64,000 bases of DNA. Source: Mobula hypostoma. Lineage: Eukaryota. The stretch is taken from NCBI RefSeq assembly GCF_963921235.1, contig NC_086108.1, positions 72,108,001 through 72,172,000 of the forward strand, written 5' to 3'. The notes below the pieces were generated by a model that was given only the letters and a program-made list of their open reading frames with translations, was not told where the DNA came from and did no database searches. The translations under genes were made by a program, and so were the position numbers. Positions 1 to 64,000 of this stretch are shown in pieces; the stretch's first letter is position 1; each line of letters begins with the position of its first letter.

Positions 1-615
1 GTCCGCGTCAATAGGACACTCAAAGCTACTGCGCGGGTTGATGGTGTTGTTAAGAAGGTGTATGGTGTGTTGGCATTCATCAACTGTGAGATTGAGTTCA
101 AGGGCCATGAGGTAATGTTACAGCTATATAAGACCTTGGTCAGACCCCAATTGGAGTACTGTGTTCAATTTTGGTCACTTCAGAATGCAGAGGAGATTTA
201 CAAGGATGTTGTCAGGATTGGAGGGCGTACCTTATGAGAATAGGTTGAGTGTACTTGGCCTTTTCTCCTTGGAGTGACGGAGGATGAAATGTGACCTGAA
301 AGAGGTGTATAAGATGATGAGGGGCATTGATCGTGTGGATACCCAGAGGCTTTTTCTCAGGGCTGAAATGGCTAACACGAGGGGGCATAGTTTTAAGGTG
401 CTTGGTAATAGGTACCAAAGGGATGTCAGGTGTAAGTTTTTCCACACAGAGAGTGGTGGGTGCGTGGAATGCACTGCCGGAGGCGGTGGTGGAAACAGAT
501 GCAATAGGTTCTTTTAAGAGCCTCTTAGATAGTTTCATGGTGCTTTGAAAAATGGAGGTCTATGCGCTAAGGAAATTCTAGGCAGTCTCTAGAGGAGGTT
601 ACATGGTGAGCACAA
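1..615 (+). mobile_element. CR1 LINE, 3' fragment (C-terminal ORF2 and 3' UTR), degraded
   Basis: Translates with frameshifts as VKKVYGVLAFINCEIEFKGHEVMLQLYKTLVRPQLEYCVQFWS...EVYKMMRGIDRVD...TRGHSFKV...TQRVVGAWNALPE, the typical CR1 ORF2 C-terminus. Confidence 0.9.
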
Positions 616-619
616 CAGA

Positions 620-3600
620 GCACCCCACTTAAATTAGAAACAAACTAAGATCCGTTCTCCTGGGCTCCCATCTTTTTCTTGTAATTAGATTTATGTTTTG
701 GAGTTACAAAACACAACAGTGACAACAAGGGATTTTTAAAATAACCTGAGATGTCCACCTATCTATTGAAGCACAATGAGATGTTTGAGTTTTTAAAAAT
801 GCAGCAAAACGGCTAAATAAAAAAAGCAGCGCCTCACGTGTTCCTTCAGAAAAAGAGACAGAAATGATTAAGTTTTTAAAAGGCAGAAGTGGACTAAATT
901 CACAGGTTAATAAACATTGAGTACTGGCTGATAATAATCATAAAAAAAGAGCAGAAATAGCTGGTTACATCAGAAAGACTGATGAATTTGATTACACAAT
1001 AGATAACTGGATATTATATATGAAGTGGATTGAACAGTATTTTAAAGCCAGTGAAATAGCCAATGTGAAACAAATATCAGTTTTGCAGAGTGCATTGGGT
1101 ATAAAAGCATACAGTTCTCTTCAAAGTTAAACTGCTCCAACCAAACCAACCAAAATGAGGTTTGCTGATGAGCTTTGCTGAAATTGTGAAAGTAATGCAG
1201 GAGTATTTAGAACTGAAACCATTATTGTTTGGAGAACACTTTAGATTTGATAAGTGGAATCATAACTAAGGGGAGTCCATTTCAGTGTATGGGACTGAAT
1301 TAAAGAGATTGGCTGAGCTTTGCCAGTTCAGTAAAGGGCTTAATGATGAACTAGGAGATCATTTAGTTCTGGAATCTTACAATAAATCATTCAAAAATGG
1401 CTCCTAACTGAAGCACAACTTACATTTAAATGACAACAGCAGAAAGAAATGCAATTGAATTGCAGTCAGGAATGAACAAAATTGCAACATCTGGATGGAG
1501 GTCTGGCTGGCTGAACCAATTGTGTTACCATTTTGGCAAGGGCTCACATATACCAGACCAATGCAGGTTTACTTGCAGAAAATGAAACAAAGTAGGACAC
1601 GTATAAAGATCTTATCAGACGGACAAAAATAAATGGACTGCAAAGGGAAGAGAAAAGGCTAAAAAGTCAAAATGCAGTTTCAAAAGAGCACTAATCTGCA
1701 CGCTGTTGATGAAATATCTGATAATGATGAGAGTGGCTCATAACTGGGTAGCCTTGAGAATGACAAAGTGAAAACTAACACTAGACAAGCAATATATTTT
1801 ATACCAGAAGTGAATGGTAAATTAATAAAAAAAGGAATAGGACACAGGCTTGGCTGTTTCAGTCATTCCACAAAATGAGTTTTAATGGCATTTCAAAGAT
1901 ACTGAACTGATGCCTGCAGATATTCAACTAAGTACTTCTACTGGAAAAAAGATAACTCCTGTAGGAATGACATCTATAAAAGCAAAATGCAACAAACAAC
2001 GTCACGTTGGGTTTGTAAGTGGTAAAAATAGGAGGGCCAGCATTGTTGGGATGTGATTGGCTGAGACAATTACTACTTGATTGGAGATCTATCCACAATT
2101 TGCAAGCCCCATCCCCTGTAACAGAGTCAACTGAGAGCAAATTAAGAAAGGTACTGGATGATGTCAAAGCAGTGTTCAAGCTTGTATTGAAAAACTCAAA
2201 GATATCAAGGATAAAATCGTGTTAAATGAAAATGCCACACCCAGGCTTTGCAAAGCCCTTCCAGTTCCTTATACCAACTGTGATAAAGCAGCTAGTGACC
2301 TAGATTGCATGGATGCTGAAAGAATTCTTACCAAGGTTCAGTGGAGCCCATGGACAATGCCACTGGTCCCGGTAGCCAAGTCACCATGATCACCATGTTA
2401 AAAGATTTTAAGATTTTAAGGTCACCATCAATCTAGTACTGAAAGTAGAGTAATACCCTCTGCTCAAGATAAAGGGTATCTTTACAAAGCTTCCTGGAGG
2501 AAAACACTTCAGCAAAGTGGGCTTAGCTGAGGCTTACCTACAGATGGAGATAGAAGAAGAGTCCAAAGTGTTTTTCACAAAGGGATTTAACACTATAATG
2601 GGCTCATTTTTGGAGTAGAATCTGCACCTGTGCTCTGGCAGAAAGCTATGGACCAGGTGTTGCAAGGCTGTCAGTGTTGCGTGGATGACATCTTTGTTAC
2701 CAGTAAGGATGATAAGGAAAATTGCCAAAATCTTTGGGCAGTGTTAAAAAGATTAGAAGATTATGGGCTCAAAGCATGATGCAACAAGTGTGAATTCTTT
2801 AAACCGAGCATCGCTTGCTGTGGTCACACCATTGACGCGCAAGATTTACATAGGTGTGCTGAGAAATTTCAGGTAGTGGTGGATGCCCCAAAGCCACAGG
2901 ATGTGTCACAGTTGTGGTTCTTTTTAGAAATTCGTCATTTACTATAACAGGTTCCTGCCAAGCTTGGCAATGGTGCTCCACTGCTTGAACTCTTTATAAC
3001 AGATCAGCAAGAAATGACAATGGACAAAACAATATGAGTTGGCTTTCCAAAAGGTAAACGAAATGATGATGTCAGACACTGTACTCACACATTGTGATCC
3101 ATATCATCTAGTGAAGCTTGCCTGTAAGACCTTGACCTATAGAATAAGTGCCGTCATGTCTCACATGTTATGAGAGATGGAAGTAAATGCCCCACAGCCT
3201 TTGCATCACATTCTCTTACCACTGCAGAGAAAACTAACGCACAGATCAACAGAGATGCCTTGAGTGTGCTTTGGGTGTGAAATGTTTCAACAAGTACTTC
3301 TATGGGAGAGATTTTATCCTCATTACCGATCTTCGACTACTAGTGTCCATTTTAATCCACGAAAGAGTGTCCCACTAACAGCAGCAGCACAAACGCAGAG
3401 ATGGGCTCTGTTTCTTGGAGGACACAATTACAGGACTGAATTCAAGAGGACGACTAATTATGGAAATTCTGATGGATTGTCCTGTTTGTCCTTAGAAAAG
3501 GAAATAAACGGAAAAAGATTACAAAACAAAAAGCACACTGTTTTGGATGTATTCTTGGTAACGCAAATCGGCAGAGATGACCCAAAGAGAAACCAGAAAG

Positions 3601-4100
3601 GATCCCACCTTGTCTCAGGTCTACACAGTAACCCAAAATGGCTGGAATATGCAGCAGAAACTTCAGTTCCCCTATTTTTACAGGTGCTGGGATGAACTTG
3701 CCCTTGATGGAAGTTGCCTTATGTGGGGATTGAGAGCTGTTGTACCATCCAAGCTGAGACCCAAAGTTTTGGAGGAGCTACATGCTGGTCATCTATATGT
3801 GGTTAAAATGAAAGCATTGGCTCGAAGCTTTGTCTGTTGGCTTGGGATAGATCAGCAGATTGAGCAGCTTGCCATGTACTGTTTGGGATGCCAACAGTAC
3901 ATTCAGAAGATACCAAGAAGACTACCTCCTGTCCCTGGGAATGGCCTGCGTTTCCCCAGCAGAGGATTCATTTAAGTTTTGCCGGACCACTCATGGGCAC
4001 AAGTTTCTTGGCAGTAGTGGATGCAGCTCCAAAATGGCCAGTAGTGTTCCCAATAGCCTCCGCTACAGCCTCGCACACTGCTGATGCGTTGAGAAGCCTC
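620..4100 (+). mobile_element. Degraded Ty3/Gypsy LTR retrotransposon internal region (gag-PR-RT-RNaseH-IN), 3'-truncated in integrase
   Basis: Gag-like region at about 955-1750 with a zinc-knuckle remnant (CYHFGKGSHIPDQC). Protease DTGLAVSVIP at about 1841 and LLGCDWL at about 2043. RT FGVESAPVLWQKAMDQVLQG and CVDDI at about 2680. RNase H AFASHSLTTAEK. Integrase zinc finger LHAGHL...CLGCQQ and core WEWP...RIHLSFAGP...VVDA. Order PR-RT-RH-IN. Many stops and frameshifts. A possible 5' LTR remnant lies at about 620-720. Confidence 0.9.
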
Positions 4101-4314
4101 AGAAAGGTTTGCCCAGAGTCTGAAGACTGCACTGGAAGCAATGTCAGCTGAACACACCACACTGACCCTGAATCAGAAGCTCGCCAAATTCCTTCTTACA
4201 TGATACAATGCAGCACACTCCTTAAACTGTCCTGGTGGTATTTTAACAGCAAATGCCATTTCAACTGTTTCTAAATGTTTTTGATGATTGGAGATACTTT
4301 GAAACAATTTAGAC

Positions 4315-4393
4315 CGGGGTTCCCAACTTTTTTAATGTCATGAACCACCACCGTTAACCAAGGGGTCTGTGAACCCCAGGTTGGGAGCCCCCG
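4315..4393. mobile_element. ~80-bp hAT (Charlie-like) MITE, copy 1
   Basis: Terminal inverted repeats cggggttcccaac...gttgggagcccccg; 8-bp flanks atttagac/gtttagaa; related copies at 26419 and 35299. Confidence 0.75.
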
Positions 4394-6227
4394 GTTTAGA
4401 ATGATTAAAAAAGTTTTTAAAAATATCAAAAATAAACTGACCTCAACATATTGTGATTTTGCACTATCCTGGACAGATGGTAATAGATGGTTTTCAATGG
4501 CAGTTCCTACAAACCCTCACCCCTATCTATAACCCCTCCCTGCTCACTTTAGTTAGCTTCACAAGATTTTTCTGAATACCAGGTATTGACTAAAGGCAGA
4601 CTGGTTCTCAGATGGAGAACATCTTTCTCCTCTGGACTTTTCCTGCCCAGCATCACTTGGCCTGGTCCAGCCCAGCCTAATCTTGCTCAGATCACTTCAG
4701 GATACTCATCCTGTCCTGAGGTAGAGTGGGGATGCCGAGGCCTGGCGGTTTCTGGATGATTCAGAGAAAGGAGGAGCCAGCTGAACAAACCAATTAGGCG
4801 AGAAGGAAGCAGTTTAGACTCCAACGCATTCAGCTACAATAGAGATTTAACCATGTTTCAGCTGGTTAGACTGTTTATAGCCCACACACCTCAGCTTCTC
4901 TGCTGCACTCAATATCTGCAAAATTTGAGCTGCAGCTGGAGGGATGAGGCGAAAGAATATAGTATGTTATGCTGCTGTGCTACAGTGGCATTGCAACACA
5001 ATTTTTAGTTTAATTAATTCTCAGCATAATACAGAAATGGCAAGTGACAGAACAGTTCTAACTGAACCCAAGTTCGCTGGAGACCATTCTGACAGAAAGG
5101 TTGGGCCAAACGTGGGGAGGAATGTCAGCCCCAACATGTGTCACCTCTACAGTCTGAGCTTTCTGAGACTTTTCTTATCACAGCTGATTTAGAATATAGT
5201 TCGTGTTTATTGAATAAAATGGGGAGATAACATGAAACTTGCCTGCCTAAAGTTGGTGACAGGCGTCATATTGTTTCTCCTTTATACCTTTTTACTCAAT
5301 TTATTTATAGACTTATGTAAGAGATGCAGAAATTGAGTGCTGGTGTATCTGTTATGTTGAACTCTGCCATTTCCAGCAACAGATTGCTTTTAGTATTTTT
5401 GTTATCTATTCTGAGTTATAAATAGGGATCTCTATTCGTATAGTCACAAGTGTACTGTTTGCACCATCGTACTGCATTAGTCAATAGAGCAGTATATTCA
5501 TCAAAGAAAACACATATATCACTCAGTAACACATGATCTTGTAATCAGAAAATAAATGCATAAGCATAAATCTTAAAATGCTATTAAGAAACAAAAGCTC
5601 AGAGAACAAAAAGGTGTAACAATCTGAATATTTTTAGTATTATTAAAGGTTGGATAGGAAAACTGGAAAAGGTGGAGAGAGAATAACTTTTATTTCTGGT
5701 TAAATAACAATGAACTTTCTTTTAGCAGAGTACTTAATGCCAACTCACTTTTTATGTTGTCATAATGAATGTCAGGGGAAGCCTGAGGGGCTGAGGAGCC
5801 AATTTGTGTCCCTACTAGTATGTGTTCTGGTGCCCACTCTAGTTTTGCAATCCACTGGATGAAAAGAAAGGCTGAAAGCTGAGTTGAGAGGTGGATTGGC
5901 AGACTTGCCACATCAAAGAGCATGATAGGAACCAGGAACAACTTTGCATATTCGCCGAGAGCTTGGAGTGATGAATTTCAGAAGGACAGCATGGGGTTAA
6001 GTCAGCTTTGCTCACTCCTGTCATGATCTGCCTTCCCTGCATGTTTGTAGTGGGAGTTGATATTGAGAATATATTTGCACATGCAGTGTGGCTGAGCAAG
6101 CAGATTCTAAGCATTGTTCAATTGAGAAACAGAAGTTGTAGGAAATTGTTAGTAATCAAGGGGCAGGTGACAAATAAATACATTTTATGGTGATTTGGAA
6201 GTGTGGTGATTTGTGAAAAATGAACAC

Positions 6228-6280
6228 TATTATATTAAATAATATTATATTAAATATTATATTATATTATATTAAATAAC
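6228..6280. repeat. AT-rich low-complexity repeat (TATTA/TATTAAA)n
   Basis: tattatattaaataatattatattaaatattatattatattatattaaataa. Confidence 0.85.
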
Positions 6281-7359
6281 ATTGAGCATTGCATGTTAAA
6301 ACTGAATTTCCCTATATAATCCATTGAAGACTAAACAGAGATTAAGAGCACTTGGCAGAATTCTGTGAGATACTTGTGTAAATTTTGTGACAGCACTGGG
6401 CTTCAATGGACGCCTCCATGTTATAAGTTGGCCACTGTTACTGCCAGCATTGGGACCACAGTCTGCAGCTGCGCCACAAAATGTAGAGATGTTGCAGCCT
6501 TGTTTGCAAAAGTGCAACGTGTGAAAATGAAAATAAGGAATTTGAAGAACATGACTGAGGTCGCAACAGGACATTTTAAATCATGGTTCTCAACTTGCTG
6601 CATTGTCTATTCTTTTTGTCACTGTGAGGGAAAATGGGAAAATGGAAGATTGTTAGCTGCACCTTTTAGATCCAATTTCCTCCTAGACTGGAAAAGCAGG
6701 TTGATGATGTTGTGCTGTGAATTGCAGCAGGATGTGACTAGCCTATTTTTCTGGTCGTTAGAGTTTCAGTAAGAAATGGTGCAACCAATTTTAAAATGTG
6801 GAAAACGCATTTATGTATTAAAACTGGCACAAATATATTATCCTGTTCCTGTTTCCAAGCTACAGAGGCTGAACAGGGATAAAAGCACATTAAATGAATG
6901 CAAACAAAAATCAGATGTAATATGAGGGTAAGGTTTGGATTGTTTTCTAGAAGGTAGGGAATAGAAAAGCAGAGCACTATTTAAATGGTAAGAGACTACA
7001 AAATGGCGATCTTCAGAAAGATTTCGTGTCCTCATATGAGAAACAGAAAGTAAACAGTCCGTCACAGCAAGTTATTGTATATGAAGTATTATTCTTTACT
7101 GAAAGGTGGTGGGGGCAAGGGAGTAAGCAGGCCTTGATGTAACTGTACTGGGCTTTTATGTGAGCACACTTTAAGTGCTGTAGTTCATTTTTTGTTTCCT
7201 TAGCATTAAAAGTATATTTCTCCCTTAGAGGTGCTGCAGTGAAGATTTATTGACCTAAATCCCAAGCTGAGAGGGGAGGATGAAAACTGCATATGGATCT
7301 AAGTTACTGGACAATAGGGGAAACGAGGTTTATGGGAACAGGCAGGAGAATGGTATTGA

Positions 7360-8005
7360 AGTCCAAGGTGAGTTTATTGTCATATGCACAGTACATACAC
7401 ACACAGGTGCGACAAAAGAAAACCTCCTTTCATCAGCATCATAGGCACATAGCATCATGTAAACACACACAGAATTCTGGAGGAACTCAGCAGGCTAGGC
7501 AGCATCTAGGAAAAGAGTACAGTCGATGTTTCAGGCTGAAACTCTTCAACAGTATCTTATAAGCCAAATTCACAAGAAAATCCTAAATTATACACAATTA
7601 GAACAAAAAACCAAAGTTCATTTTAGTACAAAGTGATCATAGTGTTGCTATACTGTGGTGATTAGAGTTCTGCTGTTTGGTTCAAGAACCGAATAATTGA
7701 ACAGAAGTAGATTCTCTTGAAGCTGATGGTGTGGGTTTTCAGGCTTCTGTACCTCCTGCCCAATGATAGGGGTGAAAAGAAGACATTGCCCAGATGGTGA
7801 GGATCTGCGATGGACGATGCTTCCTTGAGGCAGTGCCTCCTTGCAGACACTACCAACAGTGAGGAGTGACATGCCTGTGATGAATTAGACAGAGCCCGCT
7901 GACTTCTGCAGCTTCTTACATCCTGTGTATGAAAGTACCAAACCAGACCATGTTGCAGCCTGTCAGGATACTTTCAACAATACAATTGCAGAAGCTTATT
8001 TAGAG
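7360..8005 (-). mobile_element. Rex1/Babar-type LINE 3' fragment
   Basis: Minus ORF 7662-7856 gives KEASSIADPHHLGNVFFSPLSLGRRYRSLKTHTISFKRIYF, the same C-terminal motif as other Rex1-type copies here (DP.HPG..LF..LPSGRR.RS...T.R..NSF). It contains a Penelope terminal fragment at about 7460-7555. Confidence 0.75.
7460..7556 (-). mobile_element. Penelope-like terminal-repeat fragment with a degenerate hammerhead motif
   Basis: acacacacagaattctggaggaactcagcaggctaggcagcatc...cagtcgatgtttcaggctgaaactcttcaacag matches the ends of the GIY-YIG element at 20006-21093. Confidence 0.75.
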
Positions 8006-10251
8006 TGTTTGGGAGCTTGACGATGTTGAATGGCAGGACCAAACAGTTATATGGCCTGTTCCTGCTCCTATTTCTTAGGTTGCTATTTTGTTGTATTTTC
8101 ATTTTTTTATTAACTTAAACTTCCTTATCTAGTTTCATTGATGTAATTATTCATGTACTTAATAGGAAGTTAATATCCATTTAATTCTTGGGTGAACAGA
8201 ATTTTCCTTCAATTCTGTGTTAGAATTGAGACATTATCTTTATCCCCCAACACAAACTCCTTTCTCTTGTCTGATATAAGGTTCAATTGATGGGAAACAG
8301 TGACAGAGCTGATCTCTCTTCATAGTCGCTTGTGTTGTTCTAGTCTTTATTGGGCTAATGGTCTACCTGAGAATGGATCAAATTTCTCCAATTTTTTTCC
8401 TGAAATTCATGAATTAAGAAGTGCTTAATAGGCCTATTGATGCAGCCTGGCAAGTTCCCATTCATTAAACCTAGAGCCCTTCCTGTCTTCTTGTGCCGTA
8501 GAAGTCTCCTGAAAGGCTATATTCATTAGGATGTTCTATCTACCCTGGCAGCTGTGAATTATTAGGAATTCATAATATTATAAAGGAAATAATTTCAATA
8601 AGATCTGTGTTCTGAATATTGCTTCTTTTTAAGGCTGAGCTTCTGTGATCTGGACCTTTAGCTTCCTTGGCCAAAGTCAGTCATTCCTGCTTGCCCTTGA
8701 AGAAGCCTGTTTCCTCACAACCCTTTCAACTCTTTGCCTTACTCCCATTTCTCTGTGTAATACCAGCCCGGGATATCAATCTTCCTCATTGTTGGCTTAG
8801 TGCTAATGCTTTTCCTTACTCCACTTGTGGTATCTCATTGACATTGATTTGTTGGCATTTGTTACCATGCAGAGAACAAGACATTATAGAAGGTCTACAA
8901 TTCATTGGAAATTGAATACCATAGTACATTTACAAACCTTCCATTGTGACAATGTATTTCGATAAAGGCTGACAATAATTTCACTGTCTTTTATTCAGAC
9001 ACCATCCACTTTGCTTGGGGATACAAAGGAAAATAGAATGGTGCCAATAACTGAGAAGAGCACAAGGACTTGTTGCGGAGAGTTTCAATATAGCTTAAAT
9101 AATTTTATTTCTTCTTTAGGGAACTGGAATGCATGAAGGAAATTTATGTTGCCTCATTCATTTCTGCATGTTAATGGGTACTAGAAGCTTTACCAAACTT
9201 AGCTGAGTGACCAGGTTCTAAATCCTATCAAAGAGCAGACAGATTGTACCAGCTCTGCCGACTCAGAGCTGCCAACTTTTTTTTGAGTCTACAACTCTGC
9301 TTTCCTGGGTTCCATAGAGAACTTTTACTGCTATGATCACCTTGCCAATTCCAAAACACTTGAAGGCTTGTACACAGTATCCTGTCTCTTGCTGGTCAGT
9401 AGGCTAATATATTTCCTTCATGTGCTCTTGGCTTTATCTGTCATCTTTAGCAACTTTAACTCCTTACATTACATTGAATTCTACCAACCCATTGGAAGCA
9501 GTGGCTTAATAAGCTCCCCCTGCACCCAGCTGTAATGGTTAAAGAGCAGAAACCCTCTACCCACCACATCCTTGAACAATGCTTTGTGTATCAGAGGTAT
9601 GTGGGAGACCCACATTCCCCACAGTGCGATGCCTTGCCCAAATGTGCCTTCTAGTGATTATTTCTAACTCTGATTCTATGATAATTGTACTTTCCCATAA
9701 TAGGCTGAATGGAATGGCTCTGTGCTCACAGCAGTTTTGAGAAATGAAAGGTGATTGCACTGACGTATTTGAGAGGGTCTGATAGTGTGGGAACTGAGAC
9801 TCTGCTTCCCTTTGCTCAAGAACACAGAACTAAGGCGGCTCAATTCACAGTCAAAGGTTACCACAGCTGTGGGGGTCCTAAGCAACCATCATCTTCCAGG
9901 TAGGACTGCCATAAAGTATGTACCCCTTTTGCTACGCACTCATCATCGCCGATGTCCTCGGGTAATTGCCAGCTGCAAACATTCCCCAGCTACAATGGCT
10001 GTTCAAGCAAACACTGCCCTGCATGATCGATAGACATTCTCTCCCACTTCCCTCTCTATACTAATAGCGTTACTGTTAACCTATTCGATTACACACAAGG
10101 CCAAAGACTTTATGCATGATAGAAATCTGTAGTCAATAGGGGACCTCCCACATTGCTGTTCTAGGTTTACCAATTCTGCTGCAATATAAGTTTTGGGTGC
10201 AGGATGATTTCTGGTCCAAAGACTTGTCCAAATTTACTCCATTACTACTAT

Positions 10252-12641
10252 AACATAGAACATAGAACATAGTGCAGTACAGGCCCTTCAGCCCACAATG
10301 CTGTGCCAGTCCTTAAACCCTGCCTCCCATATAATCCCCACCTTAAATTCCTCCATCTACCTGTCTAGTAGTCTCTTATATTTCACTAGTGTATCTACCT
10401 CCACCACTGACTCAGGCAGTGCATTCCACACACCAACCACTCTCTGAGTAAAAAACCTTCCTTTAATATCCCCCTTGAACTTCCCACCCCTTACCTTAAA
10501 GCCATGTCCTCTTATATTGAGTAGTGCTGCTTTGGGGAAGAGGCGCTGGCTGTCCACTCTATATATTCCTCTTAATATCTTGTATACCTCTATCATGTCT
10601 CCTCTCATCCTCCTTCTCACCAGAGAGTAAAGCCCGAGCTCCCTTAATCTCTGATCATAATGCATACTGTCTAAACCAGGCAGCATCCTGGTAAATCTCC
10701 TCTGTACCCTTTCCAATGCTTCCACATCCTTCCTATAGTGAGGCGACCAGAACTGGACACAGTACTCCAAGTGTGGCCTACCCAGAGTTTTATAGAGCTG
10801 CATCATTACCTCGCGACACTTAAACTCTATCCCTCGACTTATGAGAGCTAACACCCCATAAGCTTTCTTAACTACCCTATCTACCTGTGAGGCAACTTTC
10901 AGTGATCTGTGGACATGTACCCCCAGATCACTCTACTCCTCCACACTACCAAGTATCCTGCCATTTACTTTGTACTCTGCCTTGGAGTTTGTCCTTCCAA
11001 TGTTTACCACCTCACACTTCTCAGGGTTGAACTCCATCTGCCAGTTCTGAGCCCACTTCTGCATCCTATCAATGCCTCTCTGCAATCTTCGACAATCCTC
11101 TACACTATCCACAACACCACCAACCTTTGTGTTGTCTGCAAACTTGCCAACCCACCCTTCTACCCCTAAATCCAGGTCGTTAATAAAAATCACGAAAAGT
11201 AGAGGTCCCAGAACAGATCCTTGTGGGACAGCACTAGTTACAACCCTCCAATCTGAATGTACTCCCTCCACCATGACCTTATGCTTTCTGCAGGCAAGCC
11301 AATTCTGAATCCACCTGGCCAAATTTCCCCGGATCCCATGCCTTCTGACTTTCTGAAAAAGCCTACCGTGTGGAACCTTGTCAAATGCCTTACTAAAATC
11401 CATGTAGATCACATCCACTGCACTACTCTCATCTATCTGCCTGGTCACCTCCTCAGAGAACTCTATCAGGCTTGTTAGACACGATCAGCCCTTCACAAAG
11501 CCATGCTGACTGTCCCTGATCAGAGCATGATTCTCTAAATGCCCATAGATCCTATCTTTAAGAATTTTTCCAACAGATTTCCCACCACAGATGTAAGGCT
11601 CACTGGTCTATAATTACCCCAACTATCCCTACTATCTTTTTTGAACAAGGGGACAACATTCGCCTCCCTCCAATCCTCCGGTACCATTCCCGTGGACAAC
11701 GGGGACATAAAGATCCTTGTCAGAGGCTCAGCAATTTCTTCCCTCACCTCATGGAGCAGCCTGGGGAATATTCCATCAGGTCCCGGGGACTTATCCGTCC
11801 TAATGTATTTTAACAACTCCAACACCTCCTCTCCCTTAATATCAACATGCTCCAGAACATCAACCTCACTGATATTGTCCTCACCGTCATCAAGTTCCCT
11901 CTCATTGGTGAATTCCAAAGAGAAGTATTCATTGAGGACCTTGCTCACTTCCACAGCCTTCAGGCACATCTTCCCACCTTTATCTCTAATCGGTCCTACC
12001 TTCACTCCTGTCATCCTTTTGTTCTTCACATAATTGAAGAATACCTTGGGGTTTTCCTTTACCCTACTCACCAAGGCCTTCTCATGCCCCCTTCTTGCTC
12101 TTCTCAGCCCCTTCTTAAGTTCCTTTCTTGCTTCCCTATATTCCTCAATAGACCCATCTGATCCTTGCTTCCTAATCCTCATGTATGCTGCCTTCTTCCA
12201 CCTGACTAGATTTTCCACCTCACTTGTCACCCATGGTTCCTTCACCCTACCATTCTTTATCTTCCTCACAGGAATAAATTTATCCCTAACCTCCTGCAAG
12301 AGATCGCTAAACATCGACTACGTGTCCATAGTACATTTCCCTGCAAAAACATCACCCTAATTCACACCCGCAAGTTCTAGCCTTACAGCCTCATAATTTG
12401 CACTTCCCCAATTAAAAATTTTCCCGTCCTCTCTGATTCTATCCTTTTCCATGACAATGCTAAAGGCCAGGGAGCGGTTGTCACTGTCCCCCAGATGCTC
12501 ACCCACTGAGAGACCTGTGACCTGACCCGGTTCGTTACCTAATACTAGATCTAGTATGGCATTACTCCTAGTCGGCCTGTCCACATACTGTGACAGGAAT
12601 CTGTCCTGGACACACTTAAAAAACTCTGCCCCGTCTAAACC
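10252..12641 (-). mobile_element. CR1 LINE, 5'-truncated (end of endonuclease, RT, 3' UTR), young subfamily
   Basis: Minus ORFs: PTRSNAILDLVLGNEPGQV; KSPGPDGIFPRLL...WREANVVPLFKK...NYRPVSLTSVV; DFSKAFDKVPH...VPQGSVLGPLLF...KFADNTK; RPHLEYCVQFWSP. A (TTCTATG)n tail lies at about 10252-10272. Confidence 0.95.
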
Positions 12642-12784
12642 AAAACATTCAACTGAAAGTGTCTAGCTGAAAACCAAATGTAATAAAATGTATTTTGAAT
12701 AAAATAGTTGTTCCAGGAAAATCAGAACTGTAATATTTTTTGAAGTTAGCATTATTTTTCCATCATTATGGATGTTACTGGCTT

Positions 12785-15150
12785 GTTCCTATCAGGCCTT
12801 CCTAATTGCTTCCAGAAATTCCAGCCAATGCTGATCTGCCTTCATCCCTGTCAGTGCTCTTTTCCAATCAATTCTGGCCAACTCCTCTCTCATGCCTCTG
12901 TAATTTCCCTTTACTCCATTGTAATACTGATGATCTGACTATAGCTTCCCCTCAAATTCCAGGATGAACTCGATCGTATTATGATCACTGGCTCTTAAGT
13001 GTTCTTTTACCTTAATATCCCTGATCAGTTCCAGATCATTGCACAACACCCAATCCAGAATAGCTGATCCCCTAGCAGACTCTAGTAGACTCTACCACGA
13101 GCTACTCAAAAAAATTCATCTCGTGGGCACTCTAGAAATTACCCTTCTGGAATCAAGCACCAATCTGATTTTCCCAATCTACTGCATATTGAAATCCCCC
13201 ATGGCTATTGTAATATTGCCTTTTGAACATGCATTTTCTATCTCCAGTTGTTATTTGTAGGCCAAATCCCTACTATAGTTTGGGGGTCTGTATACAACTC
13301 CCATCAGGGTCTTTTTACCCTTGCAATTCCTTAGCTCTCTCCACAGTGATTCAACACCTTCCAACCCCATGTCACCTCTTTTTAATGATTTGATTAATTT
13401 CTTTTACCATCAGAGCAAATCTGCCCCCTCTGTTTTCCTGCCTGTTCTTTTGATACAATGTGTATCCTTAGACATTAAGCTCCAAGCTATAATTGTCTTT
13501 CAGCTGTGATTCCGTGATGCCTACAATATCATACCTGCCAATCTGCAACTGTGCTGCAAGTTCATTTACCTTATTCCGTATACTGCGCACATTCAAATAT
13601 AACATCTTCAGCCCTTTACAATTTTGTCCGCCTTTTACATTGCAACTCATCCTGTTGATTGCAATTTTGCCCGATCAACATCTTCTCCTCACTACACATT
13701 GCCTGTTTGTAAACCATCTACCTCATCTTCAGCATTATTATCCGCCTTTCCTACAGTCCTTCCTGCATTGAAATATAGGCAGCTCAGGACACTAGTTGCA
13801 CTATGCTCAAACATTTGATTCCTATCTCGTCTGAGATCTTACCAACACCTGCATCCACAACCTCTCCACTAACTGTTCTGGCATTCTGGTCCCCATCCCC
13901 CTGCAACTCCAGTTCAAACTATCGTGAAGTTTTAACAAACCTTCCTGCTAGGAAATTAGTCTTCCTCCAGTTCAGGTGCAAACTGCCTCTTCTGTACAGA
14001 TTCTACCTTCCCTGAAAGAGAGCCCAATGATCCAAAAATTCTTAAGCCCTCCCTCCTAAACCAACTCCTTAGTCATGTGTTAAACTGTATAACCTTCCTA
14101 GTTCTGGTTTCACTGGCACATGGCATGGGTAACAATCCTGTGATCACAACCCTGGAGGCCCTGCCCCTTAACTTAGCAACTAACTCCCTGAACTCCCAGT
14201 GAGAACCTCATCACCTATCCTACCCATGTCCTTGGTACCTACATGAACCACGACTTCTGGCTGTTCACTCTCCCATTTAAGAATGCTGAGAACTTGATCC
14301 GAGATATCCCAGACCTTGGCACACAGGAGGCAACAAACCATCTGGGAATCTTGTTCTCGCCCTCGGAAGTCCATTCCCCTATGTAACGAATCCCCTATCA
14401 CCACAACATGCCTCTTCTCCTCCCTTCCCTTCTAAGTCACAGAGAGAGAGACCTGACCACTGTGACTTCCCTCTGTTAGGGTATTCCCCCCTCCCCCCAG
14501 CAGTATCCAATATGATATAACTGTCCTGTTATTGAAAGGGATGTCTACAGGGGTACTGTACTGACTCTTTAATCCCTTTCCCCTTCCTGACGGTCACCTA
14601 GTTTCCTGTGTCCTCCACCATGGGTGTAACTACCTCTCTATATGTCCTATCTATCACCCCCTCAGCCTCCCCAGTGATCCAGAATTCATCCAATTCCAGC
14701 TCCAAATCCTTAACACAGTTTGTTAGAAGCTGCAGCTGGCTGAACTTCTTGCAGTTGTAGTCTCAGGGACACCGGAGGTCTCCCTGCCTTCCCACACACT
14801 ACAAGAGGAGCATTCAACTATCCTGCCTGGCATCTCCACTATCCTAGATACAAAGACGGGAAGGAAAATATATTCTTTTCTTTGTCTTCTTTGACTGAAG
14901 CATCTCTTCACTGAAACCTCAAAGAGCCAAAGCCTCGAGATCATCCCTCTGACTCTGTCCACTCGGACGAAAGCCACTGTGATAGCTGCTCGCTTATCCC
15001 TGCCTTCCTTCAGTTCGCTTATGCTAATCAATCCCAAAAGCCAAATGGTCACTGATCAAAGCTCTTTTTCATCATAGTGATCCACTGCTGCTTTTTGTAT
15101 TCATGCTGTGTACCTGATTGAAGTCCCCTCCTCCCGAAACTTCTGATATC
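12785..15150 (-). mobile_element. CR1 LINE 5' half: 5' UTR, ORF1 (Cys-rich N-terminus and SGNH/GDSL esterase) and ORF2 APE endonuclease, degraded
   Basis: MPGRIVECSSCSVWE (about 14835 downward). VIGDSL.RG...MVCCLL.AKV.DI...ESEQPEVVVHVGTKDMGR (14180-14404) is the esterase. LYLNVRSIRNKVNELAAQLQIGRYDIVGITES (13468-13650) is the start of the endonuclease. Confidence 0.88.
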
Positions 15151-15414
15151 CGGATTGGTCGCGAACACGATAAGAAACATCCTCTCCGTTTCCAATGGGC
15201 TTTCAACATTTAATAGGTTTCAGAGATTCTTTCTCATTTTTCTGAACTCCAGAGTGTACAGGCCCAGGGCCATCAAACGCTCCTCAAAACTTTTCATTCC
15301 TAGGATCATTCTAGACTCTGGACCCTCTCCAATACCAGCACATCCTTTCTTAGAGAAGGTGCCCAAAATTGCTCACAACACCTCAAATGCGGTCTGACTG
15401 ATGCCTTACAGGGC

Positions 15415-15531
15415 AAAACAAGGGTCTTAGCCTGAAACATTGACTGATTGTTTATTTTCATAGATACTGCCTGACCAGCATTTTGTGTTTTGTCCTGGAT
15501 CTCTAGCATCTGCAGATTTTCTCGTGTTTGT
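15415..15531 (+). mobile_element. Penelope-like terminal-repeat fragment inserted in CR1 (half hammerhead)
   Basis: agggtcttagcctgaaacattgactg...catagatactgcctgaccagcattttgtg...agcatctgcagattttctcgtgttt; the CUGANGA half is missing. Confidence 0.7.
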
Positions 15532-16029
15532 GGCTCAGCATTACATTTTTGCCTTTGTATTCCAAGTCCTCTTGAAATGAATTCAAACGTTGCATTTGCC
15601 TTCCTTGCCACTGACTCAACCTGCACAAGGAGTCCCATGTCCTTTTGCACCTCTGATTTCAGAATTTGCTCCCCATTTAGAATGTAGTCTATGGTTTTTT
15701 TTTCTACCAAAGTGCATGGTCATATACTTTCCTACACTATATTCCGATTTCCAATTCTTTACTCATTCTCCTAATCTGTCTAAATCCTTCTAAAGACTCC
15801 CTACTTCCTCAACACAATCTGCCCCTCCACCTATATTTGTATCATCCAGAAATTGGTCATAAAGCTATCAATTCTTCAATTCTGTCATCTGAGTCATTGA
15901 CATATAACATGAAGAGGAACAATCCTGACACGAACCTCTGCATAACACCACTAATCACCGACAGGCAAATGAAATAGACCACCTTTATTCCCACTCTTTG
16001 CCTTTTGCCAATCAACCAATCTTCTATTC

Positions 16030-16168
16030 ACAAACAACAGGAATTCTGCAGATGCTGGAAATTCAAGCAACATACATCAAAGTTGCTGGTGAACGCAGCA
16101 GGCCAAGCAGCATCTATAGGAAGAGGCGCAGTCGACGTTTCAGGCCGAGACCCTTCGTCAGGACTAAC
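16030..16168 (-). mobile_element. Penelope-like terminal repeat (solo end) inserted in CR1
   Basis: aacaggaattctgcagatgctggaaattcaagcaac...gcagcaggccaagcagcatctatagg...cagtcgacgtttcaggccgagacccttcgtcaggact; CpG-rich, which suggests a young copy. Confidence 0.8.
16130..16165 (-). ncRNA. Minimal type I hammerhead ribozyme motif (Penelope-associated)
   Basis: Minus strand reads AGUC-CUGACGA-AGG(GUCUCGG)CCU-GAA-AC-GU-C-GACU. Stem I is AGUC/GACU, the CUGANGA and GAAA core boxes are intact, stem II is AGG/CCU, stem III is the palindrome ACGU, and the cleavage triplet is GUC. Confidence 0.8.
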
Positions 16169-17334
16169 TTTATACCGTGGGCACATTTGCCTTGTTCAGT
16201 AGTCTCATGTGCGGCACTTGTCAAAAGCTTTCTAAAAATCCAAGTAAGCAGCATCTACTGACTTTCCTTTGACTATCCTGCCTGTAGTTTCCTCAAAGAA
16301 CTCCAACAGACTTGTCAGGTAAGATTTCCCCTTAAGGAAACCATGCTGACCTTGGTCTATTTTATCATGTGCCTCCAGTACCCGGAAACCACATCCTTAT
16401 AATGGACTCCAACATCTTACTAACTACTGAAGTTAGGCTCATTGGCCTATACTTTCTATTTTTGCCTCCCTCCCTTCTTAAAAAGTTGAGTGATATCTGC
16501 AATTTCCCAGTTCTCTAGAACCTTTCTAGTACCTAGTGATTCTTGATAGACCACTACTAATACTGTACGTCCACAATCTCTTCAATTACCTTTCAAAACT
16601 TTGGGGTGTAGTCCATCTGATCCTGGTGACTTATCTACCTTCAAGCCTTCCTAAGCACTTTCTCCTTAGTAACAGCAGCTACACTCACTCCTGTCAACTG
16701 GCACTCGAATTTCTGGCATATTACTGGTGTAATTCACAGTGAAGACTGATACAAAATACTTCTTGAGATTGTTGGCCATTTCTTTATCCTTAATTACTAC
16801 TTTTCCAAAATAATTTTTCAGCTTGTTTATGTTCGCTCATCTATTTGTTATATTTTAATATTCCTCATGTGCAAATCTGTTTAGATAACAATTACAAATG
16901 TAATAAGATTATAATCAGATAATTAGAAACATAAATTGAAAACTGCTTTCTAGAAAAGCCGGTAAGGCTGTCAATTGGGAATGTTGGTTCTGGTAAGATG
17001 GTGGTGCTTTCAATTGCAATGGCTTCTATGGGTTCAATAATAGGTGTTACTGTCCATTTTAAACGTATTTTTCATGAATGCAAGATCCTGCGAGACATTA
17101 AAGATTTACAGTCTGCCCATCAGCGAGCTGCTCATTGGTAGAAAAATTGAAGGAGCTGGACTTGGTGCAGTTTGTGCTGCTGCTTGCATTGGAGAGGCTT
17201 TGGAAGAGCTGGTATGCAAAGAAGGTATGCAGTCTGATAGCAAGTGACCGTTGTAGTCATTTTTCTTGTGATTGCAAGACCCTGTTTGGACTTTGTTAAT
17301 GTGGAATGCTGCAATTCTGATTCACTGATTTATT

Positions 17335-17980
17335 TGCAGTCAGCAGGGGAGCTGCATGGCCTCGGTCATAGCAAGGACTAGGCCTCAAGCTACAGTGTTG
17401 CCTGTTTACAGCTGCCAGGAGAAAGGTGTGGAAGCCAGTGTGCTCCACCAGAGGTGATGTGGCATGGAGTCTAGATGGGAGACGGTGCTGCTCCCACCCC
17501 CGCCCCCCCAGTATTCGCTTGGCTGAAGACAAACCATTTTGTGGATTGTGGTCGACTGCAGATTTCTGCGGCATTCATGGACTCTGGGCCTCAAGCTGCA
17601 GTGTCGCCTGTTTGCAGCTGTCAGAAGAGAGGTGTAGAAGCCAGTGTGCTCAAACAGGGGCGGTGTGGCACTGTGTGCCACACTGGAGTTGGTGCTGCCA
17701 CCCCGCACCCCACCCCACCCCAGCGATCACTCGGCAGAACACAAGCTGTATTCTATTTGACTAAACATTTCTGAGGTGTACTGTACGTGGACTCAGGGTT
17801 TGGACTATTCTTTTTTTATTGATATCTAACATGTGCTTACTATCTTGTATGTGCTATGTGTGCTTTGTGCTGTGTGTGACTGTTGGTATCGTGTTTTGCA
17901 CCTTGATTCCAGAGTAACGCTGTCTTGTTTGGCTGTATTTGTGTATGGTTGAATGACAACTAAACTGAAATTGAATTGTG
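17335..17980 (+). mobile_element. Non-autonomous retroelement with a Rex1-type 3' tail and an internal ~207-bp duplication
   Basis: 3' end gtgttttgcacc...tggttgaatgacaactaaactgaaattgaattg is homologous to the minus copy at 19355. Internal repeat ggcctcaagct.cagtgt.gcctgttt occurs at 17381 and 17587. Confidence 0.6.
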
Positions 17981-19357
17981 AATTAAAGGGCACAACACAA
18001 AGAAGGGATCAGCTTAAAATATTGCATTTGGTTTCTAAAATATTCAAATAAATTATTTTTTTAAAGTATTTGAGAATTATAAATCTTCATAACTGATATA
18101 AAGAAATATTACAGAAATAATGATCAAGTCCAAAAATTTCAAAAGCAGCAGAGAGAAAAGATCAACACAAGAGTTGCAAGCACAATCCATAGTCCATATT
18201 TCAGCAACTGACACTAACGCAGAAGTAATTAAAAATAGGAAAAATGTCAGAATCTTTTATCTAAACAATATAGTAAGTCGAAAAGAAGAAGGCAACAAGG
18301 GGGATATTTGCAGCAACATAGGTAAGCAAATTATTATAATGTAAAAAGGTCCAAAGCACAGTGCAGTTTGATAGTTTTCCAGGGTTTTCATATCTACATT
18401 TATTATAAGGGTTTCAATACTTCATAAGCCAACTGGCCATAATAAAGTATAAAATTCCAATTTAATAAGCCTGCTACACCATTTTAGAAGGTATTATAAG
18501 TCTAGATATTTGATATTCTGCACTGTGTCACAGAAATATAAATAATTTTGCAGCTGCTTTGTCGGATGAATTGTGTTGACCAGGAGTAAAATGGGAATTC
18601 TAATCCAGGCAAGCTGTAATTTCAATGTAGTTGGACACACAGCTACCTCAGATATTAGTTTGACTGAATTGCTGCCTATTTAGGTCAACCTTCATCTAAA
18701 TTCAAATATACTAAAAATAATCCAAACATGGATGCAACAGGAGCAGAAAGTCAAGAAAGCCCTGAGTACTTTGAAAGATTCTTGATATGGAGTAAGAACA
18801 ATGGAAAATCAATGAGATGTGTGCCTGCCTTTAATCCCTGAATATTTTTGTTTTTACTGTTACCGTGGAATTGCTGCTATAATTTTCCTGTATGCAAAGG
18901 TGAATTCCCATACCTTGGAACGCTAGATAATAACGTCATAAATATCTGAAACAGGTAAAAGCAAGTGTATATAATTAATTGAATACTAGTAGTTAAGGAA
19001 ACAAGATAATTTTACAATTGGAATTTTCTGACCAAAAGTATTGCTTAATATTCATCTTGAAGGGGCAAAGATTTACTGCTGCGTGTGGTACTGGTGGCCA
19101 AATATTAAACAACCTTTACATAGTCAGTGCTGATTGGAGTGCGTTTCTCTTTTATTTGGACTTTCAGACCAGAACCAAGCCTCCTACACAAAAAAATGGC
19201 TGACGAATTAGGAGGCCTTCATTAGCAGCACTCTGAGCATATGGAAGATCATCTTCCATGTCGGGGAATTCTTGGTGCACACTTCCACGCAGACCAATCA
19301 GATTTCTGTTTCTGATATGCAGGAATGTTGAATTATTTTGCTTAGGAATTTCCAGTG

Positions 19358-21250
19358 AAGAGTTCAAGTTCAAGGTTAATTGTCATTCAACCATACACTT
19401 AAATACAACCAAAGGAAACAGCTCTCCTCTGGGGCGAAGGTGCAAAACACAGAACTAATAGGTCATACACAGCACACAGCACATATAATTAGGATAGCAA
19501 AAAAACATACAGTTACAAAAAAATAATAATATAGCACAAGTCCCTGAGTGTCATGGCCTGTAGGTTTATGTGCATGGATATTGTTCTGTAGCCGCATCTC
19601 TGCAGAAAAAAAACCCGTAACAGTTCCTCATGTCGCTCTGTACAGTCACAGATGAAAGCAATCCACCTTGTTTCCCACCGTGCAAACACTGGAAGGCAGA
19701 ATTGACGGGAGGGACCAGCGTGGATTCCAAAAGCACACAGGCAGATCCGGCTACAACAGGCAGCCCTGAGGAATGATCTGTGCCGCAACTGAAGCCATGC
19801 AGCTCCCTGGCTGTTGGTCCTGTGAATCGAACTCACAGTATTCTACATTATCAGTGTCCAACGGGGTCTCGTGATCGCAACAACATCTAAGAACACCAGC
19901 TGCATCGTTCATTGGATTGCACCGTGTCTAATGTCTTCATTCCTCGGTGGCTGAAGCAGGATGCAGCACAATGCACAGCAAGTCCAGCTCCACCACTGTT
20001 TACTAGCAACACACACAAAGTCATAGAGGAACTCAGCAGGCCAGGCAGCATCAGTGGAAAAAAGTACAGTTGACGATTCGGGCCGAAACCCTTCAGCAGG
20101 ACTGAAGAAAAAAAGACGAGTAGAATTAAAAGGTGGAGATGGAAAATAAATATCATCAACAAGCGCACCTTTCCTGCCCCCCCCCCCAACTTTCTGCTTT
20201 CTGCAGGGATCGATCCCTATGTGACTCCCTTGTCCATTCATCCCTCTCCACTGATCTCCCTCCTGGTACATAGCCTTACAAGCGGAACAAGTGCTACACC
20301 TGTCCCTACACCTCCTCCCTCACTACCATCCAGGGCCCTAAACAGTCCTTCTAGGTGAGGTGACACTTCACCCGTGAGTCTGTTGGAATCATCTACTGCG
20401 TCCTCCAGTGTGGCCTCCTGTATATCGGTGAGACCCGACGCAGGTTGGGAGACCGCTTCACCAAACACCTACACCCCGTCTGCCAGAATAAGCGGGATCT
20501 CCCAGTTGCCACCCATTTTAGAATCTCCCAGTGGCCACCCATTTTAATTCCACTTCCCGTTCCCATTCCGACATGTTTATCCATGGCCTCCTCTACTGGC
20601 ACGATGAAGCCACACCCAGCTTAGAGGAACAACACCTTATATTCCGTCTGGGTAGCCTCCTACCAGATGGCATGAACACCGATTTCTTGAAGTTCCGGTA
20701 ATGTTCCACCCCTTTCTTCCCAATTCCCCATCCCCTTTTCCCTCTTTCACCTTATCTCCTCACATGCCCATGACCATCTGTCCTCTCCTATTATATTCCC
20801 CCTTCTTCTTGCGCCCTGTATCTCTCTCACCACTCAACTTCCCAGCTCTTTATTTCACCCTCCCCCCCCACCCCCGGTTTCACCTATCACATTCTGTTAC
20901 TCCCTCTCCTCCCCTCACCTTTCAAATCTACTCCTCATCTTTTTTTCTCTAGTGCTGCTGAAGGATTTTGGCCCCAAACATCAACTGTACTCTTTTCCAT
21001 AGATGCTGCCCGGCCTGCTGAGTTCCTCCAGCATTTTGGGTGTGTTGTTTGGATTTCCAGCATCTGCAGATTGTCTCTTGCTGGTGATTAGATCACTATT
21101 TACTAACCCACTAGTGGGTTACTCCTGTGGTAGCTGATGTTCCTGATAACCAGCAGTATCTTGCGATTGTGAAAAAGGTGCAAAGGATGAACAATTACAA
21201 CTTTGGACCAAAAAAGACCTCTGCATCTGAGTGCACCATTATTTTATTGG
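19358..21250 (-). mobile_element. Non-autonomous Rex1-tailed retroelement split by a Penelope insertion
   Basis: Tail gagttcaagttcaaggttaattgtcattcaacc at about 19360. The body continues to 20005 and resumes at 21094; the 5' end is near 21240. Confidence 0.6.
20006..21093 (+). mobile_element. Penelope-like element (GIY-YIG endonuclease C-terminus) with inverted terminal repeat and 12-bp TSD
   Basis: Plus strand translates as ...GIIYC.LQCGLLYIGETRRRLGDRFTKHL...DLPVATHF.NSTSRSHSDM...LEEQHLIFRLGSLLPDGMN. The 3' repeat at about 20900-21090 is mirrored in inverted orientation at 20006-20145. Flanks cactgtttacta (19994-20005) and cactatttacta (21094-21105). Confidence 0.9.
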
Positions 21251-21424
21251 AAATTGGAGTATGAGGCCACATTCAGTTCGGAGGAGCAACACCTTATATT
21301 CCGTTTGGGTAGCCTCCAACCAGATGGAATGAACATCAATTTCTCGAACTTTCGGTCATGGCCCCCTTCCTTTTGCTGACCATTCCCAATACCCTCTCTC
21401 ACCTTATCTCTTTACTTGCCCATC

Positions 21425-22456
21425 ATCAGCTTCCTGACTGACAGGGTGCAGCAAGTGTGGCTGGGGAGCATCATTTCTAGCACCCAGACAATCAGTACTG
21501 GTGCCCCCCCAGGGATGTGTGCTCTCCCCACTGCTCTTCTCCCTTTACACTAATGACTGCACCTCACGGGATCCATCTGTTCAACTCCTGAAGTTTGCAG
21601 ATGACACAACTGTCATTGGCCTTATCCGAGACGGTGATGAGTCTGCATACAGACGGGCAGTGGAACAGCTGCCCTCTGGTGTGGTCAGAACAATCTGGAG
21701 CTAAATACGCTCAAGACTGTGGAGATGACAGTGGGCTTCAGGAGAAGCCCCCCAATACTCCCCCCACTCACTACACTCAACAGTATTGTGTCTGCTGTGG
21801 AGACCTTCAGGTTTCTGGGTGTCACAATCTCCCAGGACCTGAAGTGGACACCCAACATGGACACTCTATCAAAAAGGCTCAGCAGAGGTTGTATTTCCTA
21901 TGTCAACTCAGGAAGTACAACCTGCCTCAGGATCTGCTGATTCAATTCTATTCAGGAATAATCCAGTCTGTTCTCTGTTCGTCCATCACTGTCTGGTTTG
22001 GATCTGCTACCAAACGAGACAAGAATAGACTCCAAAGAACCGTCAGGGCTGCGGAAAGGATTATTGGTGTGAAGCTGCCCTCGATCCAGGACTTACATGC
22101 ATCTAGAGTCAGGAAGCGAGCAAGCAGCATCATTGTAGACCCATCACACCCTGGACATCACCTGTTCCAACTCCTTCCTTCTGGTAGGCGCTTTAGATCA
22201 CTGTATGCCAGGACAGATAGGTACAAGAACAGTTTCTTCCCGTATGCCATCAGTCTTAAGAACACTTGAATTTTAATCTATTATAAACCAAGTCCACCTG
22301 TACATACACAGGTATACCTCATTGTATACAGTTCACGATTACTTACGCTATTGTTTTGTTTGCTTCTTGATTCTGTACAGCGAGAGCTCAGGGAAACCGG
22401 CATCAAATTCCTTCTAAGTGTCTACATACTTGGCGATAATAAAGGATTCTGATTCT
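21425..22456 (+). mobile_element. Rex1/Babar-type LINE, 5'-truncated (RT C-terminal half and 3' UTR), little decayed
   Basis: PQGCVLSPLLFSLYTNDC...KFADDTTVIGLI; KKAQQRLYFLCQLRK...LQRTVRAAERIIG...DPSHPGHHLFQLLPSGRRFRSL...NSFFP; tail aataaaggattctgattctg. Confidence 0.92.
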
Positions 22457-22668
22457 GCTGCTCCTCCCAATCCCTTTCTTTCATGGTCTGTTGTCTCCTA
22501 TCATATTCCTCTTTCTTCAGACCTTCCAGCTCTTTATCTCTTTCACCAATCAACTTCCCAGCTCTTTACTTCATCTCCTCCTCCTCCTCTCCCAGTCTCA
22601 CCTATCACCTGCCGCCTTGTACTTCTTCCTCCCACCCCCACCTTCTTACTCTGACTTCTGATTCTTTC

Positions 22669-22706
22669 CAGTCCTGATGAAAGGAATCAGCCTGAAATGT
22701 CAACTG
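22669..22706 (+). ncRNA. Hammerhead ribozyme motif, CpG-decayed copy
   Basis: CAGUC-CUGAUGA-AAGGAAUCAGCCU-GAAA-UGUC-AACUG. The core boxes are intact; stems I and III carry CG>TG/CA changes. Confidence 0.6.
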
Positions 22707-22789
22707 TTTACTCTTTTCCATAGATGCTGCCGGGCTTACTGAGTTCCTCCTGTATTTTGTGTGTGTTAATTTCACTACTACTTATGTTA

Positions 22790-23545
22790 ATCCATTCCAG
22801 GCACCTACCACCCTCAGCACATAAAAATCTTGCTCCTCTGATCTTAAAATCTGTTCCTCTGGTGTCTGACAGTTCTACCTTGGGGAAAGTTTTTGTCTGT
22901 CTCTGCTATCTTTACTTCTCATAACTTTAAAGCCTCTATCATGATTTCCCCTCACTCTCTGATGCTTGAGGGAAAACAGTCTAAGCTTGCCCAAGCTTTC
23001 CTTGTCGCTGATACTCTCTAATCCAGGCAACATTTTGGTAAACCTCATCTGCACCCTTTCCACATTGTTCCAGTAATGGGATGCCCAGAACTACATGCAA
23101 AGCCCCAAGTGTGGTCTGACTAAAGTTTGATATAGCTGCAGCATGACTTCCTTTTCAATGAAGGCAAGCATCCCATATACCTGCTTTATCACCTTTTCCA
23201 CTTGCATAGCTATTTTCAGTGAACTATGAACCTGGACCTCAAGATCCCTCTGTACCTCAATGGCTTTAAGGGGGCTGCCATTAACTATATACTTTCTTCT
23301 TTCATTTGACTTTTCAAAGTGCACCACCTCACACCTGCCTGGGTTAAATTCCATTTGATAGTTCTCTATCCATAGTTAAAATTGATCTATATCCCACTGT
23401 ATTCTTTGATAGTCTTTCGCCATTCCTGGTGTCATCCACAAGTTTGCTCGTTCAACAATTTATATTCTCATCCAAATATTTGATACAAACAACAGAGGTC
23501 CCAGCACCAATTCTTGCAGAACAACATTGGTTACAGACCTCATTT
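22790..23545 (-). mobile_element. CR1 RT/C-terminal fragment, degraded
   Basis: Minus ORFs MEFNPGRCEVVHF...QRDLEVQVHSSLK...QLYQTLVRPHLG; ERVQMRFTKMLPGLE. Confidence 0.88.
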
Positions 23546-25403
23546 TTATTGTGTTCTGCATTGGATAAAATAACAACATATCCACTTGCATAATATAACA
23601 ACATTTTTCTCACCCTTTTTTTTGATGTTCTGGATCTGAGTTAAAGTCTCTGCCAAATTAACAGGTTTTCTATACAGCTCAGTACCTGTTTCTCACTCAA
23701 TGAACTAAGATTGCCTTCAAATGCATGCAGTTTCTTTCTCACCATGCTATCCCACTGGATGCATCTGCCGCCCTGAATTAAACACACAAATGTAATAACA
23801 TACATTGGAAAATTAAAATAATTGAATCATATTAAATAAGGCAATATATCAGAAAATGTGCTCTAGATCAATACCTTGTTAGATTCTAGAGCATACGCAC
23901 AAATTATACATTTAGATTTTAGTCAGTAATCCATTAATTATAGAATGCAATTGCTGTTTTGAAGAGAACACTGTAAGATTATTAATCATTCTTTAAATGA
24001 AATCTATGATTTTCTGAGATGTATGGATAGTACTGTCAATATATTGTAAATGTCAGCAGTTCAATAATTGCACTGGAAGCAATAACTACTCTCCTTGCTC
24101 AACCTGAACTGAAAAGAATGAGTAATTTATTAATGCACATTTCCTTGTTGCCTAATGCAAGTCGTGGCACATCGCCTGGTTTTATCACTTTGCACTTTTT
24201 ACTTTGTCGTTCCACCTGCTACTTAATTCCATTCTAACAAGTACTTCCAAATTGTGGTTAGTTTCCCTCTTTCTGTAGACCGAACAATTGTTATCTATAA
24301 ATGAAAATTGACACTTGACAAAGAATTACATGCATTGAATATTGTTAACACGAAAATATCTTCATTAGCCATTCAAATGGGTCATTTTGTTTATGGCGTC
24401 TTTGTTTTAAGTCAAGAAGGTATATAATGTTTACATTAAAATATAGATTACTTGCTATCCCAACTTCCATATTGATGTATTATGATGCAAAATAAGTTGT
24501 CATAAACATCACTGATATTTGTACATTCAGTATGCTGTTTCTTAATAGTTCATCTTGAAACTTCAGAACTAGAAAGTTGTACAAAATACAGCTGTTTGTC
24601 CATTCCATAAAATGGCTTAATCCCAAATTAAACTGGAAAGAACATTGAGTGAAATGCTCAATTATTCCTTCTCAGCAGTTGGTTTTCCGCCAGTATATTT
24701 TTCAGAAGAAATGAAACTTCTCACAGCACCCCACATTTGACAATAATTTCAGAATGATGTGGAGATATTCAGAACAATAGGATATTGCATGTTAGTGATT
24801 GCAACTGTAAGAAAGTTATAACTGAATGCTAAATACTTTATAATTATTTGAATATTTTCACTTTCAAATTATATTAGATTGATACACGTTTTCTATTAGG
24901 TGGAAGAGTGGTAACTGGCAGCTGTAAAATGTATAATCTTGCCATCACATAGTGTTGCACATTCCCTCTATTCCAGGCAGCATCCTGGAAAGCCTCTTCT
25001 GCGGTCTCTCCAAAGCCTCAGCGTCCTTCCTACAATGGGGCAACCAAACTGTAGGCAATACTCCAGATGCGGCCTTAATTGAGTTTTATAAAGCTGCAAT
25101 ATAACTTACTGACTTTTGAACTCAATGCCTCAACTAGTTAAGACAAGTATGCCAGATGCCATCTTAACCACCCTATCAACCTATCTAGCCATTTTCAGGG
25201 AGTTATCAACGTAGACTCCATGATTCCTCTGCTCATCTTGCCCTTAACAGTGCACTGTCTATTTATATTTGTCCTACTAAGGTAATACTTTACATTTGGC
25301 CAGGTGAAACTCCATTTGCCATTTCTCCACCCATATCTGCAACTGATTTTATCCCTATGTGTTCTTTGCCGGTCTTCTATGCTATCTACAACACCACCAA
25401 CCT

Positions 25404-25711
25404 TTAATTTATTTATTTACTGAGATACAGCATGGAATAGGCTCTTCTGGCCCTTTGAGCCACGCCGCCCAGCAATCCCCCGATTTAATCCAAACCTACT
25501 CACCGGAACATTTACAATGGACAATTAACCTACCAACTGGAAAAGTCCAACTGGAACATCTTTGTATTTTGGGAGGAAACTGGAGCACCCGGAGGAAATC
25601 TGGCCAGTCACAGGGGTAATGTACAAAGTCCTTCCAGGCAGCAGCAGGACTCGAACCTGGGTCATCTGTACTGTAAAGCATCATGTTAATCACTACGCTA
25701 CTGTGCCGCCT
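25404..25711 (-). mobile_element. tRNA-derived V-domain SINE (HE1-like)
   Basis: Minus strand starts ggcggcacagtagcgtagtg with a B-box-like ggttcgagtcc, contains the V-domain ttcctccgggtgctccagtttcctccca, and ends in an (aaat)n tail. Confidence 0.8.
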
Positions 25712-26418
25712 TATACTAAACCTACTGATCTACCCATCTACATTTCCATCCAAGTCATTTATATACATCACAAACAACAGAAGTCCTGGTACAGATCCCT
25801 GTGGAACACAGCCCTCCAGCTGGAATAAGCCCCTTCGACCTCTACCCCCTGTCTTCAATGGGCAAGCCAGTTCTGAATCCAAACGGCCAATTCACCATGG
25901 ATTCCATCCATCTTAATCCTCTGGATGAACCTCCCATGATGGACCTTGTCAAATGCTTTAATAAAATCCATGTAGACATCCACCGCTCTACCTTCGTCAA
26001 TCACCCTCGTTATCTCATTTCCAAATAAATAAATAAAATCTCAATAAAGTTAGTAAGACACCACTTGACATGCACAAAGCCATGCTGTCTCTCCCTAGTT
26101 AGGCCATGGTTTTCCAAATGCTCATAATGCCCTACGAATTCTCTCCAATAACTTCCCTACCACTGACGTGAGACTTACTGGTCTATAGTTTTCAGGATTA
26201 TCCCTGGTTCTCTTCTTGAATAATAGAACATAAGCTACTTGCCAGTCCTCCGCAAACTCACCTGTGGCTAGAGTAGACACTTAGGTATTGATCAATCTCC
26301 TCTTTTGCCTCTGTCAATGACCTGGAGTATATCCCATCAGGCCCTGGGGACTTATCCCCCTTATGGCTCTTTAAGAGACCCAATGCTGCCTCCTCCTTTA
26401 CCTTGAAATATGCTGGCA

Positions 26419-26498
26419 CAAGGGATCCCAACCTTTCTAATGCCATGGACCAATGCCATTAAGCAAGGGATCTGTGCACCCCAAGTTGGGCAGCCCTG
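26419..26498. mobile_element. ~80-bp hAT MITE, copy 2 (nested in CR1)
   Basis: caagggatcccaacc...gttgggcagccctg; flanks tgctggca/tgctagca. Confidence 0.7.
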
Positions 26499-26784
26499 CT
26501 AGCATGTCAATCTTCCTCTCCTCCAAGTCCATCTCCTTGTAAATACTGATGTAAAGTACTTAATTAGGGCCTCAACCTACATACTCTGCATCCAAGCCAA
26601 TGATCCACCAGCCTTCCCTTATCCTTAAGTTGTCCTACCCTCTCCCTAGTTATACTCTTGCTCCTGATCTAGGTACAGAATGCTTGGGATTCTCTTTAAT
26701 CCTACTTGCCAAGGGCTTTGCATGTCCCCTTCTGGCTTTCTTAATTCCCTCCTTGATTTCTTCTCTGGCTTCTCTGTTTGATTC

Positions 26785-27862
26785 CAGATGATGCCTATAC
26801 ATTGAGACATTAAGCTAAGTTTCCATCTATCCTGACAAGTTCTCTCTGGCCAGTATTAATCCCTTCCTCAATATCACTTAAATAGATTTGAATTGAATTG
26901 AATTGAACTGACATTATTACTTACATCCTTCACATACACGAGGAGTAAAAATCTTTACGTTACATCTCCATCTAAATGTGCAATGTGCAATTTATAGTAA
27001 TTTGTAATAAATAGTATGTACCACAGGACAGTCAATATAGCATAGAAATACAATTGTATCAGCGTGAATTAATCAGTCTGATAGCCTGGTGCAAGAAGCC
27101 GTCCTGGAGCCTGTTGGTCCTGGCTTTTATGCTGAGGTACCATTTCTCGGATGGTAGCAGCTGGAACAGTTTGTGTTTGGGGTGATTTAGGTCCCCAATG
27201 ATCCATCCTTCAGGCCCTTTTTACACACCTGTCTCTGTAAACGTCCTGAATAGAGGGAAGTTCACATCTACAGAGGTGCTGGACTGTCCACACCACTCTC
27301 TGCCGAGTCCTGCGATTGAGGGAAGTACAGTTCCCATATCAGGCAGTGATGCAGCCAGTCAGGATGTCTCAATTGTGCTCCTGTAGAAAGTCCTTAGGAT
27401 TTGGGAACCCATACCTAACTGTCTGAGGTGAAGGAGGCGCTGTTGTGCTTTTCTCATCACATAGCTAGTATGTACAGACCACGTGAGATCCTTGTTGATG
27501 TGTATGCCGAGGAATTTAAAGTTGTTCACCCTCTCAACCCCAGATCCATAGATGTCAATAGGTGTTTGCATGACTTTTTTCCTCCTGTAGTCACAACCAA
27601 CTCGTTTGTTTTTGCGACATTGAGGGAGAGGTTGTTTTCTTGACACCACTGTGTCAGGGTGATGACTTCACTGTAGGTTGCCTTGTTATTATTTGAGATT
27701 AGGCCAATCTAATCATTGCCATTTTGCTCTTCATACGACTGTACTGTTTGATTCCCATATTACAACACTTATTTTGCATCATTATGTTGTTCATTTGCTG
27801 AAAGGTGTTTTTGATAGTCCTAAAGATGTGAAAAGTGCCATACAAATACAGTCTTTCCTTAT
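26785..27862 (+). mobile_element. Ancient Deu-domain SINE (SacSINE1-like) split by a Rex1 fragment
   Basis: gagacattaagc...ctggccagtattaatcccttcctcaatatcacttaaatagatt, then after 27705 ...gttcatttgctgaaaggtgttttgatagtcctaaagatgtgaaaagtgccatacaaatacagtctttcc. This resembles my recollection of the shark Deu-SINE body and L2-like tail. Confidence 0.55.
26889..27705 (-). mobile_element. Rex1/Babar-type LINE 3' fragment
   Basis: Minus ORF VERVNNFKFLGIHINKDLTWSVHTSYVMRKAQQRLLHLRQL...LRTFYRSTIE; (ATTCA)n tail at about 26889-26908. Confidence 0.88.
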
Positions 27863-28094
27863 TGAAATAGATCGAGTAACTACTTATTTACCTCATTCCT
27901 TTATTAAAAAGGCTGTCTGGTACAGTCTTATTTTCCATCTTCCAGCTGAACTTTGCACATATAATCATTTTCAAATCTTTGCAATCTGATGCTTCATTGG
28001 TCTCTAGTGCTGTAGAGTGTCAGTTCTATAATTCACTTCCCAGTTCTGACACCCCTATATGGCCGCACTATTTCCTTTCTCTATAATTCTCCAA

Positions 28095-28402
28095 GTTATT
28101 TAAGCTCGTCTATTTTTGACTTCTTGATCATCTCTTAATTTAATCTCTCCACTAATGGTTGCCACGAATTCAGCTGCTAAGACCCTAAGCACAGGAATTC
28201 CACCCCCCTCCAAACCTATCCATCCCTCTCCTATTTTAAGACATGTCTTTAAACCTATCCTTTTGACTAGTCTCTTGTTTATCTGTCCTAAGCTCATATT
28301 TCTTAATATATTAGTGCAAATATTGACAGACTAACACTCGCATGAAGTGCTTTAGGTTGAGTTACAAAATTACAGATCCTAATTAAGTTCAAATTTTTGT
28401 TA
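28095..28402 (+). mobile_element. Ancient L2 LINE 3' end
   Basis: Degenerate GCHEFSC*DPKHRNSTP...FKTCL*TYPF, resembling GGRAFS..GP.LWNSLP...FKT.LKTYLF, followed by a gtgaagtgcttt-type tail. Confidence 0.55.
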
Positions 28403-28497
28403 AATTTACCTTGATTTTTACTATCAGTGATAGCTTTCATTGCTGCAGGTTACTGGAAAGTAACGTAAATGTCAACAGATACTATTTCAGCATTATG

Positions 28498-29095
28498 AGG
28501 CCCTCCGTTTGTCGGGGTCGGGGTCGACCATGAATATTGCATCCTAACTGTCCACATGATACACAAGTCAGGGCAGTACGATCTGGAGAGCAAGCTGTTG
28601 CCCGCATAGCAGGCTCTCTCTCTCCATGTAGCTGATGAATCCAAAGAGAATGCAGAGAACAATACAGTTTGGCACCAGTGGCATCACAGGAGTTGCCAGC
28701 TGGTGTTCAGCTCAACGTAGGACTGCCTTAGGAATTCCATCTCCAGATTTCTCCTCACAGTTTATTCCCAAAGCCTTCCCCCTGAGTGGGTATAGCTGTG
28801 AGGCAGCAGAGGTTTGAGATCAGAGTTTTCCTTTTAGATGAACTGCCAACCACGGCCGATGAGCCCCATCTGCATGAACTGACACGTTTTAAGGCACCAG
28901 TAACTCATCTTTGCCTCTTCCCCTGTTAGTATTTGCAGTTCCACCTGTCTTAGTAACTAGCTACTCCTGAAGGCCAGAAGCTGGACTTGGTTGTCAGAGG
29001 TTATTTGAGACCGATGCTTTTGGGAGCATTTAATAGGCAGTGGGAACTTATCCCCACTAACACCCCTGGCTCTAACAACCTTAAGCAGCCTTCCC
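28498..29095 (-). mobile_element. ~600-bp non-autonomous RTE-related retroelement with a perfect 11-bp TSD
   Basis: TCAGCATTATG at 28487-28497 and 29096-29106. The minus strand has cagatggggctcatc...ggcagttcatct..aaggaaaactctgatctcaaacctctgctgcc, which I recognise as resembling RTE-clade 5' regions. No long ORF. Confidence 0.7.
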
Positions 29096-30114
29096 TCAGC
29101 ATTATGCAATCAGTAATAGTATACAGTGATTCACCCTGTATTTTGTTGCCCTGATGTAGACATTAAGTTTCACTTTTTGATTGATAGCAAGATCCTGCCG
29201 CACAACAGGTCCTGTAAACTTTGATCTTAACCCAAATAGGTTGCAAATAGTGCATTTATAGATTGAACTTTCTCCAACCTTTTGACGGTATTTTTATTAT
29301 ATTTTGAACAGTGTCCTTTTTGCTACTAAATTCAGACAATTTAATGCCATGTCTAGCCAAGGGCATGCAGACACCTGTTGTGTAAAATTTTTCACTCATG
29401 GTATGCCAAGCAGACACCCTGTAATTTGCACTTCTTGATGAAGAACGTAGACCTCTGGATGTAAAATATTGACAAGCACTATCAAACGCAGCTTCTTCTT
29501 TCAGATTAGTTGTTTAAAGGTTCAAATGAATTGAAATATTTTCATTTCAAGTTGCAATTTACTTCCAAAATTCTAGTTGTGGAAATATTAATCCACAATT
29601 TCCTCAAAGATCATAACCTTCAGTTTATATTAAAATGGCAGAGAAACACACCAGTGCATGCTGAAATATTAAAAACTTGTGTAAAATGAGCAGGAATTTG
29701 TGTAAGCAAAACCAAGGAACCTACAGCATGTATAAAAATAACCGATCAGAAGTCATGAAAATATGCTTATACAAGATATTGTCTAAATAAAGGGCAGCCA
29801 TTGTGAAAGGTTTAAATTTTTTGATGTTTCCTTTAAAAATAATTCAAATACTTTGTTCATCACCAAGGAATCTAATTGGGTTTTGTTTATACATCCCTGA
29901 AAAAACAAAAGCTGTTATTTCACTACAATGTTTGAAGGCTCTTTAAAATTGTGGTTTGCAAAAACAAAATGACAACCAAAAATCCATTAACAGAACATTT
30001 TATATTAAAGGCAGCAAATACAACCAGCCACAGAGTCCAATACAAAAGTGATATCATGTGATACATTTGGTCTGCAGTTGAGGACGCAGCAAGAATACTA
30101 ATGGTTGAATCGAG

Positions 30115-30570
30115 GAAGGAAAAAAGCCAATTGCTGAGGAACCCAGCCAGTCAGGCTGTATCTGTGGAGGTAAAGGGATAGATATTTTCGCTCTGGTTTT
30201 GATTCTGCATTAGGATTGAGAGTGTAGGGTAGACGAAGGATAGCAGTACAAAGAGATGAAAGGGAGAGTGAGACGGGGGCTGGTAGGTGTTAGGTCAAAC
30301 CAGGTGAGGTGCGATGCTGGGCAGATGAAGCAGGGTGTGGGAGAGCGAGATGACAGAAACAGGCTGATGATGAATTATAGGTTGAAATGTGAACAATGGA
30401 AATAAAAATCAATAGGCTTATTGAAGGGGAAGTGGAACCATATAAGGAAGGGGGTAATGGGCAGATGAAATCTGATGGAGGGTGTGCAGGGAGGTTAGGC
30501 CAAAGAAGAAGAAACACAGTTGTGTGAGTGATGGGCAAATGAAACTGGGAAAGGAAAACAAAGGAAAAAG
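30115..30570 (-). mobile_element. Old Penelope-like terminal repeat and 3' UTR
   Basis: ttgctgaggaacccagccagtcaggctgtatctgtggagg followed by a purine-rich tract, as at 56790-57055. Confidence 0.55.
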
Positions 30571-30683
30571 GATCCTACTCTTAAATTTTATTGATGTAGT
30601 ACTTACATAGAAAAATGTTCAGAAATTCATCCGGAATCATCAGAGATCATCTGAGCTGCACTGTGCTCAGAGGTGGTTCCTAT

Positions 30684-31551
30684 GGTAAAGGTGGTGCTGA
30701 GCGATGGTCTCCATCAAGGTCATGGGTCTTAGTTGTTTTTTATGTTCTTATCGATGGTTGTCAGGACAGAGCGGGGAGTTAGGGGTCAGGTTGGGATTTA
30801 GGGACGGTGGTGTGAGGTCAGATTAGGATTTAGGGACAGGGACATGAAGGAGTTAAGGGTCAGGCCAGTGTTTAGGCTTCTGCATTTGTAGGTCAGAGTC
30901 ATGGATGTGTAATGAAGAAATCGCATCCAGGCCTCCACTCTGCTTTCAAAGGCCAGTGCTGATAATGTAGGGTCAAGGACATCTGCAGTTTAGGCCTCCA
31001 CCTGCACTTAGGCCTGTATGGATGTTGAAGGACATCCAGAATCTTGGCCTACTCTCTGTGTTCAAAGGCCAGTGACAAGGATAGGTGATGAAGGGCGTCC
31101 GTAGATGTCGGGCTGTTCCAGGTTGGTGGGACCCCGGATCAGGGAATCAGTGAACCCGGTGTTCGAGGCCTGGAGTTTGGTGTCCCATCATTAGCTAGTC
31201 CAGGGGTCAATACTGAAAAATGAAGCCTGAAATTCAATTGGGAGTCCAGAAGTTGAAACCTGATGGCCAAAGCCGGGAGACTGGAGGCCCAGAGGCCTTT
31301 CCTGGGGTTGAGGACTGTCCATGAGGGAGTGAGGAAAGGGGCTCGTTTTGCTGTTGTTGATTGCTTATTCTGTGTTGTTCTGCTGAGCATTGTGGATATG
31401 TCTGTTGGCAACAGAATGTTTGGCGATATCGACGGGTTGCCCTCAGCACAGAGTTGGGGTTTGTTGATTGTTGATGCAAATGATGCATTTCACTACATTT
31501 CACTACATTTCAATTGTACATGTAATTAAATAAATGAATCTGAATCTGAAT
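30684..31551 (+). mobile_element. Non-autonomous retroelement with an (ATCTGA)n tail
   Basis: Starts ggtaaaggtggtgctgagc and ends tgtacatgtaattaaataaatgaatctgaatctgaa. It has internal short degenerate repeats (ttagggg.cagg; ggcc.cactct..g.ttcaaaggccagtg) and no ORF. Confidence 0.6.
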
Positions 31552-31789
31552 TGTAGGAATAAGCTTGCATCCATTCAGAACTGGCGTTAATACAATATTA
31601 CTACATTTCTTGTGTGGAGGGATGGATAATTTTGAAAGATTGGCAGGCATTTTGGCAGAATTCTCACTGAGTACATGACGATGGGAAAAATATTGGCTTA
31701 AAATCAAAATGACTGAATATCACTAATTCCAGATTGTTCTCCATCTGCTTTATCAGATAATGATTATTATCCAAAACCAGCCAAATTTG

Positions 31790-31940
31790 ACCATAAGACC
31801 GTAAGATATAAGAGCAGATATAGGCCATTTGGACCATCAAGTCTGTTCCGCCATTTCATCATGGCTGATCGATTTTCCCTCTCAGCTCCAATCTCCTGCC
31901 TTCTCCCTGTATCCCTTCATGCCCAGGCTAGTCAAGAAAT
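31790..31940 (-). mobile_element. CR1 3' UTR fragment
   Basis: gaccataagaccgtaagatataagagcagatataggccatt...catggctgatc is the reverse complement of a CR1 3' end with a short tandem tail. Confidence 0.7.
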
Positions 31941-32046
31941 ACGCATTGATAATCTGTCAATAATTTATACTTGATGTGGCTCATGCATTTAATAGTTACA
32001 GACTATAATTTAGAGGAGCAGTTAGTAAGTGAGACTGAGAGTGTTC

Positions 32047-32295
32047 ATTTTATTTATTTTATTTGAAGATGCACAGTAAGGGGCTCTTTTGGCTCACTGA
32101 GTCCATGATGTCCGTTTACGCTAATGTGTCTGAAGAGTCCTACTAAACCATACACCTTTGGAATGTAGGAGGAAACCAGAGCACTTGGAAGAAATCCACA
32201 TGGGGTCACGGGGAGAATGTACAAACAGTGGCGGGATTGAACCCGGGTCACTGGTGCTGTAATGGTGTTATGCTAACTGTTATACTACAATGCCA
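32047..32295 (-). mobile_element. V-domain SINE
   Basis: ggaggaaaccagagcacttggaagaaatccacatggggtcacggggagaatgtacaaac...ttgaacccgggtcactgg; (ttta)n at the left end. Confidence 0.75.
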
Positions 32296-32984
32296 TATTT
32301 AGATGAACTAATTACTTGGTTAGTTAATTGATCAATTATTATAGTAATAGGGGCCTTACACATTGGAGAAACTCATGCCTATGAAATGAAATATTTCAAA
32401 ATATCCTTTCAGTGACCAAAGTAACAGGTAAATGATTGATGCAATGTTTTAATTGCATATGTATTCAAGAGCCATGCAATCCATGAGTAACCTGGGAGAA
32501 TTATGGGATTGATATTGAGTGTGCATTCAACTCTGTTTACGTGTAAATTTGTTATTTTAATTTCACATTGTTTACAAAATCAAATTATCATAAACCCAGA
32601 TTCCAATAAAATCCATGAATTTGTTTACTTATTTATTTTGTAACTTATCCGGTAATTCAAATATGAATTTTAATTGCACCTCACAAAATATGTTGCTTTC
32701 TGTAAATTTGGGATTGAAAATTTGACTCCAGAAAAAGTTGAAGAGAGAGAGGGTAACTTGGCACTAGGGCTTCTTAACTATGTGTTGTTATCTAAGGGAA
32801 AATTTATTCACCAAGTGATGGGAAATCTGGCAAAATGAAGGAGGTGATAGCACAGGATTTAACATCTCTCTCACCAGCTTCTCCCTGGAGAGGATATGAT
32901 CATAGGGGAAAAAGAAAGAAGAACGGATTCTCTATTAGTTATCAATGGGATCTTTCTCGCAGTGGAAAAGTATCCATGCCTAAA

Positions 32985-34365
32985 CCAAGTTCAAAGTAAT
33001 ATTTATTATCAGAGTACATACAACCTCGAGCTGCTTTTTTCCTGCGGGAATGCTTAGCAAATTCATAGAACAGTATCTGTAAACAGGATCAATGAACAAC
33101 TAACTGTGCAAATCCAAATATAAATAAATAGCAAGAAATAACGAGAGCATAAAACAACAAGATAAAGAGTCCTTAAAGTGAGTCCATCGGTTGTGGGTTC
33201 ATCAGAAGCCGAATGAGTGTGGTTATCCCCCTTTGATCGAGAGCTTGATGGTTCAGGGGTAGTAACTGTTCTTGAACCTGGTGGTGTGAGTCCTGAGGCT
33301 CCTGTACCTTCTACCTGATGGCAGCAGTGAGAGAAGAGCGTGGCCTAGGTGGTGAGGATCTTTGATGGTGAATGCTTTTCTAGGGCAATGTTTCATGTAG
33401 ATGTGCTCAATGGTTGGGAAGGCTTTACCCGTGATATGCTGGGTTGAATCCACTATTTTTTGCAGATTTTCCACTCTCATACCAGGCCATAATGCAGCCA
33501 GTCAGTACACTTTCCACCACACATCTACAGAAACTTGCCAAGGTCTTTGATAACATGCCGAATCTCTGCAGACTCCTGGGTAAGTAGAGGGGCTCTTGTG
33601 CATTCTTTACAATTATTTTTATATGATGGATCCAGGGCAGATCTTCTAAGAAAATGACATGCGGGAGTTTAAGGGTACTGACCCTCCAAGTGAGAACTGC
33701 CTCATGAATCTCTGGTTTCCCTCTCCTGAAGCCTACAGTCAGTTACTTGGTCTTATTGACATCAAGTGAGAGGTTGTTGTTATGACACCGCACAGCCAAA
33801 TTTTCAGTCACCCTTCTGTATTCTGATTCATCATCGCCTTTGATACAGCCCACAGCAGTGGTGTCATCAGCAAACTTGTATATGGTGTTGGAGCTGTAGT
33901 TAGCCACACAGTCATAGGTGTAAAGTGAGTAGAGCCGGGGCTAAGTACACATTCCTGTGGTGCGCCTGTGCTGATGGAGATTGTGGAGGAGCTGTTTTTG
34001 TCAATCTGAACTGATTGGGGCCTTCAGGATCCAACTGCATAAGGGAGTATTGAGGCCCACATCTTGGAGTTTACTAATTAGTTTTGAGGGGATAATAGTA
34101 TTAAATACTGAGCTGTAATTGATAACGAGCACCCCGATGTACGCATCTTGGCTGACCAGACATTCCAGAGTTGCGTGAAGAGCCAGTGAGATGGCATCGG
34201 CTGTGGACCCGTTGCTTCGGTAGGCAAATTGGAGCACCCAAGTCGCCAATCAGGCAGGAGCTGATCTGCTTCAACATCAGCCTCTCAAAACATTTCACCA
34301 CCATGGATGTAAGTGCCACTGGGCGATAGTCATTTAGACAGATCACCATGTTCTTTTTCAACATG
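32985..34365 (-). mobile_element. Rex1/Babar-type LINE, 5'-truncated RT and 3' UTR
   Basis: CLNDYRPVALTSMVVKCFERL; QFAYRSNGSTADAISLALH...SSVFNTIIPSKL; KFADDTT at about 33860-33880; KDPHHLGHALLSLLPSGRRYRSLRTHTTRFKNSYYP. Confidence 0.92.
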
Positions 34366-34446
34366 ATCAATTGTTGAATTAGCTATGCTGAATAGTATTA
34401 TAGCATTTAACTAACCTTGACTATCTTACTTTGTTGCAGTAAGTTA

Positions 34447-35115
34447 TAGAACATAGACCTTAGAACAGAACAGCACAGGAACAGGCCCTTTAGCCCATGA
34501 TGATGTGCTGGACTAATTAAGCTAATGATGACAAATAACACAAATGCCTTCTACCTGCACTTGATCCATACCTCTCCAAGCACTGTATGTTCATGTACCA
34601 ATCAAAGAGCTTCTTAAATGCCTTTATGGATTATGCCTGCACTATCATCCCTGACAACACATTCCGGGTACTCACCATTCTCTGTGTAAAAATATCTTTC
34701 CTCAAACATCTCCTTTGAAATTCTCTCCCTCAGCTTAAATGCATGCCCTATAGCATTAGAAATTTCGACCTGGGACAAAGAACTGGGTGTCCTTTCATTC
34801 AATGCCTCATACTTTTATAAACTTTCTATCTAGTCTCTCCTCAGCCTCCATCACTCCTAGTTTGTCTCACCTCTCATTTAATCTAGGTAGCATCCTGGTA
34901 AACCTTCCTTGCGCTCTCTTCATCATATTGGATTAAACAGAACTGAATGCAATACTTCTTAAGTCAGAGTTTTCCAAACTTAACCAGAGTTTTATAAAGT
35001 TACAACATAACTTCATGACTTTTGAACTCAACTATTACAAGCAAGAATGCCATGTGTCTGCTTTAACACCCGATCAGCTAGTGCTGCCACTTTAACGGAG
35101 CTATGGACTTGAATT
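34447..35115 (-). mobile_element. CR1 3' fragment, degraded
   Basis: Tail tagaacatagaccttagaacagaacagcacaggaacaggccc; minus ORF NAIGHAFKLRERISKEMFEERYF. Confidence 0.8.
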
Positions 35116-35298
35116 CCAGATTGGAGATGATCAACTTTTGAGTCTTGGTTTAGTAACCTGACCATGTTCAAAGTAAAATGCAGGCTCAAACAAGGGGAAG
35201 AGGTGGTGTTCTTGCAGCAAACAGTGATGACTGTTTACAACTCATAATTTGGTGGATGAGACAAGCTTCATGCAAGATCAACAAACATTGCTTTAGAA

Positions 35299-35377
35299 CA
35301 GGGGCTCACAACCCTTTTTATGCCATGGGTCCCTACTATACACCGAGAGTTCCATGACCTCAGGTTGGAAACCCCTG
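35299..35377. mobile_element. ~80-bp hAT MITE, copy 3
   Basis: caggggctcacaacc...ggttggaaacccctg; 8-bp flanks ctttagaa/cactagag. Confidence 0.75.
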
Positions 35378-36679
35378 CACTAGAGGAAAAGAGGCTGAGA
35401 AAATTTTGGGCTCTTGTAGTATGTGCTTCCACTGAAAGTTGATTAATCTATTTATTATTCACAGTGGCTGTCATTTTAATCTCATTAATGCAGAAATAGG
35501 CTTAAAATGAGTGCATTAATTCCAGCAGTGCAGCATTAATGTACTAATTTCTTTTTCCAAGATAGCTGGAGGTCCAAATAAATTGTCAAGAAAAAGATGT
35601 TGCATCCATCTGCACCAGAAATGATGGCATTGTTTGAGCTGTAGGTTATACTGTGTTGGAATCTTCTGAAGAAGACTTTCTTTCATCCCTACTTACGTGA
35701 CTCCCCCTTACCACCATCGTCACCACATAAACACTTTCTCACTGCTCTATATCAATGGAAGGTCCCACAAACATATTGTTGCAGGAGAGCTGTTGCTGAA
35801 CAGAATAACAAATTAAAATCCTTTAATTGAAACTCGAGAATCAGTGTTCAACATAATTGTAGAATTGGAATTTAGCAGACCTTTCCAGCCCACACTTCCT
35901 AGCAACTAAATTAAAATACCCAACAGCCTGAATTGTAGATCTTCATTTTTATCGGTTTATTGTGGGGTTCAGTGGTTGTTTATATTCCAGTTTAGTTTCT
36001 GCAAATGTACAATTGTTGCTAACTAGATGATGGAAGGCTGTGATATGCCAGAAAATTGGCATGTAATCTAACATAATACAGATCACAAGCCTGAAATTGT
36101 CCTTTAACTGTACACAGATGGTTCAGGAATTTGAAAGTTCTATTGTTAAGTATTCACACATGTAAAAGTAGAATAAAGGAAAGTTCATAGCTGTCCAAAA
36201 AAAACTTCTTTTTATTGATCAGCATTCTCATGCACCAGAATATGATAAAATATTCAATCAAATTTAGCCAAAGGTTAACCTGGCGATGAATGTGTATCTG
36301 TGTGTTATTCCACGGGTTTCAAGTTTTCAGCTCTGCTGTACTTCACATATAATAATTTCATAAAAAAAATTATAGTTCCTTTTAATATGGAAAATGGTGT
36401 GAATATATTTATTTATATACATAATTTCTTCTTGCACTGGACAACTTTCAGATGGTAAAAACTAATCACTAACTTAATCTTCTTACATCAATTTCTATTA
36501 ATAATTTACATCAATTTAAGACAGTCAGCTTTAACCTAACACAACCCCTATAGACTCCTTGTAATATAATTTGTATAATATCCATTAATAGCAAAGAAGT
36601 GCCCTCCAGCCCCAATTTTGAAAAGTAGTCAATATACGGATTGTCCAAACTCTTATTCCTGTAGGTCAGCAGTTATTGT

Positions 36680-37020
36680 CTATTCAAAGTGGTGGTGATC
36701 TACTTTCTTGAAAATTACAACCCATTTGCTGATGGGCAGAGAGTTCCGAGATTTAGACCCAGTGATGAAGAAGGTACATACTGTAATATATTTCTTGCAG
36801 CATAATGTGTGACTTGCAGGGGAATCTATGAACAATGATGTTCTGATGAAGACTTCAATCTGGTTAGTGGTAGTGATCATAATTTCAAAGGTTGCTATCA
36901 GAATACCCCAAGCAAGTAATGACAGTGGATCCTGTAGATGGCACACTGCACAATGAAAGGTAAGGGGGTGGTGCAGTACACCCAGGCTGTTCTGTCCTCA
37001 GTGGTGTTGGAGATTCTAGA
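36680..37020 (-). mobile_element. Ancient LINE 3' fragment (CR1-group)
   Basis: Minus ORF ends ...TFFITGSKSRNSLPISKWVVIFKKVDHHHF, resembling the W/RNSLP...FKK.AHHHL C-terminus of CR1-group LINEs. Confidence 0.45.
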
Positions 37021-39061
37021 AGGGGCTTAATAGAAATGCCGCCACCTTATCCATGTGATCATTTGTAGGGATTTTGTGGATATTATATCAGTTCAGATAT
37101 GGTTAACATGAGTGACATCAGATAATATTAAATGTAGGACCCATGTATCTATTTCCTCTCTGTACTGTATTTGGTGGAGAGTTGTTTGTTGCCTACTTTT
37201 ATTAAATTGAATATCACCAGTGTTGTGTGCGACAAAGCGTTAATTGTGAGAGGCACAACTAGAGAAAGTAACATGAGTGTATTGAAGCATGGAACCAGTG
37301 ACAATGATCCTGCAGTCAGGGCTTGCAAATGAGAAGCTAGAGCTAAAGCTTTCAAAAGGAGTATGAAACAAATGTGAACAAAATTAAAAGTTTAATGCTA
37401 TCAATTAATGATCTTATGAGAATTAAAGAAAACGCTTTACAGGTGCAATCTCGTCTGAAGGATGACTAAATTCTATGAAGCTGTTAACTTCATTACTTCC
37501 CAAGATTGAGCAGGAAGGGCAAAATGGATGGTTTTCGGGCATTGACGGCTATAGTAGTGCATTCATAGAGGTTGTGAAACAATGGTTGAACCAGACATAT
37601 TCCATTGAAGGTCATGTTGCTGCAACAAGTGAATATGTTTCTCACCTTCCATCAGATAATGTTTCTCAAATTCCAAGGCATGTTTTGACTACGCATGCAG
37701 CAGAGGGCCCACAGGATGATGTGAAACCAAATGACAGTGTGTCTAATGTCAGTGTTCGAAATTCTGCAGCACAAAAAACACTTTCTGTATCTAATAACTC
37801 CTCTGTACCCATTAATACAGAGGTTAATTTAGATGCATTGATCAGATGGCATTGATTACTGAAGGACAAACATGCTTTGGAAGAACAAGAGGAACAGCTA
37901 TGGAAAAGGAAGAAACAGCTTCATTTGGAGGGGAAATTGCTGCACGGGTGACCAAAGTTAATGTGTGGTGAGTGCTAAAAGTACTGTAGTAAGACAGGCC
38001 TATGGTGTGAGTTCCTATATTGAAGAGGCACAGAGAAAGACAAAAATACTCAATGCCAATGCTGATCCATTAGTTCCTCTAATCTTTGGGGTGCATGTGT
38101 AAGGCTCCCAAGATATAGTTCAGGTTGTTTAATCTCAGCCTGCACTCATGAGGCACTCTGAACCTATGGCACATTGAACAGCTCAAAGGACTCATGGAGG
38201 CACTCACTTACTGCATGGAAACACTCTTTTGGACCTACCAAATCAGAAGACATGAAAGCTCTTCAAGACTGTAGTCTTTTTCTTAGAGGCAATGCAATGG
38301 AAGAATTGCAGTACATGCATGAGCTGGACATGCCTGCTAATATGTTGATTGACATAAAGAAATTGTCCTATAAGCTTAGGGATAAATGTAGAACAGTAGT
38401 CTGTGAACAGCAAGGAAGGAACAAGTGTAAGATTACCTTCACTGGCATTTTTGATTTTAGTGTAAGGCAAGTAAAGGTTGCTACACACCCACTGTTTGGG
38501 AATTTGCAGAATGCTACTTCTCTTGTAATTAACAAAAGTATAAACAAAACTGAGTCACAATTTCACTCTAAGGCTAAAGGAAACAACTTTGCCACTACTG
38601 TGACCACGGTGAGAAGTAAAGATAAAACTGAACCTGGAAGGAATGGAAAATGGTCTCATCAGCCAAAAGGGTTTGTCTGTTCTGTGAGAGTGAACACAAA
38701 ATGGATATGTGCCCTCAGCTGGAGAAAAGGGTCGTAGTGAGAAGATTGCCTTCCTAAAGGATAATGGTTTCTGCTTTGGCTGTTTGTGTGCGGACACATC
38801 AACAAGGATTGCAGGAAGCATACTTCATGCAAGGTATGCAATGGCAAGCATCCCAGCATACTTCATATTCACTCTGACGAAAAGGGTGCAGAATCAAAAC
38901 AAGCCATGGAAGAATCAGACAGCAGTGAGTAGTGCTCTGGTATCCAGCGGCCTCACAGGGGCTGGCAATCATGATTGTAAACTTCTCATGATTGCAGTAT
39001 AAGTGAAGTCTAAGAAGGACAACAAGACAGTGGTTACTTATGCTTTCCTAGATAAAGCAAT

Positions 39062-40134
39062 TGTTATAAGGAGGCATTGATGGCAGACCCAAATGCAAGA
39101 CACGGACACTGAGGTACTAGGAACAGGACAAGGTTTATCAAGAAAGCAAGGGGAACCAGGAGGAAATGACGCTGGACATGGACACAGGCCCTGGATGAGA
39201 CAAGGACACAAGGCCTGGGCTAGGACTAAGACTAGGAAAGCGGGACCAGTGCAAGGAACTTGGAACTAGGAGCCTGGGCTAGGATTCCGAGCCTGAGACT
39301 GGACAGGGACCTGGAACCTGGGTCTTGACTCGGGCTTGGACCCCAGATCTAGGTGAGGACAAGATGATGCTATAGGACTGGACATAGAACTCCTGCACAG
39401 GACGAGCCACATGGACAGGATGAGACCATAAACCTTGACTTGGACTTGATGAAGTTCTTAGACGTGGCTTGGACTGGATGAGGTTCTTGGACTGGACGAG
39501 GTGCTTGGACTGAGTGAAGTGCTTGGACGAAGCTTGGACTGGACGAGACTTGGACTGGACGAGGTTCTTGTATGTGGCTTGGACCGGACGAGGGATCTAC
39601 AGCACTGGGCTGGGCGAGGTACTCCTGGGCAGGATGTGGCTCTTGGACTAGGCTAGGCTCGGCTCTTGGACTCGGCTTGGTTAAGCCTTTGGGTACAGAG
39701 TCGGAAGTCCTTCTTGGAGTGCAGGGCTGGGACCCTCCTAGGATGCAGGGCCGGGATCCCTTCTAGGATGCAGGGACAGGACACATTCTAGGTTGCAGGA
39801 CCAGGATGACTGCTGAGGATATTTGCTGAGGTAACTGCCCAGGTACCAGGTAACTGCCAAGGAAACTTGATAAGGTCACTGCCGAGGATACTTGACGAGG
39901 ATTCTGATGAAGTGACAGGTGAGGTAACTATCGGGGATTCAGAAGGGAGGGGAAGGGAACAGTCCATCAGGGAATCCTTGGTTTGAGAGGTATTTATGTG
40001 CCAGCCCAAAATCAGAATCAGGTGCCTCAATTAAGGCACCCAGTGGAACAAGGGAAAACAGGAAAACCTGGAATAAGGAATCAACAGACCAGACCATGAA
40101 CCGGAATGCGGACTTCATGGACCAGACCATGACA
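39062..40134 (-). mobile_element. Probable solo LTR (TG...CA) inserted into the BEL protease
   Basis: The 1073-bp insert runs from tgttataag to ccatgaca, and the BEL reading frame is broken exactly at these points. It has internal degenerate tandem repeats and no ORF. Confidence 0.7.
39430..39595. repeat. Degenerate ~20-bp tandem repeat (CTTGGACTGGACGAGGTTCT-like) inside the LTR
   Basis: Repeated cttggactggatgaggttct / tggactggacgaggtgcttggactg units. Confidence 0.75.
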
Positions 40135-43100
40135 GGAGTACAGCAGTGTTCTGCACAGTGAGCCTCATGAACAAGTTCAACGTCACAGAAAAAAGCACGC
40201 GCACCCTCTCGCACACCATGAGTCAAGAGAAAGTCATGAGTAGCTACATTGTTTCAGGATTGGAAGTGGTTGGTTTGGATGGTGAAAACTATTGTGAACT
40301 ACCTAACATCTATATGCAGGAAAGCATACCTGCCCACAAAGCTAACATTCCTCATCAGAGGGATCTCCAGGGATGGTCTCACCTGAGACATGTCCATTTT
40401 CCAGAGATTGATTCAGAAATTGAGCAACTCAGAGGGACAATTGTGGCTAAAGCACTGGAGCCATTGCAAGTGGTTCGCAGTGTTAATGATGGACCCTATG
40501 TAATAAGAACAATGTTAAGTTGGACTGTGAATGGACCACTGAAAGGAGACAATGGTGTTGGATGGAACTGTGCACAGCCAATTAACAGGATCTCAGTTTT
40601 AAACTTGGATGAGTTTTGGCAGCAGCAGTTCTTCCCCGAATGCAGTTAAGAGGAGCCATCTGGTTCGTCAAGAGAAGCGCACAAGTTCATGGAGTTCATT
40701 GTAAATTCTGCAAAACAGGTGGTATGGCCACTACCTGATTCATTCACCTTTGAGAAAGATTGAGGTTAACATGCCAAATAACAGGAAGATTGCGGAACAG
40801 CAAACTCTAAATCTAAGGAAGAGGTTTAAGAGGGATTTGTCATTTTACTGTGACTACATAGCCTCTATGAAGGATATTATCTTAAAAGGTTATGCTGAAA
40901 GAGTGCCAGCAGAGGATCTGAAATGTAATAAGAAAGTCTACATCATGGTGTTTACCATCACAGAAAAGGGAAACTTTGTGTTGTGTTTGACTGTGGAGCA
41001 ACTTTTCAGGGAATAACTCTCAATGCTCAGCTTTTACAGGGACCATACCTTACTTGCTCACTGATTAGAGTCATAACCAGATTGAGAAGAGAACCAGTGA
41101 TGATCATGGTGGATATTGAATCAATGTTTCATCAGGTTAAACTACCAGTGAAAGATGCAGATCTGCTGGGATTTTTCTGGTTGCCTTATGGCGACCTCGG
41201 CCAGTATACGGTGGTCTTTAGAATGGTGGTACACCTCTTTGGAGCAAATTCATTACTGAGTTGTGCAAACTTTTCCCTTAGTAAGTGCACAGAAGACAAT
41301 GAAGAACAGTTCAGTTGTGAATCAGTGGGCAAGGTTTTACATTCCTTCTGTGTTGATGCCTACCTTATGTCAGTGTCCTCTGAGGAGAAAGTGTTGTTCT
41401 CTCTATCATGACCTTGTATCCATTTGGGCTAAAGGTGGTTTGTGACCCACAAAGTGGATAAACAACAGACATGGTGTGTTAGCTGTGGTATCAGAGAAAG
41501 ACATGAAGAGTTTGGATCAAGATACATCTTGGGTGGAGAAAGTACTGGGTGTGCAATGGTGCATTCAGTCTGATACTTTCAAGGTTAAGATCACAATCCA
41601 TGATAGACCATTCACTAGAAGGGGGAACCTCTTCAAGTTAGTTCCATCTATGATCCTTTAGGAATCTTGAGTCCAGTTGTGCTATCTGCTAAGAAAATCC
41701 TACAAGATCTATGTAAGAGAAGGCTTAGCTCGGATGACACTATACCAAAATCAGTTGTGCTTGAGTGTACAAGCTGTCAAGAAGAACTCTGCCAGCTGGA
41801 AGACTTCAAGGTTGTTAGATGTTTGAAATCCCTGGATTTTGGAAAAGTTACTGCTACACATTTACACCACTTTACAGATGCAAGCAAAGATGGCTATGGA
41901 GCAGTGACCTACCTATTATTGCACAATATGCACAGTGCTTTTATCATGGAAAAATCTAGAGTAGTTCCATTGAAGTCAATTTCCATCACCAATGCTATGA
42001 TGGCAAACCATATGGACATATTGTGGAGGAAGGAAAGAAACATGTAGCTTCATGACTCAGTTTTTTGGACAGATAGTACTTCTGTGTGGAAGCAAGTCAA
42101 GAATGAAACTTCCAGGTTCCGAATCAACATTGCAAGCAGAGTTCCACAAATTCTTGAGGTCTCACTGGCATCTCAGTGGAGGTGTGTAAGCACTTCAGGC
42201 AGCTTAGCAGATGTGGCCTCTAGAGGGTTGAAGGTGGAAGCTGGTTTTATAATAAAAGATCAAAGTACTTTTTATCAATTTTGGAACTTCATTACACTGT
42301 GTCAATTATCCTGACTTTGTCTCTCAGCATTTTTGGTTTGTTTTCAAGTAACTGCTACATTAAGAACTTCAAATGATAAAGACAGATAATTTAATCAGTC
42401 CAAAAATTGTTCGGCGACAGTACATGGAATGTTAAACTACCAGGACAATTAAATGAAACACTTCATTACTTTTAGAGAAAATGTTGTTTCTTTGACACAT
42501 TAAAATGATGCAGGAGTTCTGAAATACATAGAGTTGTGTTTTGCCCCCATGTAGCTTTCCCTGGCTAATTGTATTTCTGGTTTATTTGGTGAGGTAAAGT
42601 CAATGAAGGTCAGTCTGTGGGGAAAAAGAGAATTTGCTTAAAAGTAATCAACAATTTGATGATTCTATTTACTCAAGTATTGGAGTATCAACTTTCTACA
42701 TGTAAGTTTTACACCTGATTTAGAGTAAGTACCATTACAAATGGATTGAGTGAGCTGGTTGTGATGCTTGCTGTTAATGACTTGGTGATCAATAAGTCAA
42801 CAAAAGGAGATGTAATAAAACTTTATTTATTTTACTTTGATTAAGTCACTTGAAACAGCTTTATTATTCATTTTCATTCATTCCAAAACCTATCAATGCA
42901 ATAATTGTTGCATTTATAGAAGAATATATTTCTATGGCAACCTGCCCTAATGTTCTATTGATTCTATTGCAGCAGCCAGAGCTGGGCAAACAGTGGAAAA
43001 TGGAGGATTATAGAAGAATTGTGGGTGTGATTAGTGTTTCCTCTTTGGACAATTCATAGTTGCTATGACTCATTAAATTAGGTGATTTAATTAGCTTTGA

Positions 43101-43194
43101 TTCACAAGCTGCTTTCCAAAATAGCATCTTGATCTGTTTTGCATAAAGAACGTACACTGGCAAATATCCAGCATTAACATGAAAGGTGGTATTT

Positions 43195-43362
43195 AAAAAG
43201 GAAATGTTGGAAATACTCTGCAGGCCAGGCAACAGCCATGGGGTGGAGATGGTTGAACAACAGAGGAGAAATACACATTCAGTTTGTTGACCTTTCTCTG
43301 CAGCTGCTGTCTGACCTGCCAGCTTTCAGATTTTCAGCATCCACTGCATTTTGTTGTTTTGT
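43195..43362. mobile_element. Short fold-back element made of two inverted Penelope-like ends, old
   Basis: Left arm aatgttggaaatactctgcaggccaggcaacagcc; right arm gctgctgtctgacctgccag...ttttcagcatccactgcattttgttg. Confidence 0.45.
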
Positions 43363-43736
43363 TATTTGAAGGGGATTTAATGCTATGAAAATAGATTGGT
43401 GTGTGTTTTTGAATGGACAGGCCATAAGTCTATACTTGGATACCTAGAAATAACAATTGAACTTTTAGCAAATATGCCTCTTGCAAATACACTATTTGGT
43501 CAAAATAGATGGCCTATATCATCTGGCTATAAAAGTGCCTATAATACTTTACTTTATTGTCGCCAAACAATTGATACTAGAGCGTACAATCATCACAACG
43601 ATATCTGATTCTGCGCTTCGCGCTTTCTGGAGTACAAATCAAAGGTAAATATTAAAAACTTAAATTATAAAACCTAAATAGAAAATAGAAAAGGGAAAGT
43701 AAGGTAGTGCAAGAAAACTGAGAGGTAGGTCCGGAT

Positions 43737-46571
43737 TGTTATTAATGATTATGATATAGTTGGGATCACAGAGACATGGCTCCAGGGTGACCAGGGATGG
43801 GAGCTCAACGTTCAGGGATATTCAATATTCAGGAGGGATAGACATGAAGGAAGGGGAGGTGGGGTGGCGTTGCTGGTTAAAAAAGAGATTAACGCAATCG
43901 AAAGGAAGGACATAAGCCGGGAAGATGTGGAATCGATATGGGTAGAGCTGCGTAACACTAAGGGGCAGAAGACGCTGGTGGGAGTTGTGTACAGGCCACC
44001 TAACAGTAGTAGTGAGGTCGGAGATGGTATTAAACAGGAAATTAGAAATGTGTGCAATAAAGGAACAGCAGTTATAATGGGTGACTTCAATCTACATGTA
44101 GACTGGGTGAACCAAATTGGTAAAGGTGCTGAGGAAGAGGATTTCTTGGAATGTATGCGGGATGGTTTTTTGAACCAACATGTCGAGGAACCAACTAGAG
44201 AGCAGGCTATTCTGGACTGGGTTTTGAGCAATGAGGAAGGGTTAATTAGCGATCTTGTCGTGAGAGGCCCCTTGGGTAAGAGTGACCATAATATGGTGGA
44301 ATTCTTCATTAAGATGGAGAGTGACATAGTTAATTCAGAAACAAAGGTTCTGAACTTAAAGAGGGGTAACTTTGAAGGTATGAGACGTGAATTAGCTAAG
44401 ATAGACTGGCAAATGACACTTAAAGGATTGACGGTGGATACGCAATGGCAAGCATTTAAAGGTTGCATGGATGAACTACAACAATTGTTCATTCCAGTTT
44501 GGCAAAAGAATAAATCAAGGAAGGTAGTGCACCCGTGGCTGACAAGAGAAATTAGGGATAGTATCAATTCCAAAGAAGTAGCATACAAATTAGCCAGAGA
44601 AAGTGGCTCACCTGAGGACTGGGAGAAATTCAGAGTTCAGCAGAGGAGGACAAAGGGCTTAATTAGGAAGGGGAAAAAAGATTATGAGAGAAAACTGGCA
44701 GAGAACATAAAAACGGACTGTAAAAGCTTTTATAGATATGTAAAAGGGAAAAGACTGATAAAGACAAATGTAGGTCCCCTGCAGACAGAAACAGGTGAAT
44801 TGATTATGGGGAGCAAGGACATGGCAGACCAATTGAATAATTACTTTGGTTCTGTCTTCACTAAGGAGGACATAAATAATCTTCCAGAAATAGTAAGGGA
44901 CAGAGGGTCCAGTGAGATGGAGGAACTGAGTGAAATACATGTTAGTAGGGAAGTGGTGTTAGGTAAATTGAAGGTATTGAAGGCAGATAAATCCCCAGGG
45001 CCAGATGGTCTGCATCCTAGAGTGCTTAAGGAGGTAGCCCAAGAAATAGTGGATGCATTAGTGATAATTTTTCAAAACTCGTTAGATTCTGGACTAGTTC
45101 CTGAGGATTGGAGGGTGGCTAATGTAACCCCACTTTTTAAAAAAGGAGGGAGAGAGAAACCGGGGAATTATAGGCCGGTTAGCCTAATGTCGGTGGTGGG
45201 GAAACTGCTGGAGTCAGTTATCAAGGATGTGATAACAGCACATTTGGAAAGCAGTGAAATGATCGGACAAAGTCAGCATGGATTTGTGAAATGAAAATCA
45301 TGTCTGACGAATCTCATAGAATTTTTTGAGGATGTAACTAGTAGAGTGGATAGGGGAGAACCAGTGGATGTGGTATATTTGGATTTTCAAAAGGCTTTTG
45401 ACAAGGTCCCACACAGGAGATTAGTGTGCAAACTTAAAGCACACGGTATTGGGGGTAAGGTATTGGTGTGGGTGGAGAATTGGTTAGCAGACAGGAAGCA
45501 AAGAGTGGGAATAAACGGGACCTTTTCAGAATGGCAGGCGGTGACTAGTGGGGTACCGCAAGGCTCAGTGCTGGGACCCCAGTTGTTTACAATATATATT
45601 AATGACTTGGATGAGGGAATTAAATGCAGCATCTCCAAGTTTGCGGATGACACGAAGCTGGGTGGCAGTGTTAGCAGTGAGGAGGATGCTAAGAGGATGC
45701 AGGGTGACTTGGATAGGTTGGGTGAGTGGGCAAACTCATGGCAGATGCAATTTAATGTGGATAAATGTGAAGTTATCCACTTTGGTGGCAAAAATAGGAA
45801 AACAGATTATTATCTGAATGGTGGCCGATTAGGAAAAGGGGAGGTGCAACGAGACCTGGGTGTCATTATACACCAGTCATTGAAAGTGGGCATGCAGGTA
45901 CAGCAGGCGGTGAAAAAGGCGAATGGTATGCTGGCATTTATAGCGAGAGGATTCGAGTACAGGAGCAGGGAGGTACTACTGCAGTTGTACAAGGCCTTGG
46001 TGAGACCACACCTGGAGTATTGTGTGCAGTTTTGGTCCCCTAATCTGAGGAAAGACATCTTTGCCATAGAGGGAGTACAAAGAAGGTTCACCAGATTGAT
46101 TCCTGGGATGGCAGGTCTTTCATATGAAGAAAGACTGGATGAACTGGGCTTGTACTCGTTGGAATTTAGAAGATTGAGGGGGGATCTGATTGAAACGTAT
46201 AAGATCCTAAAGGGATTGGACAGGCTAGATGCGGGAAGATTGTTCCCGATGTTGGGGAGGTCCAGAACGAGGGGTCACAGTTTGAGGATAGAGGGGAAGC
46301 CTTTTAGGACCGAGATTAGGAAAAACTTCTTCACACAGAGAGTGGTGAATCTGTGGAATTCTCTGCCACAGCAAACTGTTGAGGCCAGTTCATTGGCTAT
46401 GTTTAAGAGGGAGTTAGATATGGCCCTTGTGGCTACAGGGGTCAGGGGGTATGGAGGGAAGGCTGGGTTCTGAGTTGGATGATCAGCCATGATCATAATA
46501 AATGGCGGTGCAGGCTCGAAGGGCCAAATGGCCTACTCCTGCACCTATTTTCTATGTTTCTATGTTTCTAT
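43737..46571 (+). mobile_element. Young CR1 LINE, nearly complete ORF2 and 3' UTR with a (TTTCTATG)n tail
   Basis: APE endonuclease (ITETWL, VYRPP, MGDFN, SDHN) and RT (KSPGPDG, NYRPVSL, DFQKAFD, PQGSVLGP, FADD); tail tttctatgtttctatgtttcta. Confidence 0.97.
43738..46473 (+). pseudogene. CR1 ORF2 endonuclease-reverse transcriptase, 5'-truncated, one in-frame stop (TGA 45292-45294)
   Basis: ORFs 43864-45294 and 45346-46473 are in the same frame, which is also open back to 43738. The stop replaces the G of HGFVKGKSC. Confidence 0.93.
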
Positions 46572-47234
46572 ATTTGGAGGATACAGCCCAGATCCGGGTC
46601 AGGATCCGTTCAGCAGTCTTATCACAGTTGGAAACAAGCTGTTCCCAAATCTGGCCGTACGAGTCTTGAAGCTCTTGAGCCTTCTCCCAGAGGGAAGAGG
46701 GATGAAAAGTGTAATAATGAGTATATTAAAAATTTCTTTCCAAATTACTTATTTTTCCAATTTACTTTCATGCTGCCTTCTGAATCCAGGTTCAACACGC
46801 CTAATACACATGAATTACAAGCAGGAGAGGGTCACTTGGCACCTCAATCCAGCTCCAGAGTGATCTGATTGTGTCCTCAGCTCTCTATTCCCAACTTTCT
46901 GCAGTAGCCTTTTACCCTTTTGCTTATTTACCTCTGTCTTGGGAAAAAAATCACATTCTATTTCTACCATCCTTGGAGTTCCAAAGACTCTTAATCATCC
47001 GGGAGGTAAAAGTTTTGCTTTATCACTGTCATTGAAATATAAACATTGGATATGGCAGCTGCAGGAAAGCATTCACCCTTTCAAGACTGTCTCACTGTTC
47101 CATAGCATCTGAATTAATTCTCTATCTTAAGATCATTTTGCTAGTATTTTTTCACACTTCTTGATGCCTTACATGTTTATCGGTTCACAATCAGGGACAG
47201 TAACGCAATATCAAGAATGCTTTGTTAGAATGGC

Positions 47235-47725
47235 ATAGAGTTATATAGCACAGAACAAGGCTCTTAAGCCCATGGAATCTGCACTACCAATCAAAACCCA
47301 TCTGCACTAATGATACATTAATCATTTCTTATTCTCCCAATATTCATCAACTTCTCCATTCTCATCAGCCCATTTCCTAACATTCATAAGAACATAAGAA
47401 GTAGGAGCAGGAGTAGGCCATCTGCCCTGTCAAGCCTGCTCCGCCATTCAATAAGGATTAGGCTGATCTGGCCATGGACTCATCTCCACCTACCTGCCTT
47501 TTCCCCAAAACCTTTAATTCCCCTACCATGTAAAAATCGATCCAAATTCATTGCCACAGTAGAGGCAGTTTACTGTGAGTAACCTACTAATTATATGTCC
47601 TTGGGATGTGGGAGAAAACTGGAGCACCTGGAGGAAGTCCATGCATTCACAGAGAGAACGTATCACCTCCACACAGCACCCAAGGTCAGGTTTGCACCTA
47701 GGTTTCGAGCATCGTGAGGCAGTAG
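47235..47725 (-). mobile_element. V-domain SINE with a nested CR1 3' UTR fragment (about 47385-47545)
   Basis: gggatgtgggagaaaactggagcacctggaggaagtccatgc (V-domain). The insert begins cataagaacataagaagtaggagcaggagtaggcc. Confidence 0.65.
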
Positions 47726-48336
47726 GTCTGCTCGGGGTGCCACTAGCCACTGGCTCTATTTTCTTTGTGACAAGTTATACATTGGAACCAGTATGGATCC
47801 TGTAAGAAAGTATTAAATTGGAATAGGGCAAATGATGAGAGTACATGTGAGTACCCTTTATCTGAAATGCTGATTGAAGAGGATTTAATGCTATGAAAGT
47901 GGATTGGCGTGTGCTTTTGAGCAGCCAGACCATAGGTTTGTACTTGGATACTTGGAAATAACAATTGAACTTTTCGCAAATATGCCCCTTGCAAATACGC
48001 CATTCAGTTAAAATAGATAATTCATATCATGTGGCTATAAAAGCACCTATAATAATGAGTATAAAAGGAATCTTAATTGAAATAAATTTCATCCCAAATA
48101 CTTACTTTTCCAATCTACTTTCATGCTACTCTCTGAGTCCAGGTTTAATACACCTAATACATATGAATTACAAGCAGGAGAGGGTCACTTGGCACTTCAG
48201 GCCTGTTCCAGACTGATCTGATTGTGTCCTCAGCTCTCTATTCCCATCTTTCTGCAGTAGCCTTTTACCCTCTTGCCTGCTTACTTACTTCTGGCTTGAA
48301 AGTATTCACATTCCATTTCTATCATCTAAGGTATAC

Positions 48337-48398
48337 CAGTAAGAGAAAATCTGCAGATGCTGAAAACCAAAGCGATACACATAAAATGCTGGAGAAAG
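48337..48398 (-). mobile_element. Penelope-like extreme terminal fragment
   Basis: aagagaaaatctgcagatgctgaaaaccaaagcgatacacataaaatgctggagaaa. Confidence 0.6.
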
Positions 48399-49399
48399 TA
48401 TACAAGTTATTCTTTAGAAAAAGCTAGAAGTTATGAGAAAACATACTGCTCAGTGCAGTGCTGGTCCACAGATTCAATGTAACCTCTTACATAAAGAACA
48501 AAAAAGGAAAATTGATCTGGAGTTTAGGTAAGGACAAATATTTATAAGTATACTGAGACATGGTAATGAATGAGGAAGCCAGCTGTTAAATCTTAAAGTT
48601 TTTACTTGTATCTGGACTAAGAGAGGCTGAAAAAATTTGAATCACTTAACTGAATAAATGACTTCTAATGAAGGTAACAGATACAAAGCACAAAAGAGAA
48701 GGAAAGAAAAGTATGGTAATTAATAATTAAAATAAATAAGCAATACTCTTCATTTATCAATAGTAAAGTTCATATTTTGAGGTCTTCCTGCATTCATTGC
48801 TCTCTAGCTACTGTGCATGGACATATCTGGAGCGTGCACACACATGCTGCGTGTATCCTTTACTAAGCTATTGCACTTACTGACTTGGTGAAGGATTTGC
48901 CAAATGTGTTAAATGTGACAATGGCACCTCAGTATTACAGCTTTGTGTGAAAACAGCTGCAATCCTTAGTGCCCAGCAGCTGTGCGAATCTGTACATTTA
49001 GACAATCTTCAACCATTTAATAGCCTAAGCACTTTTAATTAATGTCTTTTCAGATGTTATTACAGGCAGAACAATTACCCTCTGTTTCTGATAGGTCTTT
49101 TCACAGAAATATGGTTTGTCCAAGAGTTTAAGTTACATATCCACAATATTTTTTTCATTGGAGTATTGCTATTCTTTGATCAGCAAAACAGCCAGAGCAC
49201 AGACTGGACAGTGAACAAACATCACCTTCTTCCTCTCTTCTTGAAATCAGCTTAATGCGGAGCATTATGGATCGTAAAAGCCCACAGTGCAGAAGTTGCT
49301 GTTTGGGCCATAGATGCATTTCTTCCTCTTTATTCTTGTTTCTTTCCAATTCACTTTCTAAATGCGTTACTAAACTTATTCCATAATTCTTGCAGTTAG

Positions 49400-49960
49400 A
49401 ACTTTAAAAATCACATGATGTGCTGGTGAAAGAAATATTCCTCTTAGCTCTCTGTATTCTTTGACTACTGACCTATTCACCAGTGGAAACCATCTTTTTG
49501 GTTGCTCTATCAAGCCCTTACATCATCTTGAACTCTTTCAAATATTCCTTAAACTCCTCTGCTCCAAGGAGAAAATTATCACTTTCTACAGACTTTCCAC
49601 ATTATCCTCTTTTCTCACCCATCATTATCTCTTTGAGGCCAAGACATCTTTCCAACTTAGTAGCATTTAGAGATGGAAATGACCTCTGATCCAAGGTTAG
49701 TGATCCACAAATCTTCAACACAATTTCCACATTTTTGTGGCCAATATTCATATCTATAGAACTATTAAATCCATTTAAAAAATAACTTCATAAACACCCT
49801 GCCATCTTGGTGTACGCGATCCTCCAGCCCTCGTGGTTACCGCTGTACTTTAATATTGTAATATTTAGATTAAATTTAAAATTATTCCAAAATGCATCCA
49901 TTCACATTTGCTGCAACAACATTGAATCTGTTCAAATTTAATCTTGTTTTGTATTCTGCC
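49400..49960 (-). mobile_element. Very old CR1 3' fragment
   Basis: Degenerate motifs ggtgaaagaaatattcctc, accagtggaaacc, ctcctctgctccaaggagaa, matching reverse-strand CR1 C-terminal segments elsewhere in the window. Confidence 0.4.
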
Positions 49961-50149
49961 TCATCAATCAAATGTTTAAATCTGAATTGAGCAGATTTAT
50001 CAATTTCACTGCCAACTTGTCAAAGGCTTGATATATCCCTGCATGGGCCTGGTTAAAAGCTCTTAGCTATTTTTCCATTGTGCTTCTCATTCCAGTTCAG
50101 CATTTGTTTTTTCTTCCCACGAATATGTGTGTTATGTGCTTCTCTTGTC

Positions 50150-50510
50150 AGCTCTGGCTGAGCGCATTCCCGTGAGTCAAAAGATGCTCGGTTCTAATTC
50201 CATTCCTGTTCCTTGAGCCCTTGCTCTGGACAGTCTCCAATGCAGAACTAATGGAGTAAAGCAATGGAGGACTGTTGTTTTCCAGACAAGGCATTAAGCC
50301 GAGACTCTTTTCAACCTGTTGGCTGGCTGTTAAAGGTTCCACGCTGACATTTGGAGGAGAACTTTCCTGACTCCCCAGGTAACATTATTTCCAGCCATTG
50401 TCACCAAAACCGCTTACTCACCTTGTTGCAATTAATTGAACACAGCTACATTTCTCTACTTTTCAACAATAACATCACTTCACAATGACTTTTTAGCAAT
50501 GCACCTTAAA
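50150..50510 (+). mobile_element. Very old Deu-domain SINE (SacSINE1/AmnSINE-related)
   Basis: Colinear degenerate blocks gagtcaaaagatgctcggttctaattccattcc (tRNA-like head), ctccaatgcagaactaatggag, ggcattaagccgag, gttaaaggttccac, tcaccaaaac, caacaataacatcacttcacaa. Compared with the family only from memory. Confidence 0.45.
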
Positions 50511-51054
50511 TGTTCATTCTCTCTCTTCTTACTCCTGTCTATAACTGGATCTATATTCTATGCCATTTAACAGCAGCTCTGCTGCAGTTTGTGTGATTCA
50601 TCTGTAGCTGATAATCTCTCTTAGAAGGTCGCTACATGAGTCTGCTGACTATTACACAACCCTCTCTTGGCAGGCTGTAAATTTTTTTTCTAAAAATGAA
50701 TTGGCGAGAACAGGGTGTTCCTGGAGAGATGGAATTTTTCCATTTACTGAACGGTAATGATAGCCACGCTATTTCTAAAATGTTAACTGCAGATAGTGTT
50801 AATGTTGTTGCCATGTTAAACTGCTTACATTGTTTTTGGCTTAATCACATGGCATTGAATGTGTGATAAATTATTTAACTCTCTTGGTAGTAGGACAAAT
50901 GTATGTTGTAATTAATTCTGAATTTGTTCACTTTTAGTGACAATGAGTTTACTTTTGAGAAAGTGATTTGAGCAAAAATATGACAGTGAAAAAAATTCTT
51001 TCTCTTGAAAATAAATCAATCACAGATCTGTCTCTTGAGTTAAATGCTTTGAGA

Positions 51055-51920
51055 TTCATAGATTAAGTGAGGATGGAACTAGTTCTATGGTGCAGCTTGT
51101 CCATGCTAGCCAAGATGACTATCCATGCTAATCCTATTCGTCTGCATTTTCTCTCCAGTTATACAGTGCAGAAAGAGGCTCCTCCATGCGGAATAAGATG
51201 TCTTTCTGAGCTGGGCCATTTGCCTATGGTATCCCTCCAGTACTTTCTATGAATGTACTTACCTAAATGTCTTTTAAACATTTTGTCCACCTCTACAGCT
51301 TTCTCTGGCAGTCTGTTCCACACACTGACCATCCTCCGTGTAGTAAAAAGTTTCCTCTGGAGTCTCTTTTAAATCTTTCCCTTCTTGTTTTAAATCAATG
51401 TCCTCTAGTTTTCTAATGCCCAGGGAAAGAGATTGACCGTCCACCGTATCTCTGGCCCTCATGATTTTATACGCCTCTGTAAGGTCATCCCTCAGGCTCC
51501 CATGTTGTAGGGAAAAGAAGTGGCAGTCTATCTAACCTCTCCTTATATTTCAGGTAGCATGTCTGTGAATCTTTTCTGCAATTTTTACAGATTAATGACA
51601 TCTTTCCTGTAGCCTGGCAACCAGAACTACACACATACATTACTCCCAGGTATGGTCACACCAATGTCTTATACAGTTGTAACATGACATCTCACCTCTT
51701 GTACTCTGTGCCCTGACCAATGAAGGCAAACATGACCAAATCAGCCTTTGTCACCTTGACTGCCCATGCTGCCAATTTCAGGGAACTGAGTACCTGCACC
51801 TGTAAGTCTCTCTGTTCTACAGCATTCTTCACGGCCCTGTCATTTACTGTGTAAATCCAGCTCTGGTCCCAAAATGCAACACCCCACACCTGTCTGAGTT
51901 AAGTTCCATCTGCCATTCCT
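51055..51920 (-). mobile_element. CR1 3' fragment(s), degraded
   Basis: Minus ORF YTVNDRAVKNAVEQRDLQVQVLSSLK...FAFIGQGTEYKR; CR1-type 3' UTR at about 51060-51280. Confidence 0.8.
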
Positions 51921-52049
51921 GCTCTAAGTGAATGTAGAGGTGGAAAAACTTCAGAAAAAAAATGTAATGGGTACTGTCTGAGAGAAATGTTTGCCAGCCA
52001 AAACATGTTAGCGATTCGGAGTTTTACACTGAACGTACAGAATTTTAAA

Positions 52050-52296
52050 AAAACTATTTAGAGATGTAAGAGGCCCTTCCAGCCCAATGAGCTCGTGCTG
52101 CCCAATTACACCCATGGGGCTCATTAACCTACTAACCAGTACACCACTAAAATGTGGGAGGAAACTGTAGCACCCGGAGGAAACTCACACGGTCTCTGGG
52201 AGAACTTACAAACTCGTTATATACAGCAGCAGAACTGAACCCGGTCACCAGTGCTATAATAGACTTTCGGTTACCGCTGTGCTACCACGCCGTCCC
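52050..52296 (-). mobile_element. V-domain SINE
   Basis: aatgtgggaggaaactgtagcacccggaggaaactcacacgg...gaacccggtcaccag...gctgtgctaccacgccgtccc (tRNA-like head on the minus strand). Confidence 0.8.
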
Positions 52297-52599
52297 GTTT
52301 ATCTGACCTGGTTTAAACTGCATAAACATGTATACATTTATACTTTAATGAGATTATTGGAGCACCAGAGTATTTTTCTATATTGTACTGTTGAAGACAG
52401 AACCAAGGGATATATGGAGATGTACCCTTATCCAACACTACCTCATGATAATAAAGTAATAAGAAGCATGAAGCATTGCTAACTCAGATGGTGTTGTGAT
52501 GATAAAGAACAACCACGTTGCCCACTTGTTAACAACTCATAAATAATCATAACATGACCCATTGAGAACTTGCAGAGTGTGAAAAGGATAGTTACTTGA

Positions 52600-52823
52600 G
52601 CAAAATGCAAACAAAATGCTCAGCAGGTCAGGCTGGGTCCTCCAACATTTGGGGCTGAGACCCATCCTGATGAAGGATAATGATGATGGCTCCTGCTGAA
52701 GACTCTCAGCCTGAAACTTTGACTGTACTCTTTTCCACAGATGCTGCCTGGGCTGCCGAGTTCCTCCAGCATTTTGTGTGTGTTTCCTTGGATTTCCAGC
52801 AACTACAGAATATCCTGTGTTTA
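52600..52823. mobile_element. Short Penelope-derived fold-back element with hammerhead remnants
   Basis: Left arm aaaatgctcagcaggtcaggc...ggggctgagaccc, then cctgatgaagg and cctgctgaagactctcagcctgaaactttgactg, then the full right terminal repeat. Confidence 0.7.
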
Positions 52824-53669
52824 TGACAGTTACTGGAGGCAGTCTTATGTGCTGTACTGCAAATTGTTAATGTGTTAAAAACCAGAATAAGGTTTCAGGG
52901 AGCAAGGGAGTATCAGAGGATATTGGTTCGATGCCAGTAAAGCATGCAGGATCAGATTCTGCTGAAGTCAATGGGAGTGGAAGTAGAAGTAGGAACTCAA
53001 GAAGTAATGAGCCAGCAAACCTCTCTGTTTATCTTGGAGTTCTCCAAAATTAACTTTCATTCTAGTATCTGCTTCATGGAGCAGGGTGAATTGTGCTCAT
53101 ATTTCTTTTAAAAAGTTATTTATCAGCAACCATAAGAAATAGGAGGAGCTCAGTAATTTTCTCGCAACTTGACATATTAAGGATCTGCTAGGCCTTCGCT
53201 GCAGGACACAATAACTGGAAAACCGCAGATAGAACAGTCTTCCAGAAAGTTCCTGACCTCCATCTTGGAAATATTAGACGGCAGGCAAGTGGAGGAGTCT
53301 GGACCACTAATTCTACATGAGCTTATCAGATCTATCTTTTCCTTTGAGACAAATAAAATTCCTGGAAGCAGTGGTTTACTTGCTGAGGTGTGTTTATCTC
53401 TGTGGGACTGGGAGGAGCTTGATCTACTGAGTATGTACAGAGCAATGTCGTTAGTGGCAGCATCTTGAAATTCATGACAAAGCAGAAAGGGAAGAAGGAA
53501 ATGGTCAGAACTGATGACCTACCTCATTTCAAAGCCCTTGCCAACCAAGTCAAGTCTGCTCTGAACTACACTACATTCAACAGGGAGATATCTGACAGCC
53601 CGGCATTGCTCAGAGATATTATCACCTACATATGGGACAGGAGACCCAAAAGACGACTGATATTGTAAT

Positions 53670-53845
53670 ATGGAGCAAAAAACAACACAGAGTGCTGGTG
53701 AAAGCGAGCAGGGCACGCAGCATCTGTGCAGACAGATGGATGATCAGGACTGGTATGGGTTCTTGACGCAAAACATCAACCATCCCTGTCTCCACAGAGT
53801 CTGCCTGATACGCAGCTTTCCTTCAGCAGCTTGCTTTTGTTTTGC
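53670..53845. mobile_element. ~175-bp fold-back element from inverted Penelope-like ends
   Basis: Left arm gtgctggtgaaagcgagcagggcacgcagcatctgtgcagacagatgg pairs with right arm ccatccctgtctccacagagtctgcctg...gctttccttcagcagc; a degenerate hammerhead lies between them. Confidence 0.65.
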
Positions 53846-53905
53846 TTTACATGAGATATTAGTCAGCTTGGACCAGGAGATTGTCTTTAACAGAATATTA
53901 CACGT

Positions 53906-55187
53906 GTTTAAAGTTCAAATGTTCAAAGTGCACATATTATCAAAATACTTATACATTATACAACCTTGAGATTCGTCTCCTTTCTAGCAACCACAAAACA
54001 AAGAAACCCAAAAGAACCCATGAAAACAAAAATACTGTCAAACACCCAATGTGCAGAGAGAAAAATCACAAATCGTGCAAACAATAAAAGAAAGCAAATA
54101 GCATTCGGAACAAAAGTTAGTCCACAGACACGAAGCCTAGAGCAAGCTGCAGCCTGAGCCTTGGTTCAGCACAGAGCCAAGTAAATATCGCAGAGTCCTC
54201 AGACTTGGAGCCCGGAGCAGGCCCCAGCCTGAGCCTCAGTTCAGCACAGAGCCAAGTAAAGATCGCAGAGTCCTCAGACTTGGAGCCCGGAGCAGGCCCC
54301 AGCCTGAGACTTAGTTCAGCACAGAGCCAAGCAAATATCACAGAGGCCTCAGACATGGAGCCCAGAGCAGGACCCAGCCTGAGCCTCAGTTCTGCACAGA
54401 GCCAAATAAATATCACAGAGCCCTCAGACATGGAGCCCAGAGCAGGCCCCAGCCTGAGCCTTAGTTCTGCACAGAGCCAAGTAAATATCACAGAGCCCTC
54501 AGACATGGAGCCCAGAGCAGGCCCCAGCCTGAGCCTCAGTTCTGCACAGAGCCAAGTAAATATCACAGAGCCCTCAGACATGGAGCCCAGAGCAGGCCCC
54601 AGCCTGAGCCTCAGTTCAGTGCAGAGCCAAGTAAATATCACACAGTCCTCAGACATGGAGCCCAGAGCAGGTCCCAGCCTGAGCCTCAGTCCAGCGCAGA
54701 ACCGAGTAAGTGTTGCAAAGCAGTGAACAGAACCGACCTGACCCTTGCCTCGTCCCGACATCCTTTTCAATCCATCTAGCCAGGTGTTTAAATCATCCAG
54801 ACATTAGGTTGTTCTTAACACTAGGACCCGGGCACCTTTGAATCGATATACTCTGGGCATGGACCCCACCGCCACATTTTGGCCCATACCCAACATTTCC
54901 AAATTGGCCTGCCGCTTAGATGGATCAAACCTCGTTCTCTGTTTAGGTGGATGTGCCTCGAATCTGCCTCTCCTCCACTCCGACTTTGCCTCGAATATGC
55001 CTCAACCTCGCACCTGCATGCTTCAACCCTTGACTCATCCTCGCCTTCGCTCACCTCTCCTTTGTTTGTGGTGATTGTTTACCATAAATACAAGAAAAAT
55101 AGTTACTAATAAAGTATTTTTGTATTCTTTGCCTTGCTTGGCACCAGTAAGTAGTCACTGGGCTTTACCAGCACCATTTTAAACCAA
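53906..55187 (-). mobile_element. Non-autonomous retroelement with a (TTTGAAC)-type tail carrying a 75-bp minisatellite
   Basis: Tail tttaaagttcaaatgttcaaag at the left resembles the Rex1 tail at about 32985. The minus-strand 5' end is ggtttaaaatggtgctgg. It cleanly interrupts the Tx1 RT. Confidence 0.65.
54150..54710. repeat. 75-bp tandem repeat, about 7.5 copies
   Basis: Unit GTAAATATCACAGAGCCCTCAGACATGGAGCCCAGAGCAGGCCCCAGCCTGAGCCTCAGTTCTGCACAGAGCCAA starting at 54181, 54256, 54331, 54406, 54481, 54556 and 54631. Confidence 0.97.
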
Positions 55188-55921
55188 TGGTTTATGTTAC
55201 ACACAGACAAGAGTTGCATTGTTTAATCGAATGCGTGGGAAAAGAAAAACTTCACAATCAAATCTAGGATCAGATAAGACTGCCCTCACTTTTTTGTTGT
55301 GTTTGTGTGTTGAACTGAGCCTTGTGCCATACCTATCAGGAAGGACACAAGTATCCGAGTGTTGATGTCCCAGGCAGACGAGGCAGTCAAGTCAAAGAGA
55401 CAACGTCACTGTTTTCTGCTTGGAACCACTGTTGTCCACAGACCGAAGAGAATCTGTGCCCAGTCTGAACAAGCCTTGAGTGCCAGAATCAATCACAGCA
55501 AAAGTGAGTCCGTGTTCCCTTTACCATCAGATCCTTCCAATTACCTGAATCTGCTTCACAGGAGCTGGATTATGCGCCAAGAAATAGTAGAGTGCATAGT
55601 AAAACCAAAATAAAAACCAGAATGTGCTTCGTCTTCGTTCTAGGAGAAAGCTGGATTATCAGCTTTTGTTGTTACTCTGTCTGACACAGGTGTGGCCCGT
55701 GCCCTGCTCATGCAGTTGGCATTCAAACCCTCTTTCATATAATCTAGGGATTCAAAATGGACTGTGTCCACCGGAATGTATAAACCTACAGGGCAAAATG
55801 CACTTAACTCAGCCCTGATCCCAATAGCCACTTTAATGAACACAAGAAATTCTACCTATGCAGGAAATGCAAAGCAACACACAAAATGTTGGAAGAACTC
55901 AGCAAGTCAGACAGAATCTAT

Positions 55922-56790
55922 TCATAGTCATAGTCATACTTTATTGATCCCGGGGGAAATTGGTTTTCGTTACAGTTCCATGAAAAAGCTCCTTAGTCTT
56001 TTTCACATTAAGCTGCAGATAATTCTGCTCACACCATGTGATAAAGTTTCCTACCATAGCCCTGTACTCAACCTCATCTCCCTTGCTGATGCATCCAACT
56101 ATGGCAGAGTCATCCGAAAACTTCTGAAGGTGACAAGACTCTGTGCAGTAGTTGAAGTCCGAGATGTGGATGGTGAAGAGAAAGGGAGACAAGACAGTCC
56201 CCTGTGGAGCCGCAGTGCTGCTGATCACTCTGTTGGACACACAGTGTTGCAAGCACACGTACTGTGGTCTGCCAGTCAGGTAATCAAGAATCCATGATAC
56301 CAAGGAAGCATTCACCTGCATCGCTCTCAGCTTCTCTCCCAGCAGAGCAGGGCGGATGGTGTTGAACGCACTGGAGAAGTCAAAAAACATGACCCTCACA
56401 GTGCTCGCTGGCTTGTCCAGGTGGGCGTAGACACGGTTTCAGCAGGTAGACGATGGCATCCTCAACTCTTATTCGGGGCTGTTAGGGGAACTGGAGGGGA
56501 TCTAAGTGTGGCCTGACCATAGGCCGGAGCAGCTCCAGAACAAGTCTCTCGAGGGTCTTCATGATGTGGGAGGTCAATGCCACCGGTCTGTAGTCATTGA
56601 GGCCGCTGGGGCGCGGCGTCTTCGGCACAGGGACGAGGCAGGGCGTCTTCCACAGTACAGGAACCCTCCGGAGCCTCAGGCTCATGTTGAATACATGGCG
56701 AAGTACTCCACATTGCTGAGGGGCACAGGATTTGAACACCCTGGTACTGACACCATCCAGTCCTGCAGCCTTGCTTGGGTTGAGACATTG
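55922..56790 (-). mobile_element. Rex1/Babar-type LINE, young, internally deleted
   Basis: KAAGLDGVS...WKTPCLVPVPKTPRPSGLNDYRPVALTSHIMKTLERL; FFDFSSAFNTI...PQGTVLSPFLF...QKFSDDSA...LNVKKTKEL, then a direct jump to the 3' terminus with a (TATGAC)n tail. Confidence 0.93.
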
Positions 56791-57056
56791 GAAATGTCTA
56801 TGGAAGTGAATAACCAGACCCTTCTTCAGGACTGGAAAGATGATGACAGAATAACAAGGTGGGGGAGAGGGGAAGGAGGACAACTAGAAGGTAATAGGCA
56901 AAGCCAGGTGGGTAGGAAAGTTACAGGGCTGGACAGAAGGGAAGAGGAGGATAGGAGAGGAGGGTGGACCATAGGAGAAAGAGAAGGAGGAGGGGAACTA
57001 ATGAGAGGAGATAGGCAGGTTAGAGGAGATAAGAGGCCAGAGTGGGGAATAGAAGA

Positions 57057-57620
57057 AGTCAAGTCAAGTCACTTTTTATTGTCATTTCGACCATAACTGC
57101 TGGTACAGTACACAGTAAAAATGAGACAATGTTTTTCAGAATCATGGTGCTACATGAAACAATACAAAAACTACACTGAACTACGTAAACACAACACAAA
57201 AACTACACTAGACTACAGACCTACCCAGGACTACATAAAGTGCACAAAACAGCGCAGGCATTATAATAAATAATAAACAAGACAATAGGCACAGTAGAGG
57301 GCAGTAGGTTGGTGTCAGTCCAGGCTCTGGGTATTGAGGAGTCTGATGGCTTGGGGGAAGAAACTGTTACATAGTCTGGTTGTGAGAGCCCGAATGCTTC
57401 GGTGCCTTTTGCCAGATGGCAGGAGGGAGCAGAGTTTGTATGAGGGGTGCGTGGGGTACTTCATAATGCTGTTTGCTTTGCAGATGCAGCATGTGGTAAA
57501 ATGTCTGTAATGGCGGGAAGAGAGACCACGATAATCTTCTCAGCTGACCTCACTATCCGCTGCAGGGCCTTGCGATCCGAGATGGTGCAATTTCTGAACC
57601 AGGCAGTGATGCAGCTGCTC
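57057..57620 (-). mobile_element. Rex1/Babar-type LINE 3' fragment
   Basis: (GACTT)n tail. The reverse strand encodes ...IMKYPTHPSYKLCSLLPSGKRHRSIRALTTRLCNSFFPQAIRLLN. Confidence 0.88.
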
Positions 57621-59067
57621 AAGAAGACGGAAGGGGAAGGGAAAAAATTTTACCGGAAGGCGAAATTGATATTCATGCCCTCAGGTTGGAGGCTACCCAG
57701 ACGGATTATGAGATGTTGCTTTGCCACCTTGAGAGTGGCCTCATCATGGTACAAGAGGAGGCCATGGACTGCCATGTCGGAATGGGAATGGGAATCGGAA
57801 TTAAAATGGCTGGCCACTGGGAAATTCTGCTTTTGGCAGAAGGAATGGAGGAGCTTGACAAAGCGTCCCACAGTTGACAACAGGTCTCAGCAATGTAGAG
57901 AAGGATGCATCGGGAGCACTGGATTCAATAGACGACCCTAACAGAATTGCAGGTGAAGTGTTGCCTCACCCAGAAGGACTGCTTGGGGTCCTGAATGGTG
58001 GTGAGGTAGGAAGTGAGTGGGCAGGTGTGGCACTTAGCCAGGAGGGTGATTAGTGGGGAGGGACGAATGGACGTGAATCACAGAGAGGACGATCCCTGCA
58101 GAAAGCAGAGAGTAGGGGAAGGTAAAGATGTGTTTGGTGGGATGATCCCTTTGGAGGTTACGGAAGTTGTGGAGAATGATGTGTTGAATACAGAGGCTCA
58201 TCAGGAGGTAGGTTAGGAAAAGAAGAATTCTATCTCTGTTAAGGCAGTGGGAAGATGGGATGACTTTTATGTGTGATTGCATTAAAAAGTGCTGACTGTG
58301 GGCAGAATCCTCCAAGTTTCCATCAGTTTGTTTCAGCATTAGATGATCAGTTGATAGACAAAGAAACGTGCAGTATGCAGTGGCTAGGGTCTGTCCTCAC
58401 CATTCACTTCCACAGACATTCCTTGAACTGTCTGACTGAAATTCGTTTTACATCGATTTAGTTAAAATGTGGGGTTATTCAGAAGTATGCTTTGCCAAAT
58501 GCTGTCACAATATAAATAAGACCCAGTGCAACAAAGCGTTTGATGACATTAACCTGTCTTCATCAGAAGTGTAAGTATATTACTTTTTAGAACTGCATGG
58601 GGTTATTATTTGCATAATGATCACTGACAGGATTTAGAAGTCTACAGTCTTGGCTGAGATGCTTTAGCAGAGTAGGTGGCCTAAACTCCAACAGAATAAA
58701 AATACTTATTTGTATTAATGTGATGTTGAATGACAGTGGTGCCAAAGCCCCTTTTATTTAATCAAATCAGCATGTGGCTGCCAGATCTAGGTCACCATCA
58801 ATTCCCAAACATGTAAGTGAATTAATTCTCAATGCCACATTGAAAATTACCAATTTTGTTGTAACTAATTTTTTTAAAAAGCATTTAACATAAATTAATC
58901 TCTGAAGAGACATTATTAACAGCAAGTAACATTGGTTTAAAAAACAGCAGTACTCTAGATTATTTTCTTGTAAGTCCTTCTAATCCATTTGTTTTTCACC
59001 ATATGCATACATTATACTTGGCATTGCTGAAGGACTGAATTTTAAAAACAGGTTTTAGATATGTATA

Positions 59068-61262
59068 AAAGGACAGAATCATGGAAGAGGATAGAATCAG
59101 AGAGGACAGGAAAATTTTTAATTGAGGAAGGGCAAATTATGAGGCTATAAGGTTAGAACTTGCGGGTGTGAATTGGGATGATGTTTTTGCAGGGAAATGT
59201 ACTATGGACATGTGGTTGATGTTTAGGGATCTCTTGCAGGATGTTAGGGATAAATTTGTCCTGGTGAGGAAGATAAAGAACGCTAGGGTGAAGGAACCAT
59301 GGGAGACAAGTCAGGTGGAAGAAGGCAGCATACATGAGGTTTAGGAAGCAAGGATCAGATGGGTCTATTGAGGAATACAGGGTAGCAAGAAAGGAGCTTA
59401 AGAAGGGGCTTTGAAGAACAAGAAGGGGGCATGAGAAGGCCTTGGTGAGTAAGGTAAAGGAAAACCCCAAGGCATTCTTCAGTTATGTGAAGAACAAAAG
59501 GATGACAGGAGTGAAGGTAGGACCAATTAGAGATAAAGGTGGGAAGATGTGCCTGGAGGCTATGGAAGTGAGTGAGGCCCTCAATAAATACTTCTCTTTG
59601 GTATTCATCAATGAGAGGGAACTTGATGATGGTGAGGACAATATGAGTGAGGTTGATGTTCTGGAGCATGTTGATATTAAGGGAGAGGAGGTGTTGGAGT
59701 TGTTAAAATACATTAGGACGGATAAGTCCCCGGGACCTGATGGAATATTCCCCAGGCTGCTCCATGAGGTGAGGGAAGAAATTGCTGAGCCTCTGACTAG
59801 GATCTTTATGTCCCCGTTGTCCACGGGAATGGTACCGGAGGATTGGAGGGAGGCAAATGTTGTCCCCTTGTTCAAAAAAGGTAATAGGGATAGTCTGGGT
59901 AATTATAGACCAGTGAGCCTTACATCTGTGGTGGGAGAGCTGTTGGGAAAGATTCTTAGAGATAAGATCTATGGGCATTTAGAAATCATGGTCTGATGAG
60001 GGACAGTTAACATGGCTTTGTGAAGGGCAGATCATGTCTAACGAGCCTGATAGAGTTCTTTGAGGAGGTGACCAGGCATATAGGTGAGGGTAGTGCAGTG
60101 GATGTGATCTACATGAATTTTAGTAAGGCATTTGACAAGGTTCCACATGGTAGGCTTATTCAGAAAGTCAGAAGGCATGGGTTCCAGGGAAGTTTGGCCA
60201 GGTGGATTCAGAATTGGTTTGCCTGCAGAAGGCAGAGGGTCGTGGCGGAGGGAGTACATTCAGACTGGAGGATTGTGACTAGTGGTGTCCCACAAGGATC
60301 TGTTCTGGGACCTCTACTTTTCGTGATTTTTATTAATGACCTGGATTTAGGGGTAGAAGGGTGGGTTGGCAAGTTTGCAGACGACACAAAGGTTGGTGGT
60401 GTTGTGGATAGTGTAGAGGATTGTCGAAGATTGCAGAGAGACATTGATAGGATGCTGAAGTGGGCTGAGAAGTGGCAGATGGAGTTCAACCTGGAGAAGT
60501 GTGAGGTGGTACACTTTAGAAGGACAAACTCCAAGGCAGAGTACAAAGTAAATGGTAGGTTACTTGGTAGTGTGGAGGAGCAGAGGGATCTGGGGGTACA
60601 TGTCCACAGATCCCTGAAAGTTGCCTCACAGGTAGATAGGTAGTTAAGAAAGCTTATGGGGTGTTAGCCTTCATAAGTTGAGAGACGGAGTTTAAGAATA
60701 ATGAGGTAATGATGCGGCTCTATAAAACTCTGATTAGGCCACACTTGGAGTACTGTGTCCAGTTCTGGTCGCCTCACTATAGGAAGGATGTGGAAGCATT
60801 GGAAAGGGTACAGAGGATATTTACCAAGATGTTGCCTGGTTTAGAGAGTATGCATTATGATCAGAGATTAAGGGAGCTAGGGCTTTACTCTTTGGAGAGA
60901 AGGAGGATGAGAGGAGACATGATAGAGGTATATAAGATATTAAAAGGAATAGATAGAGTGGACAGCCAGTGCCTCTTCCCCAGGGCACCACTGGTCAATA
61001 CAAGAAGACATGGCTTTAAGGTAAGGGGTAGGAAGTTCAAGGGGGATATTAGAGGAAGGTTTTTACTCAGAGAGTGGTTGGTGCGTGGAATGCACTGCCT
61101 GAGTCAGTGGTGGAGGCAGATACACTAGTGAAGTTTAAGAGATTACTAGACAGGTATATGGAGGAATTTAAGGTGGGGGATTATATGGGAGGCAGGGTTT
61201 AAGGGTCGGCACAATATAGTGGGCCAAAGGACCTGTACTGTGCTGTACTATTCTATCTTCCT
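59068..61262 (+). mobile_element. CR1 LINE, 5'-truncated, same young subfamily as 10252-12641
   Basis: ORFs 59442-59996, 60020-60643 and 60709-61128 are nearly identical to the minus-strand ORFs at 10357-12314; intact FADD; tail ttctatct. Confidence 0.95.
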
Positions 61263-61649
61263 CTATCTATCTAAAAATCTAATCTCCAATGAGTTGCTTA
61301 GGCACAACGTTTTATAAAAAATACTTTGTTTCATCCTTCACTGAAGAGGCAGATAAATGAATACAGATTATTGCCAGGTCCTTGAGCTAGTTGCTGGGAG
61401 ATGTGGAAAAGAGTCTGTAAATTATGTGCCTGAGAATATGAAACTTAAATAAGAAGAATCAGATTCCATCAGTCAGTGGTATCAGGCCTGCTCAGGCAGG
61501 CACCTGCCAGTCTCCACCCAGCTACCAGGAGTCACCTGCCACTCGTTTCCAACTCATCACTTGCAGCCTATTTAAAACCAGCACCCATCTATAATTCTTG
61601 ATCACTTATCAAACCAGCCAGATTAGCCTTCAGAAGTTCTCAAATGGCA

Positions 61650-63650
61650 GAGCTAGGGAACTGTGGCTGACAAGGGAAGTTAAAGACTGCATAAAAGCAA
61701 GGAAATAACATATAAGGTAGCAAAAGTGAGTGGGAAGTTGGACTATTGAGATGCTTATAATATGCAACAAAAGGCAACTAAAAAAGGTACAAGAAGGGAA
61801 AAGATGAAATATGAGGGCAAACTAGCCAATAATATAAAGCAGGATACTTAAAGTTTTCACAGTTCTATAAAAAGTAAAAGGGAGGTGAGAGTTGATATTG
61901 GACAACTGGAAAACGATGCTGGTGAGGTAATAATGGGGGACAAAGAAATGGCAGATGAACTTTAGTAAGTACTTTGCTTCAGTCTTTACTGTGGAAGACA
62001 CTAGCTGCATGCCAGAGGTCTGGGAGTGCCAGGGAGCATGAGTGAGTGCCATTGCTATAACAGTGCTAGGCAAACGGAAAGGTCTTAAGGTGGATAAGTC
62101 ACCTGGAACAGATGGACTACATCCCAGAGTCCTGAAAGAGGTTGCTGAAGAGGTAACTGATTCATTGGTCATGATCTTTCAAGAATCACTTGAATCTGTC
62201 ATGGGCCCTGAGGACTGGAAGACTGCAAATGTCACTCCATTCTTTAAGAAGGGAGGAAGTAAAAGAGAGGATATTATAGGCCAGTTAGCCTAACCTCAGT
62301 GGTTGGGGAAAGTGTTGGAGTCCATTATTAAAGATGAGGTTTTGGAGTACTTGAGACAAATGATAAAATAAGTCAAAGTCAGTATGGTTTCTGTGAAGGG
62401 AAATCTTGCCTGTCAAATCTGATAGAGGTCTTCGAGGGAGTAACAAGCAGGGTGGATGAAGCAGAGGCAGTGGATGTCATTTACTTTGATTTTCAGAAGA
62501 CATTTGATATGGTATCAGCCATGAGGCTGCTTAACAAGAAAAATTCCTATGGTGTAACAACAAAAACACTGGCATGGATAGAGGAGTGGCTGACAGGCAG
62601 GAGTGGGAATAAAGGGGCCTTTTATGGTCAGCTGCTGGTGTCTAGTTGTGTTCCTGAAGGGTGAATATTGGTACCACTGCTTTTCACATTGTTTTTCAAT
62701 GATTTCCATAGTGGAATTGATGGCTTTGTGACGAAGTTTGTAGTGATACGAAGATAAGTGGAGGGGTAGGTAGTGCTGAGGAACCAATGCGATTGCAGCA
62801 GGACTTAGGCAAATGGAAGAATGGGCAAAAAAGTGGCAGATGGAATACAGTGTTGGGAGATGTATGATAATGCATCTTGGTAAAAGGAACGGTAGTGCGG
62901 ACTATTATCTGAATGGGGAGAAACTTCAAACATCAGAGGTACAAAGAAACCTAGCAATCCTTTGACTCCCAGAATGTTAATTCACAGGCTGAGTCTGTGG
63001 TAAAGAAGGATAATGTAATGTTCGCATTTATTTCAAGGGAAATAGAATTTACAAACAAGGAGATAATGCTGAAGCTTAATAAGACACTAGTTAGTACACA
63101 TTTAGAGTACTGTCAACAGTTCTGGGGCCCCTTATCTCAGAAAGGATGTATTGTCATTGGAGAAGGTCCAGAGGAGGTTCACAAGGATTATTCTGGGAAT
63201 GAAAGAGTTAACATATGAGGAGTGTTTGGTGTCTTTGGGCCTGTACTCACTGGAATTTAGAAGAATGCTTGGGGATCTCATTAAAACCTACCAAATGTTG
63301 AATGAACTAGATAAGGTGGATTCCTCTGGTGTGAGTATCCAGAACCAGAGGACACAGCCTCAAATTTAAGAGGTGACCTTTTAGAACAGAAGTAAGGAGG
63401 AATTTTTTTTAGCCAAAGAGTGGTGAATCTGTGGAATGCTCTGCCACAGGCTGCAATGAAGACCAAGTCCGTGAGTACCTTCAAAGCGGAAGTTGATAGA
63501 TTCCTGATTGGTTGGGGCATCAAGGGATATGGTGAGAGGGCAGATGTATGGGGTTGAATGGGATCCGGGATCAGTCATGATGAAATGGCGGAGCAGACTC
63601 GATGGGCTGAATGACCTAATTCTGCTCCTGTGTCTTGTGGTCTTGTAGTC
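61650..63650 (+). mobile_element. CR1 LINE, 5'-truncated, degraded
   Basis: KVDKSPGTDGLHPRVLKEVAEE...DWKTANVTPFFKKG; VDVIYFDFQKTFD; HLEYCQQFWGP; 3' UTR ending tctgctcctgtgtcttgtggtctt. Confidence 0.92.
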
Positions 63651-64000
63651 TAATCTACAAACCTCCTCTGCTGCAGATACAGTATGTCATTATTTGAAAT
63701 GCTTCATGCCTACCAACCCTGTTTTCCCCATGGAGGACCCATCTGCCAGGGCCCTAGCTTGTTGCTGCTGGAATACTTGGAAGATGGCACGGAACGTCAT
63801 CCTAACTGCCAACCGCACCTCCTGCTACCAGGCCAACAGCAGGTGGCATCCAGTCAGGCTACTCTGTCTGGGGACCATGTCTGATTACCCGCCTGAGATT
63901 TTCCCCTGCACATCCACTCCCGCAAGCTCTCGTCCCAGGTCATTAGTCCCTTCAGGATTACCCATCATATCAATCCAGTCGGGGTTCTGAGTTGGATGAT

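Follow-up and report, generated by a model that had tools for sequence, protein, structure and literature searches.

The motif at positions 16130 to 16165 on the minus strand of the window (the whole 64-kb stretch of DNA that was analyzed) is very probably the minimal type I hammerhead of a Penelope-like element (PLE), lying in its terminal repeat (pLTR). The element is young and very abundant, is likely of the Neptune clade, and has left at this place a solo end of 139 bp within an older LINE. Folding predictions for the motif alone give an inactive rod, and the motif likely cuts no RNA at this locus. Coordinates of all features are given in Table 1.

The hammerhead motif and its parent element

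The minus-strand letters at 16130 to 16165 are exactly those quoted in an earlier note on this DNA, with all core nucleotides present. The type I descriptor scan proposed in that note, run in a strict form (CUGANGA, stem II, GAAA, UH, stem I), gives one match on the two strands of the window, which starts at 16161 on the minus strand and is this motif. Applied to a 1-Mb genome sample (100 evenly spaced 10-kb stretches of five large contigs), the descriptor gives 19 matches, all of them from the same PLE family, and 0 matches in the reversed sequence. The exact 36-mer has 32,886 matches genome-wide (16,386 + 16,500), which is a density of ~1 per 106 kb in this 3.48-Gb genome, and its reversed control has 0. 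The folding z-score of the 46-mer (-0.07), the 0 matches to Rfam at gathering thresholds in the 64-kb window, and the absence of covariation among the copies are consistent with a chance match to the hammerhead consensus. However, based on the descriptor and 36-mer matches and the empty reversed controls, we conclude that the motif is real; moreover, it sits in a pLTR, where PLE hammerheads are described, it is retained across old subfamilies, and it has all four of the extra features given in the available text of PMC4209133 except the G-C pair. A chance match is thus hardly conceivable.

With the PLE minimal hammerheads described in the available text of PMC4209133, the motif shares the CUGANGA/GAAA core (including G12-A14, A15.1-U16.1, and H17), an open-ended, short helix I of 4 to 5 bp (pair probabilities of 0.91 to 0.98), a palindromic 15.2-16.2 segment without a loop or a stable helix III, an unpaired nucleotide between 9 and 10.1, a location in the pLTR of a PLE, and copies that are mostly dispersed singly, with some close opposite-strand pairs. 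This supports the earlier assignment to the minimal type I hammerheads of PLE terminal repeats, which are proposed to act as dimers, and the loopless palindromic stem III is likewise borne out by the sequence and the descriptor. The 4-bp stem I stands as to its four pairs, but a fifth pair, U.G, is possible (probability, 0.55). In contrast with the published motifs, the youngest subfamilies here have G10.1.U11.1 rather than G10.1-C11.1 (a pair that is typical but lies outside the published descriptor, and that is replaced by G.U in this copy and its subfamily), and helix II is short (4 pairs). There are also 32,886 identical copies here, compared with the heterogeneous motifs given in the available text of PMC4209133 (~4,000 in coelacanth and 9,000 in Xenopus).

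Table 1. Features of the solo element end and its hammerhead motif (window positions)
Feature	Position	Strand	Basis
Decayed LINE RT region, same orientation, hosting the fragment	15223..16378	-	tblastn
Solo 3' end (pLTR + tail) of a young PLE; unit 3375-3513 of the 3513-nt L031 unit	16031..16169	-	138/139 bases identical (99.3%)
Optional tail between the two preferred 3' ends (unit ~3475 and ~3512); holds the first codons of the reading frame	16031..16069	-	3'-end counts
Minimal type I hammerhead motif	16130..16165	-	Sequence, descriptor, 36-mer count, fold
Stem I, 5' strand; partner strand 16130-16133; possible U.G pair 16166/16129	16162..16165	-	Sequence and fold
Core C3-A9; N7 is C in young subfamilies, mostly U in old ones	16155..16161	-	Sequence and sampled copies
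Unpaired A between A9 and G10.1; known trait of PLE minimal hammerheads (PMC4209133, available text)	16154..16154	-	Fold, copies
Stem-loop II, predicted G.U, G-C, G-C, U.G and a 4-nt loop; position 11.1 is U (16142)	16142..16153	-	Fold, copies
Core G12-A14 and loopless 4-nt palindrome (15.1, 15.2, 16.2, 16.1); stem III only between two molecules	16135..16141	-	Sequence
Predicted cleavage site, 3' of C17 (16134)	16133..16134	-	Inferred from hammerhead numbering

The solo Penelope end recognized in the earlier note is confirmed, as the 139-bp fragment matches the 3' end of the unit of L031, a full-length parent element (G000:C2:18155000-18164600). In this unit the ribozyme occupies positions 3379 to 3414, and the predicted cut falls after 3410. 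L031 is made up of an inverted 5' piece, a 5'-truncated upstream copy that ends in a pLTR (4421-4559), the ORF, and a second pLTR, and it carries two hammerhead motifs 3.5 kb apart on one strand. Its open frame is 1043 codons long from stop to stop, and the protein has DKG at residue 447, YIDD at 689, a C-x4-C-x2-C linker at 910, and VIY-YIG at 947 to 962. Judged by these motifs, L031 has a single ORF with RT plus a GIY-YIG domain at the C terminus; the Pfam matches to RVT_1 (E value, 5.8e-5) and GIY-YIG (E value, 0.008) are both below curated cut-offs. Near-identical copies run 5' into a frame with RT and GIY-YIG motifs.

A single ORF of this kind, pLTRs from partial tandems, inverted 5' pieces, and an optional tail of 30 to 40 bp are all features of EN+ PLEs such as Neptune in the available text of PMC8557442, and the optional tail is also known from that of PMC3846280. 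A C-x(2-5)-C-x-x-C linker between RT and EN, which L031 has at residue 910, marks Neptune and Nematis PLEs (PMC8557442, available text), and of these two only Neptune is reported from vertebrates in the available text of bioRxiv 10.64898/2026.07.22.740005. By its linker, the parent element is likely a member of the Neptune clade; the window holds only the last 139 bases of the element.

The LINE that hosts the fragment is one that we take to be CR1-like, and the host species is a cartilaginous fish. Of 19 empty homologous sites, 13 hold 15 to 17 bases that are absent at this locus, which indicates an insertion with a target loss of ~15 bases and without a target-site duplication. Elsewhere, two copies (L149, at G000:C1:1875537-1878563, and L326) continue past the pLTR into the body of the element, at least as far as unit position 3654, and this requires a template with a pLTR upstream of the ORF. 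The 1-Mb sample holds 237 remnants of the family of all ages, which by scaling would give several hundred thousand genome-wide. Two older, decayed PLE relatives also lie in the window, at 20000-21355 and at 57659-58264. Both retain pieces that code for endonuclease (protein identities to L031 of 76% and 45%, respectively), and the first carries an inverted 5' end piece. On the plus strand, 43729-46470 is a young LINE whose APE-type endonuclease and RT occupy two open frames, with a single stop between them, and whose protein is 94% identical to that of a copy in L032; 21592-22269 is an open frame with a Pfam match to ALKBH8_N, a domain that is often found on LINE tails.

Predicted folding and the cutting of host RNA

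In ViennaRNA predictions, the 38-nt motif alone folds into an inactive rod of -11.0 kcal/mol with a buried core, in which G5-G8 pair with 15.2-C17 at probabilities of 0.98 to 0.99, and the same local fold is obtained within 206 nt of context. The 3-bp stem II described in the earlier note is not favored: its A-U register has a pair probability of 0.02, compared with 0.87 to 0.97 for the register in which an unpaired A (16154) precedes G10.1. The first stem II pair is standard in 100 of 120 scored copies (out of 122 sampled) in the G register and in only 57 of the 120 in the A register. The known PLE register, an unpaired A followed by G10.1, is the most likely one for stem II. In the available text of PMC4209133, the unpaired nucleotide of PLE minimal hammerheads is accompanied by a highly conserved G10.1-C11.1 pair. 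The double hammerhead is predicted at -11.5 kcal/mol compared with -22.0 kcal/mol for two monomers, and that of the C11.1 form at -16.7 kcal/mol compared with -25.8 kcal/mol, all of which are nearest-neighbor energies that leave out Mg2+, tertiary contacts, and protein.

The earlier note had also suggested that this copy may be competent and could cut minus-strand transcripts that cross it, given a partner copy. Our results do not support this, since it is one of tens of thousands of identical copies, its 10.1-11.1 pair is noncanonical, its core is predicted to be buried, and it has no intact partner on its strand in the window. The window holds 14 remnants of the family, of which only the one at 16130-16165 is intact by the descriptor; there is no intact same-strand partner within the 64 kb, and the nearest same-strand relative (20000-20115) is altered at A6 and A15.1. 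According to the available text of PMC4209133, a single PLE minimal motif shows no detectable cleavage, and according to that of PMC11167929, the ribozyme of an anole PLE cleaved only with PLE protein added and ribozyme mutants left insertion unaffected. In four presumed RNA runs kept as contigs, which cannot show RNA ends, there are many copies of the family, and no match among those listed bridges the junctions of this locus. Cutting of host RNA at 16130-16165 is very unlikely.

Solo copies, including this one, might instead cut host transcripts in trans, if two RNAs, or an RNA and a PLE ribonucleoprotein, formed a double hammerhead that cleaves after C17. All core bases are present, the 32,886 identical copies could supply partners, the anole PLE ribozyme is active when PLE protein is present (PMC11167929, available text), and dimer cleavage is described (PMC4209133, available text; review, PMC6765202). 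However, the dimer is predicted to be ~10 kcal/mol uphill, the 10.1-11.1 pair is noncanonical in either register (G.U, or A-U in the other), and the activity of dimers and trimers, engineered dimers included, is low in the available text of PMC4209133. In addition, no anole RNA-seq reads ended at the site (PMC11167929, available text), and genome-wide the forward and reverse counts, which refer to contig strand, are equal. For these reasons, we consider cutting in trans quite improbable. Were solo copies to cut host RNA with PLE protein, long transcripts would carry a real burden, at ~1 intact site per 100 kb, but our data give no sign of this.

Position 11.1 and the history of the copies

We sampled 122 copies that cover the motif, with the four window copies left out, and 19 of them are still intact. 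Position 11.1 is T in 25 of 27 copies at ≥92% identity and C in 11 of 15 copies at 86 to 92% identity, and in the 80 older copies it has the mixed pattern of a decaying CpG. The presence of T in the youngest class and C in the next indicates that a C-to-T change at a CpG went to fixation in the youngest masters; older subfamilies carry G10.1-C11.1, and the young subfamily lacks that CpG. The description of this copy as CpG-intact is correct with respect to its own subfamily, which it matches at 138 of 139 bases (L031), but not with respect to the ancestral motif, which had C at 11.1. Exact 36-mers number 32,886 for the U11.1 form and 4,891 for the C11.1 form, which is a U/C ratio of 7:1 that is not a measure of success, because exact-match counts favor young copies. 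Core position 6 is C in a number of older copies, namely those at 20000-20115, 20939-21080, and 52691-52821 in the window and others at several loci of the 1-Mb sample (10 of 78 old sampled copies), and these possibly go back to a former subfamily with an A6C variant.

One tentative reading of this history is that in the youngest subfamilies the ribozyme has been weakened or can be dispensed with and that the motif is kept mainly as a protein-binding or boundary structure; the C-to-U change at 11.1 would have become fixed in the master without stopping the element from reaching tens of thousands of copies. A G10.1.U11.1 pair probably lowers the cleavage rate. The distribution of T and C between the two youngest classes and the 36-mer counts of the two forms are consistent with this reading, and so are several published observations, each from the available text of its source: the high conservation of G10.1-C11.1 among PLE hammerheads (PMC4209133), in vitro insertion that was unaffected by ribozyme mutants (PMC11167929), and the spread of Naiad PLEs without canonical hammerheads (PMC8557442). 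However, G.U still pairs, U11.1 opens a second register without the extra A, and all other core bases are kept. A weakened ribozyme in the youngest subfamilies and an inert solo copy, which is the best explanation for this locus, are compatible with each other.

The check for covariation across genomic copies that was suggested in the earlier note gives no excess over shuffles, with 0 to 3 two-sided compensatory changes per pair of helices I and II among the 122 copies. This null result carries little weight, because the copies decay neutrally from a few near-invariant masters, in which case such a result is expected. In old copies, the non-CpG columns of the ribozyme have a uniformity of 0.86, compared with 0.56 for the 5' flank and 0.69 for the 3' linker, although pairwise alignment to one reference inflates such values. 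The uniformity of the ribozyme columns is as expected if the masters were selected to keep the motif. The 31 columns downstream (unit 3429-3459) have a uniformity of 0.87, which matches that of the ribozyme, and thus the conservation of columns could partly reflect protein binding instead of catalysis.

Insertion ends and the RNA template

Just 3' of the cut site, two 27-mers of the young subfamily match 12,821 and 6,622 times. Both ends were mapped for 107 arms, whose 100 loci come, in sequence order, from the initial 16 Mb of a single contig; any match lying less than 300 bases from a locus edge was discarded, and the design takes no copies that start 3' of 3415. These arms consist of 55 arms of inverted insertions (the pairs of which are not independent), 38 non-inverted truncated copies, and 14 that are long or censored. 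The 3' ends form two classes, at unit 3464 to 3486 (60 of 107 arms) and at unit 3505 to 3523 (46 of 107), and the window copy, which has the tail, belongs to the distal class. Poseidon of Anolis carolinensis (PAc), in the available text of PMC11167929, has two RT start sites that match these classes, and its two 3' end classes are likewise ~37 nt apart. PAc is also similar in that its reading frame starts inside the pLTR, the hammerhead lies in the pLTR, and there is no sign of cut RNA as the main template. It differs in that it belongs to another clade and its ORF starts at stem II, whereas the first ATG here is ~55 nt 3' of the ribozyme.

A pile-up of 5' ends is seen at the 5' edge of the ribozyme, where 49 of the 107 young arms start in a 31-nt zone (unit 3360 to 3390). 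For all arms, the rate of 5' ends per 1000 nt at risk is 22.6 in this zone, compared with 4.0 in 3391-3415 and 0.7 to 2.8 upstream, and for non-inverted copies the corresponding values are 14.7, 2.4, and 0.3 to 1.2. Per base, young-copy 5' ends are 6 times as frequent in the zone as in the 3' part of the ribozyme and at least 10 times as frequent as further upstream. Among the matches listed in open-access text, we noted no report of such a pile-up or of a cut-site count. The commonest start is unit 3380 (7 arms of 107). A single fixed start at an initiator-like hexamer, the A of which is unit 3375 and the start of this copy, is not supported, as only 2 of the 107 arms start there. Solo starts shift with the 3' end class (medians of 3381 versus 3369; n = 14 versus 8; p = 0.016), and with a zone that is 30 nt wide and shifts in this way, the data do not define a single start point. 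Two causes of the pile-up are conceivable, an RNA start in the pLTR or fold-back of cDNA on the hairpin. Penelope has an internal promoter that starts in its pLTR, according to the available text of PMC2377424.

Many inverted junctions fall on short palindromes of the motif. At unit 3408, 29 of 30 junctions are inversions, most of them perfect palindromes centered on a 6-nt palindrome that spans the cut site, and similar palindromes center on unit 3398 to 3403. The palindromic junctions suggest cDNA fold-back or pairing on the ribozyme's own symmetry. Many cut-site junctions are preceded by 3 to 4 purines complementary to unit 3420 to 3423, and these perhaps arose by snap-back copying.

An apparent spike of insertions exactly at the cut site (unit 3411) was gone once matched G-starting controls at 3417 and 3398 were added. 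There are 51 matches that start at 3411, 40 at 3417, and 74 at 3398, and among the first 30 classified at each, 11, 9, and 8, respectively, are solo; at 3408, 1 of 30 is solo, and at 3414, 3 of the 15 classified. Scaled genome-wide, solo counts are 19.7 (3398), 1.5 (3408), 18.7 (3411), 3.0 (3414), and 12.0 (3417), where the positions vary slightly in filter and pattern length and the search at 3417 took in a few older copies. These genome-wide single-position counts show no excess of starts at the cut site relative to the matched controls. The contribution of the cut site to solo starts is not large; a small one may exist, since the counts at 3408 and 3414 are far below that at the cut site. 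Taking our filter to pass roughly a third of random flanks, we estimate that starts at the cut site make up <1% of the ~19,400-copy pool, which indicates that templates are mostly uncut.

From its ends, the solo copy would be a product of target-primed reverse transcription that began at the distal of two start sites on uncut RNA, with the cDNA ending 4 nt beyond stem I. By analogy with related elements, the two motifs of the parent element would join by way of the 4-nt palindrome, probably assisted by the element's protein, and process the element's own RNA. We put forward, as possible rather than probable, the wider proposal that uncut RNA is the integration template of this PLE, the short copies of which are non-random truncations: reverse transcription would start at the tail of the 5' pLTR and run off at the RNA 5' end just upstream of the hammerhead, which would mark the RNA start and would not cut the RNA out at integration, and the newest subfamilies (>30,000 copies, U11.1) would have a weakened ribozyme.

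The fragment could alternatively belong to a non-autonomous retrozyme or a SINE-like family that replicates as short units or circles. Short copies are indeed many, 17 of the 38 non-inverted truncated copies have a target-site duplication of ≥7 bases, and a pLTR origin has been proposed for retrozymes (bioRxiv 10.64898/2026.07.22.740005, available text); non-LTR retrozymes (PMC7229834 and the available text of the same preprint) also share with the motif a type I hammerhead and a link to PLE pLTRs. However, retrozymes are tandem repeats with mostly canonical hammerheads and circular RNAs, whereas the copy here is a dispersed single end with a minimal motif, which is not the canonical retrozyme type (PMC7229834). 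Retrozymes have a complete hammerhead in at least two consecutive units, and what we find is a single copy inside a LINE remnant, with no tandem arrays in the 64-kb window. Furthermore, short copies grade into long ones at 95 to 99% identity, up to the full element, their 5' ends cover a range of 30 nt, and inverted insertions, which are typical of PLEs, account for 55 of 107 arms. A retrozyme or SINE-like origin is highly improbable, and the solo end of a PLE remains our interpretation of the fragment.

The motif is of a common and already described kind, and this locus matters little on its own. The function of PLE hammerheads is called unclear in the available text of PMC8557442, and the family found here is a useful test bed for their role, as it offers a young element with an open frame, two natural forms of the ribozyme that differ at a single conserved position, and insertion ends that can be counted by the tens of thousands.
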